Virus genome (UHGV): UHGV-0206691
Source: a virus
DNA length: 45,469 nucleotides
Direction: 5' to 3' (one strand)
Shown: one piece after another, positions 1 through 45,469 of the stretch
Position numbering within the stretch: the first letter of the stretch is position 1
Layout of the letters: the number at the start of each line of letters is the position of its first letter
Notes under the pieces: model-generated
The model's input: only the letters and a program-made list of their open reading frames with translations
Database searches by the model: none
Told to the model about the DNA's origin: nothing
Position numbers and translations under genes: made by a program

Positions 1-39
1 CTGGAGGATACCACGGGTAGGAATTATCCTAATAACGGT

Positions 40-333
40 TTATTTGTGTCTCCAGATGTATTGTCGTCTCTGTGGTTTCGTCGGGATATCATCGTACCCC
101 AGCGATTTCCAGTAATTAAACAACCGATTAGCGATAGCGGCCCGTTCCTGTGTTTTAAACTCACCGAGATTCACGGCCTTCCCGTTCTGGAATCCACATG
201 CGCGGATAGCTTTGCGTCTGGCCTGAATCTCTGGGTACAGCGCGTTACGACGGCGCTTGTATATTCGGGTGTTAGTTCTCGGCGACAGCGGCGCAAGGCC
301 GCTTCGTTCCAGGATGTCGGTTGCGAGGCTCAT
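40..333 (-). CDS. hypothetical early protein (97 aa), last gene of leftward early operon
   Basis: ORF track; co-directional and 6 nt downstream of gene 340..804; basic, no recognisable motif. Confidence 0.4.
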   Translation of the reverse strand: MSLATDILERSGLAPLSPRTNTRIYKRRRNALYPEIQARRKAIRACGFQNGKAVNLGEFKTQERAAIANRLFNYWKSLGYDDIPTKPQRRQYIWRHK

Positions 334-339
334 TTTACA

Positions 340-804
340 TCACCCCACAACCCGGTATGCAATAATGTCAGAACCTCGTTCGCCGTTACATAACCACCAG
401 CGATAAATACCCGAATCTTCCTTATACGCGATGGTTCCGTCGCGGAATTTAACATCGACAAGCCTCCCAGGAACAGGGTTTTCACCTTCGAGCCATACTG
501 TCCACGCAGACTCCTTCCCGTCATGTTCCACCCCTTCCACGTGTGTAATTGACCCACAGTTCGCGCACTCAACGTAATCCGGGAACTGGTCTTTGTATTT
601 CTGTAACTCAGCGTTTACTTCTGCCAGTCTTGACACAAGCCCCTCTATTTCCGTGTCTGTAGTTGTTATGTAGTCCTGGAAATCATCATCCAGGTCCTTG
701 TAGTCTTCGTAACTTACCCAATCGCCTTCGTCATTCTTCACTAGCTCGTGATACGGCTGGTACGGGTTAGCGCCAACGTCTTTAAACTCATATCTCCGTA
801 CCAT
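340..804 (-). CDS. hypothetical protein, paralog A (coiled-coil N-terminus plus W-rich C-terminal domain)
   Basis: ORF track 340..876 trimmed to internal ATG (MVRRYEF) preceded by AGGAG; C-terminus WTVWLEGENPVPGRLVDVKFRDGT...DIIAYRVV resembles C-terminus of 1006..1506 product. Confidence 0.55.
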   Translation of the reverse strand: MVRRYEFKDVGANPYQPYHELVKNDEGDWVSYEDYKDLDDDFQDYITTTDTEIEGLVSRLAEVNAELQKYKDQFPDYVECANCGSITHVEGVEHDGKESAWTVWLEGENPVPGRLVDVKFRDGTIAYKEDSGIYRWWLCNGERGSDIIAYRVVG

Positions 805-805
805 G

Positions 806-1009
806 TTATTTCTCCTGTTTACCAAGTCGCTTAGGTGAGCAGATAGCGCGTACCTCTGAATCGTTGGGCTTGTCACCCTGAAACAGGAAGTGCGCGTTCT
901 CTGCGGCGCGTGCCGCTGACTGGCACGCCTCCATCGAGTAAAACGTTTCTGATGCCGCGAGTTGCATCTGGCCTGCGGACAGTACCCAGATAAAGAGGAT
1001 GCTGGTCAT
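806..1009 (-). CDS. small putative secreted protein (N-terminal signal-like segment, 2 Cys)
   Basis: ORF track 806..1024; likely start MTSILFIWVLSAGQMQLAAS overlapping upstream stop (ATGA); its stop sits between RBS and ATG of the next gene. Confidence 0.4.
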   Translation of the reverse strand: MTSILFIWVLSAGQMQLAASETFYSMEACQSAARAAENAHFLFQGDKPNDSEVRAICSPKRLGKQEK

Positions 1010-1506
1010 TTCTTTAACCCGCATTTAATGCACATACTTGAAAGCCCCGCACCATAAAATTGCCAATCATGCTCACACTCTGGCTTGACTACACGGTAGC
1101 GGGTAATGTCTCCACGCCATCCGCGATGGTCCCAGCGCAGCTCCCCCGCTACTCCAGGTTCGCATGCACTTGTCCCGTCACGCATCCTGATTTGTACAAT
1201 AGTATCTTTCGGCACCGGACACTCACCACCTTCCCACTTAACCCACGGCTCCGCGACCTGAGTGTCTTCTTTACGGCAACCGGATTGCTTCGACCCGTAC
1301 CCACCTTTGCGGATAAGTTTGTACGCCTCCACATCACCCGTAGCTTTAACCAGCGCCAGATGCAACTCCTTAATCTGCGCCGACGCATCACGTAACTGAT
1401 TCTTAAGTGACTGCACTTCATGCGCCAGGTCTTCGCACTGTTTGTTATTTACCTGCTGCCGTAGCTGGTCAATCAGGTACTCGAATACTTCGTTTTTGCT
1501 ACTCAT
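1006..1506 (-). CDS. hypothetical protein, paralog B (coiled-coil plus W-rich C-terminal domain)
   Basis: ORF track 1006..1608 trimmed to ATG (MSSKNEV) preceded by GGAGGAGACAGAAG; C-terminus WVKWEGGECPVPKDTIVQIRMRDGT...DITRYRVV. Confidence 0.55.
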   Translation of the reverse strand: MSSKNEVFEYLIDQLRQQVNNKQCEDLAHEVQSLKNQLRDASAQIKELHLALVKATGDVEAYKLIRKGGYGSKQSGCRKEDTQVAEPWVKWEGGECPVPKDTIVQIRMRDGTSACEPGVAGELRWDHRGWRGDITRYRVVKPECEHDWQFYGAGLSSMCIKCGLKK

Positions 1507-1717
1507 CTTCTGTCTCCTCCCCATCATATTCTTCGAATATAAAGTCATCGTCTGCGGATAGCGCCCATCGACCGTACCCCGTGTAGTAGACATCAAGTTC
1601 AGTGCCATTGTCGTCTATTATGTAGCAGCGACTTTCGTCGCCGTCTTCTTTGAGGCGGTAAAAGTCATTTTTAGTCAGCACCCAATAACCATCATAGGAT
1701 TTACATTCCAGGAACAT
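1499..1717 (-). CDS. hypothetical acidic protein (72 aa)
   Basis: ORF track 1499..1810 trimmed to ATG (MFLECKSYDG) preceded by GGAGACAGAAG. Confidence 0.45.
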   Translation of the reverse strand: MFLECKSYDGYWVLTKNDFYRLKEDGDESRCYIIDDNGTELDVYYTGYGRWALSADDDFIFEEYDGEETEDE

Positions 1718-1829
1718 CTTCTGTCTCCAGTTCATCGTAAACACGTTCATTGTCGCCATCGCATACGCAGCAAACTCGCAACTCAGCGTAAAGCTGTTCC
1801 ATTTTCTCAACCGCCAGGTACTTATACAT
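1701..1829 (-). CDS. small protein (42 aa) with CCVC motif
   Basis: own reading, below track size cut-off: ATG preceded by GAGAGGAGAGACAGAAG; stop overlaps next start. Confidence 0.3.
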   Translation of the reverse strand: MYKYLAVEKMEQLYAELRVCCVCDGDNERVYDELETEDVPGM

Positions 1830-1860
1830 CTTCTGTCTCTCCTCTCGTTTGTGTAAATGA

Positions 1861-1889
1861 ATAGTAGTCTATTCTATCACAGTGTGCAA
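1861..1889 (-). promoter_or_regulatory. early promoter, TTGCAC-N17-TACTAT class
   Basis: minus strand reads TTGCAC, 17-nt spacer, TACTAT, then TCA; AATAG-N4-CTATT inverted repeat overlaps -10; lies just upstream of gene 1701..1829. Confidence 0.5.
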
Positions 1890-1896
1890 GTAAATT

Positions 1897-2073
1897 TTAT
1901 TGGTGTTGCGAATTTACGTGATGGCACTTTCTACACTTATGCGTAACCGAGTCACCAAGGTACGAGATTAACTGTACCTGCTCGCTTCCGCAGTTGGTGC
2001 ATTTACGGTAACTACGGGCCGCGGCATCCCGCTTTTCAACAAACCCCATAAGTTTCTCAGTGAACGTTTTCAT
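1897..2073 (-). CDS. small zinc-ribbon protein (58 aa, CxxC...CxxC)
   Basis: own reading: MKTFTEKLMGF...CTNCGSEQ...HKCRKCHH; GGAGAT upstream of ATG. Confidence 0.35.
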   Translation of the reverse strand: MKTFTEKLMGFVEKRDAAARSYRKCTNCGSEQVQLISYLGDSVTHKCRKCHHVNSQHQ

Positions 2074-2197
2074 TGTTGCATCTCCTGCAATAGTCGCTTC
2101 GATTGTTGCGTTTGGTGAAATAGAACAAAAATGAGAAAAATGATACGCTGCTGTGTAGCAGCGTAAGTCACTCAGTAAAATCCCAAACTATTGAACA

Positions 2198-2383
2198 TCA
2201 CACTTCCGGCGGCTCAGGTAACGGCATCCAGTGCGTTATATCACCGCGATATAAACTCTTTGCTGGCCCCCAGTAGCCATCTGTATTAACACGCATAACC
2301 TCACAGCCATCAAAACCATCAGTTACAAGAACGTATTCATAAGGTTCCGGCATCCGCTCACTACACTTAATCCACTCTCCCAT
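2198..2383 (-). CDS. DUF551-like phage protein
   Basis: ORF track; C-terminal HWMPLPEPP motif, recalled as a DUF551 hallmark. Confidence 0.5.
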   Translation of the reverse strand: MGEWIKCSERMPEPYEYVLVTDGFDGCEVMRVNTDGYWGPAKSLYRGDITHWMPLPEPPEV

Positions 2384-2392
2384 AAATCACCC

Positions 2393-2530
2393 CTTATTCG
2401 CCACAGCTTGCACACCAGCTTTCCACGCCCGCCACGCGAGACGGGTCTTAACGTTCAGGTACTCTTTCTTCGGACCCTTGTTAACAGGCAGACCCTCGAC
2501 GACGGCCCACCGCTCGAATGCTTCTCTCAT
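2393..2530 (-). CDS. small hypothetical protein (45 aa)
   Basis: own reading MREAFERWAVVEGLP...; stop overlaps start of DUF551 gene. Confidence 0.3.
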
Positions 2531-2533
2531 AAC

Positions 2534-2755
2534 TTAGTCCTCACTTAATGCCTGAGTCGCTGCCAGGATGATAGCTGATAAACATTGCGCGCAAGGCTCT
2601 TGCCTGAATCCGTTTTCTACAGCATATAAGGCGTGTTGGGCATCCCGGAACAGCCATTCACCGTACGATGGGGTAGCTCGGCACCACGTTTCTACTTTAC
2701 TCGTCGGCAATTTAACCCCATCCAGATGGTCTACCTTTATTATGTGTTTTCTCAT
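2534..2755 (-). CDS. hypothetical protein (73 aa)
   Basis: ORF track 2534..2785 trimmed to ATG (MRKHIIKV) preceded by GGGGG. Confidence 0.4.
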   Translation of the reverse strand: MRKHIIKVDHLDGVKLPTSKVETWCRATPSYGEWLFRDAQHALYAVENGFRQEPCAQCLSAIILAATQALSED

Positions 2756-2815
2756 ACCAACCCCCACAACGCGTGCACCACACATACGGCGCTGACAATT
2801 AAAATGAACAGGTAA

Positions 2816-3055
2816 TTATTCACGGCAACCTCCCTCAGAGTCGTCGGCACGAGCATCATGATTCGATGCCGTTGTGAATAACGCTAGCCATCTCCAGGTA
2901 TAAACACACATACGTCCTTCATATACATCCTCATCAGTTACCCTGTAATCATCGCCATCATCTGAGGTAATGCACCCATCGCTACTTAGCACATAACTTT
3001 TTCCTTCTGTGAAGTAATCACATAGACTGGTTATACAAATTAATTCTTCCATCAC
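2816..3055 (-). CDS. hypothetical acidic Cys-containing protein
   Basis: ORF track; co-directional in early operon. Confidence 0.4.
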   Translation of the reverse strand: MMEELICITSLCDYFTEGKSYVLSSDGCITSDDGDDYRVTDEDVYEGRMCVYTWRWLALFTTASNHDARADDSEGGCRE

Positions 3056-3237
3056 TTCACCCCTTTGAATTTAAAATTGTTGCCGATGAGTTCTAAATCC
3101 CACTTGCGGAGTAACCCTTTACCAAACCCGGATACGCTATTAACCTCAACGAAACCGAACCACATTAACTTTGATTCTGTTACCGTAAATAAATTGCCTG
3201 TAAATTTATCCCTAACCAACTGACCCTTCTTAAACAT
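3052..3237 (-). CDS. hypothetical protein (61 aa), first gene of leftward early operon
   Basis: ORF track; AGGAG upstream; promoter 3272..3300 upstream. Confidence 0.45.
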   Translation of the reverse strand: MFKKGQLVRDKFTGNLFTVTESKLMWFGFVEVNSVSGFGKGLLRKWDLELIGNNFKFKGVK

Positions 3238-3271
3238 AACCCTAACTCCTCTGTCTCGTTCCGATAAGTGA

Positions 3272-3300
3272 ATAGTATCCTATTATGTTGGGGTGTGCAA
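3272..3300 (-). promoter_or_regulatory. early promoter, TTGCAC-N17-TACTAT class
   Basis: minus strand reads cTTGCACaccccaacataataggaTACTATtcactta; near-identical to the promoters at 26855, 36202 and 38070. Confidence 0.55.
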
Positions 3301-3746
3301 GAGATTCATTGAAAATGGTTACGTTGCCGTTGTGGATTCTTTCGTTTCTTGGAAGAGTACGCAACGCAGTGGGTGGGCGTTAGCCCACCCCAGCGGAGTG
3401 AAGTACTCTCAACAATGCTCACGGCAACTATAGAAACTTTTAATTATCAGATACTTAAGAGATATGCTGCCGATGAGAATAGAGCTTGCCCATGGCAACC
3501 GGAGATACTAAGGAAGGAAAGTTACGATAATTCATATGTTCAGTAATCTGCCGCTTAACACTTCGCTTGCGCTTTGGCGCAGCTGCGTTTCAAGCGGGTA
3601 TTACAAGGTGAACAGGAATCAAAGTAACTAAGATATAGAAGCACCTTAAACGAAGATTTTCATAATGTCAATAGGTGCAATTATGTTTGATTTCCCATTA
3701 TTCGCAATGTATGCTTGGTTCGTTAACTGATAATGAGGGTTTGAGA

Positions 3747-3917
3747 ATGACGCAGAATGAAGTAGCGGAGCGTATCGGGGTTACTCGCCGCACACTGAAT
3801 AACTGGTTAAAGAGTGGGAAGTTCCCGGATTGCTGTATTCGCATTATGGGCCGCCGTCAGCCAGGTACGTTTGACCCGGCGAAAGTGGAAGCGTGGATTA
3901 AGGAGAACGTGAAATGA
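3747..3917 (+). CDS. AlpA/excisionase-like HTH DNA-binding protein
   Basis: ORF track 3675..3917 trimmed to ATG (MTQNEVAERIGVTRRTLNNWLKSGKFP) with GAGGG upstream; HTH_17-like pattern. Confidence 0.55.
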   Translation: MTQNEVAERIGVTRRTLNNWLKSGKFPDCCIRIMGRRQPGTFDPAKVEAWIKENVK

Positions 3918-4147
3918 CCGAGTTTCAGTCGCGTGTATTTACGGCGGTCGTTTCATTAACACGTAAAAAAGGGTCTTGCAGTGTTATGGACTTGCGCCGT
4001 AGTTATTTTAGGTACTATAGTTCCGCCATTATTGAAGGGTCGTTGAGAGTGCTGGTTAAATCTGGTGTCGTGAAAAATGCTGGCGGGAAATATAGTGCTG
4101 TTGCTGAAGTTCGCGGAATGGCCGCTACTTTAGAAGACCTGGAATAA
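3914..4147 (+). CDS. hypothetical protein (77 aa)
   Basis: ORF track; start overlaps upstream stop (ATGA). Confidence 0.45.
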   Translation: MTEFQSRVFTAVVSLTRKKGSCSVMDLRRSYFRYYSSAIIEGSLRVLVKSGVVKNAGGKYSAVAEVRGMAATLEDLE

Positions 4148-4204
4148 AAGAAAGCCCCAGCGTTAGAGCGCCGAGGCCAAATTACTTGCTGAAGGAAATA
4201 CAAC

Positions 4205-6472
4205 ATGTCCGATGTAATTTTATCCTACTCGTGGTCACGTCGCAACGCGCGAGCAGAGAAAAAGGATATAAACGTCAGAACCACACACACGGCAACACTG
4301 GACGACCTGAAAGAGTTAATCCAGCCGCTCGATGCCGTTCGCGACGGAATTAATCCGAAGACTGCGCCAGGGTATATCACCGCCGCGTGTGACCAAACCC
4401 ACAGCACCGTAAAAGACCCGGAAACTGGCGACTTTAAGCAAGCGCGTAAAGGCTTTTTCTATCGCTGTGATGCGTCTGTAAGCAAATCGTCGCTGGCGTA
4501 TCTGGACTTCGACAGCGCAACACCGGAAGAGTATCAGGAAGCGGTGCGCCTGGTTAAGCGCAGCCGCCAGGCGATGTGCCTCTATACCACGGCATCCCAT
4601 ACCGACGAGTCGCCGCGCTTTCGCGTCGTCATGCCACTGGCCCGTCCGGTTGAGGGTGGTGACATCATCCGTGTTCGTCATGGGTTGCTGGAACACTTCT
4701 TCAAAGGCATGGGTGCGGACCGCAGCGGGTTCACTCTGTCCCAGCCGATGTACCTGCCGCCGGTTGGCTCTCAGGTTATCTGGTCGCGCCGCAACGACCT
4801 GATTGACCCGGAAGAACTGCTGGAAGGCATTCCCGCCGTTGACGTTAGCAGCGCATCGGATTACCAGATACCGGAAGAACTGCGCACTGCGTTTACTGAT
4901 GCGTTCGAAGCCCTGGCGTTCGAGTACGGCGGTATCATGACACCACGCGGCCTTAAGATGCCAGCTACACCAGAACACGCAGAAAACTACAGCGACCCGA
5001 CGCCGCGCCCGGACGACTTCCTGCTGTGCTTCCCGCGGGAGGGGTACGAAGCGCCGAACGTAACCATGATTCACGACACCGACATTACGGCAACCGAAGG
5101 CATGTCGCCGAAAGAGGTGTGGAAGTATGCGTGTGATGCGACCGGGCTGCCGTTCAGTGAAGTCGCTGAGGCTATAGGATGGGGTGCACGTGAATCTGTT
5201 TCATGCAGCCTCGACGACCTGGAAGACGACGAGGATCCAGGGGAGGACGAGCTGCCGGAGCCGGTAAAGGCTGACTTCGTCGTTGAAGGGTACATGCCGT
5301 CGGATTGTATCTGGGACATTGTCGGGGAGTCCGGCACGTACAAATCATTCTATACGCTGGGGGTGATGTACCTGAGCGCCGCCGGATACCGGTTTGCAGG
5401 CGCTGACACACAGCGTTGCCACCACTTCTATATTGACGGTGAAGGTGGCGCAGCTACACGCACCCGTATTGACGCGCTCGCGGCTAAATACGGCGTGGAA
5501 GGTAAAGATTATGTACACGTCATCGATATGGGTGAAGTAGGCAAACTTAAAAGCCTGATTAAGTTAATGCGCGAAACTGCTGGCGAAGAGCCAATCGGCA
5601 TGGTCGCGTTTGACACCCTCAACCAGACCCTGGCACTGACTATTGATAAGTTCGACGAGAACAGCTCATCAACGGCAATCGGCATGGGTAAAGTTATCGC
5701 CATCCTGAAAGAAGTGCGTGACGCGACTAAAGCCGCGGTAGGCGTTGTCCATCATACGCCGAAAGGCGGAAAGAAAGCCCGTGGCAGCGGGGCGTTGTAT
5801 GCTGGTGTCGACGTGGAACTGACAATCGAACGTGCCACCGACCGACAGATAAACGTATACCACTCGAAATTTAAGCACGGGCCTCAGCAGAAAACTGTCG
5901 GTATGGTGCTTGAGTCGGTACAGTTCCGCGAAGCGCCGCCGCCGAAAGAATACCGCGCGGTTGAGTTCCTGGGTAACACCGAGGAATACGGCGCAATCGT
6001 AAACCTGGACCTGCCAGAACCACACAAGGCGCTTGTACTGATGCCGTGGGGCTTTGAGCCGTTCAAGACTGACGAGGAGAAAGAGCGGGAAGAAGGGCTG
6101 ACAAAGGAAGGTAAAGAAAACGTACGTAAAACCGTAGAGAATGCCGTCAACAGTTCAGAGGCCACGATACTGGCAGCGTTTGAACTGGCAGAAGGAACCT
6201 ACAACGGCAACGAAGGTATCACAGTAGCCGCAGCGAATAAGCTCGCACAGTCAGACCCCAACGCAAAGGCGTTTAACTCCAAAGAAGCCATAGAACGCGG
6301 AAAGATTAAGAAAATGGTTGAGGCCGGGTATCTTGTACCGGGAACAGATGAAAACAATCAGATAATCCAGGGCCGTTACAGACTGAACACCCGAATAACG
6401 GATAACAAGATTCCGAAGACAATATACGAACCGAATGAAATGCTGGCGGTGACAGAGGAGGATTTAGAATGA
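4205..6472 (+). CDS. bifunctional primase-helicase (AEP primase-polymerase N-terminus, RecA-like/DnaB-like ATPase C-terminus)
   Basis: ORF track; YLDFD catalytic-type motif in N-terminal half; Walker A-like GESGTYKS and Walker B-like VAFD; good RBS GAAGGAAA. Confidence 0.75.
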   Translation: MSDVILSYSWSRRNARAEKKDINVRTTHTATLDDLKELIQPLDAVRDGINPKTAPGYITAACDQTHSTVKDPETGDFKQARKGFFYRCDASVSKSSLAYLDFDSATPEEYQEAVRLVKRSRQAMCLYTTASHTDESPRFRVVMPLARPVEGGDIIRVRHGLLEHFFKGMGADRSGFTLSQPMYLPPVGSQVIWSRRNDLIDPEELLEGIPAVDVSSASDYQIPEELRTAFTDAFEALAFEYGGIMTPRGLKMPATPEHAENYSDPTPRPDDFLLCFPREGYEAPNVTMIHDTDITATEGMSPKEVWKYACDATGLPFSEVAEAIGWGARESVSCSLDDLEDDEDPGEDELPEPVKADFVVEGYMPSDCIWDIVGESGTYKSFYTLGVMYLSAAGYRFAGADTQRCHHFYIDGEGGAATRTRIDALAAKYGVEGKDYVHVIDMGEVGKLKSLIKLMRETAGEEPIGMVAFDTLNQTLALTIDKFDENSSSTAIGMGKVIAILKEVRDATKAAVGVVHHTPKGGKKARGSGALYAGVDVELTIERATDRQINVYHSKFKHGPQQKTVGMVLESVQFREAPPPKEYRAVEFLGNTEEYGAIVNLDLPEPHKALVLMPWGFEPFKTDEEKEREEGLTKEGKENVRKTVENAVNSSEATILAAFELAEGTYNGNEGITVAAANKLAQSDPNAKAFNSKEAIERGKIKKMVEAGYLVPGTDENNQIIQGRYRLNTRITDNKIPKTIYEPNEMLAVTEEDLE

Positions 6473-6783
6473 ATATTTACGATTTTATAGATAACCCGTT
6501 TAAAGCAGTGAAGGCGGGGTACCGCCCGTCATACCTGACATGTGTTTCCGCGGTAAGCGGCCACTGGTGGACTTTTTGCGTGTACACAGCAGGGATTTTT
6601 GCGGAGTTTAAAGACGTTTTAGATATGACACTGGCGGAGATTATAAAGTGCCTTTTCAAGTTGATTATCGCGATAGCTATTGTGGTAAGTTTTCCTGTAA
6701 GTGTGTGGTTTCTTGCCTGGATTCAGTACCTGAACGTGCAGCACACGATTAAGAATTTGGAAGAACTCGATAAGTTGCAATAA
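6469..6783 (+). CDS. small membrane protein
   Basis: ORF track; ATGA overlap with primase-helicase; hydrophobic segments IAIAIVVSFPVSVWFLAWI. Confidence 0.45.
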   Translation: MNIYDFIDNPFKAVKAGYRPSYLTCVSAVSGHWWTFCVYTAGIFAEFKDVLDMTLAEIIKCLFKLIIAIAIVVSFPVSVWFLAWIQYLNVQHTIKNLEELDKLQ

Positions 6784-6786
6784 AAA

Positions 6787-6808
6787 GAAAGGGGCATTAA
6801 GCCCCTTC
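6787..6808. terminator. hairpin terminator between convergent genes
   Basis: aaaGGGGCattaaGCCCCttc stem-loop; overlaps the last codons of the XRE gene. Confidence 0.5.
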
Positions 6809-7012
6809 ACCCAACGCCAGCCACTTGGCGTCTACTTCCAGCACTTCCGCCAGTTTAAACAGCGTTGCCGGGCGGACGTCCTGAGTTACTCCGAGTGCAA
6901 GCTGGTTAATCGCGCCCTGGGAAACGCCAGCCAGGACCGCCAGACGGCGCTGGGAGATGCCGAGTTCTTTGCGGCGTTGTTCTACGCGTATGCCTAGTTC
7001 AGATGGTTGCAT
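6797..7012 (-). CDS. XRE-family (Cro/CI-type) HTH transcriptional regulator
   Basis: ORF track; LGISQRRLAVLAGVSQGAINQLALG helix-turn-helix; AAGGAG RBS; divergent from gene 7137. Confidence 0.7.
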   Translation of the reverse strand: MQPSELGIRVEQRRKELGISQRRLAVLAGVSQGAINQLALGVTQDVRPATLFKLAEVLEVDAKWLALGEGA

Positions 7013-7076
7013 GTCAATTACTCCTTAGTCAGTTGATATGTGAATAGTACCATATTAATTATTTTAGAAAAGCCCA

Positions 7077-7105
7077 TTGACATGTGAATAGTTCGCTATT
7101 ATAGT
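7077..7105 (+). promoter_or_regulatory. sigma70-type promoter TTGACA-N17-TATAGT with AATAG-N4-CTATT inverted repeat in spacer
   Basis: ttgacaTGTGAATAGTTCGCTATtatagt, 31 nt upstream of gene 7137 with GAGAGGAGAG RBS. Confidence 0.6.
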
Positions 7106-7136
7106 TAGCCCATACCAAACGAGAGGAGAGAAACAA

Positions 7137-7658
7137 ATGTTAGACCAATTCTTAAAATTACTTGAACGTTTCGTAGTTGCACATGAACTGATTGCCGCGA
7201 ATAGCGTGAAACCACAAAACGGCAAATCAGTAGGTGAATTAACCGTTGATGTTGCGGTAACGGGAGTAGAAACAGTTAAAAAAGAACTGGCTAAAGCACT
7301 TGAAGAAGTCGAGAAAGCAAAAGAAATCCCGGTTGAAGGCAAAGACATCGTCGACACCAAACCTGCGGAAGAAGAGAAGCCTAAACGCAAGCCGCGTAAA
7401 GCTAAAGTAGAGGAGCCGGCGCTAGAGCCGGAAGAAGAGAAAGAAGAAGTCGATTACCAGTCTCTGCGTGACCAGATTCAGGCTATCGACGATGCGATTA
7501 ACGAAGGTCCGAGCGATGCCGCGTGCGATGATTCCGATGAACTGCTGGAAGAGTTCACCGGTAAGAAGATGAAGATTGCCGCGATTAAAGACGAAGACCT
7601 GGCTGAGTACCTGGAGCGCCTGACAGCAATCAAGAACAAGTATTTCGAAGAAGAATAA
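7137..7658 (+). CDS. highly acidic hypothetical protein (173 aa)
   Basis: ORF track; runs of E/D (EEEKPKRKPRKAKVEEPALEPEEEKEEVDY, DDSDELLEEF); first gene behind a strong promoter. Confidence 0.55.
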   Translation: MLDQFLKLLERFVVAHELIAANSVKPQNGKSVGELTVDVAVTGVETVKKELAKALEEVEKAKEIPVEGKDIVDTKPAEEEKPKRKPRKAKVEEPALEPEEEKEEVDYQSLRDQIQAIDDAINEGPSDAACDDSDELLEEFTGKKMKIAAIKDEDLAEYLERLTAIKNKYFEEE

Positions 7659-7665
7659 CTATCCT

Positions 7666-7684
7666 GCGGCCTTCGGGCCGCTTT
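7666..7684 (+). terminator. intrinsic terminator
   Basis: GCGGCCttcgGGCCGC followed by TTT directly after stop of gene 7137..7658. Confidence 0.55.
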
Positions 7685-7701
7685 AACTGAGGGTCGGAAT
7701 T

Positions 7702-8091
7702 ATGAAATACGAAGATATGAGCGATTTTGAAATTAATTGTGCAGTGGCAGTCGCATTAGATTTGAATGAACATTTGTTCTTCCCGTCGGGCGTAGAAGAC
7801 TTTGATAGTGATACCGATGATTCAGACATGGGGCCGGTGTGGCAAACAAGAATGCCGTTTGTTAAAGGTTTTAGACCTTCTAATGGTAATTTATTTAACC
7901 CGTGCAACAACATAGACATAGCGTGGCAAATTATAACCCGCAATCATATATCAATTGAATGTGTTACGGTAAACCGGCATACAGTTACATATCGCGCGTA
8001 TCACTCTGCATCTTTCACCAAAAGTACGCACGAAAACCCCCTACGCGCCGCTATGATTGTCTTTCTGAAAATGCGGGAGAAGGCGCAATGA
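7702..8091 (+). CDS. hypothetical protein (129 aa)
   Basis: ORF track; GAGGG RBS. Confidence 0.5.
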   Translation: MKYEDMSDFEINCAVAVALDLNEHLFFPSGVEDFDSDTDDSDMGPVWQTRMPFVKGFRPSNGNLFNPCNNIDIAWQIITRNHISIECVTVNRHTVTYRAYHSASFTKSTHENPLRAAMIVFLKMREKAQ

Positions 8092-8360
8092 TTTACCAAC
8101 TCTACCGCGCCGTGGACAGGCGGGATAACACCGAGGCGCTATGGCTGCTGCGCGCGCCGTCCGGTGCACACCAGATGGAAGAGATGGCGTACTTAGGCAA
8201 AGTACCGCGGCCTAAAGGTATCGGCCGTCACGTGTCGCAGATTAAGCGCACGACTTTCGCCAAACCTGACTTTTATGTCTTCGAGTCGATGTATGGGTGG
8301 GCTATGCACTGCGACCATAAGACACGACATTTAATTGACCAGTGGGAGAGCAGGGTATGA
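8088..8360 (+). CDS. hypothetical protein (about 90 aa)
   Basis: ORF track 7959..8360 trimmed to ATG (MIYQLYRAVDRR) with GGGAGAAGG RBS and ATGA overlap with upstream stop. Confidence 0.45.
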   Translation: MIYQLYRAVDRRDNTEALWLLRAPSGAHQMEEMAYLGKVPRPKGIGRHVSQIKRTTFAKPDFYVFESMYGWAMHCDHKTRHLIDQWESRV

Positions 8361-8704
8361 CTGATAAATGGTGGCTTAATTTGCGCAGCGGCGACAAAGT
8401 TTACACCGTCGGCGACCGCAGAAAGAACAGCGGTGTAGCTACTGTGCTACAAAACAGCAAAAAGTACATACACATTGCGCATGAAGCTCGCGCACTCCGC
8501 GTGAATAAATCGTCTGGCAGGCTTGAGGATTACCCGAAAACCTTAATATATAAAAGTGAAAAGCATCACATTGACGCTGTTGACGCAAGACGTAAGTTCG
8601 CAGGAATGCTGCAACAGTTAAGCGACTTACATCGCGATGATTCTTTCATTCCCACAGAAGAACAGCTACAGGCATTAAACTTGTATTTGGAGAGTTTACG
8701 ATGA
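8357..8704 (+). CDS. hypothetical protein (about 115 aa)
   Basis: ORF track 8342..8704 trimmed to ATG (MTDKWWLNL), ATGA overlap with upstream gene. Confidence 0.45.
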   Translation: MTDKWWLNLRSGDKVYTVGDRRKNSGVATVLQNSKKYIHIAHEARALRVNKSSGRLEDYPKTLIYKSEKHHIDAVDARRKFAGMLQQLSDLHRDDSFIPTEEQLQALNLYLESLR

Positions 8705-9990
8705 TTCTTAAAGAACGCGGTGGAAATAACGATGTGCACGCCTTACTGTCGCCATCTGGCGCTAAGAAGTGGCTAAGCTGCGCCGCATCACTGGCCTGTG
8801 AAAAAGATATTCCTAACACGTCCGGTAAAGCAGCCGTTACAGGGACCGCGTGCCACACTATTGCTGAGGTCCATCTCAACGCCTATATCCGCGGAACCGC
8901 GCTACCGTTAGAGCGTGAAGTCGGCGCTTACGTGCTGGATGAAGGTAAAGGCCAGATTAAGGCGCTAATCAGCCCGATGAAAGGAGCGGTACTGATTACG
9001 GCGGATATGATTGAGCAGGTGCGCAAGTACACCGACTACTGCAAAGCGATTATCGACGTGGCGACTTACGCCAAGCTCGAGATGCGCGTCAATCTTACTG
9101 AAGTATTGCATCCGGGGTACAAAGTACCTGCTGAGAGTGAAGAAGGTAAGGAGGATGGTTTAGAGACATTCGGAACAGCCGACTTAGTGGCGGTTATAGA
9201 AGGCTTTACGGGTGAAAGTAACTCCGCGATGCTCATTATCGGCGACCTTAAAACAGGACGACATCGTGTCGAAGCGAAAGAAAACAAGCAGCTTATGCTT
9301 TACGCGCTCGGTGTTTATCGCCGACTAAAAAGACGTTATAACATAACAATTGTTCGTCTGGTCATCTTCCAGCCGTATGCCGGCGGTGCGTCGGAGTGGG
9401 ATATCTCGGTTGAAGGTCTTGAACTGTTTGCTAAGTTCGCACAGAAACGCGCGCTGTTAGCACTCGATGCGTATTTCCGTGGTAAGAAGAACCTGAAAGC
9501 GTCCGACTTTAAGCCGTCAGTCGATGGTTGTCAGTGGTGTCGTTTCTCGGAGCAGTGCGCCGCGCGTACAAAGACGGTTAACGCGGTACTGGCAGAAGAA
9601 CTGGAGGACGACTTTGCGCTGGAACTGACGCCGGAGCAACTCGTAACTGAGTATGAGAAGTTGCCGCTGTTGCGCCAGCACATCGACAAGGTTGAGAAAG
9701 CTATGGCCGCCGCTTTGCATTCCGGTAAGAAAGTGCCGGGATATAAGCTGGTTGAAGGTCGTCCTGGAAATCGTGCGTGGAAAGATGCCGATGCGATTGA
9801 AGTGTCACACGGCGACATTCTCAAAAAAGAGGTATTGATGTCCCCTACGGAGGCAGCAAAAGTTCTTTCGGCGGATGAGATGGCCGCGCTTGAGCCGTTT
9901 ATTACCCGTAAGCCTGGCGCACCATGTGTCGCAACGGCAGACGACAAACGTCCTGAGTGGAATCAGGTTAGTGAAGAAGATTTAGAATAA
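8701..9990 (+). CDS. PD-(D/E)XK-type nuclease, DUF2800-like (Cas4/RecB-like fold with C-terminal Cys cluster)
   Basis: ORF track; N-terminal SPSGAKKWLSCAASLAC, central GDLKTGRH, C-terminal CQWCRFSEQC; sits next to SSB-like gene as in phage replication modules. Confidence 0.6.
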   Translation: MILKERGGNNDVHALLSPSGAKKWLSCAASLACEKDIPNTSGKAAVTGTACHTIAEVHLNAYIRGTALPLEREVGAYVLDEGKGQIKALISPMKGAVLITADMIEQVRKYTDYCKAIIDVATYAKLEMRVNLTEVLHPGYKVPAESEEGKEDGLETFGTADLVAVIEGFTGESNSAMLIIGDLKTGRHRVEAKENKQLMLYALGVYRRLKRRYNITIVRLVIFQPYAGGASEWDISVEGLELFAKFAQKRALLALDAYFRGKKNLKASDFKPSVDGCQWCRFSEQCAARTKTVNAVLAEELEDDFALELTPEQLVTEYEKLPLLRQHIDKVEKAMAAALHSGKKVPGYKLVEGRPGNRAWKDADAIEVSHGDILKKEVLMSPTEAAKVLSADEMAALEPFITRKPGAPCVATADDKRPEWNQVSEEDLE

Positions 9991-9994
9991 AGTG

Positions 9995-10023
9995 TTGACA
10001 CCTGAATAGATAGCTATTATATT
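9995..10023 (+). promoter_or_regulatory. sigma70-type promoter TTGACA-N17-TATATT with AATAG-N4-CTATT inverted repeat in spacer
   Basis: ttgacaCCTGAATAGATAGCTATtatatt upstream of gene 10084. Confidence 0.6.
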
Positions 10024-10083
10024 TCTAATCACTGGCCGGGCAGCTCCCGGAGTAAACGAAACTGAAAACTGAGGAATCGAGAT

Positions 10084-10722
10084 ATGGGTATCAAAGTTAA
10101 ACTGAGCAACGTGCGTATCGGATGGGTAGACGTTTATAAGAAAGCAGCGGACCGTGTAAACAGTCAGGGTCAACAAGTAGAGGGACAATACCAGCTTACC
10201 GCGTATCTGGATAAAGACGACCCGCAAATTGATAAAATTGAAGACGCTGTAACTGAGGTTATGACCGAAGCATTAGGTAGCGCTTCTGCCGCCGAAAAAT
10301 GGATGTCAAAAAACTTCGGCTTCGGGAACCATGCGGATAAATGCGCATTCCGCGACCTCGCGCAGCGCGACTCACCGATTGAAGGGCTAGAGGAAGGCTT
10401 GTATTTCATGGCTAAGAGCCGTAAGCAGCCTATGATTGCAACTTCTGAGGGTGAGGTGCAGTGTCAACGCGGCGGGCGTGTAGTTAAGGGCCTTACCGAA
10501 GCGGGTGACGATGTAGAAGGTAAGGAAGTTTATTCTGGTTGTTACGCTAATATCGTAGTTGATGTGTATTGGTACTCAACTTATAAAAACCTCGGTGTAG
10601 AACTCCTCGGTGTTCGCTTTAAGGACGACGGCGAAGCATTCGGCGGTGCCGGAGCTACCGTGGACCTTAACGACCTTGAGGATGACGAACCAGCACCGCG
10701 CCGCGAACGTCGCCGCCGCTAA
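10084..10722 (+). CDS. ssDNA-binding protein, DUF2815-like
   Basis: ORF track; size, acidic C-terminal tail (DLNDLEDDEPAP) and position after DUF2800-like nuclease. Confidence 0.55.
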   Translation: MGIKVKLSNVRIGWVDVYKKAADRVNSQGQQVEGQYQLTAYLDKDDPQIDKIEDAVTEVMTEALGSASAAEKWMSKNFGFGNHADKCAFRDLAQRDSPIEGLEEGLYFMAKSRKQPMIATSEGEVQCQRGGRVVKGLTEAGDDVEGKEVYSGCYANIVVDVYWYSTYKNLGVELLGVRFKDDGEAFGGAGATVDLNDLEDDEPAPRRERRRR

Positions 10723-10741
10723 TATCTGAATAAATTTAACT

Positions 10742-10766
10742 AAGGCCCTTCATTGGGCCTTTTTAC
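10742..10766 (+). terminator. intrinsic terminator
   Basis: AAGGCCCttcattGGGCCTTTTT after stop of gene 10084..10722. Confidence 0.6.
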
Positions 10767-10781
10767 TAAGGGTCGAAAACA

Positions 10782-11060
10782 ATGGCAGCGGAACTTAAGA
10801 GATACAGACGCATCACATACTGCAAATTTTGTAAGGCAGAAGGAAAAAAAGTTAGAGCAATTTGGATGACTAAATACCCTCCAGCTTACGGTGTACGAGA
10901 CTGGTATAAACACTATGCATGCGAGGAGCATAAACATTTAATAGAAGACACAGACCCAGACAGGACTTGGGCAGAAATCATAGAACGCGGTAAAAACAAG
11001 AAACAAGAACGCGACGACTATCTCACAGAAGCAGACTATCAGACGTGGTACAGACTATGA
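10782..11060 (+). CDS. hypothetical zinc-binding protein (CxxC...C..H)
   Basis: ORF track; YCKFCKAEGKK ... YACEEHKH. Confidence 0.45.
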   Translation: MAAELKRYRRITYCKFCKAEGKKVRAIWMTKYPPAYGVRDWYKHYACEEHKHLIEDTDPDRTWAEIIERGKNKKQERDDYLTEADYQTWYRL

Positions 11061-13309
11061 ACACATTGCTTTACTTAGACTTTGAAACATTCTCCGAAGC
11101 CGATTTAAAGAAAGTCGGCTCCTACGCTTACGCCGAACACCCGTCAACCGAAGTGCTAATCTGTACCTATGCTTTTGACGACGAGCCTGTGCAGGTATGG
11201 GATTGCACCGACGGCAGCGACATGCCGGGCGATTTGCACCGCGCACTGCGCCGCCTGGTTAAGCCGAACAGCCGCATCAAGATGGTGTGGCACAACGGTG
11301 GACTTTTCGACAGGCTCATCATGAAGCATTGCTGGGGCTTTGATATTCCGGTAAGCAACACCATTGATACGATGATTTGGGCGTTTCGTCACGCGCTTCC
11401 GGGTTCACTCGATGCGCTGTGTGAAGTGCTGGGCGTATCCGCGGACAACGCGAAAGATAAACGCGGCAAGGCGCTGATTCAGCGTTTTTCTAAACCTACT
11501 CCGAAGAACTACAAAATCCGCCGTTACACTGCTGAAACTCACCCGGACGAGTGGGCACTGTTTATCAAGTACGCCGTGAGCGACATCACCGCGATGCGTG
11601 AAGTCTTTCATAAGCTGCCGCGATGGGGTAACTCCGAGTTCGAAGACCGTGTACTGGAACTGGACCAGTTAATCAATGACCGTGGGTTTAAGGTTGACGT
11701 TGCACTGGCAGAAGCCGCGATTGAAGCCGTGGAGAAACACAAAGCGCAGTTACAGGAAGAGGCCCAACGCAAATACGGCGGATCGCTTACTGGGAAGGAC
11801 TTTCTGCCTATTCTGCGTGAACTGGCACCTGCGCACCGCATCCACAACGCACAGAAGTCTACGCTTAACGACCTGCTGGCGGACGATGATTTACCAGACG
11901 ACGCACGCACGATTATCGAAATGCGCCTCGGGGCCGCGTCTACAGCGTCAACGAAATATAACCCGCTACTGTTGGGCCGCTCGTCAGACGACCGCCGTCG
12001 CGGTTGCATTCAGTACGGCGGAGCCAAGCGTACATTACGATTTGCCGGTAAAGGCTTTCAGCCGCAGAACCTGGCGCGCGGGTACTATCACGACGACCCG
12101 AAGAATAAAAAGAAAAAAGTACGTTATGACTGGATGTCAGAGAAGGACTGGTGGAGAGTAACACACCCATTGTCCTACGGAATCGACCTGTTGTTTAAAG
12201 GCCGTGCGCACCGCCGTTTTGATGTAGCCAAACTGACAGCATCGACGGTTCGTAGCTGCATCATACCGGAAGCCGGGTATAAGTTTGTCGTCGCCGATTA
12301 CTCTAACGTTGAAGGCCGTGGTTTGGCGTGGCTGGCTGGAGAAGAAACCGCGCTCGATACGTTCCGCGCCGGGCTGGATATTTACTGCGTAACCGCGGGT
12401 AAGATGTTCGGAATGGACCCCGATTACATTCTCGAAAGCCGTAGTGACCTACGCCAGATTGGTAAAGCCTGTGAATTGGGCCTCGGCTATGCTGGAGGTG
12501 TTGGTGCTTTCGTTCAGTTTGCTAAAAACCTCGGCTTAAACCTTGTTGATATGGCAAAAACAATGGATGGGACTTTCCCCGACCACATCTGGGCGGCTAC
12601 TGCACGGGGCTATGAGTGGGCGCGTATACAGGAGGCAAAGCGACCGCCGCGTCCCGGTGAAAAGGACGACAGACCGTCGTATATTCTTGATAAGAAAGTG
12701 TGGCGTACCTGTGACGCTATCAAGCGCATGTGGCGCGAGTCTCACCCGGAAACCGTAGCGTTCTGGCGAGATATTGAAGACGCAGCTATGGCGGCTATCC
12801 GCAATCCGGGCAAAGAGTTCACCGCAGGACCACGCGGCGTTAAGTTTTCGCGTAACGTAGAGACAGACAACAACGGCAACAAAGTCGCTGGCTGGTGGTT
12901 GCGCATGACGTTGCCATCGGGTCGCGTTATGTCATACCCTGGCGTCGGGTTAAGCGTGTCGAAAGAGACAGACGAAGATGGAAAGGTGTCTACTAACGTA
13001 CGCATCAAGTACCAGGGGGAGAACCAGTTAACCCGTCAGTGGGGCTTCCAGTACACCTACTCCGGTAAACTGGTGGAAAACTGCACTCAGGCGCTGTGCC
13101 GTGATTTGCTGGCTAATGCCCTGCTTAACGTCGAAGCAAACGGTTACCCGATTGTACTTCATGTCCACGATGAGATTATCTGCGAGACACCAGATACCCC
13201 CGAGTACACGGTGGCTGAACTTGAGCGGTTGATGTGCGAATTACCGGAATGGGCCGAGGGGTTCCCTCTTGTAGCGGAAGGCGCGGAGATGAAGCGCTAT
13301 GCTAAGTAA
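11045..13309 (+). CDS. family-A DNA polymerase with 3'-5' exonuclease domain
   Basis: ORF track; N-terminal exo motif LYLDFETFS; palm motifs DYSNVEGRGLAWLAGE, GKACELGLGYAGGVGAF, VLHVHDEIICE. Confidence 0.9.
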   Translation: MVQTMNTLLYLDFETFSEADLKKVGSYAYAEHPSTEVLICTYAFDDEPVQVWDCTDGSDMPGDLHRALRRLVKPNSRIKMVWHNGGLFDRLIMKHCWGFDIPVSNTIDTMIWAFRHALPGSLDALCEVLGVSADNAKDKRGKALIQRFSKPTPKNYKIRRYTAETHPDEWALFIKYAVSDITAMREVFHKLPRWGNSEFEDRVLELDQLINDRGFKVDVALAEAAIEAVEKHKAQLQEEAQRKYGGSLTGKDFLPILRELAPAHRIHNAQKSTLNDLLADDDLPDDARTIIEMRLGAASTASTKYNPLLLGRSSDDRRRGCIQYGGAKRTLRFAGKGFQPQNLARGYYHDDPKNKKKKVRYDWMSEKDWWRVTHPLSYGIDLLFKGRAHRRFDVAKLTASTVRSCIIPEAGYKFVVADYSNVEGRGLAWLAGEETALDTFRAGLDIYCVTAGKMFGMDPDYILESRSDLRQIGKACELGLGYAGGVGAFVQFAKNLGLNLVDMAKTMDGTFPDHIWAATARGYEWARIQEAKRPPRPGEKDDRPSYILDKKVWRTCDAIKRMWRESHPETVAFWRDIEDAAMAAIRNPGKEFTAGPRGVKFSRNVETDNNGNKVAGWWLRMTLPSGRVMSYPGVGLSVSKETDEDGKVSTNVRIKYQGENQLTRQWGFQYTYSGKLVENCTQALCRDLLANALLNVEANGYPIVLHVHDEIICETPDTPEYTVAELERLMCELPEWAEGFPLVAEGAEMKRYAK

Positions 13310-13430
13310 ACTGATTATCGCGGTACTGGCGGGATTTGCTGCCGGTGTCTACTGTCACGAGGGCCAATACGGCATGATTGTCGCCGTACTGGGCATGTTC
13401 ATCGCAATTTATCTGTGGGTGCTGGAATGA
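13299..13430 (+). CDS. small membrane protein (43 aa)
   Basis: own reading MLSKLIIAVLAGFAAGVYCHEGQYGMIVAVLGMFIAIYLWVLE; start overlaps polymerase 3' end. Confidence 0.3.
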   Translation: MLSKLIIAVLAGFAAGVYCHEGQYGMIVAVLGMFIAIYLWVLE

Positions 13431-13512
13431 AAATATACTGGTTCTATGAAGAAGACTGCCGAATCTGTCCGCGCTGCGGGATTGAACATACGAAACGGGA
13501 GGGGTGCATATT

Positions 13513-13800
13513 ATGAGTACGCCTGAGGGCAAGATTCAGAAATACGCAAAAGACAGATTCGAGGCCCTGGGGGGCCTCGTACGAAAATTGTCGTACGAAA
13601 ATAGAGTGGGGGCCCCCGACCTGCTGGTAATCCTCCCCGGCGGCATCATCTGGTTCGTAGAGGTTAAGAAAGACGGAAGCACGAAGCCTGACCCGCATCA
13701 GTTACGGGAGCACGAGCGGATGCGTAAACGCGGCGCGAATGTTTTTGTCGTTGGTTCGTTTAAACAGGTTGACGACCTAATAGCGAACTATTATAGTTAG
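13513..13800 (+). CDS. VRR-NUC domain nuclease
   Basis: ORF track 13504..13800 trimmed to ATG after GGGAGGGG; PDLLVILPGGIIWFVEVKK PD-(D/E)XK core. Confidence 0.65.
   Translation: MSTPEGKIQKYAKDRFEALGGLVRKLSYENRVGAPDLLVILPGGIIWFVEVKKDGSTKPDPHQLREHERMRKRGANVFVVGSFKQVDDLIANYYS
13769..13797 (+). promoter_or_regulatory. sigma70-type promoter TTGACG-N17-TATAGT with AATAG-N4-CTATT inverted repeat in spacer
   Basis: ttgacgACCTAATAGCGAACTATtatagt inside the 3' end of the VRR-NUC gene, upstream of gene 13831. Confidence 0.55.
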
Positions 13801-13830
13801 TCATACGCCAACAATATAAGGAATTGAGAA

Positions 13831-14022
13831 ATGAAACACGAATATGACCGCAAACCAGCACGTGATATCGTACCGGGCGACATGATTTTCAACGTTAAGA
13901 CCCGCCAGCCGGTCGCCGTTGATACGGTGTTCGTCGAGTCGAACGGTAAACTGGTTATCGAAGATGTAACTGGTAACGTTACGGCGTTCGGGCGTAAAGA
14001 GCTGGTTTTGGTGGCGAAATGA
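13831..14022 (+). CDS. hypothetical protein (63 aa)
   Basis: ORF track; AAGGAATTGAG RBS; stop overlaps methyltransferase start. Confidence 0.45.
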   Translation: MKHEYDRKPARDIVPGDMIFNVKTRQPVAVDTVFVESNGKLVIEDVTGNVTAFGRKELVLVAK

Positions 14023-14822
14023 ACTATTACAACGAATGGGATAAAGGTGCAGCCGCGTGGCTACGTGAATTAATAAAACAGGGCCACATACCTTTTGGGG
14101 TTGTAGATGAAAGAAGCATTACCGAAGTTAAGCCAGAAGACCTTGACGGGTTCACCCAGTGTCATTTTTTCGCTGGTATCGGCGGCTGGCCTCTCGCGCT
14201 CAGACTTGCGGGAGTTTCGGAAGATACGCCTTGCTGGACGGGAAGCCCGCCTTGCCAACCGTTTAGCGCGGCGGGAAAGCAACTCGGACAGTTCGACCCG
14301 AGACACCTCGCGCCAGTCTTCCTCGACCTCATCAGCGAGTGCCGCCCTCCAGTCCTCTTTGGGGAGCAGGTTGCGCCAGCAATTGCAAAATCGTGGATGT
14401 GCGATTTACAAAATCGCCTGGAAGGAGAAGACTACGCCGTCGGGTTTGCCGTACTCCCAGCTTGTAGCGTCGGTGCCCCGCACAAACGCGACAGACTGTT
14501 CTTCGGCGCGTACAACCTGGCCGAGTCCTTGTGCGCAGAACGGGGCCGTGAACGGCTACACGGATTGGGAAAAAGTAATCAAACGCAAGGAAGCAGGACG
14601 GCAGCAGAACCTACAGGACGTTGTGATTCTGGCGGTTTCTGGTCAGATGCTGATTGGCTCGGATGCAGGGACGGAAAATTCAGGCCAGTTGAACCCGGCA
14701 CATTCCCGCTGGCTAATGGGATACCCGCCAGAGTGGGACGATTGCGCGGTTATGGCAATGCCATCGTCCCGCAAGTAGCCGCTGAATTTATAAAGGCATT
14801 CATGGGGGCGGTAAATGAGTAA
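14019..14822 (+). CDS. compact DNA (cytosine-5)-methyltransferase
   Basis: ORF track; motif I FFAGIGG, motif IV GSPPCQPFSAAGK, ENV-like LFGEQV, RxR-like HKRDRLFF, C-terminal GNAIVPQV. Confidence 0.65.
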   Translation: MNYYNEWDKGAAAWLRELIKQGHIPFGVVDERSITEVKPEDLDGFTQCHFFAGIGGWPLALRLAGVSEDTPCWTGSPPCQPFSAAGKQLGQFDPRHLAPVFLDLISECRPPVLFGEQVAPAIAKSWMCDLQNRLEGEDYAVGFAVLPACSVGAPHKRDRLFFGAYNLAESLCAERGRERLHGLGKSNQTQGSRTAAEPTGRCDSGGFWSDADWLGCRDGKFRPVEPGTFPLANGIPARVGRLRGYGNAIVPQVAAEFIKAFMGAVNE

Positions 14823-16239
14823 GTTTCGAAGGCGCGAGTACCAGAAGCTCATGACTTCGTTCATGTTGCGGCACCATCGCTGCAATATCTGGGCGAGCAT
14901 GGGCGCCGGGAAGACCGGCAGCGTACTGTGGGCATTAAACCGACTGTTCCGCAATGGGCAACTTAATGACGACGACCGCGTGTTGATCCTTGCCCCGTTG
15001 CGCGTTGCATCAGGTACATGGCCCGCAGAACAAGATAAATGGAAATTTCCATGTCTTCGTGTCGTCGATGCAACTGGTTCGGAGAAGCGCCGCATAGCGG
15101 CGCTGGAATCAGACGCTAACGTGGTGTGCACAAACTACGAAGTTATCGAGTGGCTTATTGACTACTACGGCAAAGACGACTGGCCTTTTACGGTTATCGT
15201 CGCCGACGAAAGCACGAAGCTGAAATCGTTTCGCAGCCGTTCAGGCGGTAGCAAGAGGGCCAAGGCGCTAAGCAAAGTGGCATTCGGTAGGGTTAAGCGT
15301 TTCATTAACCTGACTGGCACACCATCCCCAAACGGCCTCAAAGACTTGTGGGGCCAGAACTGGTTTATCGACGCTGGTGAGCGCCTCGGTTCTTCATACA
15401 CAGCATTCACCGACCGATGGTTTAACTCAGTACAGAAAGGCAAATCCGCGATGGCGCGTGAGTATCATGCGCGCCCGGGTGCGGATAATGAAATTCACCA
15501 GAAGATGAAGGACATTAGTCTCACGATTGACGCCGCCGAGTGGTTCGGTTGCGAAGCGCCGATTATCGTGCCGGTTGAAATCGGTCTGCCGAAGAAAGCG
15601 CGTCAGGCGTACATTGATATGGAGGAGAAGTTATTTGCGGAACTGGAGAGCGGAGAAGTCGAAGCGGCTAACGCGGCAGCGAAGACATCTAAGTGTTTGC
15701 AGATTGCTTCTGGTGCCGTGTATGTGTCCGGGCCAGATGGCGAAGCAACCAAAGACTGGGAGAAAGTGCATGACACTAAACTGGATGCGCTGGAGTCCAT
15801 TGTTGAGGAGTTACAGGGTGCACCGTTACTGGTGGCGTATCAGTTCAAGCACGAACTGGAGCGCATCCTTAAGCGATTCCCGCAGGCGCAGGCGTTTGCA
15901 AAAGGTGCTAAGGGTAATAAGCAGATGGAAGCGTGGAACCGTGGTGAGATACCTATGCTCCTGATACACCCAGCTTCTGCGGGCCACGGGCTGTCGCTAC
16001 AACATGGCGGACACCATATGGCATTTATGAGTCAGGGGTGGAACCTGGAACATTATTTGCAGGTTATCGAGCGTATAGGTCCGGTAAGGCAGATGCAATC
16101 TGGATACAAACGGTCTGTATTCATTTATCAAATAATAGCCCGAGACACTCTTGATGAAGTTGTCGCCGCTCGTACAGACGAGAAAAGGTCTGTACAAGAC
16201 GAACTACTTAATTATATGAAGAGAAGGAGTAAGAAATGA
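14815..16239 (+). CDS. SNF2-family ATP-dependent helicase
   Basis: ORF track; Walker A GAGKTG, DExx box IVADESTKLK, motif III NLTGTPSPN, helicase-C region near C-terminus. Confidence 0.8.
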   Translation: MSKFRRREYQKLMTSFMLRHHRCNIWASMGAGKTGSVLWALNRLFRNGQLNDDDRVLILAPLRVASGTWPAEQDKWKFPCLRVVDATGSEKRRIAALESDANVVCTNYEVIEWLIDYYGKDDWPFTVIVADESTKLKSFRSRSGGSKRAKALSKVAFGRVKRFINLTGTPSPNGLKDLWGQNWFIDAGERLGSSYTAFTDRWFNSVQKGKSAMAREYHARPGADNEIHQKMKDISLTIDAAEWFGCEAPIIVPVEIGLPKKARQAYIDMEEKLFAELESGEVEAANAAAKTSKCLQIASGAVYVSGPDGEATKDWEKVHDTKLDALESIVEELQGAPLLVAYQFKHELERILKRFPQAQAFAKGAKGNKQMEAWNRGEIPMLLIHPASAGHGLSLQHGGHHMAFMSQGWNLEHYLQVIERIGPVRQMQSGYKRSVFIYQIIARDTLDEVVAARTDEKRSVQDELLNYMKRRSKK

Positions 16240-16721
16240 GCAAGGTATCTTACGACCCTGAAACCGGTATTTTCACATGGGTCGAAACAAAACGTAGGGG
16301 TTTTGTTGGAAAGAACGCTGGATGTTTTTGTCCTCGGGACGGGTACATTCGTATACGAATAAACGGAAAACTAGAACTAGCACACCGGTTAGCATGGGAT
16401 ATATGCAATCCATATAACCCACTTACCCCACAGGAGCAGATATACCACATCAATCACATTCGAACCGATAACCGAATATGCAACCTGCGGAAAGTTACCA
16501 ACACTGAAAATAGCCGCAACGCATCGATAGGGGTGAACAATACTAGCGGCGCTCTTGGTGTATGGCGTGAAAAGAGAAGAAACAAATGGGTAGCAGAAAT
16601 AAAGGTAGACAGAAGAAAAATACATCTTGGCCAGTTTGATGATTTTGACGAAGCTGTTGCCGTGCGTAAAGCCGCGGAAGCTGCTTACGGATTTCATGAA
16701 AACCACGGAGAAACAACGTGA
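16236..16721 (+). CDS. HNH homing endonuclease with AP2-like DNA-binding domain
   Basis: ORF track; HRLAWD...IYHINHIRTDNRICNLRKVTNTEN HNH core; C-terminal WREKRRNKWVAEIKVDRRKIHLGQFDDFDEAVAVRKAAE AP2-like. Confidence 0.8.
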   Translation: MSKVSYDPETGIFTWVETKRRGFVGKNAGCFCPRDGYIRIRINGKLELAHRLAWDICNPYNPLTPQEQIYHINHIRTDNRICNLRKVTNTENSRNASIGVNNTSGALGVWREKRRNKWVAEIKVDRRKIHLGQFDDFDEAVAVRKAAEAAYGFHENHGETT

Positions 16722-16855
16722 ACATCATAGCCCCCATTCCAGCATTGCAAAAACGTATCAAGGAACTTGAAGAGGAGGTTCTACACCTACGGCAGCAAAG
16801 AGACGCCGCTAACGCGCAACTGGCGTTTGTACTGGAGAAGTTATCAGAAGAGTAG
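16718..16855 (+). CDS. small coiled-coil protein (45 aa)
   Basis: own reading, GTG start overlapping HNH stop: NIIAPIPALQKRIKELEEEVLHLRQQRDAANAQLAFVLEKLSEE. Confidence 0.3.
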   Translation: MNIIAPIPALQKRIKELEEEVLHLRQQRDAANAQLAFVLEKLSEE

Positions 16856-16857
16856 AG

Positions 16858-16886
16858 AAAAGGCCCCAAACGGGGCCTTAGTTTTA
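16858..16886. terminator. bidirectional hairpin terminator between replication module and tailspike gene
   Basis: aaAGGCCCCaaacGGGGCCTtagtttta. Confidence 0.6.
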
Positions 16887-18860
16887 TATAAAATACGTAC
16901 AATTTCCTATAACCCGAGAGTTATTACCCAGTGCTGCTATTGAAGAAGAAATTCCGCTAGCTGAGGCCGTGGCGCCACTTAGCATCAAATTAGCGTTTAG
17001 AGCTTCAGCTCTAATGTTCAGGGTGTAGACATTAAGCGCAAGGTTTACGTAATACCCTACGCTACCAGAACCGGTTTCACTCCCAACCGCATATGGAAGA
17101 CCGAGAATAGCAGATTGATTACCGGTACCAATAGTATTGATATGCAAATCGAACTGTACAGTAACCTTTCTTCCATCGCGACGGAAAGTTCCTTTTTGTA
17201 TCAAATACGTAGCATTACCGCCAACATTTGGCGTCCACACGCCTTCTTCAACATCACCGGAAGTCCATGCAGAAGGTGATAGCGGAGGATTGTTAACAAC
17301 CGTAAATTTAGCACCACCACTTGAGTTATATGGCGCAAAAATTGGAGTAATACGGTTGTATACGTTTCCTATCTGCTCGTCGAGGTTATTCATATCAATG
17401 AGCACCTGACCATTCTGGAATGTACTGACAGATATGTCCTCAACAACCCAATTGCGAAGTTTGACTCCAGCATCCATCATTCCAATGATGCGACCATTAT
17501 TTCCTATCTTCTCACTGTGCATGTTTATGTAACAGTTTTTTATCAAAACACCTTGCGGAATAAGATAATTTGCAGGGTTTGATGTGTCGCTAAGTACTGA
17601 AATCATCCAAGGTCTGTATGTTGTACTCACCTCAGTGTAATATCCATCTACGATTGTTCCATGGGCGTTAGGTCCAATAAGGATGCCGCCGGTAGAATGG
17701 TGCGCATTACCGCCAATAACACGGCATTTAACCGAGTTAATATACGCAAAATACCCAAGTTCCTGGTTATCGTATGCGCCCATTGAGCAGTCACGAATTG
17801 TAAATCTTGAGTTCCCCCCGTCATAGGCGCTACCATCCGTGCGCTTACTAACCAAAGCGATAAAGCTACCGGTTGCCACGGTACTAAAATACGTATGCTT
17901 TTCGCAGCATTCAATCAACCCATCCCAGTCTTCATACTGAGCGTATATGTCGTAACAGGCGCTATTTCCGAAATCAATAAACAAGCAATTACGGATGCGC
18001 GGGGTGAATACAAATGACTTAATAAATATCCCGTGCGTTGCACTTTCGCCACCAGTAAACCTAAGCCCTTCAATGGTGTATTCTCCCTGATAAAAATTAT
18101 CAGCGGTAGGTGATCCTTCTGGTGTAGGATCTCCTACCGCTAACGCTTTACCAGACCCGGTATACTTAAGCGTCGCCCCCTGATGGCCGTATATTGCAAC
18201 AGGACGGATGAAATCCAAACCTCCAGAATATAAATATGTGCCATTGGGGAAGTTAACAGTTACTGGGTTAGAATACTTAGGGCGGCTATTTACCCACGCA
18301 GCAAGAGCGGTTAAGGCCGCGGTGTCGTCAACCACACCATCACCGACTGCTCCGAAGTCTTTTACGCTAATAATGTCAGCGTTTTTTGCGTGCTGAGTTC
18401 TTGGTGTGCCCGAAACGCCCGGCTGATTTACCGAGATTAAATAGTCCCCCTTACCGTCAGAACTGCTTGCTAAATCGTTACGCAAATCCGGGTCAGTCCG
18501 CGGCTTCCAGTTAGCGTTACCAACGGGGTTAAATGATGCTGGTACAACAACCGGCAACGTACCTGCGTACGAATACCATGTTTTACTTACAGGGTCATAC
18601 ACCACTTTGTCGCGGTCGTTAGCCGTGAGAGTGCCGCCGGTAGAAAAGTCCCACGACACCGGAGAAAAACCCGCATCACGCAACACGGCAGGGAGGGTCT
18701 TCTGTGTCTGTCCCGTAACCGGATTAGCCGCATAATCAATATCCGCGCCACTGGCAACACCACCGGACTTGCCCGTGATAACCTCGGCTTCGAAAATTTG
18801 GTGTTTCTTGGCGGTTTGTAAATCCGCCAGGCTTAAAACGTCACCGCATCCGCTTGACAT
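16884..18860 (-). CDS. tailspike / depolymerase with pectate-lyase-like beta-helix
   Basis: ORF track; DFGAVGDGVVDDTAALTALAAW motif typical of right-handed beta-helix tailspikes; AAAGAGGA RBS; last gene of tail module. Confidence 0.75.
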   Translation of the reverse strand: MSSGCGDVLSLADLQTAKKHQIFEAEVITGKSGGVASGADIDYAANPVTGQTQKTLPAVLRDAGFSPVSWDFSTGGTLTANDRDKVVYDPVSKTWYSYAGTLPVVVPASFNPVGNANWKPRTDPDLRNDLASSSDGKGDYLISVNQPGVSGTPRTQHAKNADIISVKDFGAVGDGVVDDTAALTALAAWVNSRPKYSNPVTVNFPNGTYLYSGGLDFIRPVAIYGHQGATLKYTGSGKALAVGDPTPEGSPTADNFYQGEYTIEGLRFTGGESATHGIFIKSFVFTPRIRNCLFIDFGNSACYDIYAQYEDWDGLIECCEKHTYFSTVATGSFIALVSKRTDGSAYDGGNSRFTIRDCSMGAYDNQELGYFAYINSVKCRVIGGNAHHSTGGILIGPNAHGTIVDGYYTEVSTTYRPWMISVLSDTSNPANYLIPQGVLIKNCYINMHSEKIGNNGRIIGMMDAGVKLRNWVVEDISVSTFQNGQVLIDMNNLDEQIGNVYNRITPIFAPYNSSGGAKFTVVNNPPLSPSAWTSGDVEEGVWTPNVGGNATYLIQKGTFRRDGRKVTVQFDLHINTIGTGNQSAILGLPYAVGSETGSGSVGYYVNLALNVYTLNIRAEALNANLMLSGATASASGISSSIAALGNNSRVIGNCTYFI

Positions 18861-18872
18861 ATAGAGTCCTCT

Positions 18873-21437
18873 TTAATTAAAACCGTTGCTGAATCCGTCG
18901 GAGAAACCGCGACCGAAAGGCGCGACGCCGTCGTATTTATAGAATCCGTCGTCATAGTTGTAGCCAGTAATCTTGACCGTGCGGTCGTCGCCCGGGTCGA
19001 TTGAAGAAACAACTATCTTCTGAGCATTATGCCTTGCTTCGTTGCCGAATGAAAACTCAGTTTTTAGTGCGCTATTACCCGTGTATATTGCTTCCTCTGG
19101 TGCAGAGAGCATAACCACCTCGCGGTCGTGGCTTCCTTGGATAACAGAGATACTCTGCACAGAGCCGTCGCGCTTCTTGAGGATGATGGAGTGGTCATCC
19201 CCCGGGGTAAACGTGACAGGCTGAGATAGCGTAAGCGTAAGCCCATTAACGGCAACAACATAACCATCCTGCGGGGTGATGCGGGAGCCTTTAACCACAC
19301 TTACCGCACGCCCCGGCATCGCAAAAATCCCTTCTTCTGTCGCTGTGAAAGATACCGTGACCTTTTTCAACAGATTTTTCTGATAACGGCGGTATGCAGC
19401 CCAGTATGCCTGCTTATAGTTACGGATGCCTTTAGAGTCATATGTTTCAGTATTAACCCCACCTTCTGCTGGTATGCTAATAGTCTCTTTTACGTTGGTA
19501 TCCGGGTCAATATAAGAGAACTTGAGACTGTCGTATACCTGGGAGTCATTGAATGTCCTGGTCCACTTCTCCGAAGCTGTGGTTTTGCTACGATGCGTAA
19601 ACACCATCTCTGGGCCAATCCGCGGGCGCTCGAAATCCAGAAGAATGTCAGCACCTCTCCGATATGGAGTGCAGAAAATTGCTTCCGCTATCGTAGTTAC
19701 TATGTCCTGCATCGTAGTTTTGTAATCGTCAAACGTATAGCAAAACTCACCGGCGGATGTGCTACCAAAATAGCTCTCAATTTCGTTTTGCACCGCCAGC
19801 AGTTTATCCATGTTTGCCGTTGTCAGATTCAAGGCCCCGACATCCGGGTCGCGTGCAAGACGAATCAGCGACTGTACCGCTTGTGTGTTTGGCGTTCTTA
19901 AGGAGTCAAAAACACCGTTACCGAGATACTTGTGCACCATTTCCGTCACCACCATGCGCAACTGAGGCTGTTTAACCTCCGCGGCTCGTGGCGTCTGTTT
20001 ACGCGCGGAATGTACGGTCGTTCGGTTGCCATAATGTGGGGTTCGGTCAACAGACTGCCCATACAGATTTATGTATGAAATTTCATCTGACACTGTCCCG
20101 GAGAAGTCGCGGTCAGTGTCAGATACACGACGACAGCGAACACGTACCTTAGATTTAACCGGGAGGTCCGCGTAGACAGTAACTCCAGTGTAATCGCTGC
20201 TTCTACCGGAAATAGTCCCCTGCCTATTGTATACAGGGCCGTAAGGGGTGCTGTCATCACCAATTAGCTGGTACTGAACCTCTATCGTTGCCGACGCGCT
20301 TTGTTTGTTTCCGTCGTCCTTAAACATCCCATTCGCGGCGGCAAAATTAGCAACTACGCGCTCCACAGGAATTCGGTTAAGGGAAACCCAATCCGTCAGG
20401 CTGGCGCTATATGTATCAGTCGGGCCAATAGTCGCCGCTTTATCTTGCGTAACGTACCCTTCGCGGATTCCGCCTCCGCGGTCTGGTAATGTCTGCCACT
20501 CTGATAGTTTGGGGGAGGCGTCAACCGTTATCTGGAACTCGTCTACACTTAATACCGTGTAGACGCCATCAAGATTACCACCGCCTTCAGGGCGTATCCA
20601 CGTAAAAGTGGCCTGGTCTCCCGGAGATATGTATGTGTTAAAAGCCGAGTCGCCTGTAGGGTCCGTTATGGTCCCTGTCGCCCCCACAAGTCTGGCGCGC
20701 GAAGAATTACCAACATTATTAGCCAGGTCATTAGGTGCTTTTAGGACCGCACCATCTACTTCATTGGATGCTATTGTTATATACAACCCTTGCCCGATAG
20801 TGTCACCAACAAGAAGTTGCGGGGAGCTTGTATTGTTTGGCGAAGTGTATGGGGCGTACACCGCCACGGATGTTCCAGTTATCTCCTGGACTTTAGTATC
20901 GCCGTCGGTGATGTCTTCCGCTTTAACATCCAGATACCCGCGACCGGCATCATAGTAGCCGTACTCAATGATACGGCCCGCATTATCAAAAACCTTATAA
21001 GTGGTCATAAGGTTATTGGGTATCGTCTGCACACGGCCACAGATGTCATAAGTTCGCTCGTATGGGCGGGCCTTGTTATTCCGGTCCGTCAGACTGTTAT
21101 TCGGCGAGTCCGCTTGCTGGTTAGCGAGATTGTTAGACGCGCCCTTCGTTGACGGTGTGAGTAATTTGGCCAGCGGTTTAAGGATTATGCTGAACACTTT
21201 CATCACGCCCTTGATAGCGCCGCCACCAGCACCCTCCAGGATGTGAAAAACAGCATCCTGTTTTAATGCGTCAAAATCTTCTGTTACGTCGTTATCCTCT
21301 CCTATCTCTTCGAGGAAAACGCGAAACGGTACACCATCAGGGATATGGTTTACGACGAAATTCAGCGGCGAGTCGTTATGCCGTTTTTGTGTGAATGCCC
21401 CGTCTTCGTTGCGGGTGTAATGGATGACTATCGCCAA
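18873..21437 (-). CDS. tail tip / tail fiber protein (gpJ-like position)
   Basis: ORF track; 854 aa, between tail assembly genes and tailspike. Confidence 0.55.
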   Translation of the reverse strand: MAIVIHYTRNEDGAFTQKRHNDSPLNFVVNHIPDGVPFRVFLEEIGEDNDVTEDFDALKQDAVFHILEGAGGGAIKGVMKVFSIILKPLAKLLTPSTKGASNNLANQQADSPNNSLTDRNNKARPYERTYDICGRVQTIPNNLMTTYKVFDNAGRIIEYGYYDAGRGYLDVKAEDITDGDTKVQEITGTSVAVYAPYTSPNNTSSPQLLVGDTIGQGLYITIASNEVDGAVLKAPNDLANNVGNSSRARLVGATGTITDPTGDSAFNTYISPGDQATFTWIRPEGGGNLDGVYTVLSVDEFQITVDASPKLSEWQTLPDRGGGIREGYVTQDKAATIGPTDTYSASLTDWVSLNRIPVERVVANFAAANGMFKDDGNKQSASATIEVQYQLIGDDSTPYGPVYNRQGTISGRSSDYTGVTVYADLPVKSKVRVRCRRVSDTDRDFSGTVSDEISYINLYGQSVDRTPHYGNRTTVHSARKQTPRAAEVKQPQLRMVVTEMVHKYLGNGVFDSLRTPNTQAVQSLIRLARDPDVGALNLTTANMDKLLAVQNEIESYFGSTSAGEFCYTFDDYKTTMQDIVTTIAEAIFCTPYRRGADILLDFERPRIGPEMVFTHRSKTTASEKWTRTFNDSQVYDSLKFSYIDPDTNVKETISIPAEGGVNTETYDSKGIRNYKQAYWAAYRRYQKNLLKKVTVSFTATEEGIFAMPGRAVSVVKGSRITPQDGYVVAVNGLTLTLSQPVTFTPGDDHSIILKKRDGSVQSISVIQGSHDREVVMLSAPEEAIYTGNSALKTEFSFGNEARHNAQKIVVSSIDPGDDRTVKITGYNYDDGFYKYDGVAPFGRGFSDGFSNGFN

Positions 21438-21793
21438 AATTCAATCTCCTGATATGTGTCGCGTAAATCTTCAAGGCGGTCGAGACGCACTTGTCGGGAC
21501 GCTAACTCGCAGTGGCTTACCATCCCATCATAATACACGCCTGCGTGCCACACTACACGCCCTCTGTGGTAGGTACCCAGCAACACCGCATCATAATTCT
21601 GTGGATGGGTGGCACGTACCAGACCTTTCGGGTCGGAGTGGCCAGAGTCAAACGCCGAGTCGATAGCCGTCGGCGATGTTACATCGAAAGCCGGTGTAGG
21701 CAGGCCGACGTCACCACGCACCCGGCGAACATGATGCCAACAATTATAACGACGGAAGTCGTACGGCAAACCGGTATAGGAAGCAATACTCAT
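21428..21793 (-). CDS. tail assembly protein with NlpC/P60-like Cys-His core (gpK-like position)
   Basis: ORF track 21428..21946 trimmed to ATG (MSIASYTG) overlapping upstream stop; YNCWHHV and HAGVYYDGMVSHCE. Confidence 0.5.
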   Translation of the reverse strand: MSIASYTGLPYDFRRYNCWHHVRRVRGDVGLPTPAFDVTSPTAIDSAFDSGHSDPKGLVRATHPQNYDAVLLGTYHRGRVVWHAGVYYDGMVSHCELASRQVRLDRLEDLRDTYQEIEFWR

Positions 21794-22305
21794 GTGAGAA
21801 GCACCCCGCGCAGCAGCGGTATCTCTTCCGGTGTCATAAGGATTCCGGTCTGCCGTTGGTTGAGCATAGGTGTTCCTGTCTCGGCGGTGAACACCCCTTT
21901 CTCTTGTGTCAGAGTCTGTAACTCGTACACTACAGGGCCGTCGCAAGGGTATGACAGGTCGGTGCTTACGTAACGGCGGAAGATGAATCTAGGCAACTCT
22001 TTGTTGCTGTACGGGATGCGATCCATCTCTTCGTCCAGAATGTTAAGAACATCCGGAAGCGAGAAGGAGGCTGTCTGGTCCATATCATTGTTATTTGCTG
22101 CGTTCTTAGCGTCCATCGGCGTAGCCTCGAACGTGACTGTCTCGCCGGTCTCTAGCGTTGCCGTGAGGTCAGATGTTCCGCGCACGAGTAACCACCGCTT
22201 CGATAGAAGCGGGTGATATATCTCAAGCGTAATGTAGTCCAGTTCGCCGTCTGGATTTGAGGCCAGCTTACGGCGATAGGCGGCTTCTACTGATTCTTGG
22301 CTCAT
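21790..22305 (-). CDS. minor tail protein (gpL-like position, DUF1833-like)
   Basis: ORF track; position after distal tail protein. Confidence 0.45.
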   Translation of the reverse strand: MSQESVEAAYRRKLASNPDGELDYITLEIYHPLLSKRWLLVRGTSDLTATLETGETVTFEATPMDAKNAANNNDMDQTASFSLPDVLNILDEEMDRIPYSNKELPRFIFRRYVSTDLSYPCDGPVVYELQTLTQEKGVFTAETGTPMLNQRQTGILMTPEEIPLLRGVLLT

Positions 22306-22308
22306 AAG

Positions 22309-23700
22309 TTAACCGTCCACCTTAAAATCGATACGGGTGATATATTTACTGCCCCACGCGGAATCAGCCGGCGGGATGGCGGCGTAGCCGTCAACCGCTT
22401 GAACGTTTACCACAGTGCCGTCAGAATAGGTAATGTCTATGCTTGTTGCACCGTTCATTGCTACTTTTGCGGATGCCGTTTGGCGGGTTACAGCAGACGA
22501 ATCTGTGATTATTGGTGAAGTGGCAAATTCTGATTTTTCTATTTGCATCGCGCATACTAATATCCCGCTAACACCGTCCCCTGCAAACGTCGCAGCCTGG
22601 GTATTGTCGTACACCCACGATGCTAACAGTAAAGAAGAAGCCCCGCCTTGACGTATCTCCACTTGCTCGGTAAATCTGTACCAACCACCACCACAGTTAA
22701 TTATAGTACTATTAGTGGCGCCAGCGAATATAGTTCCGTCCTGCAGATTAGCCCGACAATCAGAAATAAACCCCGCATCATCAGCGGCGCGAAGTCTCGC
22801 ATAATTATAACCATAGGCCTTAGCAACGTAACTGAGGGTGTATACATCACCCTCAGCAAAAGCGGAAGACACTGATTGTTGTACGGTATGGTCGCCGTTC
22901 GTCGTGGTCGGGATTAGCGAGAACGTACCTCCGTTTAAGATTGCATCAACTGCATCTGACACCGTTGTGCGAGTTTTTGACCACGATGCGTCAGATAATT
23001 TCGACGATTTAATCAGGATATTGCTGGATGCAGCTTCCGGCGGCACGCGTCCAACAGCAACCCCGTCAATAAACGTAAGGGGCCATTCATTGGCAGCGGA
23101 CTGCACAAGATTGCCGTTTCGGTTGATGTAGTAAACCTGCGGCCCGTCGTAAATAATGCGGCTATCAAGAGTCGACGCCAGAAGGTTAATCGGCGGATAT
23201 CCGGCAGGACCTTCGTCACTCCAGATGCGCGGGAACGTCGTCTGATAGTTCGCGTATATTTTCAGAAAACCACCTAAACAATCGCCGTAGGAACCGAACA
23301 AATCTGGCAGATTCTTAGTAAGACAAGTGTCTTCCTGAATCGCCGTACGTTCTGCAGTGGCCGTGAATGTAATCACCCAATTCTTACCATCATCAGTGCT
23401 GTCGCTTATATCAGATGTAATAAGCACCTGGTGGTCTTCTATACCTAAACCGGTATCATGCGGCATGATAAACGAGGACGCCCCGCCGTCGATGTTGTTC
23501 AGGAAGCTATAAAACGCCTGGCGCCCGAGAGACGACACGACAAGCGTTACACTAATTGGTACCGGTTCAAAGTACGTGTCTCGCCCCTGACGGGGTAAGC
23601 CACCCTGAACCTCAGTGCGCCAGATATTACTCCCCCTGGTCTGGGAGTACCCCTTCGACACTATAGGTCGAAGGGACATAGGGAATCTCAAATCGCTCAT
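22309..23700 (-). CDS. distal tail protein with C-terminal extension
   Basis: ORF track; immediately downstream of tape measure gene. Confidence 0.5.
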   Translation of the reverse strand: MSDLRFPMSLRPIVSKGYSQTRGSNIWRTEVQGGLPRQGRDTYFEPVPISVTLVVSSLGRQAFYSFLNNIDGGASSFIMPHDTGLGIEDHQVLITSDISDSTDDGKNWVITFTATAERTAIQEDTCLTKNLPDLFGSYGDCLGGFLKIYANYQTTFPRIWSDEGPAGYPPINLLASTLDSRIIYDGPQVYYINRNGNLVQSAANEWPLTFIDGVAVGRVPPEAASSNILIKSSKLSDASWSKTRTTVSDAVDAILNGGTFSLIPTTTNGDHTVQQSVSSAFAEGDVYTLSYVAKAYGYNYARLRAADDAGFISDCRANLQDGTIFAGATNSTIINCGGGWYRFTEQVEIRQGGASSLLLASWVYDNTQAATFAGDGVSGILVCAMQIEKSEFATSPIITDSSAVTRQTASAKVAMNGATSIDITYSDGTVVNVQAVDGYAAIPPADSAWGSKYITRIDFKVDG

Positions 23701-23703
23701 TAA

Positions 23704-25989
23704 TTAATACCCCGGCTGACCGCGAGTAGCGCGGCGAGCTTTAGAAATCGGTGAGTTGTTATCCTGTAACTGCGACGCTACTGTTTCACTGATTATAATA
23801 CGTAAACGCCCTTCGTCATCACGTTCTGTTACAGCAGAATCTACGCGCCCCGTAGTGTTATTAACTATAGTGACGTTATCACCGCCGGGCTGGCCGCCGT
23901 TTTGCCCCATAATTTCTTTCATCTGCTGCGCAGTGCGCACACGTGACGCACCAGCAGGCATGATAACTTCTGGTTTACCGCGTTCAGCGATGGTGGAAGC
24001 CTGCCCCGCAGATAACTGACCCCCCTGCTCACGTGCCGAGCGGATTTTGGCGATATTAGCCAGCCCCGCGGCAACGGCGGTGGCGGCAGCTACAGGAGCC
24101 AGGAATGGGCCGACAACAGGGATAGCGGCCGTTGACTTATATGCCTCAATAGCCGATGTGTACGTGGCGATAGTGGCCTGTGCGATAGCAAACGCCTTGT
24201 ATGCGGTGGACGCCTCGCCAAATGCCGTTTTAGCATTAGCCGCCATATCACCAAAAGAGCTACCTAAAGCCTCGGCTCGCTTCGTGGCATACTGCTCATT
24301 GATAGCGTTAAGCGCCGCTTGATACTGTTCCTCGTTAATCAACCCCTGTTCACGGTATTTATCTGCGACCGCCAGTTTCTGCTGTTCCTGGATGTCGAGA
24401 AGCTCAAGCTCAGCGGCGTTCTGGCCCATAATCTGAGCCATGAAGTCGTCGCCTTTCTGCTGTTTTTCCTGGGCTTCTTTCTGGCGTTTATCCAGTTCAT
24501 CTTGTCGTTTTTGCCCTGCTTCGAGGACAATAGCCGTTTTTGCTTGCTCGTATTCTTTCAGTGACAACGCGCCCTGGCTGTAGAACTCTTTTGCTTTAGC
24601 CAGTTTCTGCTGTTCCTGCGCGTCGATAGCCTTTAACTCATCGTTGTTCTGGCGGGCCAAAGTGTCGAGGTAATCTTGCGCCTGATTCCGTAGTTGTTCT
24701 GCTTTCTTGGCGGCGGCTTTTGCTGCTTTATCGTCGGTGTTTCCCGCCCCGTCAGTTCCGCCCTTTTTATTAACAAGACTGGCTAAGTCAATTTCTTGCT
24801 TCTTGCGCTCGTTGTACTGCTTGCGCTGCTCCTCAATTTCTTTCTTACGCTGCTTAGACCTGTTAGTAATGGCTTGTGATTCGGCCTCTGCACGTTTTAT
24901 GCTGGCGTCGTATGCGGCGTCAGCCTCCGCGGTCAGTTTTTTAAATGTGAGCGCCGCCGTTTTGCTCGGGTCAAACACATCAGCAAGGGTCTGGCCTAAC
25001 GCTACTGCGTAGTCGTCAATGCGCTGGAACCACGCAATAACCTCGTGGAATGTCTGCTGGATATCTGGCAACCACTCTCGGATAGCGTCCGGGATAGCTC
25101 CCAGCGAGTCTGACATATCTGTGGATTTGTTCTCAGTGTCGTATGCCAGGTCATTCAAGGCATCAGAAATAAACTTGAACGATTCATTGAACAGTGTCAC
25201 CCAATCCTGGAGCGTGGCGGCGATCTCATTAGACGCGATAGCGTCGGTGAGTGCCGTGATAGCATCTTCCGCCGTTGCCGCTTGCGCACCTACCGCGTCA
25301 CCGAAACCGGATTGCGCTACGGCAAGAACAAGGCCATCGAAGGAGTCCGCCAGACTCGATAACTGACCATCTAAGGTCTTCGAGCGCGTTTCCATCGCCC
25401 CGGCGAAATCAGTGTTACCGATATTTAGCAGGTATTTCTGAATCTCTTCGGAGTTCTTTTTAACCGTGGTGGTAACACCGCGGAACGTGAAAGAAACTGT
25501 ATCCGCCTGTTGGGAAGACTTGATGCCAAACTCTTTTAAGCGTTCAAACTCAAAGGTACTGGCGTCCGCTACGGCCTCAATCATCTGATTAAGGTCTTTG
25601 CCCATCGCCGCAGCGGTGTTGCCGTAGGAGATTAACGCCTCTTTGCTGGGGTTAAGACCTAGCGCCACGAGCTTGGTAAACCCCTCGACCGCCTGGTTAA
25701 GACCGTATGGTGTTTCTTTTGCGAACTGTTGCAGGACGCTGAAAGCCTTCGCCGCATTCTCCGCGCTTCCGGTCATTGTGATGAGGCCGGAATTCAGCTT
25801 ATCGAAGTTGCGCTGAGAGTCCACCAGCGCACTGAACACCTGCTTGGCGGTTTCCAGACTGACAACGGCGGCGGCAGCAGCCCCCGCCGCCTTGGTAAGC
25901 CCGTTCAGTTGTGATGTGGTTTTATCGACGCCAGTCGATGATACTCGTACTATCAAGCTAGCGGTATCAGCCATGATTTCTACCTTCAA
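23704..25989 (-). CDS. tail tape measure protein
   Basis: ORF track; 761 aa, Ala/Gln-rich coiled-coil, largest gene of tail module, preceded by chaperone pair; true start may be MADTAS about 15 nt inside. Confidence 0.8.
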   Translation of the reverse strand: MKVEIMADTASLIVRVSSTGVDKTTSQLNGLTKAAGAAAAAVVSLETAKQVFSALVDSQRNFDKLNSGLITMTGSAENAAKAFSVLQQFAKETPYGLNQAVEGFTKLVALGLNPSKEALISYGNTAAAMGKDLNQMIEAVADASTFEFERLKEFGIKSSQQADTVSFTFRGVTTTVKKNSEEIQKYLLNIGNTDFAGAMETRSKTLDGQLSSLADSFDGLVLAVAQSGFGDAVGAQAATAEDAITALTDAIASNEIAATLQDWVTLFNESFKFISDALNDLAYDTENKSTDMSDSLGAIPDAIREWLPDIQQTFHEVIAWFQRIDDYAVALGQTLADVFDPSKTAALTFKKLTAEADAAYDASIKRAEAESQAITNRSKQRKKEIEEQRKQYNERKKQEIDLASLVNKKGGTDGAGNTDDKAAKAAAKKAEQLRNQAQDYLDTLARQNNDELKAIDAQEQQKLAKAKEFYSQGALSLKEYEQAKTAIVLEAGQKRQDELDKRQKEAQEKQQKGDDFMAQIMGQNAAELELLDIQEQQKLAVADKYREQGLINEEQYQAALNAINEQYATKRAEALGSSFGDMAANAKTAFGEASTAYKAFAIAQATIATYTSAIEAYKSTAAIPVVGPFLAPVAAATAVAAGLANIAKIRSAREQGGQLSAGQASTIAERGKPEVIMPAGASRVRTAQQMKEIMGQNGGQPGGDNVTIVNNTTGRVDSAVTERDDEGRLRIIISETVASQLQDNNSPISKARRATRGQPGY

Positions 25990-26299
25990 AGATTGCTTCT
26001 AAGCCCATGATAATGTCTATCTCGAACAGGCTAAGCTGTTTTTGCGTAACATCGAGATAGGCTTTCAGGTCTTGCCACGTAACGGATTCTCTTGCAAACA
26101 ATACTACAGCGTCCTCGCGCACGTGTCGCGTAAACTTAATGTCGCAGTACGTTTCAAAGGTGGATATAAAAAGGGGCGGGCATTCCGGCCCACCCCGTCG
26201 CGCTGCACGTTTTTTCTTATCGATTACACCCATCGCGATAAGCGCCTGTTCGTGACCGTCAGCTATAGAATCAAATTCTCTGATTTTATGCTTATCCAC
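25967..26299 (-). CDS. tail assembly chaperone, T-frame (possible -1 frameshift extension of 26332..26748)
   Basis: ORF track; -1 frame relative to upstream chaperone stays open across its stop; GGAAAAG at end of upstream gene. Confidence 0.4.
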   Translation of the reverse strand: MDKHKIREFDSIADGHEQALIAMGVIDKKKRAARRGGPECPPLFISTFETYCDIKFTRHVREDAVVLFARESVTWQDLKAYLDVTQKQLSLFEIDIIMGLEAIFEGRNHG

Positions 26300-26331
26300 A
26301 AACTCGTAGGTGGCGAACCTGTACAGCGCGT

Positions 26332-26748
26332 CTACTTTTCCTGTAATGCTTTGCGCTCGGCGTTATGGAACGCAGCTACCTGTGTGCCTAATGCCTTAAA
26401 CTGGTCCAGCAATTTGTTAAATGCTTCTTTAGAGAAAGGCTCATCAAAACTCCAGCCGTTTACGACTTCTGCCGCAAGTTGTCGGTTGAGGTCTTCCGCC
26501 AGTTCGTTAATCGCCAGGTTATATTCAGTATAGTCGCCTGATTCTTTGGCGGCTTTTTCCAGTTCTTCGAAACGCGCCAACCCGCGACGGTACGCAATAA
26601 TGAAAGCACGCCCAGCTTTAACGGCGGCATCCGCATCCGGATTTACAACGTTAAGCCACTCCCCTGAGTCTTCACCATTTGGTAGGAGAATGGGCATCTT
26701 CTTGCCCACCAACGCTTTCTCTTCGAAATAAAAATCAGAAAGTTTCAT
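26332..26748 (-). CDS. tail assembly chaperone (gpG-like)
   Basis: ORF track; acidic 138-aa protein directly upstream of tape measure. Confidence 0.5.
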   Translation of the reverse strand: MKLSDFYFEEKALVGKKMPILLPNGEDSGEWLNVVNPDADAAVKAGRAFIIAYRRGLARFEELEKAAKESGDYTEYNLAINELAEDLNRQLAAEVVNGWSFDEPFSKEAFNKLLDQFKALGTQVAAFHNAERKALQEK

Positions 26749-26854
26749 TCTTTAATCCTTTGGTTAAGAGGTTACTGGTTAAGATGGACGCGCCAGACGG
26801 GAACCACCCGCTTTTCGTGTGCGACACTAGGCGCAAACTTATTCTAGCACACTA

Positions 26855-26883
26855 CTTGCGCGCCCCAATATAATAGGGTACTA
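26855..26883 (+). promoter_or_regulatory. early-class promoter TTGCGC-N17-TACTAT driving accessory cassette
   Basis: cTTGCGCgccccaatataatagggTACTATtcactta; matches promoters at 3272 (minus), 36202 and 38070. Confidence 0.55.
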
Positions 26884-26914
26884 TTCACTTACACCAACAA
26901 TGAAGGGGTTTAAA

Positions 26915-27106
26915 ATGTCCAGTTTACCAGTTTCCTTAATTCTGTTTGCACTGCTAGCCTATTTTGCGCCTTTCCTGGTTGCATATTTCCGCGACCATAA
27001 AGCGAAGTTAGCGATATTCATGGCCAACCTGTTTCTCGGTTGGATTCTTCTGCCGTGGGTATTTATTTTAATCTGGGCTTGCAACTCGAATGTCAAAGAG
27101 AAGTGA
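26915..27106 (+). CDS. Imm-like superinfection-immunity family small membrane protein (63 aa, 2 TM)
   Basis: ORF track 26900..27106 trimmed to ATG with GAAGGGG RBS; RDHKAKLAIFMANLFLGWILLPWVFILIWA resembles recalled Imm-family motif. Confidence 0.5.
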   Translation: MSSLPVSLILFALLAYFAPFLVAYFRDHKAKLAIFMANLFLGWILLPWVFILIWACNSNVKEK

Positions 27107-27143
27107 GCTAGTATAGGACAAATCCTAAGCACGAGGAATAAGC

Positions 27144-28274
27144 ATGGCCCGGAAGAAAATAACCGACGAACAGTTGCAGGAAGAATTGAACGCCGGTATG
27201 AAGAATATCGACATCGCCCGTAAATACGGCATCTCGGACCGCGTTATTCGCATCCGTAAAGCGAAGCTGGCTAAGAAAGGCGTAGGCCACGGGCGCGACG
27301 TTAGCCACCTTGTACCAGATGGCTACAAGATTAAAGGTACATCGTCGCTGGTTGATGAGTTCGGCAACACTAAGCTGCAATGGGTTAAGACCGACACCGA
27401 TGCTGAACGTCAGGTCGAGTTGATGAAAGCCGTAATCGAAGGCATGAAGTCAGAGATTACACCAGTTGCGCCTGTTAAAGCGACTCGAGCCAAACGCGAC
27501 GATAAACTACTCAATCTTTACACGGTATCTGATTTTCATCTCGGTATGCTGGCATGGGCTGACGAGAGCGGCGACGACTGGGATATGAAAATCGCGGAAG
27601 ACATGTTCTCTCGATGGTTCGACGCGGCGTTTCAGAAAGCACCGGATGCAGGAACAGGAGTTATTAACCTGCTTGGCGACCTTGCACACTTCGATAGTCT
27701 GGATGCCGTTACACCCGCGAGCGGTCATATTCTTGACGCGGACACGCGCTACCAGAAACTGGTCCGCTACATGATTCGTATGGTTCGCCGTGTTGTCGAT
27801 ATGGCACTTGTTAAGCATAAGAATGTTCGCTTGCTTATCGTGCAAGGGAACCACGACGAAAGCGGAATGATTTGGTTAGCTGAGATGTTCAGTACACTAT
27901 ACGACAACGAGCCGCGCGTGTTAGTAGATACGTCGCCGGATGTTTACAAGATGGTGCAACACGGCAAAACGACGTTGTTCTTTACACACGGACATAAATG
28001 CCGGTTTGAGGTGGTAGAACCCATTATGATCGCTAAGTTCAGAAAAGCATTTGGCGAAAGCGAGTACAGTTATGCGCATGTCGGACATCTCCACCACCAA
28101 AAGATTGTAGAAAGTAGGAATATGGTAGTGGAGCAGCATCGCACTCTCGCGGCGAAAGATGCATATGCTTCTCGCGGCGGGTGGATGTCAGGTCGGAGTG
28201 CAAACGTAATTACTTATAGCGCCGAATATGGAGAGGTCGCACGTTTAACTATTTCACCGGAGATGTTGGGATGA
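27144..28274 (+). CDS. HTH-fused calcineurin-like metallophosphoesterase
   Basis: ORF track; N-terminal HTH (IDIARKYGISDRVIRIRKAKL); metallophosphoesterase motifs SDFHLG, GDLAHFD, GNHDE, THGHK, GHLHH in canonical order. Confidence 0.75.
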   Translation: MARKKITDEQLQEELNAGMKNIDIARKYGISDRVIRIRKAKLAKKGVGHGRDVSHLVPDGYKIKGTSSLVDEFGNTKLQWVKTDTDAERQVELMKAVIEGMKSEITPVAPVKATRAKRDDKLLNLYTVSDFHLGMLAWADESGDDWDMKIAEDMFSRWFDAAFQKAPDAGTGVINLLGDLAHFDSLDAVTPASGHILDADTRYQKLVRYMIRMVRRVVDMALVKHKNVRLLIVQGNHDESGMIWLAEMFSTLYDNEPRVLVDTSPDVYKMVQHGKTTLFFTHGHKCRFEVVEPIMIAKFRKAFGESEYSYAHVGHLHHQKIVESRNMVVEQHRTLAAKDAYASRGGWMSGRSANVITYSAEYGEVARLTISPEMLG

Positions 28275-28504
28275 TTAAAGCCCTGTGGATTTTCATCGTA
28301 ATGCCGCTTTTGATGCTGTTTGTGCTAGCGGCTGCGGTGCTGTTTCTAGCGGTAGCCTTGTTCTTTATTACTATGGACCCGTCCGTATTCTTTAGCTTGT
28401 ACAAAGAGGTTACACAAGCGGACCTGACAGGCATACGTCTTCTGTACGTAGTCGCCGTCGTAGTTTCTGCGGTTATCATTCTGGCAGAGGAAAGTGATTT
28501 ATGA
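28271..28504 (+). CDS. small membrane protein (77 aa)
   Basis: ORF track; ATGA overlap with upstream gene; hydrophobic segments. Confidence 0.5.
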   Translation: MIKALWIFIVMPLLMLFVLAAAVLFLAVALFFITMDPSVFFSLYKEVTQADLTGIRLLYVVAVVVSAVIILAEESDL

Positions 28505-28731
28505 CTTCAAAATACAACCGCACAATGACAAACACTCACGGTAGCACTATGACAGTAGATGTTTACGATGTGCTACGTGCCTTCGACATCCGTGACCCTG
28601 CGCTACAACATGCATTGAAGAAACTATTGTGCATGGGCTTGCGGGGGCACAAGGACACCGGAACAGACTTAGCGGAAGCAATTGAAAGCCTGGAGAAGTT
28701 ACGGGAGTATCGAAGTAACATTGATGAGTGA
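28501..28731 (+). CDS. hypothetical protein (76 aa)
   Basis: ORF track; ATGA overlap with upstream gene; terminator follows. Confidence 0.5.
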   Translation: MTSKYNRTMTNTHGSTMTVDVYDVLRAFDIRDPALQHALKKLLCMGLRGHKDTGTDLAEAIESLEKLREYRSNIDE

Positions 28732-28734
28732 TAA

Positions 28735-28762
28735 AAAGGCCCCGAAAGGGGCCTTAGTTTTA
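28735..28762. terminator. bidirectional hairpin terminator closing accessory cassette
   Basis: aaaaGGCCCCgaaaGGGGCCttagtttta. Confidence 0.6.
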
Positions 28763-29932
28763 TGCGTAGGTGATACGTTGAATTACGATAGACGACTGGT
28801 ACTGGTTTCCGGTTGCCTGGCCTTCAATGGACTGAGTGATTGACTCAGGTCCGCCAATCTCTGGCGTAACCGCCGTAAGCTCTGCACGTTTCAAACTGAA
28901 AGACATAGCCCCGTTTACCCCCGCCAGAATAGAGTTAATCTCTACCTGCTGCTCGTTGATAAACTTCTGAATCATAGCCATGTCGTACAGCTTACCAGAG
29001 ATAGAGAAGGTGTTAGCCGCACGGCTACGCTCAACAAACGCTACGTTAGTGTTACCAAGTTCGAACTGGGCGGACGCGCTGTTATCATTGGTGATGGTCA
29101 GGCTGTCGCAGCGCAACGGCGTAGAGCCGTCGAACACAGAAACGTCAACCGAAGAGAACGGCTCATCAGTGAAAGTCACCGTAGAGAAATCAGAACCAGA
29201 CGGCTGCGTGGCGAGAATCTCCTGACTGCGACCGATGAACGGGAAGCTGCCAGTTACCATAGCGTTAACGGCCTGCTCAATAGTGAAGCCAGAAACTTCC
29301 ACGCCTTTGGTCAGCGTGTACGCGTCAGCCCCACCACACTGGCCTTTGTACCACGTGAGAATAGAGAACGTCTTACACTGGCTACCGGTTTCCAGCTTAT
29401 CGCCAGTTTTAGCCGCAGTAGTGGCAGTCTCAGTGGTAAGAGTATGCTGGATACCCGCACCGGTGACAACAGTTGCGCTTACCTCAGTTACGATAAACGG
29501 CTTAGCGTTGTCGCCCGTTAAGTCGGTAAACGCAATCAGGTCGCCCACTTCAACGCCGTCGGTAATAAAGCTGCCATCGGCACGGGTGAACGTCTTGCCT
29601 GCGGGTGCAACGGTAATCGATAACCCTGACAGAGAAACCCCGGACTGCCACGTAGAGCCTAAAGCACCCGCCAGCCAGTCGTCCTGGCTTTTCGAGCTAA
29701 GCTCAATAGCATATTCACCGCTAACCTGTTTGTTACCGGTGCGGATGGATGTAGTTTCACGGCTGCCATCCAGTTCGTTGGAGGTCAGTGTGTCGCGGGT
29801 AATGGCAGGAACGCCACCCGTGTTGCGCAACGGCGACCATACCGGGTTATCGGGTGTTACGCCCGGGGTCACTTCCGCCACATAGAATTGCGCGGTATTC
29901 GCGCCCTTAAAAGGAGTTGTAGCCATATTCAC
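28760..29932 (-). CDS. major tail protein
   Basis: ORF track; 390 aa, position between tail terminator-like gene and chaperones. Confidence 0.6.
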   Translation of the reverse strand: MNMATTPFKGANTAQFYVAEVTPGVTPDNPVWSPLRNTGGVPAITRDTLTSNELDGSRETTSIRTGNKQVSGEYAIELSSKSQDDWLAGALGSTWQSGVSLSGLSITVAPAGKTFTRADGSFITDGVEVGDLIAFTDLTGDNAKPFIVTEVSATVVTGAGIQHTLTTETATTAAKTGDKLETGSQCKTFSILTWYKGQCGGADAYTLTKGVEVSGFTIEQAVNAMVTGSFPFIGRSQEILATQPSGSDFSTVTFTDEPFSSVDVSVFDGSTPLRCDSLTITNDNSASAQFELGNTNVAFVERSRAANTFSISGKLYDMAMIQKFINEQQVEINSILAGVNGAMSFSLKRAELTAVTPEIGGPESITQSIEGQATGNQYQSSIVIQRITYA

Positions 29933-30342
29933 AGCCTCTTGGTGAATGCGATAAAGTTAATTGACAATGGTCGTTTGGCCCATCCGTTTTCTACAATCAG
30001 CGGCCCCAGGCTAACCGATTGAACCTTGGCGCAGATGTCGTTACGTGAAAATGACTTACCTGCTTTAAACGCCGTGTTAAGTAAGTCTGCCATTTTATTG
30101 ATTGGCGCGCTACCTTTCACCGATGCGTAGTTAATGTCTACCTGATAAATACCTGAGCGTTGTTCCGTGAAGAACAAATCCGCCTGTTCCGTATCCGCCA
30201 ACAACATGTAACTCGCCAGGTACGGCGTATCGGTTGACGTCGGCGCGTCGATGTTTTCAAGCGCGACTTTGATGCCGTTGGCGGATCCGAAGGCTACCAG
30301 CGGCACGTCGAACGCTTTTGTTAAGTCCTCAAAGTAGCCCAT
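29929..30342 (-). CDS. tail terminator-like protein
   Basis: ORF track; position immediately upstream of major tail gene. Confidence 0.4.
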   Translation of the reverse strand: MGYFEDLTKAFDVPLVAFGSANGIKVALENIDAPTSTDTPYLASYMLLADTEQADLFFTEQRSGIYQVDINYASVKGSAPINKMADLLNTAFKAGKSFSRNDICAKVQSVSLGPLIVENGWAKRPLSINFIAFTKRL

Positions 30343-30737
30343 TATTTCACCTTGTTGGCTTCTTCGTTAATGATTTGCTGGAAGCGTGACACATTAGTCC
30401 TGACAACCCCGGCGGGGGCCTGTTGTGACCAACCATACTCCAGCCGTTGCGCATACGGCAGGTTGTTTGTCAGCGTGAACTCGTGCCAATCCACGGATTT
30501 CAGCACGAAACTCGTAGCGTTTCCGGTTGCTATGTTTCCTGATTTATCCGTAGCGTCTGTAATCCCGGAAGCAGGAGTACCGCCAGATGCCATCCAGTTC
30601 ATACGAAAGCGACCCGTATCTACCGGACTCGCCTTTATGATAGCGGAAAACAGCTTGATAGACACCTGACGCATCACCTTCTCGGGATTCTTCTTCGCCT
30701 TTTCCACAAACTTAGAGACATCAAGAGCGAAACTCAT
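30342..30737 (-). CDS. HK97 gp10-like tail completion protein
   Basis: ORF track; SPVDTGRFRMNW ... NNLPYAQRLEYGWSQQAP pattern. Confidence 0.55.
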   Translation of the reverse strand: MSFALDVSKFVEKAKKNPEKVMRQVSIKLFSAIIKASPVDTGRFRMNWMASGGTPASGITDATDKSGNIATGNATSFVLKSVDWHEFTLTNNLPYAQRLEYGWSQQAPAGVVRTNVSRFQQIINEEANKVK

Positions 30738-31093
30738 TTTCTCACCTGGATAAAGTATGCCACGACATCATCGTTAACCATCTTCTTCTCAATGGATACG
30801 ACGGACCATTGCTCGCCGCCGAATTGCACCTTGTCTTCCATCTTCGGAACGACACTGCAATCGGCTTTAACAATCATATCCCCCGCCCGAATCGTCGTGC
30901 CGTTCACCAGCCCCGCGTTTACCGGAACCGGAACGGCCTTCAACGGCAACACTTCATCGTCGGACCAGACGTACTCGCCGAGAACTTCATCCCACACTTT
31001 CGAGCCAGCACGAACCAGAGATACCGTGCTACCGAATTTGGTTAGCAGGCGTGTACCAACGCCTTGCATACGTTTACTAAAGGCGGTACTCAT
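30734..31093 (-). CDS. head closure-like protein
   Basis: ORF track 30734..31147 trimmed to internal ATG (MSTAFSKRMQG); position. Confidence 0.4.
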   Translation of the reverse strand: MSTAFSKRMQGVGTRLLTKFGSTVSLVRAGSKVWDEVLGEYVWSDDEVLPLKAVPVPVNAGLVNGTTIRAGDMIVKADCSVVPKMEDKVQFGGEQWSVVSIEKKMVNDDVVAYFIQVRK

Positions 31094-31707
31094 CAGGCGG
31101 CCTCCAGTCTCGAAATAACCAGTAGTGCTGACGGTGCGGTACCCCATGCGGTTACGGTAGCCGCTTGGGGGTATACGCCACCGAAGTTACTCCCGGCGCT
31201 ATCTCGCATAATCTGAACGGCAAACGTCTGGCCTGCGGTAGGGTTAATAACTACGCGAGACTCAATAGGGATGGTTACGTCGGCGCTGACTAGTTTTGTA
31301 GAGGCAGGCGAACCGTACTGAGCGCCGTTAAGAAGAATGCGAGATAGCAGGATAGAGGTTCCGCTAGCGCCTGTACGCCCTGCCTGTAACTTGATTCGAA
31401 CGGCATAGTTACCCGCGGTGTTGAACGTAACCAGCCCCGCGGCATTAATCATTACCGGGTCAGATGCGCTACCCTGAGCGGAGCCAAAAGTTAACTGTAA
31501 CGCCGTATCTACTGCGGTAGGCGCTTGGGTTACAGTAGACGCGGCGCGAAGAACTTCAACCTCTTTAACGCCCGGAGTGGCGTAAATAGGTGAGTCTGCC
31601 ATCTGTGTCATTACCTCGCGCAACGCTGCTGGGGTAATAAGTCCGGTGGTGTTATCGGGGAGGTTCGCACCGATAAGGGTAAACATCTCTGTTTTAGTCT
31701 TCGCCAT
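31093..31707 (-). CDS. hypothetical structural protein (204 aa)
   Basis: ORF track; within connector cluster. Confidence 0.45.
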   Translation of the reverse strand: MAKTKTEMFTLIGANLPDNTTGLITPAALREVMTQMADSPIYATPGVKEVEVLRAASTVTQAPTAVDTALQLTFGSAQGSASDPVMINAAGLVTFNTAGNYAVRIKLQAGRTGASGTSILLSRILLNGAQYGSPASTKLVSADVTIPIESRVVINPTAGQTFAVQIMRDSAGSNFGGVYPQAATVTAWGTAPSALLVISRLEAA

Positions 31708-31709
31708 TT

Positions 31710-32222
31710 TTAACCCCGGTACACGTTAAACGAGAAGCCATTGTTAAGACCGCCACACAGTAACGGGCGTAAGGCGTCGTCCGCAGCGGTAATCGCGGTT
31801 GTAGCACCACTGTTGCCGTTGTTGAAGTATGTCACTGTTACTGCGCCCTCAACACGCTCAGTCTGCACGGAACGCCCGTCAGAGTTGGCCCGCACTTCCG
31901 TGCCTGCGCCATATGTGGCGGAGGCGATTACCTGCGCAAGAATCACCTGTTTTGGGATAACGTTGTTAGCTATCGGGAACCCATTCAACGTTACACCAGT
32001 GCGAGGGTACGCCAGAGACTGTTCAGCGGATACGCGACGGCCGCACATCTGCGGCTCTGCCAGTCCGACATAAGTAGCACCATTGCGCAAGGCAACCTCT
32101 GCGGCGGTATCATCCACGGGCAACTCCAGCCCATAATTAGCCGCTAACGCGCGGGCGTCAGCCAGACTAATGTAACTGTCAGCGCCGGGTACTATTGACC
32201 CATCTTCCACGATTAGCGGCAT
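31710..32222 (-). CDS. head-tail adaptor-like protein
   Basis: ORF track; N-terminus MPLIVEDGSIVPGADSYISLADARALA typical of gp6-like adaptors. Confidence 0.5.
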   Translation of the reverse strand: MPLIVEDGSIVPGADSYISLADARALAANYGLELPVDDTAAEVALRNGATYVGLAEPQMCGRRVSAEQSLAYPRTGVTLNGFPIANNVIPKQVILAQVIASATYGAGTEVRANSDGRSVQTERVEGAVTVTYFNNGNSGATTAITAADDALRPLLCGGLNNGFSFNVYRG

Positions 32223-32225
32223 AAA

Positions 32226-32405
32226 CTATTCCTCTGACTTACGGCGATGACGCTTAGTACCACCGCCGTTGTTGTGCGCTTCTTCGTTGTCCGGTTGAGT
32301 CGCAACCAGTTCATCCGCTTCTACCACACCGCGAACAGGCATTACCTGACCGTCAACAATATCAACGTGGGTGTACTTTTCGCGGATTACGTAATTATCT
32401 ACCAT
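32226..32405 (-). CDS. small hypothetical protein (59 aa)
   Basis: own reading MVDNYVIREKYTHVDIVDGQVMPVRGVVEADELVATQPDNEEAHNNGGGTKRHRRKSEE. Confidence 0.3.
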   Translation of the reverse strand: MVDNYVIREKYTHVDIVDGQVMPVRGVVEADELVATQPDNEEAHNNGGGTKRHRRKSEE

Positions 32406-32790
32406 GATTGGCCTCGCTGTTTTTCTCCAGCAACTTCTGCTTCAGCAAGTAACCTTCAAGCATCCAAATTTTGTTTACAGCATTCTGGCGAGCAATCTTG
32501 CGCCCGATTTCTTCATCGAAGTTCTCTGGGCTGGCGCAGGCGCTTTCCCCGGTGACTGTAAAGCCATTCTTCAGCACCAGTACGCAGAATGTCAGCAGCT
32601 CCAGCTCGTCAGGCTGGTCTGGGATTTTTACGCTGTATGTTTCGCTTCTCTGCACATGAGCAAAGCGAGCACCATCAGCGGCCGTAAAGTAATGTTCGCT
32701 GGCGATTATGCTGGCAATGTGTTCAGGAGTAACGCGAGCCGCCGTCTTACCCTTGGCTGCGATTTCTTTTTCGATTTGCTGGTCGTTCAT
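32395..32790 (-). CDS. hypothetical protein (131 aa)
   Basis: ORF track; co-directional in head module. Confidence 0.45.
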   Translation of the reverse strand: MNDQQIEKEIAAKGKTAARVTPEHIASIIASEHYFTAADGARFAHVQRSETYSVKIPDQPDELELLTFCVLVLKNGFTVTGESACASPENFDEEIGRKIARQNAVNKIWMLEGYLLKQKLLEKNSEANHGR

Positions 32791-32832
32791 AATTATTACC
32801 TTTCCTTATTACGGCCCCGAAGGGCCGTTGTA

Positions 32833-33180
32833 TTAAGACACAGTTGCTACAGTGCTACTGGAGATAATATTACCATACACATCGTGAACAACCACTTTAT
32901 ACGTACCAGAATCGGCGGTAGTGGTTGACGCTTTAGAGTAGGTAGCTGCGGTAGCCCCGGCGATAGCGTTGTTATCTTTGTACCACTGGTAAGAATACGG
33001 CTCCAGACCGCCGGTAACAACTACGGTCAGTGTCATAGTCTGCCCGGCTGTAACTGCTGTAGTAGCATTCAGTGCGGTAGAAAAAGACGCTGGAGAGATG
33101 TTTGCCATGTCGATTTCAACCTGACCGTCAGAGTCTTCATCAGAAACACCAGTAATACGACGTTTGATTACATCAACCAT
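32833..33180 (-). CDS. Ig-like domain protein (possible head decoration)
   Basis: ORF track; YQWYKDNNAIAGATAATYSK...GTYKVVVHD I-set-like pattern. Confidence 0.5.
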   Translation of the reverse strand: MVDVIKRRITGVSDEDSDGQVEIDMANISPASFSTALNATTAVTAGQTMTLTVVVTGGLEPYSYQWYKDNNAIAGATAATYSKASTTTADSGTYKVVVHDVYGNIISSSTVATVS

Positions 33181-33192
33181 TTTTAAGCTCCT

Positions 33193-33492
33193 TTAGCTTA
33201 CGGTTCCTGCGTTTTTAAGCGCAGTCAACAGATTTGCTACGGTAGTGCGCAGCGCGGTAACATCAGTTAGAAGTTTGTTGTACTCGGCTACAAGCGCATC
33301 GAACTCGGCTTTAGTCGGATCCGCAGCGGACTGCGCCCCAGCGGCGGCGGTAATGGCCGCAGGTGCAGCCACAGTAGCTGACTTTTTAACCCCTCCAACT
33401 ACGCTGGTAGTAGCAGGCGTGACTGGGATATCAAAGTCGCCGAAATCGACATTCTGAAGGCTGCGCGGCAAGCCTTTTCCGGTCTTGGCCAT
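33193..33492 (-). CDS. hypothetical Ala-rich protein (99 aa)
   Basis: ORF track; directly downstream of capsid gene. Confidence 0.4.
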   Translation of the reverse strand: MAKTGKGLPRSLQNVDFGDFDIPVTPATTSVVGGVKKSATVAAPAAITAAAGAQSAADPTKAEFDALVAEYNKLLTDVTALRTTVANLLTALKNAGTVS

Positions 33493-33551
33493 AATTTACC
33501 TCTTAGTAAATGAAAAGAGGGACCGAAGTCCCTCTCGATTATAGCTTAACC

Positions 33552-34601
33552 TTAAGCCCCTACACCAGTTACCAGGAAGGCAATCGGTACGTGCTTACGC
33601 TCAACAACGCGGTTCCAGTTGGAGGCGTTCGCCAGGTCCTGCCATGAAGCAGAGCGGGCGATAGTCTCAGTGCCGTTGCCAGTGATTACTGCACTGGTGA
33701 AGCTGTAGCCCAGTGGGTGCAGCAACCAGGTCTTACGGGTCCACAGGGTTTCAACACCACCGCCGTTAGCGCGAGACGCTTCACGTTCGTATTCCAGCGG
33801 GTTGGACGGGCTGCCTTCACCATAACCGATAGCGCCGTTGCCGAAGATGATGGAGATGAACTTACGGCTCGGGCCAGTACCGACTACGGTCATGCTGTCG
33901 TCAACAATCACGCGGTAGCCCTGGTAGGTGGCGAACATGGTGTTGTTGTCAGCGTCTTTGATGAAGTCGATAAGCTGCTGCTTACGTGCCTGCGCATATA
34001 CGAAGCTATGCATCGCGATAGCGCCCAGCACTTCACCACCGTTGCCCATCAGCGCATCACCCATAGTCTGGGTAGCGTCGATGAACGCGCCTGCATCGAA
34101 GCCCAGAGTAGCGGACACGTCTACAACCATGTCATTCTGCTCGTGGTAAGCGTCGGTAGCGGCTACGTTGTCGTTATACAGACCGAGGGCGGTTGCAATC
34201 AGACGGCGTTGTGCCTGGCGCTGCCAGAAGTTATCAAGACGAGACGCTACGGATTGCAGCGGGTTCTGACTGGTCAGTTCTACCGTCAGGTCAGCTTGGC
34301 CGAAACCTTCGTTCAGATACGCAACGCGCGCCATCATCTCGCCAGTCTGGACATTACGCGGGGTCGCGATGTCCTGGTATACGTCATTCGAGTAGTTAGG
34401 CTCGATAGAGGTATCAATCGCTTTCCAGAACGGAATATTAGCGACGTTGGACGGGCCGCGGGCAATCTCGGCAGCGTATGGAGTCGGGGTCAGAATACCG
34501 GACTGGAAGAACGCGGTTTTTTCTACCGGGTCCTCTGTCATGTAAGACGCCAGGACCGGGATGTTGCCAGTTACGATATCGCCGATAGTGGTAATTGCCA
34601 T
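33552..34601 (-). CDS. major capsid protein
   Basis: ORF track; 349 aa, directly downstream of scaffold gene. Confidence 0.75.
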   Translation of the reverse strand: MAITTIGDIVTGNIPVLASYMTEDPVEKTAFFQSGILTPTPYAAEIARGPSNVANIPFWKAIDTSIEPNYSNDVYQDIATPRNVQTGEMMARVAYLNEGFGQADLTVELTSQNPLQSVASRLDNFWQRQAQRRLIATALGLYNDNVAATDAYHEQNDMVVDVSATLGFDAGAFIDATQTMGDALMGNGGEVLGAIAMHSFVYAQARKQQLIDFIKDADNNTMFATYQGYRVIVDDSMTVVGTGPSRKFISIIFGNGAIGYGEGSPSNPLEYEREASRANGGGVETLWTRKTWLLHPLGYSFTSAVITGNGTETIARSASWQDLANASNWNRVVERKHVPIAFLVTGVGA

Positions 34602-34603
34602 TA

Positions 34604-35305
34604 TTATTTCCTCAGGGCTTTAAGTTGCCGTTCAAATTCGGCAGGGTTCGATTTATACAGGGCTAGACGCTCTGCTTCACTCATGTCTTTAAACGCTGGT
34701 GCGGCCCCGCCGCCTTTGCTACCGGAAGCCCCGCCGCCGGAAGCTGCATTTGCTTTAATCAAATGCGAAAATGCTTTGTGTTCACGCAGGTATTTGCGGA
34801 ACTGTTCCGGGTCAGTCGTGATTACATTGCCATCTGCGCCAACAAACTTAGTAACCACATCATCGCCTTCGAACTCAGTCTTAACGAACGGAGCCAGAAT
34901 GTCCACTGCTTCCGGGGTAATAAAGTCACCCGCGAAAGAGCCTAACACCGCTTTACGCTCGCTGCCGAGGATGCGCTCTGCCATTTTGGAGATGCGACCA
35001 TCTTTCTCGGCTAACACCGGGTCATACTGGCTACGAATCGTTTTTTCGAACTCGTCCATCTTACCAGCGGCTTTTAATGCCTCCTGGTGCGCGCGCTGCC
35101 GTTCTTCTTCTGCCTCTTTTGCTTTACGGGCGGCTTCTTTCTTCTCCGCCAGCAATACTTCCTGATTGGCCTTAAGCCCGGCAACTTCTTTCTCAATCAG
35201 CGCCTGAACTTCTTCAGCGGTGAACATTTTTGGCGCGTCACCGCCACCGGATTTATCTTCTGCCCCAGCTTCTTCCTGGAACGGATAACGTAAAAAACGA
35301 TTCAT
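34604..35305 (-). CDS. scaffolding protein
   Basis: ORF track 34604..35359 trimmed to ATG (MNRFLRYPF) after AGGGGACA; charged coiled-coil; precedes capsid gene. Confidence 0.6.
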   Translation of the reverse strand: MNRFLRYPFQEEAGAEDKSGGGDAPKMFTAEEVQALIEKEVAGLKANQEVLLAEKKEAARKAKEAEEERQRAHQEALKAAGKMDEFEKTIRSQYDPVLAEKDGRISKMAERILGSERKAVLGSFAGDFITPEAVDILAPFVKTEFEGDDVVTKFVGADGNVITTDPEQFRKYLREHKAFSHLIKANAASGGGASGSKGGGAAPAFKDMSEAERLALYKSNPAEFERQLKALRK

Positions 35306-35387
35306 AGTCAGTATGTCCCCTGGACGTTGGAATCCGGGCCACCCGGATTTACATGTCAAGAATAAATTATTCCAACATGCAAGGCAA

Positions 35388-35651
35388 CTATTCCAGAATA
35401 TTCCTCACGTAATCCTGCAACATAAACACTTTTAGTCTTAGTTGCCGTACACATTCTGCGTTCTGAACGTCGACAGCTAAGTCCTCGTCCGCGTCACTGC
35501 TTGGCATTGCCAGTTTGCACGGCGGCTGCATCATCGTCGTATCCGGGGATGGAATTGGCGTTGGCAACGGCGCGGGACTTGAGCAGGACGCGAGCATCAT
35601 CGAAAGTGCACACGCTGCGACCAGGCGTTTTAATGTACTTAACGACTTCAC
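35388..35651 (-). CDS. Rz1: o-spanin (Rz1-like outer-membrane lipoprotein)
   Basis: ORF track; signal peptide plus lipobox LASC then Pro-rich SSPAPLPTPIPSPD; starts inside Rz in a different frame. Confidence 0.7.
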   Translation of the reverse strand: MKSLSTLKRLVAACALSMMLASCSSPAPLPTPIPSPDTTMMQPPCKLAMPSSDADEDLAVDVQNAECVRQLRLKVFMLQDYVRNILE

Positions 35652-35883
35652 GGGTAATTACCTCCGATTTCGTCTTGCCTTCGTTGTCAGCGGCTGCGGC
35701 CTTTGATTCGTCCTGCTGCTGCCGTTGTGTTTTCTTCGCTAACTCAGCCTGTGCTTTCTGCTGTTGCTGCGAAACGAGATTCGCCCGGCCTTCGTTCCAG
35801 CCGCTGCGGTATTGAAAGTAGCCGTGTGCGTATAACAGGATGATGAAACATGCTCCCGCTACGACAGTTGCTTTAAGATTCAT
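35494..35883 (-). CDS. Rz: i-spanin (Rz-like)
   Basis: ORF track; N-terminal TM (VVAGACFIILLYAHGYF) then Gln/Ala-rich coiled-coil; GAGAAAGGAGAAAC RBS. Confidence 0.75.
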   Translation of the reverse strand: MNLKATVVAGACFIILLYAHGYFQYRSGWNEGRANLVSQQQQKAQAELAKKTQRQQQDESKAAAADNEGKTKSEVITREVVKYIKTPGRSVCTFDDARVLLKSRAVANANSIPGYDDDAAAVQTGNAKQ

Positions 35884-35906
35884 GTTTCTCCTTTCTCGAT
35901 AAGTAA

Positions 35907-35928
35907 AGCCCCGCCATAAAGCGGGGCG
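35907..35928 (-). terminator. hairpin in leader upstream of spanin genes
   Basis: AGCCCCGCcataaaGCGGGGCG; T-rich tract follows on minus strand. Confidence 0.4.
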
Positions 35929-36201
35929 CTAGTCCTTATCATTTAAACATAGAAACGGCGTAATCTCAGTAAACCAGTTACTTTTTACACAAGCAATAGA
36001 CTATGGCCCTTCCGAACGCGTCAGCGTAACTACACTCAGGACTTACGTCCCGCTCCGTTACCTGCCCGCGCCGCGGTCGCTTGTTCATACTTCACAAGCT
36101 CAGGTGAGCTTAGCACATTTTCAGTGAAAAGTCAACTATTCGAATAGTTTATTCCGACATTTACAATTGAGCGGAATACCTGGAATACGTAAATAAATAG
36201 T

Positions 36202-36230
36202 TTGCAGACACCAATATAATAGGGTACTAT
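36202..36230 (+). promoter_or_regulatory. early-class promoter TTGCAG-N17-TACTAT
   Basis: tTTGCAGacaccaatataatagggTACTATtcagttaa; 36-nt core identical to copy at 38070. Confidence 0.55.
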
Positions 36231-36258
36231 TCAGTTAACTTAAACAGGAGGTGTTACT

Positions 36259-36492
36259 ATGGGTGCGTACAAACATTCTATAAACTGGAAAGGTAGACGT
36301 GGCTTAGCTGTTCTCGAAGGGGGTGTTTCAGGCCCACACGCGTTTGGGTGGTGGCTAGTTCCATCATATTCAAACAAACATGGCGGGCAGGACTACGACT
36401 GGAATAACGCCATACCTACTAGATTCAAAACAAAGAAAGCCGCGTTGGACGCGCGTAAAGAGTTAAGAAAAGGGGGACTATTTTTACAGTAA
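36259..36492 (+). CDS. hypothetical accessory protein (77 aa)
   Basis: ORF track; CAGGAGGTG RBS; own promoter and terminator; antisense to head module. Confidence 0.5.
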   Translation: MGAYKHSINWKGRRGLAVLEGGVSGPHAFGWWLVPSYSNKHGGQDYDWNNAIPTRFKTKKAALDARKELRKGGLFLQ

Positions 36493-36497
36493 AAATA

Positions 36498-36516
36498 AGG
36501 CCCCTTAAAGGGGCCC
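36498..36516. terminator. bidirectional hairpin terminator
   Basis: AGGCCCCttaaaGGGGCCCT after stop of 36259..36492. Confidence 0.55.
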
Positions 36517-36520
36517 TCTA

Positions 36521-36982
36521 TCATTCTGGCTTAATAACCTTCGCCGCTTTACTGACAGCCTCTACACCATCGGCATCAGTAACTTTAACGAAGTATTCGC
36601 CTGCTGCGTTAACCGTCAGAGACAAGACCTCTTCAGGGGCGTTTACCACTTCCTTTCCGTCTTTGTACCAGGTCAGCGCATACGGTGCTTTGCCCGCCTT
36701 AACTTCGACAGTGATGATTGCGCTACCGTCTGCCAGTTCAGTGTCTTTCGGTTGCACAGAGAAATACACGTCGCCAGCATCAGCCAGATACGGAATCTCA
36801 TAGAGCATGCCCGCTGCAGGCAGGGCAATACCGGTCTTGTCTGCAAACGGCATAACGTCTACAGGTGCACCCAGTACACTTTCGTCTTCAATAAACACCA
36901 CGTTCTCGCCAGAGCCAGACACACGGGCGTACTGAACAACACGACGCGACGGCACATCAGTTACTTTAAAAAAGCCCATCAT
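36521..36982 (-). CDS. Ig-like domain protein (possible capsid decoration)
   Basis: ORF track; YALTWYKDGKEV...GEYFVKVTDADG I-set-like pattern. Confidence 0.5.
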   Translation of the reverse strand: MMGFFKVTDVPSRRVVQYARVSGSGENVVFIEDESVLGAPVDVMPFADKTGIALPAAGMLYEIPYLADAGDVYFSVQPKDTELADGSAIITVEVKAGKAPYALTWYKDGKEVVNAPEEVLSLTVNAAGEYFVKVTDADGVEAVSKAAKVIKPE

Positions 36983-38025
36983 TATTCCCCTTTCAGATAA
37001 TCAGCAACACGTTTATCGAGTTCCGCCATCTGCTTAAGCGTGAGCGGATTCCCGAAACCATCTACAGATATTACGCGAAACTCTTCCGGCGATATACCGC
37101 TGTTACGGAAAATCTTACCTCGCACCGGGCCGAGAGCCTGGTCCTGAAACCATGCAGGTTGTTGTTTCAGGAACTCATAATAAGTGGTGTCTGCGCTTAC
37201 CTGAGTGCCGCCTTCTGCACCCTTAGCTGCTCGTTTTGCACCTTTATCGAGGAAGTCGAATTCTGAACTTATTACAGGCGCAGTGGTACTCCTGCAATTA
37301 GGATGTGCGGGCGGCATCGGCCCTTTACCAATTTCCCACGTCATCCCGTCTCTGGCTCTGCAAATCGTACTGGTACGGCTGTCCAGCGTTGACACCCATT
37401 CGTATTTCTCGATAATGTCGTCGTTCTGGCGGTATGTCTCGTTACGGGCTTCGTTGGATACATGGGACAGCGCGGTGCGGATTACCGTAGCAGCGTTACG
37501 TTCAGAGATGTCCGCCAGTCCGCCAGCACCCACGACATTCTTAACAATCTGCCGTGTCGTCTGGCCTTGTACGAAACCCATCTTAACACCTGTTACCAGG
37601 CGCGATACTTCGGTTTCACCCCAGCTGGGCATCAGCTTAGTGAAATCGACAGGCTTGTCACTTAGTGCCAGAGGCTGAAACTCGGCGGCGGCCCACACCT
37701 GTTCGGCGGTGGGCGTAACAAATTCCGCGCCTACGTTGGCGGTCAGTGTCTTTACGTTCCACTCGGCCTCATACGCTGCCAGCTCCTTAAGGTCTTCTGT
37801 CAGCTTTGTCTGCCAGTCACCTGTAAGTCCTGTCAGTGCTTCTTCCAGGTCTCGTAACAGTTTATTCAGTCGCGCAGTGCTACGACCATCGTCGCCAAAT
37901 AGCAGCACCTGCCGTTTTATTTCGTCCCGCATTTCCTGAATGAATGGTGTGAAGTCTTTCACTTCACCGGACGCGGCGCGTTGCAGCCATATCTGGTGGC
38001 TGATTATGGATGTCAGTAAGCTCAT
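36982..38025 (-). CDS. head morphogenesis protein (Mu F / SPP1 gp7 family)
   Basis: ORF track 36982..38082 trimmed to ATG (MSLLTSII) after AGGAGGG; conserved STICRARDG ... HPNCRST. Confidence 0.8.
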   Translation of the reverse strand: MSLLTSIISHQIWLQRAASGEVKDFTPFIQEMRDEIKRQVLLFGDDGRSTARLNKLLRDLEEALTGLTGDWQTKLTEDLKELAAYEAEWNVKTLTANVGAEFVTPTAEQVWAAAEFQPLALSDKPVDFTKLMPSWGETEVSRLVTGVKMGFVQGQTTRQIVKNVVGAGGLADISERNAATVIRTALSHVSNEARNETYRQNDDIIEKYEWVSTLDSRTSTICRARDGMTWEIGKGPMPPAHPNCRSTTAPVISSEFDFLDKGAKRAAKGAEGGTQVSADTTYYEFLKQQPAWFQDQALGPVRGKIFRNSGISPEEFRVISVDGFGNPLTLKQMAELDKRVADYLKGE

Positions 38026-38069
38026 ATGCCCTCCTATAGTATCGCCAGTGTAACGCATAAAAATAATAT

Positions 38070-38098
38070 TTGCAGACACCAATATAATAGGGTACTAT
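38070..38098 (+). promoter_or_regulatory. early-class promoter TTGCAG-N17-TACTAT
   Basis: tTTGCAGacaccaatataatagggTACTATtcagttaa. Confidence 0.55.
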
Positions 38099-38129
38099 TC
38101 AGTTAAACGACAAAGAGGAGGAAGAAAAC

Positions 38130-38459
38130 ATGATTAATGCTAAAGAAGAGTTGCTCGCCCATCTGGATGGTAAAGATGTAGTTAAATGCGCCTGGTTTGC
38201 AGACTATGATGCGGATGACGCGGATTACGGTTTCGTTGAGGGGAGTAAATGGCTCCTGCGGGAGAATTACTCCCGCGGAGAATGGGAAAGCCTAATGGCC
38301 GCACTTGATTTTGAATACCACGACGGTTACGGCAGTCAAAACTTCTTCGGGGTAATTTGGTACGAAGATGGTACATGGTCTTCTCGCGGAGAATACGATG
38401 GTTCTGAATGGTGGGAATATAATGCCGTGCCGGATGTGCCGGAAGAACTTAAGCGCTAA
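38130..38459 (+). CDS. hypothetical acidic Trp/Tyr-rich accessory protein (109 aa)
   Basis: ORF track; AGAGGAGG RBS; own promoter and terminator; antisense to head module. Confidence 0.5.
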   Translation: MINAKEELLAHLDGKDVVKCAWFADYDADDADYGFVEGSKWLLRENYSRGEWESLMAALDFEYHDGYGSQNFFGVIWYEDGTWSSRGEYDGSEWWEYNAVPDVPEELKR

Positions 38460-38463
38460 AATT

Positions 38464-38487
38464 AAGGCCCCTTTAGGGGCCTTTTCT
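38464..38487. terminator. bidirectional hairpin terminator
   Basis: AAGGCCCCtttaGGGGCCTTTTcttatt. Confidence 0.6.
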
Positions 38488-39980
38488 TATTGCTGCTGTT
38501 GGTCTTGCGGAGATTGTTCCTGTCTTGCTGTAGCAGGAATCTCTCCCGCCACCTGAGTATTTGCACCTAGCGGCAACGGTGCGTCTTCGATAGCGTTCTG
38601 AATGTCCTCGTCTGTCCAGTCAGTTACGCCCGCTTTGCGCAATGCTGCATAGTAAGCGGTAGCTGGTAGCAGACCAGCGTTAATATCCGCCATCCACTGT
38701 GCGCGGTCCTGAGCGGTCATCGGTTGCAGGAAGAACTCCATATTCAGCTTGAACTCAACCTCTGTACCTTCACGCAGCCCCAGCATCGCGGACACCCAGC
38801 GCAATGCTTCGGTATACGCCATGCTTACGTTACGCGCGATTGTCGCCATAACGGACGTATCAGCGCCGCGTTGTAGACGGGCGGATTCAGCGGTTATTTG
38901 CTGCGTCGGGGTGATAAGCTGCGCACCAATCTGAATGGCCTGATTCTCTTTATCCAGCATGTTCTGCTTAGCCAGGTTGTTCTCCCCCGCCTGAACCAGA
39001 AACGCATTGCCGCCGTAGCCAATGTTATGACCTGAACGCGACCCCATGCGCACGCCGTGAGGATTGGCTTCTTTCCACTGCTCCATACTCATGTTCTCGC
39101 CCGGGGCAATGAACAGCGTTGGCTGGCCTACAACGAAGCTGGATTCCTCATTGTCTGCGCTGTTGCGGAAATGTCCGATATTAAGCTCGGCCAACGGCAG
39201 CAAAGGGGCGTCGTCAATGGTCGCGTCGTTGTTGCTGGCCCCAATGAACGTGAACGGGATTTTGCCACGTAACTGTTCGCCGAGTTCCGGGAATATTTCG
39301 ATTACTTCATCCTGCGCACCACCTTCGGCATCGAAGCGGTAAATGCGCTGGCGATAGCGCCCGTCAATCAGGTCAAGGACGCGGTATTGTTCACCGAATT
39401 TTGTTTCGAACTCTGCGCCCGGTTCTGAGTATTCCCACACCTCGCGCAATACAACCATCGTCACGCGGTTAACTGAACCGACGCGAGTCAGTCGCCAGTT
39501 GATGATGTTCTCTGCGGTATAGAATGCGATGACCGGGTTTAGTAGCCCCGCGTTCTGTTCTGCCGCCGTTGCCGCGGCTGTTTCTGGGGCGTCCACCAGC
39601 AGTCCACCACGACCCACCGAGTCAATCTCCATTAGCGTATCCTGCGCGTGCTGCCACAGCCCGACACCGGAACCGTCCACATTATGTAACAGGTACTCCA
39701 GTTCAGGCGGAATAATCTGCTCAGGGTCTTTATGCATAATGCTGCCGACCATCCCCGCCAGGGTACGCTTAGTGAAGTTGTAGCAGATAGCGCCGTTCTC
39801 GTATTCTTCCTGGCGCTGTGCCGCGTATGTCGGGTCGGGTTCGTTTTTTCCTACGTTACGAAGATAGCGAATAAGGTCGCCTTCCAGAGCGTGGCGGACC
39901 TTCTGCCATTTATTGAAGTGATGCAGCCATTCCCGGTGTTTTGTCTTAACACCCTGATTCTGACCGTTCATAGTTAACAT
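38487..39980 (-). CDS. portal protein
   Basis: ORF track; 497 aa between terminase large subunit and head morphogenesis gene; Gln-rich C-terminal tail. Confidence 0.8.
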   Translation of the reverse strand: MLTMNGQNQGVKTKHREWLHHFNKWQKVRHALEGDLIRYLRNVGKNEPDPTYAAQRQEEYENGAICYNFTKRTLAGMVGSIMHKDPEQIIPPELEYLLHNVDGSGVGLWQHAQDTLMEIDSVGRGGLLVDAPETAAATAAEQNAGLLNPVIAFYTAENIINWRLTRVGSVNRVTMVVLREVWEYSEPGAEFETKFGEQYRVLDLIDGRYRQRIYRFDAEGGAQDEVIEIFPELGEQLRGKIPFTFIGASNNDATIDDAPLLPLAELNIGHFRNSADNEESSFVVGQPTLFIAPGENMSMEQWKEANPHGVRMGSRSGHNIGYGGNAFLVQAGENNLAKQNMLDKENQAIQIGAQLITPTQQITAESARLQRGADTSVMATIARNVSMAYTEALRWVSAMLGLREGTEVEFKLNMEFFLQPMTAQDRAQWMADINAGLLPATAYYAALRKAGVTDWTDEDIQNAIEDAPLPLGANTQVAGEIPATARQEQSPQDQQQQ

Positions 39981-39992
39981 TGAATAATCCTC

Positions 39993-41243
39993 TTAAAGTG
40001 CGAAAGTCACCGGGATGTTGATTACTGGTTTAACCACCGGCATCTCGTAAACTACAGGATAGCCGAGAGCATCCGCCATATGGTCAATGATGCCGTCTTT
40101 AGCTGGCTCTCCGTTATCGTCGTATGCCTGCTGCTCCAGCGTCTTCGCTATCTCGGGGCATAAGTGGTCGTTAACCCACAGCTTACCTTTTTCCAGCGCG
40201 GTATTCACGGCTAAAACACGGTCTTTAACCGGGGGGTTGGCAGATTTAGCGCGAACATCAAAACCGGCCTGCTGGAGTAATGCGATATCGGAGATTGATG
40301 CCGAGTTTGTTTTTCGGTTCTTGCCGCTGGCGTCGGGGTAAACAACGATGCGGTGGCCTTGCGACTTCCATTTCTCGGTAATTACGCGCACGGTGTCTGG
40401 CGTATCGAACAGGCCTTTCAGTTCTGCTACCGCGTGCCAGCCGTCTTTACGTTGCACATACACGGCGCTCGCGTTCTTCGTAACGTTGAAGTCCTGCCCA
40501 ATGTACAACGTGTCGCCCGGTTGAATTGTCTCTTTGCTGCGGTGCTTACGGCGGTCGTACGCGTAATACACGCTGCCAGATGTCAGGTTAACGAACTCAC
40601 CGTTCAGATAGGCATTAATCAGTTGCGCCGGGTAAGTCTCTGTCAGCGAGCTAATATAATCCGGCGGCAGGAATCTGGCGTTCTCATGAGTTGATGCCTG
40701 CACCATAGAGTAGCTCGGCGTCGGGTTCTCTTTGAACTTGGCGTAGACGAACTTGAACCCTTCCGGCGTCGTGGTTACAGAGATGTGGTTTGTTACGCCA
40801 GGAATAACAAGACGCATACGCGCTACGATTTTGTTCCACGCCAGCTCAGCTTTCTCGCGACTCAATACGTCCAACTCATCCACGACCGCCGCGGCGATTT
40901 TGAAGCCGACGATAGAGCCGGGGTTGTCCATCGAACGGCAGATAACTGTTCCGAGCACCGTGTTACCACGACTAACCACGACTTCTTTGTCACCGGATTT
41001 AACCAGCACATCGAGGCCGAGCAGGTTGGCCGCTTCCTCAAATGTCGGGTAGAAGATGTCACGGATAGCCGGATATGTAGGGCCGAAGTACCCCAGGCGC
41101 GTACCGGGGTGCTTGAGCATGAACGTAAGCAGGTCGAGGCAGCCGACAAATGTCTTGCCGCTACCGAAGCCGCCTACATAGGCTTTGTATTTGTTATCGC
41201 AATTCAGGAACAGTGCCTGTGGTGCGGATAGCTGAATACTCAT
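39993..41243 (-). CDS. terL: terminase large subunit
   Basis: ORF track; Walker A VGGFGSGKT near N-terminus; acidic nuclease-domain residues in C-terminal half; 416 aa. Confidence 0.9.
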   Translation of the reverse strand: MSIQLSAPQALFLNCDNKYKAYVGGFGSGKTFVGCLDLLTFMLKHPGTRLGYFGPTYPAIRDIFYPTFEEAANLLGLDVLVKSGDKEVVVSRGNTVLGTVICRSMDNPGSIVGFKIAAAVVDELDVLSREKAELAWNKIVARMRLVIPGVTNHISVTTTPEGFKFVYAKFKENPTPSYSMVQASTHENARFLPPDYISSLTETYPAQLINAYLNGEFVNLTSGSVYYAYDRRKHRSKETIQPGDTLYIGQDFNVTKNASAVYVQRKDGWHAVAELKGLFDTPDTVRVITEKWKSQGHRIVVYPDASGKNRKTNSASISDIALLQQAGFDVRAKSANPPVKDRVLAVNTALEKGKLWVNDHLCPEIAKTLEQQAYDDNGEPAKDGIIDHMADALGYPVVYEMPVVKPVINIPVTFAL

Positions 41244-41785
41244 TCCTCTACCTCGCCCATATTCGTTGTTACTATTTTGCCTACAGGCTCTGCGACACTG
41301 AAAACAATCTCAGTCGGCGCCGTTTCTTCGGTTGATTCAACCGGTTTCTCTTTGCCTAACCCCAACTTAGCGGCAGCGAACGTAGCCGAGATACCAGCGG
41401 CTCCTGTCTCAGTGAAGTATGCCTCTTCCAGCGCCTGGGCTGTTTCGTATGCTTCTGCAAATGCGGGAATCTCGCGCAGCCACAGCTTAATAATCGGGAT
41501 AGTGACGCCGATGTGCAAGGCAAAGCGGGCCAGTGACGGCGGCTTATCCTGAATCAGCGGGCGTTCGTCACCCTTAGACGTGGGCACAAGTTCCCACGAC
41601 GTGCGGTTGAAGAACTCGATTAACGCATCGCAATAGTCCGGGTCCCACAGCGCAGCGGAATTACGGGACGATTGATAAAGGCTCTGTTTGCCGCGCGGTC
41701 GTTTACGGCGACGGTTTGCGCTAACAGCTTCTTCATGTGCAGCTTGCACCACCTCTGGCGATGGCTGCTTGAGTTTCAGCTTCAT
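41240..41785 (-). CDS. terS: terminase small subunit
   Basis: ORF track 41240..41824 trimmed to ATG (MKLKLKQP) after AAGGGGATT; stop overlaps terL start; basic N-terminal region. Confidence 0.6.
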   Translation of the reverse strand: MKLKLKQPSPEVVQAAHEEAVSANRRRKRPRGKQSLYQSSRNSAALWDPDYCDALIEFFNRTSWELVPTSKGDERPLIQDKPPSLARFALHIGVTIPIIKLWLREIPAFAEAYETAQALEEAYFTETGAAGISATFAAAKLGLGKEKPVESTEETAPTEIVFSVAEPVGKIVTTNMGEVEE

Positions 41786-41881
41786 AGAATCCCCTTGCAT
41801 ATGCGTCTGACCATCAGAGCGCATCAGACGCGCCCTACGCGTCTAAAGGGATTATATAAGTGGAATGGGTGGGATGTACAG

Positions 41882-41905
41882 AAAAGCCCTCCGTAGAGGG
41901 CTTGT
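41882..41905 (-). terminator. hairpin terminator upstream of terS
   Basis: aaaAGCCCTCcgtaGAGGGCTtgtat; minus strand has T-run after stem. Confidence 0.45.
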
Positions 41906-42009
41906 ATCAGTTATATAGGCCGTGTCGTGATGCTCTTTTGCCATCGCCGCCGTAATGGTCATTAGCTACCGCGATAGCCCATGCGTTCTGGATGATTAGT
42001 AGCCTCATT

Positions 42010-42183
42010 TTAAGAATCTCAGCACGGCGTCCGCGATACCGGACGCCACTAGCCCGAAAAACATAGGCCACCAGATATATCTGGGCAGATTGGTAAATGT
42101 TTCTGGCTTAGTCCAGAAAGCCATTAAAAACGCGAACCAAAACACCATATAACTAATGTTGCTAAGTAATTCTAAAATATTCA
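42010..42183 (-). CDS. small membrane protein (about 57 aa)
   Basis: own reading MNILELLSNISYMVFWFAFLMAFWTK...; AGAGGAGAG RBS; ATGA overlap with upstream stop. Confidence 0.3.
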
Positions 42184-42417
42184 TTCCCCACTCTCCTCTT
42201 TAGCAATGCGCTGCTCAGTTTTAGTGATACCACGGCGCGTGAATAGCACCGGGCTTGTCTTAACGTGCGTCATCAGACGGTTGTTATAAATTACGTGGCG
42301 CTCGCAATCAACGTCTTTGCTGTACTTCGCAATCGTCATTTCGCAGATGCCGGTTTGTCGGCAAGTCTCAGACATACTTCCATACTCTTCAATCAGTTTA
42401 GGGATGCTGGTAATCAA
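42181..42417 (-). CDS. hypothetical protein, possible HTH
   Basis: ORF track; TTG start; my reading of the 3' end disagrees with the track by 1 nt. Confidence 0.35.
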   Translation of the reverse strand: MITSIPKLIEEYGSMSETCRQTGICEMTIAKYSKDVDCERHVIYNNRLMTHVKTSPVLFTRRGITKTEQRIAKEESGE

Positions 42418-42767
42418 TTTGTATCTCCTTTAGTGACAGTAATGTCTTTCTTAGTGATGTCTACAAAAATAGTGTGCGCGCCGCTTGTGTAAATGTGACA
42501 CCGCGGGACCAGGCTTTCTGTGGTCCATAAAAACTCGTGCGGACGGCCGGCGCGCACTCTCCTGATTTCAAACTTGCCATATTTAATGATAACCCCGTAG
42601 TTATGTGTCGCAGAGGGGTTGCAGAATTTGCTATAAACAGCTTCTTATATCGCGGATTCAATGTCTGTGAATCTCGCGGCAACAGTACGGGCCATTAGTA
42701 CCTACCCCACAGAAACCCAACCAATAGTCCAATGAAGTAACTAAGACCAACCAGACTAATAACAGCC

Positions 42768-43028
42768 TCAAGCCCCATACCCGATACCCCACATAACTAA
42801 CATCCCAACCGCCACACCAATCAGAATAGATACTGTTGTATTCGTCCACGCCCGCTGGCTACGCAAAGTCTCGGCGTTCTCCAGAATGTCGCGAACACGC
42901 GTTAAGTGTTCAACTTCCAGTTTCGCAGCGATTAGTTCCTGTGTCGCTTTTGAATATTTACCGTTCATCTTATCCAGCGCCTTCTTAAGGTCTTTGTTGT
43001 TCTTCTTGAGTTGTTCAATCTGTTCCAT
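42768..43028 (-). CDS. coiled-coil protein with C-terminal TM anchor (86 aa)
   Basis: ORF track; N-terminal charged coiled-coil then SILIGVAVGMLVMWGIGYG. Confidence 0.4.
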   Translation of the reverse strand: MEQIEQLKKNNKDLKKALDKMNGKYSKATQELIAAKLEVEHLTRVRDILENAETLRSQRAWTNTTVSILIGVAVGMLVMWGIGYGA

Positions 43029-43030
43029 AA

Positions 43031-43213
43031 CTACCCCACTATCTCATCACCAAGCCACGCCGTTTCTCGTATATCGTCGACCACACACGCGGCGTGCTCA
43101 CGGCTAATTGCAAAAATGTAGAAGCTGAACTTCTTCCCGTCGGCGTCGATGTGGTTAACCGAGTAAGGTTTCCACAGGACACCATCGATAACTACTGGCT
43201 CAGGCACTTTCAT
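43031..43213 (-). CDS. hypothetical protein (about 60 aa)
   Basis: ORF track 43031..43261 trimmed to ATG (MKVPEPVVIDG) with ATGA overlap. Confidence 0.35.
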   Translation of the reverse strand: MKVPEPVVIDGVLWKPYSVNHIDADGKKFSFYIFAISREHAACVVDDIRETAWLGDEIVG

Positions 43214-43499
43214 CTGGAAACAGTCCAAGACCACTAAGCATATCAGTAATTTCTGACTCAAGTCGTTGGCCTAACGCTGATTTAGTACAGTGTTCGGCCC
43301 ACTCCCCTGATTGCAGCAATCCAATCATATTTTCTATGTCAGACGCGATGGTTAGTAGTTCTTTAAACGCCTCTAGTAACTCCTTAAACGCCTCCAGTTG
43401 AAACTCACCGTTAATTGACAGTTGCCCGCCTAACGTCTGCTTCTCTGACTCAAGCACCTGAATACGGCGCTCGAGTGATGCGATTGTGATTTTAGGCAT
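43200..43499 (-). CDS. hypothetical coiled-coil protein with internal EAFKELL tandem repeat
   Basis: ORF track 43200..43565 trimmed to ATG (MPKITIASLERR) after AAAGGTGA. Confidence 0.4.
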   Translation of the reverse strand: MPKITIASLERRIQVLESEKQTLGGQLSINGEFQLEAFKELLEAFKELLTIASDIENMIGLLQSGEWAEHCTKSALGQRLESEITDMLSGLGLFPDESA

Positions 43500-43677
43500 T
43501 GGTGTCACCTTTGTTAAGGTTGAAGCGATTAATAAGTCCACGGCGCGTCTCGTAAAGCGACTCAACCATTTGCTCGGCTACAGCGATTTTAGTATTCAGG
43601 ACGTGCATCACGAGACCGATATCTACGCCGCTGTTAACAGCCTCCACCATCATCTTTTCGTATTCGCGGTCAGTCAT
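43492..43677 (-). CDS. hypothetical protein (61 aa)
   Basis: ORF track; start overlaps upstream stop. Confidence 0.4.
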   Translation of the reverse strand: MTDREYEKMMVEAVNSGVDIGLVMHVLNTKIAVAEQMVESLYETRRGLINRFNLNKGDTNA

Positions 43678-43831
43678 TTTTACGCTCTCCCCACATGCGA
43701 TTGAGATACTTGTTCTTGTCAGGCCCTGGGAAACTGTTACGTTTCATCAGTTCCTCGCGTGACGGGAACGGGGTGTGGTTGACTTTCTTGCCGGCTGATG
43801 GTGTCGTGATATTCCCTTCTGACTCGTTCAT
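43670..43831 (-). CDS. small hypothetical protein (53 aa)
   Basis: own reading MNESEGNITTPSAGKKVNHTPFPSREELMKRNSFPGPDKNKYLNRMWGERKND; GCAGGAGAGAAG RBS; overlapping stop/start on both sides. Confidence 0.3.
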   Translation of the reverse strand: MNESEGNITTPSAGKKVNHTPFPSREELMKRNSFPGPDKNKYLNRMWGERKND

Positions 43832-43983
43832 TTCTTCTCTCCTGCATAAGCTGCTTTCAGTGTCTGCATCGCGGCGAACCAGAACGCGTCTGCTGGGATG
43901 CTGTTGCTCAGGTTACTAACGGCGATGCGTGCCATCAGTTGTGCGTCTTTGAATGCTTCGGTATCTGTGATTTTCATATTCAT
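43828..43983 (-). CDS. small hypothetical protein (51 aa)
   Basis: own reading MNMKITDTEAFKDAQLMARIAVSNLSNSIPADAFWFAAMQTLKAAYAGEKK; overlapping stop/start on both sides. Confidence 0.3.
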   Translation of the reverse strand: MNMKITDTEAFKDAQLMARIAVSNLSNSIPADAFWFAAMQTLKAAYAGEKK

Positions 43984-44195
43984 TATCCCGCGTTGAATGA
44001 GCCAAGTACGATTCCGCTTTCTTTCGGTTTCTTGATTTCGGTAACTTTTACGTTATCGTTGAAGTTATTCATGGTTGTTGGGTCATCCTTCGCGCGAACC
44101 AGGCTCAAGGCTTCATCCGGGGACTTAGCCCACACCACAAAAGAATCGTATTGGTCATAATCACACCAGTTGGCTTCTACTAAATATAATTTCAT
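43983..44195 (-). CDS. hypothetical protein (70 aa)
   Basis: ORF track; first gene downstream of promoter 44229..44257. Confidence 0.45.
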   Translation of the reverse strand: MKLYLVEANWCDYDQYDSFVVWAKSPDEALSLVRAKDDPTTMNNFNDNVKVTEIKKPKESGIVLGSFNAG

Positions 44196-44228
44196 CTTCT
44201 CTACTCCGTTCTCGCTGTCGATGGAGTA

Positions 44229-44257
44229 AATATAATAGGGTCGATGGTAATAGTCAA
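44229..44257 (-). promoter_or_regulatory. sigma70-type promoter TTGACT-N17-TATATT
   Basis: minus strand TTGACTattaccatcgaccctatTATATT, about 35 nt upstream of gene 43983..44195. Confidence 0.55.
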
Positions 44258-44286
44258 CTAGTCATTACAGAAAATAGATAAAAAAA

Positions 44287-44311
44287 ATCCCGGCTGGGTC
44301 AGGGCCGGGAT
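44287..44311 (-). terminator. intrinsic terminator after lysis cassette
   Basis: ATCCCGGCtgggtcagggCCGGGAT stem-loop; plus-strand A8 run gives T-run on minus strand; lies about 65 nt past endolysin stop. Confidence 0.6.
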
Positions 44312-44375
44312 AAAACTGGAGAGCAGAGGGATGGAACAGGAGGTGATTTAAGTATCGTCGGGTTAGCCTTAAGTG

Positions 44376-44882
44376 TCAACCTTTCACCGCGCGCCCGATA
44401 GCCTCTGCCTCCTGCCACGGTTTACCGTCGAACAGTGCCAGGCGACCAGCTACGCGGCGGCGCAGGCCCAGAACTGGCTCGAGTTTACCGGTTTTAGGGT
44501 TGCGCTGGTTAATGAACTGACTCATCTTGTGCCGTAGAGTAGGGATGTCGCCCTGCCGTAGCGCCTTACCCGTGCCTGTAGTAGATGCAATCACACCAGC
44601 ACCTGCGTTGTAGACCAGGTCGCAAACAGCGTCGAACTGCGCCTGTGTCAATGAATGGTGCGCTGCTGCATCAACCGCGGCTACGGCTTTAGCCATATCA
44701 CGATTCAGTAACAGGAGGCCTTGCCCGGGCGTGATGGTCTTGCCCGGGGTTACGTCCGGCCCATAGTGCCCGTAGCCTATAGTCAGGTACTTTTCGTTCG
44801 GCGTAGCGCGATACGCAGTACCACGGAATCCCTCGAACGCGGCGGTGAAATGCAGCCCATTATCTGAAATGTTTCGAGACAC
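44376..44882 (-). CDS. endolysin, phage lysozyme (GH24, P22 gp19-like)
   Basis: ORF track 44376..44933 trimmed to GTG after GGAGGG; FEGFRGTAYRATPNEKYLTIGYGHYG and LTQAQFDAVCDLVYNAG resemble P22-type lysozyme. Confidence 0.85.
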   Translation of the reverse strand: MSRNISDNGLHFTAAFEGFRGTAYRATPNEKYLTIGYGHYGPDVTPGKTITPGQGLLLLNRDMAKAVAAVDAAAHHSLTQAQFDAVCDLVYNAGAGVIASTTGTGKALRQGDIPTLRHKMSQFINQRNPKTGKLEPVLGLRRRVAGRLALFDGKPWQEAEAIGRAVKG

Positions 44883-45132
44883 GCTTATGCCCTCCGTACG
44901 ACAGCCACGCCTGGCGAATCTGGCGCAGCGCAACTAATGTGATTAATGTCTCAGGCAGCGTAGGTGACATGCTGCCCTGTAACAGATGAATACATCCGGC
45001 GGCGCAGACAATAGCAGTCAGGATGTAGAGCACCCGGCCAAATAATCCGTCATCAACGCTGGGATGGTACACATTAAACAGCGATGCGCCTCCGATTGCC
45101 AGCATACCGCCGAACCAGAATAACTCATTCAT
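44860..45132 (-). CDS. lysis-cassette membrane protein (holin or antiholin, 2 TM)
   Basis: ORF track 44860..45312 trimmed to ATG (MNELFWFGGMLAIGG) after GAGGAGG; overlaps holin stop and endolysin start. Confidence 0.5.
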   Translation of the reverse strand: MNELFWFGGMLAIGGASLFNVYHPSVDDGLFGRVLYILTAIVCAAGCIHLLQGSMSPTLPETLITLVALRQIRQAWLSYGGHKRVSKHFR

Positions 45133-45433
45133 CTGAGCCTCCTCGACGTGCGATGTATTCTCCTGCGACGATACCGGAGAGACGGGAATAAATAGGCATC
45201 CAGAGAATAGCGATAATGAAGCCCAGGCCTGCGATTTCACGGTCGCCCGTGATACCGAACCATTGAGCTGCGAGAGGTGCGCCAAATACGGCGCAGGTGA
45301 AGCCGGTTGCAATAAAGCAGAAGCCGTCGATGGGGCCAGAAATAACGGACTTATGTTGCCTTAGCCCGATTACCCCTCCGGCTAGTGCGGCAGCGAGAAG
45401 CCACCCCGTCACTGTTTCAGTAAATTTATCCAA
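45125..45433 (-). CDS. holin (about 3 TM segments)
   Basis: ORF track; TTG start after GGAGGA; hydrophobic segments LLAAALAGGVIGL, FCFIATGFTCAVFGAPLAA, GLGFIIAILWMPIY; charged C-terminus; first gene of lysis cassette. Confidence 0.6.
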   Translation of the reverse strand: MDKFTETVTGWLLAAALAGGVIGLRQHKSVISGPIDGFCFIATGFTCAVFGAPLAAQWFGITGDREIAGLGFIIAILWMPIYSRLSGIVAGEYIARRGGSDE

Positions 45434-45469
45434 GATGAATCCTCCAGGTGCGTATTAAGTATGCAGTAA

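Follow-up and report, generated by a model that had tools for sequence, protein, structure and literature searches.

Why do the spanin genes of this phage lie apart from its other lysis genes, and what is the role of the long gap in front of them? Throughout, the window means the whole stretch of DNA that was analysed, 45,469 nucleotides of a Kagunavirus-like (Guernseyvirinae) genome whose replication module is T7-like. On its minus strand, Rz (35494..35883) matches PHROG 2536 'Rz-like spanin' (E 1e-55), and its translation has the hydrophobic N-terminus of an i-spanin. Rz1 (35388..35651, minus strand) matches PHROGs 5672 and 1267, both 'Rz-like spanin', and its translation reads as an o-spanin with a signal sequence and an L-A-S-C lipobox (context ...MMLASC...); it is in the +1 frame, starts within Rz and ends 106 nt past it. 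The PHROG matches and translations thus bear out the overlapped Rz/Rz1 pair that a sequence-only reading of this DNA had placed at 35388-35883. The distance of 8.5 kb from the holin and endolysin genes, also claimed in that reading, is real as well, since the endolysin (44376..44933) and two holins (44860..45433) were confirmed as a cassette at 44376-45433. This separation is the normal layout, already annotated, throughout Guernseyvirinae. The spanins do sit between a head gene and the scaffold gene: upstream are a Hoc-like decoration gene (36521..36982) and an inserted 77-aa ORF (36259..36492) on the strand opposite to the leader, and downstream, all on the minus strand, follow the scaffold gene (34604..35305, its start set from the relatives' annotation), the major capsid gene (33552..34601) and, after it, a terminator-like hairpin (33536..33515).

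The gap ahead of Rz had been described as about 320 bp free of ORFs. It actually measures 375 bp (35884-36258) and holds a 36-aa ORF (35978..36088, minus strand), which we judged to be non-coding; all the sequence features named earlier were found where they had been placed or within 1-2 nt. We conclude that this gap constitutes a conserved RNA element, made of a promoter and a structured RNA of ~215 nt (about 36100..35884).

The leader promoter is of the sigma-70 type and occupies 36107..36135 on the minus strand, as the earlier TTGACT-N17-TAAGCT proposal had it, with the -35 TTGACT at 36135..36130, a 17-bp spacer and the -10 TAAGCT at 36112..36107. The sequence also contains an extended -10 TG at 36115..36114 (-15/-14), and transcription is predicted to start at ~36101-36100. 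A generic promoter scan did not list this promoter because its -10 matches at only 3 of 6 positions. Both hexamers and the TG are invariant, with a variable spacer, in all Kagunavirus-type copies, and Jersey-type phages carry (T/A)GACT-N17-TGT-TACGCT at the homologous position. The leader RNA very probably starts at this promoter of its own. The GenBank record of a relative, PVP-SE2, independently annotates a promoter and a preceding terminator at homologous places. In the window, an intrinsic terminator (36497..36517, minus strand), a 9-pair stem followed by ATTTTTACTG, ends the transcript of the Hoc-like gene, closes the 77-aa ORF of the opposite strand as well, and should isolate the leader promoter from upstream transcription. 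Relatives devoid of the inserted ORF have equivalent terminators immediately ahead of the promoter block.

Several operator-like sites accompany the promoter. An upstream block of TATTCC/GGAATA half-sites (36150..36188), presumed to bind a protein, contains an inverted repeat, TATTCCG (36150-36156) and CGGAATA (36172-36178), and a second GGAATA (36182-36187), and is kept in both Kagunavirus and Jersey types with or without the inserted ORF. The perfect 16-bp palindrome AACTATTCGAATAGTT reported previously was recovered at 36134-36149, is unique in the window and is centred at about -41.5 from the predicted start; another palindrome, GGAATAAACTATTC (36142-36155, centre at about -48), overlaps it. 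By calculation ~0.7 perfect 16-bp palindromes are expected per 45 kb, so that one is not improbable in itself, and what matters is its conservation and position rather than its mere occurrence. The full palindrome belongs to the Kagunavirus type only, and GAATA-N3-TATTC alone is common to the Jersey type. The window contains two exact GGAATA-N3-TATTC sites, and when up to one mismatch is allowed it yields 7 strand-wise matches against 0.64 expected, a number reached in 0 of 100 shuffles. A second exact GGAATAATTTATTC (35373..35360, minus strand) lies between Rz1 and the scaffold gene, where it abuts TTGACA and is followed by an intergenic hairpin, AAUCCGGG-UGG-CCCGGAUU (35349..35331, minus strand). 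A third such site with one mismatch (32218-32232), which overlaps a stop/Shine-Dalgarno/start codon junction, was judged coincidental.

The RNA itself is organized in two parts, a 5' core supported by covariation (P1-P7, 35957..36100, ~145 nt) and a long hairpin, P8 (35884..35956, 73 nt, 27 bp), both on the minus strand, which is the RNA strand because conserved G-U pairs fix it. Within the core, hairpin P1 pairs 36099-36094 with 36084-36079, and P2-P4 form a long irregular hairpin (36076-36012) of 24 bp with a conserved GRA/GUA internal loop and an apical stem (36051-36047 with 36042-36038) carrying a GUAA loop. The conserved junction CGGAAGGGCC is at 36014-36005, and P5-P7 make up a small multi-hairpin domain (36008-35957) that includes UAUUGC. 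The core folds with a z-score of -2.6. When P2-P4 sequence variants were folded alone, as single sequences, 24 of 24 adopted the same architecture; one P2 pair occurs as C-G, U-A and A-U, and the apical stem comes in at least 5 sequence versions. When the two clades are aligned with MAFFT, P1 and the inner stems are misplaced, and because of this misalignment of Kagunavirus and Jersey sequences we relied on model-based alignment and single-sequence folds. A long-range pairing of the 5' end with the Shine-Dalgarno region, returned by RNAalifold from the raw alignment, was attributed to the same misalignment.

P8 folds at -28.4 kcal/mol (z = -4.7), and none of 200 shuffles was as stable. Its base pairs GUUUCU (35956-35951) with AGAAAC (35889-35884), the stretch that separates the Shine-Dalgarno sequence from the AUG of Rz, and the Rz start codon directly adjoins the final P8 base; its middle pairs UGAUAAG with CUUAUCG. 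The apex is a terminator-like stem of 8 pairs, 7 of them G-C, formed by 35927-35920 with 35915-35908, then UUUACUUAU; TTTACTTATC stands directly after the stem. This minus-strand stem (35927..35908) corresponds to the GC hairpin seen before at 35907-35928. The tail, UUUACUUAUC, passes a simple terminator scan, and the Jersey type has UUAGCGUAU in its place. Of the U-tracts after the hairpin, that of the Kagunavirus type is weak and that of the Jersey type even more so; among the properties of the hairpin, terminator character is therefore conserved least. The pairing itself has changed in a compensatory way between the two types, with GAUAAG/CUUAUC in Kagunavirus against UAUACG/CGUAUA in Jersey, and GUUUCU/AGAAAC against GUAU/AUAC. 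Since the base helix uses bases -6 to -1 before the Rz AUG, it forms in read-through RNA only. As modelled, P8 is capable of attenuation and, through its base, of occluding the Rz ribosome-binding site.

The sequence-only reading had proposed structure prediction and covariation in related phages as a check, and these gave a conserved structured RNA supported by covariation. In alignment A5 (38 distinct leader sequences, fitted to the covariance model), 96.5% of pair cells are paired, versus 38-48% in slid-partner controls, and 38 of 74 pairs show compensatory changes on both sides, values reached in 0 of 500 shuffles; because A5 was fitted to the model, these pair counts lean towards it, which the single-sequence folds offset only partly. 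The leader is better conserved than the genes on either side: its identity is 95-99.6% in 180 of the 181 Kagunavirus-type records, against mostly 80-95% for the enclosing 1.3-kb region, and the leader is still recognisable in Jersey-type phages despite an Rz only 60-66% identical. About 450 deposited genomes of E. coli and Salmonella phages carry it (181 Kagunavirus-type records and 269 Jersey-type), including K1-capsule phages, BASEL Bas70-74 and many Salmonella biocontrol phages. Our covariance model R1 scores the whole leader of the window, which is part of the seed alignment, at 277 bits (E 1e-73), and independent Jersey-type and early-locus copies at 59-97 bits. The leader is a new RNA family (model R1), located downstream of a TTGAC(T)-17-TGnTA(A/C)GCT promoter.

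Among the pattern matches listed from viral, bacterial and metagenome scans and judged with model R1, no real match fell outside Guernseyvirinae-like contigs, which are typically 41-45 kb where complete; the other matches were chance by model R1, mostly in GC-rich genomes. Rfam 15 returned no family at gathering thresholds over the whole window and only chance-level matches at E<=10 over 35700-36400, and ARAGORN found no tRNA or tmRNA genes in the window. The best sub-threshold Rfam match, the wcaG RNA (RF01761; 17.5 bits over 35915-36005, minus strand), was treated as chance: its gathering score of 42 is far above, its E value is 1.1 in a 701-nt search, and several of its pairs are non-canonical. 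The leader RNA was previously uncatalogued. In deposited genomes it either has no annotation or is wrongly entered as a small 'hypothetical protein'.

While the window has one copy only, in many sister Kagunavirus contigs promoter and 5' core recur together as one duplicated unit that opens the early operon. There, the core is followed by a long non-terminator hairpin with the same GUUUCU/AGAAAC base and no U-tract after it, and then by the early genes. In this position a different and very long hairpin RNA (z = -6.4) can take the place of the core, likewise ahead of a P8-like hairpin.

The reading that we favour, giving about equal weight to its being right and to its being wrong, is that of a cis-acting leader that gates the expression of Rz/Rz1, scaffold and capsid at both the transcriptional and the translational level. 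From the gene order, and partly from the lack of any further recognisable promoter within the Rz/Rz1-scaffold-capsid run, we infer a single operon comprising Rz/Rz1, scaffold, major capsid and onward. Start site, P8 termination and read-through are all predicted from the sequence. Judged by sequence and conservation, host RNA polymerase with sigma-70 would start at ~36100 from TTGACT-17-(TG)TAAGCT, and the promoter would probably be modulated by a protein binding the GGAATA/TATTC sites. The first ~145 nt would then fold into the covariation-supported core, with P1 a few bases from the 5' end, and the next 73 nt into P8, whose GC-rich tip and UUUACUUAU would stop some polymerases and release an RNA of ~200 nt. 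In read-through RNA, the P8 base would pair with part of the Shine-Dalgarno region as well as with the six bases that precede the Rz AUG, and would keep Rz translation low for as long as the hairpin stays closed and uncut. The 5' core would be the effector, acting in cis on its own polymerase or through a phage or host factor, and could set the number of polymerases that pass P8 and the later hairpins, a logic that may resemble the lambda PR'-6S RNA-tR' leader or HK022 put. Cis action is supported by the P8 base helix, which forms in read-through RNA only and changes compensatorily between clades. The duplication of promoter and core as a promoter-proximal module also speaks for this reading. 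Attenuation by intrinsic termination may be minor, given the weak U-tract of the Kagunavirus type and the poor one of the Jersey type (UUAGCGUAU). No conserved alternative (antiterminator) pairing was found in the leader, and the full gene list of a relative includes no annotated N- or Q-like antiterminator. The one transcriptome study found for a close relative, phage K1B4, gives gene-level temporal classes only and does not mention intergenic RNA. The earlier suggestion that the spanins are separately regulated or attenuated is thus kept as regards their own promoter, the structured leader and a P8 able to attenuate, but the leader is not spanin-specific because it heads the Rz/Rz1, scaffold and capsid run and is duplicated at the early operon.

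The lambda late leader consists of the PR' promoter, the 194-nt 6S RNA and the tR' terminator, followed by the lysis and morphogenesis operon. The present leader resembles it in its sigma-70 promoter, ~200-nt untranslated RNA, terminator-like hairpin and downstream lysis and structural genes, and in that a short RNA would arise each time the promoter fires. It differs by its weak terminator and by the lack of an annotated Q-like gene: the annotations of Bas74 (81 genes) and Jersey (75 features) list no Q-family antiterminator, and many small ORFs in them are unassigned. A sigma-dependent pause element was also rejected, no conserved -10-like repeat being found in the initial transcribed region: the Kagunavirus type has TGAGCT, lacking the A at position 2, and only the Jersey type repeats TACGCT, so the functional hexamer is not conserved. 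Unlike in lambda 6S RNA, for which we know of no comparable structural conservation, the fold itself is under selection in the Guernseyvirinae leader.

HK022 putL and putR are promoter-proximal structured RNAs, present as two copies behind two promoters that head long operons (PMC9378689). The leader shares with put a cis-encoded short stem plus long irregular stem with non-canonical G-A pairs and, in sister phages, two copies behind two promoters of long operons containing hairpins or terminators; however, put is ~70 nt against ~145 nt for the leader core, and the window has a single copy. Homology was rejected, since model R1 with filters off gave at best 6 bits on the HK022 PL/PR regions and reading of the put sequences revealed no similarity.

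A free-standing, trans-acting small RNA gene, whose ~200-nt product would have targets in host or phage or would sequester a host protein, with read-through into Rz incidental, is plausible though improbable. The promoter and terminator-like hairpin, the very high conservation, which extends to the unpaired segments CGGAAGGGCC and UAUUGC, and the second copy in many genomes would all suit such a gene. However, its U-tract is weak and very poor in the Jersey type, early-locus copies lack one after their hairpin, the covarying P8 base helix needs bases past the putative 3' end, and no target was identified.

Rather unlikely, in our judgement, is an RNA processing or stability element in which P1 protects the 5' end and P2-P4 and/or P8 are RNase III sites. 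RNase III hairpins are known from T7 early and late mRNAs and from the lambda N leader, and by analogy cleavage within P8 would expose the ribosome-binding site of Rz and generate stable ends. The length and internal-loop style of P2-P4 (24 bp) and P8 (27 bp) are those of RNase III substrates, P1 begins 1-3 nt past the predicted start, and the swap of the early-locus core for the very long hairpin RNA is consistent with this idea. As in T7, long irregular hairpins lie just before the first gene of the unit with the ribosome-binding site in the lower stem, but the conserved 5' core has no T7 counterpart and cleavage here is putative. Moreover, cleavage or stability alone leaves the strict conservation of the internal loop and junction across clades unexplained.

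We consider a riboswitch-like aptamer, sensing a ligand or factor and placed before different expression platforms at the two loci, to be very unlikely. Two operon heads that share a conserved core and differ in the hairpin after it do show the usual riboswitch layout, but a multi-helix junction pocket or a pseudoknot with covariation is absent, terminal loops are variable, and no Rfam riboswitch matches. Candidate pairings of the P4 and P2 arms with the P8 arms, sought by eye in the aligned sequences, do not covary; in one leader (L007), P4 has changed and its supposed P8-arm partner has not.

Finally, that the 36-aa ORF is a small protein gene is hardly credible: several GenBank records of relatives do annotate it as a CDS ('hypothetical protein'), but it is not preserved across relatives, being cut to 9 or 17 aa, frameshifted or deprived of its start codon in 15 of 39 distinct leaders (all 8 of the Jersey type among them), it lacks usable Shine-Dalgarno spacing and any PHROG family match, and leader substitutions track base pairing rather than codons.

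The leader lies at the entry to the spanin, scaffold and capsid genes, and probably determines when virions are produced or at what level. A broader and unlikely extension is that the early and capsid operons of Guernseyvirinae are under one exchangeable promoter-linked RNA module, acting on the polymerase (put-like, protein-independent anti-pausing or anti-termination) or through a factor; if true, E. coli and Salmonella phages would have two unrelated families of RNA-based processive regulators, this being the second. For annotation, the gain is to drop spurious ORFs and to add an ncRNA/leader feature with its covariance model. For the biology of the group, a covariation-supported RNA at two operon heads offers a concrete, mutable handle on late-gene regulation in Guernseyvirinae.

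The 1.3 kb region around the leader shares 93-95% identity with Kagunavirus (Guernseyvirinae) siphoviruses of E. coli, namely fEg-Eco06, K1H and BASEL Bas70-74, and has matches in 327 phage records; in length and gene content, judged by its ORF map and the annotation of relatives, the window corresponds to a complete genome. The minus-strand order is holins/endolysin, small genes, terminase, portal, head morphogenesis, Hoc-like decoration, Rz/Rz1, scaffold, major capsid and tail genes. PHROG profiles identified Rz (35494..35883, minus strand), Rz1 (35388..35651, minus strand, overlapped with Rz and bearing an LASC lipobox), the scaffold and Hoc-like genes, the endolysin (44376..44933) and two holins (44860..45433). 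The spanins are indeed away from the holin/endolysin genes, as the sequence-only reading had claimed, with 8.5 kb between them. Because Kagunavirus and Jerseyvirus genomes are already annotated with an identical layout, this separation is, by that annotation, ordinary for the Guernseyvirinae. In fEg-Eco06, the closest relative, annotation puts an inserted intein in the head-morphogenesis ('minor head') gene (record L001, 3154-4270); the homologue of this gene in the window (36982..38082) is of normal length.

The non-coding stretch reported before the spanins is real, with a size of 375 bp (35884-36258) instead of the claimed 320 bp or so, and runs from Rz to an opposite-strand 77-aa ORF (36259..36492) without family match. 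Among four aligned relatives, the sequence from the promoter to the Rz start is nearly invariant, and unrelated genes stand in place of the opposite-strand ORF. With just the leader as query, blastn returned 181 records, 180 of them at 95-99.6% identity. Jersey-type Salmonella phages, whose Rz protein is just 60-66% identical, carry another leader version (269 records) that can be aligned in blocks, comprising ACCGCGG.GCGG, UUCGGAAGGGCC, UAUUGCUU, AGAUU(A)CGCCGU, the hairpin and the Shine-Dalgarno region. By these comparisons, the gap is better conserved than the surrounding genes.

A 36-aa ORF annotated in several records was rejected as a gene, being reduced to 9 or 17 residues, frameshifted or deprived of its start in 15 of the 39 distinct leaders, all Jersey-type leaders included; judged by these frames, the leader is not a protein gene. 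'Hypothetical proteins' of 36, 39 and 63 aa are annotated in GenBank inside the leader RNA (L184, phage Jersey, 7265-7456; L001/L002, 2179-2289; L351, 469-588), in frames or positions that differ between phages, and are probably spurious CDS calls. The PVP-SE2 record also labels the leader RNA 'hypothetical protein', and it agrees exactly with the positions proposed here for a predicted promoter and for a Rho-independent terminator behind the decoration gene. Rfam 15 gave zero matches at gathering scores over the whole window and chance-level matches only at E<=10 around the leader, ARAGORN found nothing, and our literature search found no published description of an RNA at this leader.

The gap encodes a conserved folded RNA on the Rz strand. 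Its secondary structure was derived from clade-wise RNAalifold and single-sequence folds, and the covariance model built for it, R1, has 224 positions and 74 pairs. Hairpin P1 begins 1-3 nt past the predicted start and is followed by a 24-bp irregular hairpin, P2-P4, with a CCG[C]GGNGCG...CGCNUUCGG base, a conserved GRA/GUA internal loop and an apical stem-loop; then come a CGG-AA-GGGCC junction, a P5-P7 domain that includes UAUUGC, and the 73-nt hairpin P8. Standard pairs filled 96.5% of pair cells in the R1-based alignment (38 distinct sequences), against 38-48% when partners were slid by 1-3 columns, and 38 of the 74 pairs, in 190 cells, had changed on both sides; these pairing values were not reached in any of 500 column shuffles. 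The third pair of P2b is C-G (17), U-A (15) or A-U (4), and the apical stem occurs as GGGAC/GUCCU, GGUGC/GCACU, CCGGAC/GUCCG, GUGCC/GGCAC, CACGU/ACGUG and GGGCGY/RCGCCC. Since this alignment had been fitted to R1, the P2-P4 variants were folded individually, and all 24 distinct variants adopted one common architecture. Many conserved G-U pairs in the leader helices designate the minus strand, the Rz sense strand, as the RNA strand. Compared with shuffled sequences, the 5' core scored z = -2.6 over its first 96 nt, from P1 to the junction, and P8 scored z = -4.7. Structure prediction and covariation in relatives thus bear out the structured leader of the sequence-only reading, which was also right in substance that it could encode an RNA.

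The leftward promoter proposed for this RNA has its elements in place, with TTGACT (36135..36130), a 17-bp spacer, TG and TAAGCT (36112..36107) on the minus strand. Nearly all Kagunavirus-type copies retain both hexamers and the TG, with a variable spacer; the Jersey type has the same elements with a different spacer. From this geometry, transcription would start at about 36101-36100. The upstream gene is closed by a good terminator (36517..36497); where relatives lack the inserted opposite-strand ORF, a conserved TATTCCAGTTATTCC...TGTAAAT...GGAATA-N3-TATTC block and the promoter come directly after this terminator. By this arrangement, the leader very probably heads a transcription unit of its own.

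The 16-bp palindrome also lies where it had been placed (36134-36149), occurs once in the window and has its centre some 41.5 bp ahead of the predicted start. It is specific to the Kagunavirus type and is overlapped by GGAATA-N3-TATTC, which is common to the Kagunavirus and Jersey types. GGAATA-N3-TATTC has one further exact occurrence in the window, between Rz1 and scaffold (35360-35373), and with at most one mismatch gives 7 strand-wise matches in the whole window vs 0.64 expected. These sites point to a putative dimeric DNA-binding regulator; an HTH_17 protein (3675..3917) is the sole recognisable regulator candidate in the window, and linking it to the sites is speculative. In the Rz1-scaffold gap (35331-35373), the second exact GGAATAATTTATTC site adjoins a TTGACA with no good -10 after it, and 3' of the site lies a strong hairpin, AAUCCGGG-UGG-CCCGGAUU, without U-tract; these elements could be a candidate operator, a looping partner or an RNA element. 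On the 5' side of the leader promoter, an inverted repeat, TATTCCG...CGGAATA (36150-36178), shows some paired changes in relatives (TATTCCA/TGGAATA, TATTCT/AGAATA, TATTCCT/AGGAATA) and some mismatching variants, and its complementarity seems to be favoured although it is upstream of the predicted start.

Two opposite-strand ORFs, 36259..36492 (77 aa) and 38130..38459 (109 aa), sit between head genes, each with a promoter motif and a terminator, and the segments holding them (36201-36520 and 38069-38483) look like inserted gene cassettes (morons). At the first site, relatives have either no ORF or unrelated ones, in phage Ivi for instance that of a 173-aa 'beta clamp domain' protein; by that comparison, this site is an insertion hot spot. 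The repeated motif TTTGCAGACACCAATATAATAGGGTACTATTCAGTTAA, of up to 38 nt, sits about 20-35 nt ahead of start codons in early genes and inserted cassettes (36201-36238, 38069-38106, 26865-26887, 3269-3300, 7041-7057, 7085-7103 and 44229-44241). The hexamers are unusually spaced (TTGCAG-17-TACTAT, or a perfect TATAAT without -35), and the motif is probably what PHIRE reported as 'phage-specific promoters' in phage Golestan (PMC7203180). Before the tail-gene block (from 26748 downward, minus strand), the segment 26750-26860 has TGTGCTAGAAT, an extended -10 with TGTGCTA as in the leader promoter, and then a GC-rich, hairpin-containing leader of about 95 nt unrelated to the spanin leader RNA.

The GC hairpin of the sequence-only reading, a terminator-like minus-strand stem (35927..35908) followed by TTTACTTATC, proved to be the tip of P8. 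In the predicted fold, UGAUAAG below the tip pairs with CUUAUCG, which is the "U-tract" itself, UUU pairs with AAA of the Shine-Dalgarno region, and the base joins GUUUCU (35956-35951) to AGAAAC (35889-35884), the six bases directly 5' of the Rz AUG. In the Jersey type, other sequences form this architecture (UAUACG/CGUAUA; GUAU/AUAC). Kagunavirus-type leaders have a mediocre U-tract and Jersey-type leaders a poor one; termination of the intrinsic kind at P8 would therefore be partial at best and is not the property that is conserved. Rival readings to a cis-acting leader are a trans-acting small RNA, an RNase III/stability element and a riboswitch-like sensor. The main argument for a cis-acting leader, whose functional molecule would include the leader fused to the Rz message, is that the P8 base helix can form only in RNA read through the tip and is preserved by compensatory change.

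The locus combines a promoter-like element and a folded RNA on the Rz strand, both conserved, with a hairpin that takes in the Rz ribosome-binding region. In the cis-leader model, to which as a whole we give even chances, transcription would start at about 36100, part of the polymerases would halt at P8, freeing an RNA about 200 nt long, and the remainder would go on into Rz/Rz1, scaffold and capsid, with P8 keeping Rz translation down; the 5' core may modulate elongation/termination in cis or bind a factor. The logic for the 5' core comes from lambda PR'-6S-tR' and from HK022 put, whose two-stem, promoter-proximal RNAs stand at two operon heads (PMC9378689). A put-like direct action of the core on polymerase is rather unlikely, and membership of the HK022 put or lambda-type families is argued against by the failure of R1 to match the HK022 put regions, by the absence of a Q-like gene from a relative's annotation and by the lack of a conserved pause element in the leader.

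R1 matched many Kagunavirus contigs a second time, about 10-13 kb upstream, in a divergent, full-length copy that scores 59-97 bits; in L116 and L175 it sits in the early control region, divergent from an HTH (Xis/AlpA-like) gene. A near-identical promoter (TTGACTTTTAC...TGCTAAGCT) precedes this copy; downstream come a different long hairpin, again closed by GUUUCU/AGAAAC, a repeated phage promoter motif and the first early gene. Because the promoter is near-identical and the hairpin different, the duplicated unit is, by this comparison, promoter plus 5' core. The window has one R1 copy only; its early leader (about 3240-3670, minus strand), which starts at the promoter TTGACA-17-TAAGGT, carries another structured RNA, also conserved in phage Jersey. 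This RNA is a very stable long hairpin of 146 nt (-49 kcal/mol, z = -6.4), and the hairpin after it (3437..3344) is closed by GUUUCU/AGAAAC like P8. In many Kagunaviruses, the 5' part of this early leader is replaced by a copy of the spanin leader's 5' core. The earlier view of the leader as spanin-specific is hence too narrow.

Pattern scans of viral contigs, bacterial genomes and metagenomes, each followed by R1, yielded real matches in Guernseyvirinae-like contigs only (for bacterial genomes, among the matches listed), typically of 41-45 kb if complete; all other pattern matches in the three scans were due to chance. The leader thus represents a new, well-supported structured RNA family at the head of the capsid operon and, in many relatives, of the early operon too, spanning a large, practically important group of coliphages and Salmonella phages.

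Follow-up and report, generated by a model that had tools for sequence, protein, structure and literature searches.

A rare, strongly constrained basic 77-aa cargo gene in an exchangeable accessory slot of a Kagunavirus genome

Introduction

Morons, as described by Hendrix and colleagues in HK97/lambda-type phages, are autonomous units of promoter, gene, and terminator located between late genes. Virulent phages are also credited with accessory or anti-defence hotspots, and both concepts bear on the locus described here.

We analyzed the virus genome UHGV-0206691, a stretch of 45,469 nucleotides that is referred to as the window throughout, and which belongs to Kagunavirus (Guernseyvirinae). 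Its region 35400-38600 matches 314 phage records, and the top matches are Escherichia Kagunavirus with ~90% identity. Salmonella phages also match this region, and these are Jerseyvirus where the record is typed. A literature search found no transcription study for this virulent siphovirus group. An earlier note on this DNA, made from the sequence alone, had proposed a single-gene accessory cassette running opposite to the head genes and encoding a 77-aa protein, as a twin of the unit at 38070-38483, and all of its components (promoter, ribosome binding site, gene, and hairpin) are present.

Similar to morons, the cassette consists of one gene behind a predicted promoter of its own, lies between structural genes, varies from relative to relative by presence, absence, or replacement where the surroundings are collinear (27 genomes or contigs with a readable slot have, by their first ORF, at least 11 cargo families without relation to each other), and would be dispensable for building virions. 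Where a moron has its terminator, the cassette has the hairpin at 36497-36517, with its U-tract on the minus strand and the tail CUCUAUCAUU on the plus strand. In contrast to morons, the phage that carries the cassette is virulent, with no prophage expression, the cassette sits on the strand opposite to the late genes, its promoter class is common with the phage's own early genes rather than private, and its GC content is barely off that of the genome (47% vs 51%). The locus resembles anti-defence hotspots in its fixed position, its conserved flanks, its many unrelated small genes, and the DNA methylase found in some relatives, but no known anti-defence gene was identified at the slot, and for the 77-aa protein such a role is a conjecture.

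The closest counterpart is the same slot in other Guernseyvirinae (e.g. fBC-Eco01, Bas70_0006, ZCEC5, and fFiEco03), where the promoter block, ribosome binding site, hairpin, and neighbors are the same and the cargo is unrelated to the 77-aa gene. In fBC-Eco01, genes 07/08 carry the PHIRE "phage promoter 2" (PMC9825357). Because a slot with exchangeable cargo exists across the Guernseyvirinae, the cassette architecture is family-wide and already annotated; what is new is its rare, strongly constrained, and basic 77-aa cargo, for which no relatives have been described.

Gene order and transcription units around the cassette

The head module of the window is read leftward. In this order, the portal gene (38487-39980) is followed by genes for a MuF-like head morphogenesis protein (~36982-38025), a Hoc-like decoration protein (36521-36982; phrog_3945, E = 3.5e-84), and the Rz/Rz1 spanins (35494-35883 and 35388-35651), with the scaffold and then the major capsid protein beyond the spanins, all on the minus strand. 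The 77-aa gene (36259-36492) runs rightward in the gap between two leftward transcription units and overlaps no leftward gene, which agrees with its placement in the earlier note between the spanin leader and a leftward Ig-like (here Hoc-like) gene.

The first leftward unit, MuF/Hoc-like, ends at the hairpin 36497-36517 and is convergent with the cassette. The second, which comprises the leader, spanin, scaffold, and capsid genes, is divergent from it and has its own sigma70-like promoter at 36133-36105 on the minus strand. As read from the sequence, this promoter consists of TTGACT (36133-36128), 17 nt, and TAAGCT (36110-36105), and it coincides with a "host promoter" annotated in fBC-Eco01. 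Since the terminator at 36517-36497 ends the first unit and the second has a promoter of its own, the cassette lies between transcription units.

The mechanical ORF of the MuF-like gene (36982-38082) starts with TTG at 38082 and encodes 366 aa, while relatives have 347 aa. The length in relatives points to a start at ATG 38025, with AGGAGG in front, and a start at this position leaves 38026-38129 intergenic and free for the promoter of the second cassette.

The promoter belongs to a class with an embedded palindrome

Immediately upstream of the 77-aa gene, TTGCAG-17-TACTAT is a predicted promoter of its own. This sigma70-type promoter on the plus strand has its -35 hexamer TTGCAG at 36202-36207, a 17-nt spacer, and its -10 hexamer TACTAT at 36225-36230, with a predicted start at ~36237. 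The promoter had been described as identical over 36 nt to the one at 38070; the identity holds, but it extends over 38 nt (36201-36238 and 38069-38106) and the repeat can be extended to 58 nt at 84% identity. Its 29-nt core occurs exactly twice in the window, compared with 0.00 expected from 100 shuffles. The second copy (38070-38098, plus strand), identical to 36202-36230, drives the sister cassette, whose gene (38130-38459, plus strand) encodes a 109-aa protein (phrog_3972) within a whole unit of 38070-38483. Among relatives, the promoter at 36202-36230 is conserved whatever the cargo. A perfect TATAAT at 36215-36220 was considered as an alternative -10 hexamer and rejected, as no -35 hexamer is suitably spaced from it, whereas each of the five sites with the same orientation keeps precisely 17 nt between TTGCA(G/C) and TACTAT.

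The spacer and -10 hexamer are overlapped by a palindrome, AATAG-GGTA-CTATT (AATAGGGTACTATT, 36218-36231), which is a putative operator. In the genome, AATAGNNNNCTATT has 12 matches with up to 1 mismatch (1.18 expected), while the extended 18-mer ATAATAGGGTACTATTCA has 7 occurrences with up to 3 mismatches (0.02 expected). Nine sites of this kind exist in the genome, this promoter among them, and the class is not private to the two cassettes. Four of these sites are on the minus strand (1858-1875, 3269-3286, 7041-7058, and 7085-7102) and five are on the plus strand (10003-10020, 13777-13794, 26870-26887, 36216-36233, and 38084-38101). When oriented, five sites show TTGCA(G/C) or TTGCGC, 17 nt, and TACTAT, and their palindrome lies across both spacer and -10 hexamer. 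Two variant sites (10003 and 13777) show TTGAC(A/G), 17 nt, and either TATATT or TATAGT, and there the palindrome lies within the spacer. As read from these hexamers and spacings, the geometry of the class is that of a host sigma70 promoter with an embedded, putative operator. PHIRE detected the same motif seven times in fBC-Eco01 as a "phage promoter", with the consensus tgAATAGTa-ccTATTat-T (PMC9825357).

The first genes driven by this class include a 71-aa HTH_3 (Cro-like) regulator (6800-7012, minus strand; HTH_3 E = 2.3e-12), which has two tandem sites in front of it (7041-7058 and 7085-7102). Also driven are an Imm_superinfect protein followed by an SbcD-like exonuclease, a Gp2.5-like ssDNA-binding protein, and small unassigned proteins. 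The tandem palindromes suggest that the 71-aa HTH protein is a candidate trans-acting factor, i.e. an autoregulated repressor of the class, an assignment drawn only from the sites in front of the HTH gene itself. Based on the promoter class, we infer early timing for the cassette.

Three rightward islands within the leftward late module (26870, 36216, and 38084) carry the 18-mer without mismatch. Beside the two cassettes, the island at 26870-28274 encodes the 68-aa Imm_superinfect protein (26900-27106) and the 376-aa SbcD-like exonuclease (27144-28274). At the palindrome of the second cassette, the minus strand of 38084-38113 reads as a promoter-like TTGTCG, 18 nt, and TATTAT that faces MuF, so that the operator may serve back-to-back promoters.

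The hairpin is shared with the convergent Hoc-like gene

The claim that a hairpin at 36498-36516 closes the gene was borne out in part. Specifically, a GC-rich hairpin does exist (36497-36517), but its U-run is on the minus strand. On that strand, UUAUUUUUAC comes after a stem of 8-9 bp (z = -3.6), whereas on the plus strand CUCUAUCAUU comes after a stem of 7 bp. Given the U-rich tail on the minus strand, the hairpin is, by its predicted structure, primarily the terminator of the leftward Hoc-like gene, and in this phage it would stop transcription of the 77-aa gene only weakly. With UUUUAUCAUU after the plus-strand stem, the hairpin of relatives is bidirectional. In three metagenomic Guernseyvirinae-like contigs (L003, L004, and L005), the stem sequences differ and the pairing is kept, which argues for a selected structure. 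An Rfam scan of 35300-38700 returned only a sub-threshold match to Atu_C8 (30.5 bits vs a gathering score of 50); it lies over the terminator of the other cassette and was taken as chance.

The slot accepts unrelated cargo genes throughout the Guernseyvirinae

Comparative genomics, proposed earlier as a check, finds the same slot in relatives, with unrelated cargo between conserved flanks. The slot is present throughout the Guernseyvirinae and its cargo is exchangeable. For example, fBC-Eco01 carries a 33+114-aa pair, fFiEco03 a 173-aa clamp-like protein, ZCEC5 a 74-aa protein, fEg-Eco06 and Bas70 proteins of 67 aa each, and Salmonella phage PK1 a 179-aa endonuclease VII-like protein, all of them rightward and unrelated to the 77-aa protein. 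One of the cargo families is an N6_N4 DNA methylase (E = 1.7e-29). By alignment, homology with relatives runs through the promoter and ribosome binding site to 3-6 nt before the start codon, and resumes at the stop codon and hairpin; the swap junctions therefore fall between the ribosome binding site and the ATG, and at the stop codon. We hold with high confidence that the region is a hypervariable accessory slot, insulated from its surroundings, and that the cassette and slot architecture is as described.

The 77-aa gene occupies this slot in L003, L004, and L005. As slot cargo, it was seen only in metagenomic and Logan contigs, and in none of the deposited genomes searched.

Insertions of other kinds are seen nearby in relatives. 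In fEg-Eco06 (L018, 3054-4355), an intein is annotated inside the MuF-like head protein, and in L005 (6395-7995) further rightward genes are inserted close to the slot, an HNH endonuclease gene among them. With these insertions, the neighborhood looks like a hotspot for mobile elements.

The 77-aa gene is under strong purifying selection

The rightward ORF is as reported in the earlier note, with ATG at 36259, TAA at 36490-36492, 77 codons, and the translation that had been quoted. Its ribosome binding site was also found, i.e. a Shine-Dalgarno AGGAGG on the plus strand (36246-36251), 7 nt before the ATG, which relatives keep up to the cargo junction. Folding of the cassette mRNA is unremarkable (z = -0.6).

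Among ten gene copies, dN/dS (Nei-Gojobori) is 0.07-0.14 in most pairs with estimable dS, and reaches up to 0.37 in the most divergent, near-saturated pairs. In the remaining pairs, synonymous sites are saturated and the proteins are still 60-77% identical. With such low dN/dS against its homologues, the 77-aa ORF is under strong purifying selection, and 36259-36492 is a real gene and not a chance ORF.

The protein is strongly basic (pI 10.2, net charge +8), and so are all members of the family (pI 9.7-11.0, net charge +4 to +10). Conserved basic columns are R13, R14, K59, R66, K67, and R70, while W31, W48, the LVP motif at 33-35, and G43 are invariant in the family. AlphaFold2 predicts a strand at 10/13-20, a strand at 31-38/39, a strand at 44-46, and a helix at 59-71, with pLDDT of 82 and 80 and the same topology from alignments of 14 and 26 sequences.

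That the protein has no recognized motif was confirmed in Pfam, PHROGs, NCBIfam, and PDB sequences. Pfam gave no family for the window protein at E <= 1, and scans of Pfam, PHROGs, and NCBIfam returned nothing for it or for the 26 family members, of which none matches DUF1508 (PF07411, UPF0339) at E <= 10, the family of small YegP-like proteins that was compared as a known system. A profile search of PDB sequences yielded one spurious match (E = 1.4), and Foldseek found no match at E <= 0.001 in PDB and BFVD. There is no sequence or fold match to the anti-CRISPR AcrIF4, nor to three-strand-plus-helix DNA-binding domains of the AP2 or integrase type. The GBS_Bsp-like repeat (PF08481) was rejected as a relative. 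Its phmmer matches (E = 4e-7 to 5e-4) come from summed repeats and a short motif, LxPxxSNxxGQDxxxW, its hhalign probability is 11% over 35 columns, and it has no sequence resemblance where the model of the 77-aa family has its helix.

Homologues are rare and found in several non-structural contexts

About 27 homologue clusters of 66-84 aa were found among 5.8 billion proteins, and an exhaustive phmmer search of representatives added only a few further homologues. The exact protein is present in Logan assemblies, where its 90% cluster has 20 members, several of them on contigs of ~44 kb, and at least one member of this cluster is found on 28 contigs. By tblastn, the gene was found in none of 50,697 INPHARED phage records and none of 72,556 plasmids, and by blastn in none of 5,426 complete Escherichia coli genomes. 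A pattern-based scan of GTDB species representatives gave no confirmed locus, and two IMG/VR contigs carry the gene.

In the contexts read outside the slot, homologues lie in replication, recombination, or other non-structural arrays, where they run in the same direction as their neighbors, some of which are DNA-related. In two phages of ~47.8 kb (L002 and L007), the start of the homologue overlaps the stop of an SNF2-type helicase gene, and a 157-aa gene and a primase-polymerase gene follow downstream. The 157-aa neighbor was considered as VRR-NUC-like, for which Pfam gave no support. In a prophage of Enterobacter asburiae (L008), lambdoid by gene content, the homologue is downstream of an exonuclease and RecT, between the DUF1317 and MT-A70 methylase genes and close to int. 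In a 49-kb phage (L010), it belongs to a small-gene array after NinB/NinG, and in L012 and L014 to small-gene arrays as well. No neighbor gene is conserved across contexts, as only the helicase/157-aa pair recurs, and this within one lineage; guilt by association is thus weak. Orthologs with a known virion function, which the earlier note had named as evidence against an accessory role, were not encountered, as the contexts read outside the slot are non-structural.

A proposed role for the cassette and its alternatives

Taken from the sequence features above, the cassette is probably an insulated, early-expressed accessory gene whose product would bind nucleic acid or an acidic partner. Expression would begin when host sigma70 RNA polymerase starts rightward at the predicted promoter, with translation from the strong ribosome binding site. 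Because AATAG-N4-CTATT is common to the promoters of the HTH, ssDNA-binding, and superinfection-immunity/exonuclease genes, we consider it reasonably probable that the cassette is co-regulated with this early or DNA-metabolism class, and the 71-aa HTH protein would probably shut it off. Transcription would end, imperfectly in this phage, at the hairpin that is common with the convergent Hoc-like gene. Cargo genes would be swapped by homologous recombination in near-identical flanks, i.e. the promoter, ribosome binding site, and 350-bp leader on one side, and the terminator and Hoc-like gene on the other.

The product is predicted to be a soluble, strongly basic sheet-plus-helix protein that would act early in the cytoplasm. 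Judging from its charge, the conserved Arg/Lys/Trp residues, and the gene neighborhoods, it would most likely act in DNA metabolism or host defence through binding to nucleic acid or to an acidic partner. We put forward this biochemical role only tentatively, as RNA or ribosome binding, or non-specific roles, would fit a basic charge as well. We conjecture that it is a dispensable host-takeover or anti-defence accessory. More doubtful still is the fuller reading of an undescribed effector family, early, basic, and with a YegP-like fold, that would bind nucleic acid or an acidic partner directly and so neutralize a host defence or a factor of DNA metabolism, and would be horizontally shuttled among Guernseyvirinae, SNF2-helicase/primase-polymerase phages, and an Enterobacter prophage.

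The strongest alternative, which we nonetheless regard as unlikely, is that the protein is not directed at the host or its defences and serves instead as an internal replication or recombination accessory, or as a sequence-specific DNA-binding regulator with, for example, a three-strand-sheet-plus-helix like that of AP2 or integrase arm-binding domains. Consistent with this are the overlap with the SNF2-type helicase stop upstream of the primase-polymerase gene in L002/L007, the proximity to RecT and a methylase in L008, the basic pI and conserved Arg/Lys/Trp of the family, and the predicted topology of three strands and a helix. It is quite improbable, in turn, that the rightward transcription is what matters and that the ORF is a passenger, with convergent transcription or antisense RNA insulating or tuning the Hoc-like and MuF genes. 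The promoter, ribosome binding site, and hairpin are indeed kept in all relatives while the cargo is unrelated, the leaky-looking plus-strand terminator would let antisense RNA enter the Hoc-like gene, and the three rightward islands of the late module have an identical 18-mer; however, strong purifying selection acts on the ORF across very different contexts without common flanking DNA, and a strong ribosome binding site is retained.

A place flanked by the Hoc-like decoration gene on one side and by spanin, scaffold, and capsid genes on the other could also befit a virion or assembly accessory (e.g. a head-associated factor) located in the head module for that reason. This is highly improbable, given the opposite strand and early-class promoter, the homologues in replication, recombination, and non-structural regions, and the relatives whose heads form although their slot holds unrelated cargo or a methylase; the protein also has no PHROG homology to virion or head decoration proteins (Hoc-like, phrog_3945), and its gene lies on the opposite strand to theirs. 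It is equally improbable that the gene does nothing for the phage and is a selfish or decaying passenger. This would fit its rarity in INPHARED, E. coli, GTDB, and IMG/VR and the apparently frameshifted NCBI relative P0010, but not the low dN/dS of most measurable pairs, its intact state in ~27 clusters, the 20 members of its 90% cluster, or its lack of a nuclease or mobility motif.

As an insulated accessory gene, the cassette is an ordinary phage feature with an uncommon cargo, and the 77-aa family is among the rarest and best conserved cargos of the slot. The slot marks a natural insulated insertion site in Kagunavirus, with a defined promoter, ribosome binding site, and terminator. Kagunavirus genomes of 41-44 kb have been called attractive models for synthetic biology (PMC11990801). 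The set of at least 11 cargo families, one of which is a DNA methylase, also provides a compact candidate list for host-interaction or anti-defence screening, and the operator-bearing promoter class offers a model, open to testing, of how gene expression is timed in this group of virulent siphoviruses.

An ultra-conserved leader and divergent-promoter region next to the cassette

Upstream of the spanin, scaffold, and capsid genes, an ultra-conserved non-coding unit is found on the minus strand (35884-36150). Of 181 Guernseyvirinae records, from both Escherichia and Salmonella phages, 180 share ~250 nt of it (35895-36150) at an identity of 95% or more, and the flanking genes show 60-95% identity. 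The unit comprises the leftward promoter, a leader of ~200 nt, and a hairpin and U terminator (35927-35908) just before the spanin ribosome binding site.

A 36-aa leader ORF is annotated here in some records and is not conserved in frame, with 1-nt indels in L026, L030, and L035, an ATG to GTG change in L054, and absence from the divergent type. A leader hairpin with a GUAA loop shows compensatory changes (GGGAC/GUCCU to CGGAC/GUCCG, and GCC/GGC in L004). The Rfam scan of 35300-38700 had no match for the leader; MAFFT misaligned the divergent leader type, and RNAalifold on that alignment was uninformative. The leader may act in antitermination, in the manner of lambda PR'-6S-tR' or of put, or it may be a small RNA.

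Two elements, each unique in the window, lie between the divergent promoters (36134-36189): AACTATTCGAATAGTT, a perfect palindrome of 16 bp (36134-36149), and GGAATAcctGGAATA, a direct repeat (36173-36187). TATTCC/GGAATA repeats persist even in the divergent contig L004, and 36134-36189 may be an array of binding sites for a regulator of the late leftward promoter.

Follow-up and report, generated by a model that had tools for sequence, protein, structure and literature searches.

A probable exchangeable cassette in the head module of a Kagunavirus-like siphophage carries an orf148-family gene

The 109-residue protein encoded antisense to the head genes of viral genome UHGV-0206691 is almost certainly a member of the orf148 / T5.067 / phrog_3972 family, and its gene very probably forms part of an autonomous accessory unit in a hypervariable slot. 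Taken as a whole, our best explanation (probability about 0.6) is an exchangeable cassette whose orf148-family product would be a stand-alone binder or inhibitor of a host component. The window analysed is the entire genome (45,469 nt) of a Kagunavirus-like (Guernseyvirinae) Escherichia coli siphophage; the 2.5 kb around the cassette matched 317 phage records, the best of them (~89-90% identity) being Escherichia phages of Kagunavirus. The features of the locus are as follows.

36202-36517, + strand: sister slot; a 77-aa orphan gene (36259-36492) behind the same promoter and ahead of a similar terminator
36982-38025, - strand: MuF-like head-morphogenesis gene (PF04233, E 2e-13; phrog_241, E 1.5e-153)
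38026-38069: left junction, with the ribosome-binding site (RBS) of the leftward MuF-like gene and an AT-rich stretch 5' of the cassette promoter
38070-38098, + strand: predicted sigma-70-type promoter (-35 TTGCAG at 38070-38075, 17-nt spacer, -10 TACTAT at 38093-38098)
38086-38099: palindrome AATAGGGTACTATT, which overlaps the -10 hexamer and may be the operator of a dimeric phage regulator
38099-38129, + strand: 5' leader containing the RBS, ~91% common with a relative bearing a different cargo
38130-38459, + strand: cargo gene, ATG to TAA, 109 aa, orf148 / T5.067 / phrog_3972 family
38464-38491: intrinsic terminator hairpin AAGGCCCC-TTTA-GGGGCCTT with a T-rich tail, common to the converging cargo and portal genes
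38487-39980, - strand: portal gene (phrog_145, E 9e-148; DUF4055)

The layout of the locus agrees with the original prediction, which had placed a 109-aa rightward gene between the leftward MuF-like and portal genes, antisense to both, behind an RBS. That RBS is AGAGGAGG (38115-38122), 7 nt ahead of the ATG as read from the sequence, and the RBS of the MuF-like gene (GGAGGG, - strand, ~38030-38035) sits inside the left junction. The strong hairpin with a T-run expected after the gene was found at 38464-38483, where an 8-bp stem (6 GC) and a 4-nt loop are followed by the tail TTTTCTTATT; the hairpin folds with -18.9 kcal/mol on the + strand (z = -3.0) and with -19.6 on the - strand. Because it lies 5 nt past the cargo stop and 3 nt before the portal stop codon (38487-38489), one hairpin serves both converging genes. 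Similar hairpins occur in the window at 36497-36517 and 28737-28756, and an Rfam scan of the whole window returned no RNA families.

The cassette promoter is a repeated, non-random element. An exact second copy of the 29-mer at 38070-38098 lies at 36202-36230 (none expected in shuffled sequences), a third copy lies near 26856, and the 20-nt core occurs seven times at ≤3 mismatches against an expectation of zero, each of the seven core-related sites standing 25-35 nt upstream of the RBS of a co-oriented gene. The hexamers match the consensus at only 7 of 12 positions, and a generic sigma-70 consensus scan did not list the site; our call rests on repetition, on position relative to co-oriented RBSs and on 95-99% conservation in relatives, not on consensus strength. 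The PHIRE consensus of a 'phage promoter', seven of which were predicted in Kagunavirus fBC-Eco01, is the reverse complement of the cassette promoter (PMC9825357). The same scan listed a minus-strand promoter-like site facing the MuF gene (TTGTCG-18 nt-TATTAT, 38113-38084), which is probably a chance match since its -35 hexamer belongs to the part of the leader specific to this cargo and relatives do not share it.

The most conserved part of the promoter is the palindrome AATAGnnnnCTATT, with eight exact sites in the genome against 0.03 expected. In the cassette promoter and the leftward ones it and the -10 hexamer overlap; in three rightward replication-region promoters, of the near-consensus form TTGACA-17-TATAgT, it falls inside the spacer. 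A 71-aa Cro-like HTH gene (6797-7012, - strand) adjoins a divergent pair of palindromic promoters. We infer that the palindrome is an operator, through which the promoters would be repressed. The same promoter type stands at the head of leftward small-gene arrays at 1858 and 3269. Early transcription of the cassette is suggested by this common promoter type, by co-orientation with the replication genes and by the early-module position of the family elsewhere.

The slot between the portal and MuF genes is hypervariable. Of 75 loci retrieved around MuF homologues, 72 had a portal gene upstream, and in these we measured the distance between the two genes. The slot was empty in 38 of these (25 close relatives with a gap of 45-64 nt by extrapolated portal end and 13 more distant loci with <140 nt) and occupied in 34 (216-1453 nt); in phage Bas75 the two genes are separated by 36 nt. 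The occupants represent ~15-20 unrelated cargo families of 55-311 aa; among them are two DNA methyltransferases and a 217-225-aa family that recurs in 11 loci, and some inserts comprise several genes. An orf148-like cargo was present within this set only in the window and in one further locus (L027/L082, 94% identity). The survey of related phages proposed with the original prediction of a single-gene accessory cassette thus favours it, most close relatives lacking the gene and others having unrelated genes in its place. Its presence or absence between conserved genes is typical of a moron; its composition is not distinct from that of the flanking genes, and with a GC content of 0.482 against 0.507 for the genome, at the 28th percentile among 330-nt windows, it shows no trace of a recent foreign source. 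Nor does it resemble a conserved core gene with a structural or head-assembly role, which had been named as the reading that would tell against a cassette: it lacks conserved presence and synteny in the head module, is rare in the slot and lies on the opposite strand. The gene gnarl3 of phage Mangalitsa was considered as a cargo of the Kagunavirus slot and set aside, Mangalitsa being a Chaseviridae phage.

Junction alignments, together with the shared cargo described below, indicate that leader-gene units are exchanged between standard promoter and terminator flanks. Other kagunaviruses are 95-99% identical over window positions 38026-38106 and then diverge completely, and the left junction (38026-38069) keeps this identity whichever cargo comes next; homology with relatives stops just past the promoter or leader and restarts at the hairpin. 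The conserved left arm comprises the MuF start, the promoter and often the leader CAGTTAACTTAAACAGGAG, and the right arm comprises the hairpin AAGGCCCCnnnnGGGGCCTT and the portal 3' end. Empty slots hold the remnant AATAGCATACTAT followed by the hairpin, a homologous copy of which is retained in every occupied and empty slot of relatives.

Cargo also appears to move between slots. The Hoc/spanin slot, which is hypervariable too and in the window is driven by the identical promoter at 36202, has four cargo families in common with the portal/MuF slot (a 250-aa methyltransferase and 173-aa, ~60-aa and 94-aa proteins), found in one slot or the other in different phages. Other cargos of these slots include an SbcD-like phosphoesterase, and an Imm-like gene for superinfection immunity is the cargo of a sister cassette elsewhere in the window. 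Homologues of the window protein were found in three distinct antisense slots of Guernseyvirinae-like phages. The window, L082 and P0002 (read on 24 contigs) have the gene between portal and MuF; Shemara (73% identity), P0008 and P0010 have it in the scaffold/spanin slot; and L064 has it downstream of MuF. Among the 317 flank-matching phage records only Shemara has a homologue, in its different slot, and the nucleotide match between it and the window covers leader, gene and terminator, without the promoter. Homologous recombination would be the mechanism of this exchange.

The cargo protein is acidic and rich in Trp and Tyr, as foreseen (pI 4.16, net charge -16, 7 Trp and 8 Tyr per 109 residues). 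It matches phrog_3972, a PHROG of unannotated function, over residues 1-109 (E 3.4e-24), orf148 of Escherichia phage OSYSP (ASM62875.1, UDP0148) by BLASTP over residues 1-108 (43% identity, E 5e-29) and T5.067 by tblastn against T5 (44.5% identity, E 7e-19), orf148 and T5.067 being 90% identical to each other. Searching with tblastn gave 213 phage records, nearly all T5-like, and a profile of 16 T5-like orthologues scores the cargo protein at 89.9 bits, its sole match in the window. The earlier statement that the protein has no recognisable family survives for Pfam and NCBIfam, where scans gave no families, and for solved structures; it fails against these clear phrog_3972, T5.067 and orf148 matches. 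A PglX match in the PADLOC scan (14 bits, E 0.0035, over the conserved motif) is probably noise, with nothing else to back PglX, and we judge the 'excisionase' label of phrog_16544 to be an annotation artefact, as only the RGEYDGSEWW motif is covered.

The orf148 family is large and almost entirely phage-borne. A search of 5.8 billion proteins returned 738 matches, with a Pfam domain in none of the best 120, and an exhaustive profile search recovered one representative each of 2383 clusters at 50% identity, of which 1116 reached E ≤ 1e-10. Relatives of the cargo protein are encoded on 501 viral contigs and at only 20 loci in a set of genomes representing 185,579 bacterial and archaeal species; these loci are mostly MAG contigs or Streptococcus prophages, and the taxa assigned to them span several phyla. 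Members are 100-130 aa long and all those sampled are acidic (pI 4.05-5.01); a second subfamily (MTNLLxETLE...RGEYDGSEWW) falls in phrog_3972 too. Phages with the conserved core are assigned to Proteobacteria, Firmicutes, Bacteroidota, CPR and others, and a 46-sequence alignment of distant members keeps the core too.

All 13 invariant columns of a 53-sequence alignment (N3, A4, E7, Y63, G68, G74, T82, G87, Y89, D90, G91, E93 and W94) and all 17 nearly invariant ones are present in the cargo protein. The conserved positions include the nearly invariant stretch W-x-x-DGTW-x-x-RGEYDGSEWW, an N-terminal NAKxE and a Y-x-x-G-Y-G-x-Q loop. Comparison with the Shemara homologue gave a dN of 0.16 with dS saturated (dN/dS well below 1), showing purifying selection on the cargo gene. 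Near-identical members number 52 on ~44-kb contigs; in the related contig L187 the 3' end of the gene is frameshifted.

Genomic context points to a gene that stands alone. Conserved-neighbour analysis of 75 viral loci found no recurrent partner gene, and in 52 of them the gene shares its direction with both neighbours and often lies close to replication genes. T5.067 lies in the early/tRNA region of T5 (33205-33552), and in a Streptococcus cristatus prophage the family member lies between a helicase gene and late activator/terminase genes. Domain fusions in ten long homologues were too rare to guide function, the sole informative one being an FGE-sulfatase domain in P0246, beside one UBA/EF-Ts-like tail. 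Literature searches found nothing relevant for T5.067 and nothing for phrog_3972 or the motif string.

The protein has a confidently modelled fold. An AlphaFold2 model from a 52-sequence alignment (pLDDT 87, pTM 0.77) has the order α-β-β-α-β-β-β. Foldseek, the comparison suggested with the original prediction, found no credible analogue of the model in the PDB (best E 0.69) and matched only uncharacterised homologues in BFVD; among PDB sequences, a profile search reached no E value under 0.5. The invariant Gly-rich loop and the invariant W/Y/R/E/D residues of the β3-β5 hairpins take in a common set of positions (Y63, G66, G68, Q70, W77, D80, T82, W83, R86, E88, Y89, D90, E93, W94 and W95), and the protein looks cytoplasmic, with no membrane segment.

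A measured phenotype exists for the homologue orf148 of Silas et al., which we tied to the family by a motif search in their supplementary tables. When orf148 is expressed, several phages gain fitness in a number of wild E. coli strains, an effect that does not correlate with the strains' defence repertoires and is phenocopied by transposon insertions in O-antigen or capsule genes (10.1101/2023.04.06.535777; PMC12373910). The assay was one of heterologous over-expression; orf148 caused no O-antigen band shift on LPS gels, and its AP-MS, for which strains ECOR3 and ECOR66 were used, gave no clear pattern and no target (PMC12373910). DefenseFinder v2.0.1 lists 'orf148' as an anti-defence type that accounts for 37.4% of anti-defence calls in Demerecviridae. 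This published phenotype of a 43%-identical protein lends weight to the original suggestion of a candidate anti-defence protein. A viable T5Mos deletion (30661-38625) removes T5.067 (PMC11464382), so the T5 homologue is dispensable; the T5 st0 deletion (AY692264) is uninformative in this respect, as it leaves T5.067 in place.

We propose that a conserved host-type promoter with a phage-wide, palindromic operator-like element would drive rightward transcription of the single gene, running antisense to the late head genes until the hairpin shared with the portal gene ends the transcript. The promoter and terminator, kept in relatives, would act as homology arms, so that co-infecting phages could swap cargo between phages and between slots. 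The cargo, a small acidic, aromatic-rich α/β protein acting without a conserved partner gene, would work inside the infected cell and, by homology with orf148, bind or inhibit a broadly conserved host component, thereby weakening a general barrier to phage growth and not one strain-specific defence system. We regard a counter-defence role as plausible and, given the orf148 phenotype, mildly favoured. Inhibition of a protein is a more tentative proposal: some 20 near-invariant polar and aromatic residues across phyla would be unusual for an arms-race protein-protein inhibitor, and a ligand-binding or catalytic site would account for such near-invariance no less well. The lowering of a cell-surface barrier, moreover, would not obviously help a phage already inside the cell.

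A wider synthesis is possible, if on balance unlikely. Guernseyvirinae genomes would each carry at least three regulator-controlled 'expression sockets', consisting of the identical palindrome-bearing promoter and a GC hairpin, among which counter-defence cargo would be shuffled between slots and phages by homologous recombination, and the orf148-family cargo would be a new fold with a pocket for a universal metabolite or host factor. If this is true, the invariant aromatic/acidic pocket would explain a barrier-lowering effect conserved across phages of many phyla.

The alternative that survives best, itself rather unlikely, makes the cargo protein a small-molecule binder ('sponge') or a miniature enzyme, whose ligand or substrate would be a universal metabolite, for instance a nucleotide, a signalling nucleotide or a nucleotide-sugar. 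The invariant Gly-rich loop and W/Y/R/E/D residues would suit such a site, conservation of the core across phages of many phyla argues for a universal ligand, no partner gene is needed, and AP-MS of orf148 gave no clear protein partner; a metabolite link could also explain the phenocopy by envelope-polysaccharide mutants. However, the model resembles neither a known sponge nor a nucleotide-binding fold, the 14-bit PglX match was all that Pfam and PADLOC yielded, and orf148 did not shift O-antigen bands.

A role as an accessory of phage DNA metabolism, for example as an acidic mimic or modulator of a host or phage nucleic-acid enzyme, is quite improbable, and the phage-sensitising phenotype of orf148 would then be indirect. 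It draws on the early and replication modules that hold family members beside primase, helicase, polymerase and SSB genes (T5, the Streptococcus prophage and many viral contigs), on the strong acidity of every sampled member, as in Ocr, Arn and Gam-type mimics, and on the DNA methyltransferases and SbcD-like phosphoesterase held by the same slots. Yet there is no fold match to known DNA mimics, the T5 homologue is dispensable, and the minority of kagunaviruses that have the gene are outnumbered by others that replicate without it.

The promoter-gene-terminator anatomy and the Imm-like gene in a sister cassette of the same genome would also fit a classic moron that protects the infected cell from other phages by superinfection exclusion or defence, and not by counter-defence. 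This reading is very improbable, as orf148 raised, and did not lower, infection by several phages, the protein looks cytoplasmic and lacks a membrane segment, and the phage group is reported to be virulent (PMC7203180). That the ORF is a silent or decaying passenger, as the weak consensus match of the promoter and the frameshifted 3' end in L187 might suggest, is scarcely credible for an intact ORF with a strong RBS, a dN of 0.16 with saturated dS against Shemara, every invariant family residue kept and 52 near-identical members on ~44-kb contigs.

In kind the gene is nothing unusual, being an accessory gene of a phage hotspot; it is also a new, divergent member (43% identity) of a catalogued, experimentally flagged anti-defence family. 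That family, very large at 2383 clusters, lacks a Pfam entry and matches no solved structure significantly, and a divergent member is now placed in a small, easily engineered virulent phage for which a natural isogenic 'empty slot' allele of the portal/MuF slot exists. The set of invariant residues is a direct mutagenesis list, and the portal/MuF slot is a ready-made payload insertion site in therapeutic kagunaviruses.

The closest known relatives are orf148 and T5.067, which resemble the cargo protein in full-length homology, PHROG, length class, acidity and invariant motif, and in being stand-alone genes, the T5 homologue being dispensable in laboratory growth (T5Mos). They differ in setting, orf148 lying in the early/tRNA region of a 110-120-kb T5-like genome and the window gene in an antisense cassette within the head module of a 45-kb siphophage. 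The cargo protein lacks the C-terminal tail of ~10 residues and differs in the β1-β2 loop, where it has an extra DAD; the measured phenotype is that of orf148. Gnarl1-3, O-antigen-modifying accessory proteins from the same screen as orf148, share with it a broad phage-sensitising phenotype phenocopied by O-antigen or capsule mutants. In contrast to them, orf148 left O-antigen bands unshifted; its sequence is unrelated to theirs, and no target comparable to GalU was identified for it.

Like the cargo protein, for which early expression is predicted, Ocr, ArdA and Arn are small, very acidic, early, stand-alone phage proteins. The cargo protein has no sequence or fold similarity to them and, in contrast, is rich in Trp and Tyr; its invariant polar core suggests a binding pocket and not a surface that mimics phosphates. 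Searches of Pfam, PHROGs, NCBIfam and PDB sequences, and Foldseek against the PDB, gave no similarity to Ocr, ArdA, Arn, Tad or Acb.

The moron of lambdoid phages is a promoter-gene-terminator unit between conserved genes, a concept that reportedly came from comparisons of HK97 and HK022. The cassette resembles it in consisting of one gene, patchy in relatives and placed between late genes, with a promoter predicted upstream and a factor-independent terminator predicted downstream. Unlike lambdoid morons, it would have no lysogen to benefit, since the Kagunavirus group is virulent; its promoter and terminator belong to the backbone, being kept in empty slots, so the mobile part is the leader and gene; and its composition is not atypical.

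The locus as a whole is most like the phage accessory regions or diversity hotspots of Silas et al. (10.1101/2023.04.06.535777), hypervariable loci between core genes that hold unrelated small genes, anti-restriction-type functions such as methyltransferases included. It differs from them in that at least two slots of the window have an identical promoter and terminator and cargo families in common, and in that its cassettes are antisense islands within a structural operon. This slot architecture offers a concrete model of counter-defence gene trading among virulent siphophages.

The palindrome AATAGnnnnCTATT occurs in eight exact copies in the window (0.03 expected), at positions 1860, 3271, 7087, 10005, 13779, 26872, 36218 and 38086, each within a promoter-like site, with the sites lying in either orientation. 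A gene for a 71-aa Cro-like helix-turn-helix (HTH) regulator (6797-7012, minus strand) adjoins divergent palindromic promoters at 7041/7085/7087. The palindrome and this protein look like an operator/regulator pair acting genome-wide.

The promoter of the portal/MuF cargo slot, which lies between the portal gene and the MuF-like head-morphogenesis gene, recurs at two further antisense units. The first is a single-gene cassette in the Hoc-like/spanin slot, where the promoter is identical over its 29 nt and the hairpin is similar. The second, a four-gene island within the tail/structural region, combines this promoter with a bidirectional hairpin.

Antisense units sharing the portal/MuF slot promoter, and their genes
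36202-36517, antisense, single-gene cassette
36259-36492, antisense, cargo of that cassette, 77-aa protein
26856-28760, antisense, four-gene island
26915-27106, antisense, Imm-like superinfection-immunity membrane protein (phrog_1039)
27144-28274, antisense, SbcD-like phosphoesterase (phrog_704)
28271-28504, antisense, small membrane protein, third gene of the island
28501-28731, antisense, 76-aa protein (phrog_2452)

The 77-aa protein had no match in PHROGs, NCBIfam or PADLOC. Among relatives the Hoc-like/spanin slot is hypervariable, and four cargo families are common to it and the portal/MuF slot. The portal/MuF slot of one relative (L016) holds a 173-aa cargo family that is also found in the Hoc-like/spanin slot of other phages. 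In fBC-Eco01 and SHAK7693 the portal/MuF slot holds a cargo of 173 aa, at 2627-3148 of the locus in both and with the same length, and its record labels conflict ('DNA polymerase III sliding clamp' versus 'RusA-like Holliday junction resolvase'). In four close relatives (L182-L185, ENA contigs carrying a homologue of the window's 109-aa protein), an HNH endonuclease gene lies between the portal and terminase genes, and the MuF-like gene product is 645 aa rather than 347 aa; the extra length is probably due to an inserted intein, as the annotation of fEg-Eco06 has it.

Relative to its closest relatives (L082 and L182), the 109-aa protein itself carries an in-frame three-residue insertion at 38211-38225 (ADYDADDADYG versus ADYDADYG), in the variable β1-β2 loop. 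In a 44.7-kb contig (L187), the orf148-like gene (3001-3312) is frameshifted at its 3' end, so that the product terminates in ...EWWFRMVGVQ in place of ...EWWEYNEVPEIPDFLK; either the sequence is in error here or this copy of the gene is decaying.

The 'excisionase' label that touches the orf148 family through phrog_16544 is likely an annotation artefact. The 60-position profile phrog_16544, which bears that label, matches the family solely across the RGEYDGSEWW motif region, and this match probably explains why a T5-like homologue (PV016700.1, 103472-103530) is annotated 'excisionase'.

Follow-up and report, generated by a model that had tools for sequence, protein, structure and literature searches.

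A palindrome shared by two classes of sigma-70-type promoters is a putative operator in a Kagunavirus-like phage

Introduction

The short plus-strand element at 38070–38101 of the window (by which we mean the whole stretch of viral DNA analysed here, 45,469 nucleotides of UHGV virus genome UHGV-0206691) combines a promoter with an inverted repeat, AATAG-N4-CTATT, and recurs elsewhere in the same genome. This raises the question of what reads the element, whether the inverted repeat is a protein-binding site in its own right and, if so, which protein binds it and what its binding would achieve.

The window represents a Kagunavirus-like member of the Guernseyvirinae, a virulent group of E. coli and Salmonella siphophages. 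Its identity to phages including BEU35 and phiWAO78-1 is ~90%, and matches also extend to hundreds of Salmonella Jerseyvirus records. Between ~16.9 kb and the right end, the minus strand carries the late structural and lysis genes, in a block broken by three plus-strand cassettes. The replication genes read rightward from ~3.7 to 16.7 kb, and from 3.3 kb a group of small genes reads leftward. Neither a CI partner nor an integrase is annotated in the relatives we examined.

The repeat itself has already been published in genome papers. In fact, a PHIRE analysis of the Kagunavirus fBC-Eco01 listed seven copies with the consensus tgAATAGTa-ccTATTat-T and labelled them promoters of a phage RNA polymerase (PMC9825357), seven promoter sequences obtained with PHIRE have been reported for VB_EcoS-Golestan (PMC7203180), and PHIRE also returned the element TAATAGTACCCTATTATGTT in the Jersey-like phage SGP-C (PMC8790156). 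The fBC-Eco01 consensus and the SGP-C element are the same sequence, namely the reverse complement of the palindrome core described here. These papers list repeats only; the palindromic structure, the existence of two promoter architectures, the association with a Cro-like gene and the cassette borders go unmentioned in them. The GenBank record of Jersey annotates several equivalent sites as sigma-70 promoters. Our literature search returned no experimental work on these promoters or their regulators.

Here we analyse the palindrome across the window and in a comparison set drawn from IMG/VR (60 loci centred on XRE homologues and 71 on the capsid gene), to which three complete reference genomes were added.

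Results

One palindrome in two promoter architectures

The original prediction described five near-identical promoter elements. Searching the window with the degenerate 32-nt pattern TTGCRSRC-N4-RNANAATAGRNTACTATTCA returned exactly five sites with zero mismatches, and none in 100 dinucleotide-preserving shuffles. All five elements are therefore present, with zero expected by chance. The third site begins at 26856 and not, as predicted, at 26855. We refer to these five as class A:

38070–38101, plus strand: promoter A5; -35 TTGCAG at 38070–38075, 17-nt spacer, -10 TACTAT at 38093–38098, palindrome at 38086–38099; heads the cargo gene 38130–38459
36202–36233, plus strand: promoter A4; -35 at 36202–36207, -10 at 36225–36230, palindrome at 36218–36231; heads the cargo gene 36259–36492
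26856–26887, plus strand: promoter A3; -35 TTGCGC at 26856–26861, -10 at 26879–26884, palindrome at 26872–26885; heads the Imm gene and the remainder of the 26915–28731 cassette
3269–3300, minus strand: promoter A2; -35 TTGCAC at 3295–3300, -10 at 3272–3277, palindrome at 3271–3284; heads the leftward small-gene operon, whose first gene is 3052–3237
1858–1889, minus strand: promoter A1; -35 TTGCAC at 1884–1889, -10 at 1861–1866, palindrome at 1860–1873; lies inside the leftward arm, downstream of a terminator at 2144–2165, and heads a 42-aa ORF at 1701–1829

The class A copies are near-identical across ~37 nt, and A4 equals A5 over 37 nt. Each of the five carries the predicted -35 hexamer (TTGCAC, TTGCGC or TTGCAG), the 17-nt spacer and the -10 hexamer TACTAT followed by TCA, and each is followed by an ATG in the same orientation, with a purine-rich RBS, 28–34 nt after the -10. 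The spacer ends in ATAATAGG(G/A), as described, in four copies; the copy at 1889 reads AGAATAGAC. The predicted placement also holds, with the minus copies heading the leftward small-gene operon and the plus copies heading the three accessory cassettes, as does the overlap of AATAG-N4-CTATT with the -10 in all five elements. In this architecture, TTGCAS-N17-TACTAT, it is the right arm of the palindrome that supplies the -10 (tACTATt). A sequence logo also displays A-rich DNA upstream of the class A promoters, which possibly aids the weaker -35.

The count of five proved incomplete. The window holds eight exact copies of AATAG-N4-CTATT, against a mean of 0.02 and a maximum of 1 in shuffles, as well as a ninth that deviates at one base. 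All eight exact palindromes are associated with promoters; seven are intergenic, and the eighth, in B3, shares sequence with the final codons of the gene before it. The three exact copies outside class A lie in a second, near-consensus architecture, TTGACR-N17-TATAKT (class B, n=3, plus strand), in which the palindrome sits inside the spacer:

7077–7105, plus strand: promoter B1; TTGACA-N17-TATAGT, 11/12 consensus match, palindrome at 7087–7100 in the spacer; heads gene 7137–7658 and the recombination genes and points away from the divergent XRE gene
9995–10023, plus strand: promoter B2; TTGACA-N17-TATATT, 11/12 consensus match, palindrome at 10005–10018; heads the SSB gene 10084–10722 and the DNA polymerase gene
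13769–13797, plus strand: promoter B3; TTGACG-N17-TATAGT, 10/12, palindrome TAATAG-CGAA-CTATTA at 13779–13792; heads 13831–14022 and the methyltransferase and helicase genes
7043–7056, minus strand: imperfect palindrome AATAT-GGTA-CTATT; the XRE start codon lies 30 nt downstream

The imperfect site at 7043–7056 has class A geometry but no good -35, and its imperfect form is kept in all Kagunavirus loci examined. The putative operator built into the five elements measures 14–16 bp, (T/G)AATAG-N4-CTATT(A/C). The proposal of a single co-regulated set thus needs enlarging: beyond the five elements, the set would extend to three replication/recombination promoters and the front of the XRE gene.

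All eight promoters have sigma-70 geometry (TTG -35, 17-nt spacer, TAnnnT -10), and the distance from the end of the -10 to the ATG is 28–34 nt (60 nt for B2), with purine-rich RBSs. Both classes are very probably sigma-70-type promoters read by host RNA polymerase. The palindrome is centred at about -13 in class A and at about -18 in class B, in the opposite orientation relative to the -35. Since one palindrome thus occurs in two architectures, in different register and orientation, duplication of a single promoter cannot account for the set.

Two other ways of reading class A were discarded by inspection. Read on the opposite strand as a class-B-like promoter, the -35 position matches at most 2/6 bases; and with TATAAT of the left arm taken as the -10, the sole TTG hexamer is 7 nt off and the TG extension is absent.

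Class A promoters and terminator hairpins bound exchangeable cassettes

The plus-strand units behind A3, A4 and A5 comprise the following features:

38130–38459, plus strand: A5 cargo gene, 109 aa, phrog_3972, function unknown
38464–38483, plus strand: terminator hairpin AAGGCCCC-TTTA-GGGGCCTT, closing the A5 cassette
36259–36492, plus strand: A4 cargo gene, 77 aa, matching no family and seen in none of the sampled relatives
36497–36517, no strand assigned: belongs to the same hairpin family and ends the A4 cassette, with convergent genes on either side
26915–28731, plus strand: A3 cargo, including a superinfection-immunity protein (26915–27106) and a metallophosphoesterase/DNA-repair exonuclease (27144–28274)
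28271–28504 and 28501–28731, plus strand: two small ORFs of the A3 cargo
28736–28755, plus strand: terminator hairpin AAGGCCCC-GAAA-GGGGCCTT, closing the A3 cassette

One hairpin family, AAGGCCCC-N4-GGGGCCTT, closes all three cassettes, and all three are antisense to the late genes. Morons are promoter-gene-terminator insertions between conserved phage genes, first recognized from HK97 and HK022. With a promoter, one or more genes and a terminator of their own, the A3, A4 and A5 cassettes are morons.

The cargo varies widely. At least 36 unrelated cargo protein families follow an exact class A promoter among the sampled relatives, and the A5 cargo has no homologue in phiWAO78-1, Jersey or St162. 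Homology to phiWAO78-1 ends a short way beyond the A5 promoter, at 38105, and shortly before the ATG of the A4 cargo, at 36251; on the hairpin side it resumes at 36490 and 28735. At 38457–38487 only the hairpin matches phiWAO78-1, and orthologous homology resumes at 38536. Homology therefore breaks at the promoter and at the hairpin, which points to exchange of cargo between two conserved motifs. Comparison of these sequences supports the view that each cassette is an exchangeable unit, with the conserved promoter at one end and the conserved terminator hairpin at the other.

The palindrome appears to be conserved as a unit separate from the promoter

AATAG-N4-CTATT is the commonest 5-N4-5 palindrome in every Kagunavirus and Jerseyvirus locus of the comparison set (tied in one Jersey-type locus) and is absent from all St162-type loci sampled. 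St162 has sigma-70-like promoters at the matching places (SSB gene, antisense cassettes and regulator region), without the palindrome, and we therefore regard the palindrome as an add-on that is dispensable for promoter function. An alternative motif in the St162 promoters, ATTAGT/ACTAAT, is not enriched (16 versus 18.4 expected), and a repeat search of St162 gave no promoter-associated repeat family among the families listed. In IMG/VR, matches to the class A core outside the ~44-kb Kagunavirus-like contigs are single chance matches only.

As a guard against circular selection, promoters in the relatives were picked solely on TTG-N20-TACTAT. The spacer carries AATAG at the expected position in 89 of the 97 distinct contexts; in these same 97 contexts, conservation is much lower in the upstream part of the spacer and at the two central bases. 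Similarly, in the XRE control region of the Kagunavirus loci the arms are invariant and the 4-nt centre varies (cgaa, ctaa, tgaa, caaa). Conserved arms around a free centre, at positions where sigma-70 has no base preference, are the footprint expected of a site for a dimeric protein; the sites are related by descent, so these counts are not independent and are to be read as supportive and not as a formal test. The suggestion that the palindrome serves a dimeric regulator is thus consistent with its enrichment and with the conservation of its arms, in both of which it behaves like an operator. On balance, the palindrome is probably a protein operator.

A role at the RNA level finds no support: there is no Rfam family, the hairpin is weak, at ~-2.5 kcal/mol, z is close to 0 for four of the five class A copies, and the palindrome lies upstream of the predicted transcription start.

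The alternative that survives best, which we nevertheless consider unlikely, is that no dedicated regulator exists and that a shared promoter module has been copied by recombination within the genome and between phages. The near-identity of the class A copies, with A4 equal to A5, would follow from such copying, and so would the swapping of 36 cargo families at promoter and hairpin borders, which is PeSL-like. The palindromic look itself could arise from adjoining -10-like hexamers (TATAAT ... TACTAT), AT-rich -10-like sequence being partly self-complementary. However, class B shares only the palindrome with class A, in another register and orientation; the centre and the other spacer bases drift but the arms do not; and St162-type phages keep their promoters without it.

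A 434 Cro-like protein is the leading candidate binder

If the palindrome is an operator, the window encodes two candidate binders:

6797–7012, minus strand: XRE/HTH_3 regulator, 71 aa, 434 Cro-like; leading candidate palindrome binder
3747–3917, plus strand: HTH_17 (excisionase/AlpA-like) protein, 56 aa; second candidate binder

The XRE protein matches Pfam HTH_3 (E 2.3e-12), and among solved structures the sequence closest to it is that of 434 Cro (E 2e-6, 41% identity), a protein of the same 71-aa length. Its predicted model has five helices (pLDDT 81.7) and finds its best fold match in 2cro (TM 0.74/0.81, 42% identity), the next structural matches being the R-M controller proteins C.BclI and C.AhdI and SinR. 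The 434 operators are 14-bp palindromes; this is the length of AATAG-N4-CTATT, which fits the XRE protein as binder. We also note that 434 Cro, the R-M controller proteins and SinR are all dimeric palindrome binders.

The divergent control region of the XRE gene contains two sites, a good distal one and a weaker proximal one, 44 bp apart centre to centre. A possible xre promoter, TTCACA-N16-TAAAAT, lies at 7088–7061; the distal site is centred ~40 bp upstream of its possible start, which the imperfect proximal site overlaps. The XRE gene of Jersey, by contrast, adjoins the poorest copies of that genome, with 1 and 2 mismatches, which speaks against XRE as the binder.

Variants of the site bear on the choice between the two candidates. 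Across 93 loci that encode both XRE and HTH_17, every Kagunavirus-type XRE pairs with the asymmetric TAATAG-N4-CTATTCA (the asymmetric forms at Kagunavirus-type XRE loci being CTATTCA and CTATTAT), and Jersey-type XRE pairs with the symmetric TAATAG-N4-CTATTA. This comparison of sequences, with genus as a confounder, favours XRE over HTH_17 as the putative binder. Four positions distinguish the XRE recognition helix of Kagunavirus (SQGAINQ) from that of Jerseyvirus (SQSLITH), and the AATAG core is common to both genera; the Jersey helix is nearer to that of St162 (TQSAISH), which is without the palindrome. Plain covariation of the XRE recognition helix with the palindrome over the three lineages was accordingly rejected, because Jersey keeps the core despite its other helix. 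Of the two kinds of regulator named in the original prediction, the XRE protein leads, being 434 Cro-like and of a type that the site variant tracks, and the AlpA-like HTH_17 protein appears less likely. On this basis we treat the XRE protein as the candidate palindrome-binding protein, at even odds.

The reading in which the palindrome is an operator of the HTH_17 protein and not of XRE is less probable still than that of a copied promoter module. It draws on the HTH DNA-binding domain of that protein and on its spread, which matches that of the palindrome: the Kagunavirus and Jerseyvirus versions of HTH_17 share 78–86% identity and St162-type phages have no homologue, so that its presence and absence over the three lineages fit the palindrome better than those of XRE. 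Outside Kagunavirus and Jerseyvirus we found no homologue but one marginal match, and the other small proteins common to Jersey and absent in St162 have no DNA-binding domain. With only three lineages, however, this profile rests on one gain or loss event. Moreover, HTH_17 is 73–100% identical within Kagunavirus and its helix reads TRRTLNNW, TRQTINNW or SPMTLNRW while the site is unchanged, its own promoter-like element (TTGATT-N17-TATGCT, 3688–3716) has no palindrome, and no solved structure of a dimeric palindrome binder is significantly related to it.

Very unlikely, in our estimation, is the binding of a host transcription factor, for which TrpR offers a likeness. The TrpR operator, ACTAG-TTAA-CTAGT, has the same 5-N4-5 geometry and shares 4/5 bases per arm with the palindrome, and the B2 site of Jersey reads TAATAG-TTAA-CTATTA. 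However, the CTAG core is critical for TrpR, and the base that differs from the TrpR operator falls within it; St162, moreover, infects the same host genus, Salmonella, yet lacks the site.

That the elements are promoters of a phage-encoded RNA polymerase can be dismissed: this reading has only the label given in PMC9825357 in its favour, and PHIRE finds repeats and does not identify a polymerase, whereas the promoters have the standard -35/17/-10 geometry of sigma-70 and no RNA polymerase gene occurs among the window ORFs (where ORFs of at least 650 aa are only helicase-primase, DNA polymerase, tail fibre, tape measure and tailspike) or in annotated relatives, so the label cannot be right.

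Discussion

A proposed repressor circuit

Our main reading, to which we assign a probability of roughly 0.5, is that the elements are host sigma-70 promoters with a built-in operator for a dimeric HTH repressor of the phage, most probably the XRE protein; the binding, the identity of the protein, the direction of regulation and the timing are what we infer here, whereas the repeats and their enrichment, the promoter geometry, the pattern of conservation and the Cro-like fold come directly from the analysis. Host RNA polymerase would fire the strong class B promoters and the class A promoters, with their weaker -35, early in infection. The Cro-like protein would build up and then occupy the palindromes. 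Because the palindrome covers the -10 in class A, or the spacer and the edge of the -10 in class B, a bound repressor would block RNA polymerase. The set shut off in this way would comprise the leftward small genes (A1, A2), the cassettes (A3–A5) and the replication/recombination operons (B1–B3), and the repressor may also dampen its own gene through the weaker site. Shut-off of the cassettes would spare head-on transcription during late-gene expression. More speculatively, the layout of the xre region, with a distal and a proximal site, recalls an activate-then-repress scheme, as in lambda PRM and the C-proteins.

The original prediction had left room for an activator or for an alternative mode of recognition. 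We do not favour either, as the site lies at a repressor position and class B matches the consensus at 10–11 of 12 bases. In fact, with sites at about -13/-18 and a near-consensus class B, neither an activator nor an alternative sigma is needed. The operator of a MerR-type activator was rejected as a separate candidate: the spacers have the optimal 17 nt and not the over-long 19–20 bp, and the HTH_17 protein, with 56 aa, leaves no room for a MerR-type dimerisation helix and resembles no solved structure significantly.

Expression data bear on the circuit from one study only. The RNA-seq of K1B4, the only such study of a relative, pools 5–30 min as 'early', is coarse and holds no usable per-promoter data. 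One of its four early genes is an HTH gene, and the superinfection-immunity gene is listed as late. This late listing, at low resolution, speaks against the proposed circuit.

Implications

A broader picture, which we hold tentatively and with more doubt than the circuit itself, is that of a strictly virulent siphophage in which a Cro-like repressor and a portable promoter-operator module would switch genes off across the genome; paired with the hairpin, this module would also serve as a recombination 'socket'. If this is true, early genes, replication genes and the antisense cassettes of the late operon would be silenced together, which suggests how antisense accessory genes could avoid colliding with late transcription. 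Accessory genes would be captured already wired into the timing of the phage, and the module would be a siphophage counterpart of PeSLs with built-in regulation.

Kagunavirus and Jerseyvirus phages are widely isolated for therapy and food biocontrol, and their gene regulation has not been studied experimentally. Our analysis corrects the published labelling of these elements as phage RNA polymerase promoters and offers a testable circuit with one candidate repressor and nine sites. The compact promoter-operator-terminator cassette is, furthermore, a potential tool for engineering and annotating these phages.

Comparison with known systems

The closest parallel is 434 Cro. Similar to that system, we find a 71-aa HTH_3 protein with the same predicted fold, a 14-bp palindrome with conserved outer bases and a variable centre, sites that overlap the core of early-type promoters and a divergent control region of the regulator with two sites. 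The half-site differs, however (AATAG here, ACAA in 434), as does the arrangement. The window belongs to a virulent phage with one site per promoter, in at least nine places including the late-gene block, and with no tripartite OR/OL as in 434 and the lambdoid phages. In place of the clustered OR1–3 there are two sites 44 bp apart, and the divergent partner is a 173-aa gene and not cI.

The A3–A5 units resemble morons in lying between conserved structural genes, on the opposite strand, with variable cargo that includes a superinfection-immunity protein. They differ in that they share one promoter-operator and one hairpin family, and the putative operator would tie the cassettes to the replication genes.

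In T4-like phages, PeSLs are conserved promoter and stem-loop motifs that flank variable genes and at which homology breaks (PMC2839356, PMC4122927). Here, too, homology between relatives breaks at motifs that flank unrelated genes. In contrast, a PeSL is an adjacent, composite terminator/promoter in the hyperplastic regions of myoviruses, whereas the siphophage promoter and hairpin described here lie at opposite ends of the cassette, 300–1900 bp apart, and recombination at the motifs is presumed from the homology breaks.

A further likeness is to the controller (C) proteins of R-M systems, which have a distal and a proximal palindrome before their own gene and mediate sequential activation and then repression. 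Small HTH_3 dimers of this kind are among the top structural matches of the XRE protein, and its gene is likewise preceded by a good distal and a weaker proximal site. The centre-to-centre distance here is 44 bp, however, and the sites are spread genome-wide, with no R-M system. In sum, the circuit is an uncharacterised case of a well-known phage kind, and current understanding is not overturned by it.

Leader blocks and the putative operator

The A1 and B1 promoters (classes A and B, respectively) share a block around the RBS in their 5' leaders, and the leader of A2, a second class A promoter, carries the related ACGAGACAGAGGAG. Conservation therefore reaches past the promoter into the leader. 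A further block lies in the 60-nt leader between the class B promoter B2 and the SSB gene.

Leader blocks in the window
1832-1850, minus strand: AAACGAGAGGAGAGA, A1 leader
7117-7135, plus strand: AAACGAGAGGAGAGA, B1 leader
10028-10053, plus strand: ATCACTGGCCGGGCAGCTCCCGGAGT, with a CCGGG/CCCGG hairpin, SSB leader

Across Kagunavirus and Jerseyvirus the SSB block hardly varies, and even St162 keeps it almost unchanged, although the palindrome of that promoter has been lost there. Since the sequence is invariant, the block shows no covariation across these phages; in the SSB mRNA it could act as an operator for translational control or autoregulation.

The palindrome, AATAG-N4-CTATT, is lengthened by flanking complementarity (TGTGA...TTACA) in A1 only (1849-1893, minus strand), where the fold reaches -8.6 kcal/mol with z = -4.2, against z near 0 in the other copies. 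In many Kagunavirus relatives there is one more exact copy, AATAG-GTTA-CTATT (L007 14663, L012 13351, L016 14662, L020 14750 and others), preceded by tandem GGTGTAACAGG repeats and located just upstream of the terminator equivalent to window 2144-2165. Its window counterpart, near 2166-2195 (minus strand), is the degenerate AATAG-TTTG-GGATT, and the tandem repeats are absent there.

Further promoters and terminators

There are two other promoter-like elements and a hairpin terminator family.

Elements in the window and in St162
36112-36145, minus strand: TTGACT-N17-TAAGCT, preceded by an 'inside-out' repeat, CTATT-CG-AATAG
44229-44257, minus strand: third promoter type, TTGACT-N17-TATATT, immediately past a terminator
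28736-28755, 36497-36517 and 38464-38483: AAGGCCCC-N4-GGGGCCTT hairpins
St162 (L003) 7-34, 23845-23864 and 33084-33111: hairpins of the same family

Almost every Kagunavirus and Jersey locus has kept the third promoter type, whose Jersey equivalent is the annotated promoter at 42343-42371. In the window it heads the small genes that precede the terminase genes and reads ACTAGTTGACTATT...CCCTATTATATT, so that its CTATTA half-sites are direct rather than inverted repeats. The 36112-36145 element, back-to-back with the moron promoter A4, points toward the spanin, scaffold and capsid genes and may be a late-gene promoter.

The hairpin family occurs in each of the three lineages; St162, whose promoters lack the palindrome, is one of them. 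At the portal/head-morphogenesis site, Jersey has a cassette with an amidase gene as cargo, in whose promoter (L002 5569-5595) a longer, different palindrome, AATGGTATAT-CT-ATATACCATT, replaces AATAG-N4-CTATT; this suggests import of the cassette with a different putative operator.

Relationship to Jersey and phiWAO78-1

The large terminase (39993-41243, minus strand) has 98% amino acid identity to that of Salmonella phage Jersey and only 55% to that of phiWAO78-1, otherwise the closest Kagunavirus. Two more genes, 7702-8091 and 16236-16721, are also of the Jersey type and have no counterpart in phiWAO78-1. Together, these sequence relationships indicate mosaic exchange between Kagunavirus and Jerseyvirus.

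Follow-up and report, generated by a model that had tools for sequence, protein, structure and literature searches.

The locus described here raises the question of how a small phage gene came to encode the same seven residues twice in succession, and whether this state is recent and unstable or old and established. The window, that is, the whole stretch of DNA analyzed, is a viral genome of 45,469 nucleotides (UHGV-0206691). In the original prediction, two adjacent 21-nt units encoding EAFKELL, differing at one or two bases, were placed at 43361–43400 within a minus-strand gene (43200–43499), and were taken to reflect a recent slipped-strand duplication in a possibly length-variable region.

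Two heptad units in a small minus-strand gene

Direct reading of the gene bears out the two adjacent units, and locates them at 43353–43394, 6–8 nt from the predicted position. Specifically, copy 1 occupies 43374–43394 (minus strand; GAGGCGTTTAAGGAGTTACTA, EAFKELL, residues 36–42) and is followed by copy 2 at 43353–43373 (minus strand; GAGGCGTTTAAAGAACTACTA, EAFKELL, residues 43–49). The copies differ at three of 21 bases rather than at one or two (AAG/AAA, GAG/GAA and TTA/CTA), which corresponds to a divergence of 14%, and all three differences are synonymous transitions. The chance of three differences all being synonymous is ~0.013 over all substitutions and 0.08 over transitions only, and weakly suggests that both copies may be under purifying selection (p about 0.01–0.08).

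No other tandem of period 15–60 in the 45.5-kb window reaches 85.7% identity, and the unit was found nowhere else in it. In first-order Markov simulations, a period-21 tandem with at least 18 of 21 matches occurred in 0 of 300 runs, and one of any period from 15 to 60 in 12 of 300. Tandem Repeats Finder, run at its lowest threshold, gave no report for the repeat because two copies with three mismatches score below its floor, and it was replaced by direct counting together with these simulations. The repeat thus exceeds chance, and homologous genes exactly 21 nt shorter demonstrate independently that it is a genuine one-unit indel. An assembly artefact was also considered and rejected, as the same two-copy sequence is present in an independent assembly (L013, discussed below).

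Gene boundaries and genomic context

With respect to gene boundaries, a mechanical list of open reading frames starts the repeat gene at a TTG at 43565 (43200–43565, minus strand). The annotated Kagunavirus homologues all begin at the ATG equivalent to 43499, upstream of which lies a Shine–Dalgarno-like AAGGTG, and the reading frame from this ATG to the TGA at 43200 encodes 99 residues. The ATG is overlapped by the stop codon of the upstream small gene (43492–43677, minus strand; 61 aa, PHROG 1402) in the arrangement ATGCCTAA. The downstream small gene (43031–43213, minus strand; 60 aa, PHROG 10509) was likewise listed in a long, TTG-initiated version (43031–43261, minus strand); its ATG at 43213 lies 14 nt inside the 3′ end of the repeat gene, and the homologous downstream coding sequences of phages Bas75 and Bas71 overlap by the same 14 nt. 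The annotated relatives and the overlapping ATG/stop arrangements (ATGCCTAA and ATGAAAGTGCCTGA) thus indicate that both genes are shorter than the listed frames and would be translationally coupled, with starts at 43499 and 43213.

The repeat gene is one of a series of small minus-strand genes that overlap one another and separate the lysis genes from the terminase; others in the series encode a DUF2737 protein, a NinH-like protein and members of several PHROGs without assigned function. The last 20.5 kb of the window is 89–91% identical to Kagunavirus-like Escherichia coli phages over 76–89% of its length, and the neighbors of the repeat gene (DUF2737, NinH-like, lysozyme and terminase) agree with annotated Kagunavirus loci. 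Judged by its sequence, the window is the genome of a Kagunavirus (Guernseyvirinae) siphovirus, ~90% identical to E. coli Kagunavirus phages.

The 99-residue product, MPKITIASLERRIQVLESEKQTLGGQLSINGEFQLEAFKELLEAFKELLTIASDIENMIGLLQSGEWAEHCTKSALGQRLESEITDMLSGLGLFPDESA, is an exact match to NCBI nr entry DAO35429.1 ('MAG TPA: hypothetical protein [Caudoviricetes sp.]'), so that the window is probably a metagenomic phage genome with third-party annotation, and is predicted to be all-helical. Its N-terminal half matches PHROG 9023 (E = 1.4e-23) and PHROG 10200 (4.3e-19) over residues 1–47 only, and its C-terminal half matches PHROG 19524 and 20174 at ~1e-9. The best Pfam score for the protein was 14 bits against a cut-off of 32, and Pfam gave nothing above threshold for the neighboring proteins or for seven alternative C-terminal modules. 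One may guess that the product is a small oligomerizing or adaptor protein with swappable effector ends. The BASEL phage paper describes Bas70–76 and is silent on the repeat gene (PMC11990801).

At the nucleotide level, Rfam gave no match in 43000–43800, and promoter and terminator scans around the gene gave nothing beyond chance at the repeat. Some distance away, the stretch that separates the lysozyme gene from the small gene next to it (44229–44335, minus strand) contains a sigma-70-like promoter match of 10/12 (44257–44229) and sub-threshold Rfam sRNA matches to RF02278 (25 bits) and RF02837 (19.6 bits), far below the gathering score; both kinds of match are probably due to chance.

Unit number among relatives

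A comparison of copy number among relatives shows that it varies, and the identical two-copy state is not found everywhere. In GenBank, 116 phage records match, of which 21 cover the gene and the other 95 share only its first ~140 nt; six of these loci were read directly. Two units are present in 11 of the 21 covering records, namely 590B (QVR48628.1), AnnaReinhart_Bas75 (XPK40519.1), Bas70, Bas72–74, Bas76, DUEC01, KMB35, XY2 and SXAU_B4, in all of which the product is annotated as 'hypothetical protein'. The remaining 10, some of them duplicated, have one unit and are exactly 21 nt shorter (phiEc3, K-01, Ro145clw, Ro145c2YLVW, Bas71, NTEC3 and SCS92).

Protein clusters were inspected for the best 120 of 273 matches. 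Among these, 35 clusters that carry the same kind of C-terminal module as the window (type A, described below) have one unit and 92 residues, and only two have two units and 99 residues: P0001, which is the window type and has 2 members, and P0002, which is the Bas75 type and has 48. All 15 listed members of the 48 in P0002 are 99 residues long, and one member occurs on 72 contigs. Of 25 related contigs in IMG/VR, 2 carry two units, in each case of the Bas75 type. All two-copy alleles thus fall into two groups, the window type and the Bas75/590B type, and one unit (92 aa) appears to be the commonest state of the family. No three-copy allele was seen among the GenBank phages, in IMG/VR or in the best 120 of 273 protein clusters.

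Several further observations were made in these searches. When JGI metagenome contigs were scanned for the two-copy pattern, 20 matches came up, none of them Kagunavirus and all of them chance helical repeats in unrelated sequences; one of three IMG/VR pattern matches (L011) was likewise rejected as unrelated. Among the best 120 of 273 protein matches, an ENA contig carries an 84-residue type-A allele (P0038) that has lost eight residues in frame (EFQLEAFK), and with them the greater part of the heptad unit; this is an independent, second indel at that site. Database entries for Escherichia coli assemblies also include proteins of the P0002 cluster (e.g. P0121: WP_447476814.1 and HDN3064082.1), and the 72 contigs with the Bas75-type protein are ~44–45 kb in length, suggesting that E. 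coli isolates frequently bring a Kagunavirus genome along with them or have one assembled together with their own.

Age of the duplication and probable direction of change

The key evidence for the age of the window's duplication comes from the metagenomic contig L013 (Logan SRR31227972), which is 96.4% identical to the window over a gapless 474-nt block and contains exactly the same 42-nt repeat. The duplication is therefore older than the split between the window and L013. Together with the 14% divergence between copies, this argues against the 'recent' date given in the original prediction.

The clearest change in unit number among near-identical genomes probably runs the other way. From locus position 93 to 1087, Bas75 and Bas71 are free of substitutions and differ solely by a 21-nt gap. 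Two-unit alleles 8% different from Bas75 exist (L014), so the one-unit state of Bas71 would most simply be a recent deletion from two units. The unit retained in Bas71 equals copy 2 of Bas75, which places the putative crossover inside the shared GAGGCGT. This is the one recent two-to-one difference among near-identical genomes, in which only states 1 and 2 occur, and the two-copy clusters are uniform in unit number. On these comparisons, the duplication appears old rather than recent, and the locus dimorphic (one or two units) rather than hypervariable.

A boundary between constant and exchangeable modules

The position of the repeat within the gene is also informative. Alignments show that the constant N-terminal block (43374–43499, minus strand; residues 1–42) is near-invariant in all relatives. 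The type-A C-terminal module (43214–43352, minus strand) starts TIASDIENMIGLLQSGEWAEHC, and its place is taken in relatives by at least six other unrelated modules. The sequence after the unit thus falls into at least seven unrelated classes, including type A, a C-x-H...C-x2-C class (79 aa), the RP180 class (98 aa) and types of 61, 63, 67 and 95/96 aa, in addition to 50-aa truncations. Nucleotide homology to non-type-A alleles stops at gene nucleotides 116–127 in all but two alleles, which coincides with the 3′ end of copy 1, and conserved DNA resumes in all relatives ~14 nt before the stop of the repeat gene, at the start of the downstream gene. The window's type-A module is itself mosaic, with a Bas75-like middle and a phiEc3-like 3′ end, and in NTEC3 a phiEc3-like unit is joined to a remainder of Bas75-like sequence. 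Taken together, these alignments indicate that the heptad unit sits where a near-invariant N-terminal module gives way to exchangeable C-terminal ones.

The diversity of C-termini on the common N-terminus can be followed across loci L007–L009 and L021–L040, and the C-x-H...C-x2-C motif of one module is zinc-ribbon-like. Three IMG/VR contigs (L024, L025 and L034; gene 701–853) carry 50-aa truncated alleles that end in EAFKLLLERMKNESA directly before the stop codon. These look like RP180-type genes from which the whole C-terminal module has been deleted, so that only the constant block remains, together with the nucleotides shared with the next gene.

Predicted structure of the one- and two-unit forms

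AlphaFold2 monomer models were obtained for the window protein (mean pLDDT 78.7) and for a one-unit protein (P0019, mean pLDDT 83.2), both resting on shallow alignments of 35–38 sequences. The two models share the same four helices, and only the second, H2, changes: it spans residues 29–64 with two units and 29–57 with one, or 36 as compared to 29 residues. The repeat (residues 36–49) lies in a confidently predicted part of H2 (pLDDT 87–96 over residues 31–50), and the constant N-terminal block is modeled as a helix–loop–helix composed of H1 (residues 6–22) and the start of H2 (pLDDT 94–96). Foldseek returned only the protein's own family among viral models and no PDB match with E <1.

Written in rows of seven, H2 reads INGEFQL / EAFKELL / EAFKELL / TIASDIE / NMIGLLQ, with its hydrophobic residues in columns 3 and 6–7, such that the heptad register (xxFxxLL) is kept throughout. 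Consistent with this register, the direction of the hydrophobic moment drifts smoothly along H2 in both forms. In standard helix geometry, one heptad amounts to two turns, or about 1 nm. In the models, then, the one-heptad insert lengthens H2 by two turns with its hydrophobic register kept.

Origin of the second unit

In terms of origin, we consider it probable that the repeat is an old, fixed, in-frame duplication of one heptad at the helix/module junction of a Kagunavirus accessory gene, with a single origin and occasional loss. The sequence [A/T]IASD comes after every two-copy allele and, among single-unit alleles, is found only in Bas71, which favors a single origin. Most likely, the two-copy state would have arisen once, in the ancestor of alleles whose module begins with [A/T]IASD, after which the copies would have diverged from each other. 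The second copy would occasionally have been lost by deletion between the repeats, as proposed above for Bas71. Because the insert is exactly one heptad and keeps the register, the protein would be expected to tolerate both lengths of H2, and the change may be structurally neutral.

Codon usage complicates a simple single origin. Units across the family show one of two usages, AAG-xxG-TTR-CTY, found in most one-unit alleles, or AAA-GAR-CTW-CWR, found in L018, L022, Bas71, copy 2 of all two-unit alleles and copy 1 of the Bas75 type. Copy 1 of the window is of the former kind and 2 nt from the phiEc3 unit, whereas copy 2 is of the latter kind and 1 nt from both the L018 unit (IMG/VR) and copy 1 of P0002 (ENA); this second usage matches that of units ahead of type-A modules. 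Copy 1 thus follows the usage of single-copy alleles in the window and the other usage in the Bas75 type, which would imply either later gene conversion or recombination, or two origins. The pattern fits two histories: an out-of-register joint, or an old slippage, after which copy 1 diverged or was converted when the constant block was exchanged. Unit-to-unit distances were also tried as a discriminator between slippage and recombination and set aside, as these arguments rest on 1–5 differences in 21-nt units, too few for the purpose.

The principal alternative, which we regard as possible though rather unlikely, is that recombination out of register, for example during co-infection, produced a joint that kept the heptads of both parental alleles, making the duplication a scar of module exchange. 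In its favor, the position of the unit coincides exactly with the mosaic boundary described above, and the gene is clearly recombinogenic, as the intragenic mosaics of the NTEC3 and window alleles attest. Copy 1 also shares the usage of the constant block in most alleles and copy 2 that of units ahead of type-A-like modules, with the copies themselves 3 nt apart; yet a comparison of two differences with three in 21 nt is non-discriminating, and convergence is easy where so few synonymous choices exist. The Bas75-type copies, moreover, share a single codon usage, which recombination does not predict, and a joint 21 nt out of register would have had merely 2–3 nt of microhomology (ACT/CT) to work with. 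What this account does predict is a pair of single-copy parents, one with a constant block ending AAGGAGTTACTA and the other with a type-A module starting AAAGAACTACTA followed by ACCATC. For the window's repeat, recombination at the mosaic junction and slippage fit about equally well, so the slipped-strand origin put forward in the original prediction is not borne out.

A more speculative proposal, to which we attach a low probability, gives the heptad a function. EAFKxLL would be the built-in linker of a cassette system in which a constant 42-residue helix–loop–helix handle, for oligomerization or docking, is recombined with at least seven C-terminal effector modules (candidate roles being host takeover or counter-defence), and the number of heptads would set distance and orientation. 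Were this so, the duplication would be a step of functional tuning or a scar of module exchange rather than neutral noise.

It is very unlikely that a recent slipped-strand duplication has created a length-hypervariable, contingency-like region. Such a region would be in keeping with the change in unit number between the otherwise identical Bas75 and Bas71 sequences and with the further in-frame indel, the eight-residue loss in P0038, but the copies are 14% diverged and are found unchanged in a relative 96.4% identical over the surrounding block. Rather than the several-unit array of a phase-variable locus, there are only two units, 86% identical, and one or two copies are seen but never three; in the Bas75-type cluster of 48, each of the 15 members listed has 99 aa. 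The 21-nt unit is also a multiple of three inside an open reading frame, so that both forms are complete reading frames and the change cannot switch expression. Variation in length between one and two units was thus correctly anticipated, and hypervariability was not found. Least probable of all is a DNA-level element such as two protein-binding sites 21 bp apart, a spacing that would equal two turns of B-DNA, with coding incidental: a single unit is what most relatives carry, the window contains no further occurrence of it, the two copies differ at synonymous sites, which points to conservation of the peptide rather than the DNA, and a regulatory DNA or RNA role is rejected because the promoter, terminator and Rfam scans are at chance level at the repeat.

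Significance and comparison with known systems

Taken by itself the favored reading, an old one-heptad duplication, matters little and has no bearing on any long-standing open question. It provides a tidy natural example of a helix changing by exactly one heptad, as well as of a short repeat that can come and go at a mosaic junction, and may offer a marker by which to type alleles of Kagunavirus phages, a group used as therapy candidates and synthetic-biology chassis. Of greatest interest is the combination of a constant N-terminus with swappable C-termini. This architecture is often seen in phage accessory and counter-defence genes, and the gene may deserve functional attention.

Among known alleles, those of Bas75 and 590B share with the window the same position in the Kagunavirus genome, a length of 99 residues and two heptads followed by [A/T]IASDIENMIGLLQSGEWAEHC, and their DNA is 88–90% identical. 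Unlike the window, they pair EAYKELL with EAFKELQ, 4/21 nt apart in these alleles (3–4/21 nt across the Bas75 type) and with one codon usage for both, and their C-terminal 25 residues belong to another subtype (CLVEAPDEHA as compared to GLGLFPDESA). The single-copy type-A alleles, represented by phiEc3 (QZI78342.1), Ro145clw, NTEC3, LotteLoewe_Bas71 (XPK42153.1) and the 35 clusters of 92 aa among the best 120 of 273 matches, are orthologous to the window gene, with the same N-terminal block, the same modeled C-terminal fold and all helices in common, but are exactly 21 nt (7 aa) shorter, with a modeled H2 of 29 rather than 36 residues. Alleles with other C-terminal modules, including BUCT789, phiWAO78-1 (79 aa), RP180 (98 aa) and others of 50–96 aa (PHROG 9023 and 10200), occupy the same slot with overlapping neighbors and are ~90% identical in the DNA for residues 1–42 and in those residues themselves, whereas after the heptad unit they are unrelated, and a second unit is found in none.

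More broadly, coiled-coil proteins change helix length in whole heptads with the register kept, as exemplified by engineered length variants of E. coli Lpp. The event described here is ordinary in kind, an in-frame one-heptad polymorphism at a mosaic junction of a phage ORFan, and its likeness to the Lpp-type variants, a whole-heptad change in length with the register kept, is in this case seen in predicted monomer models.
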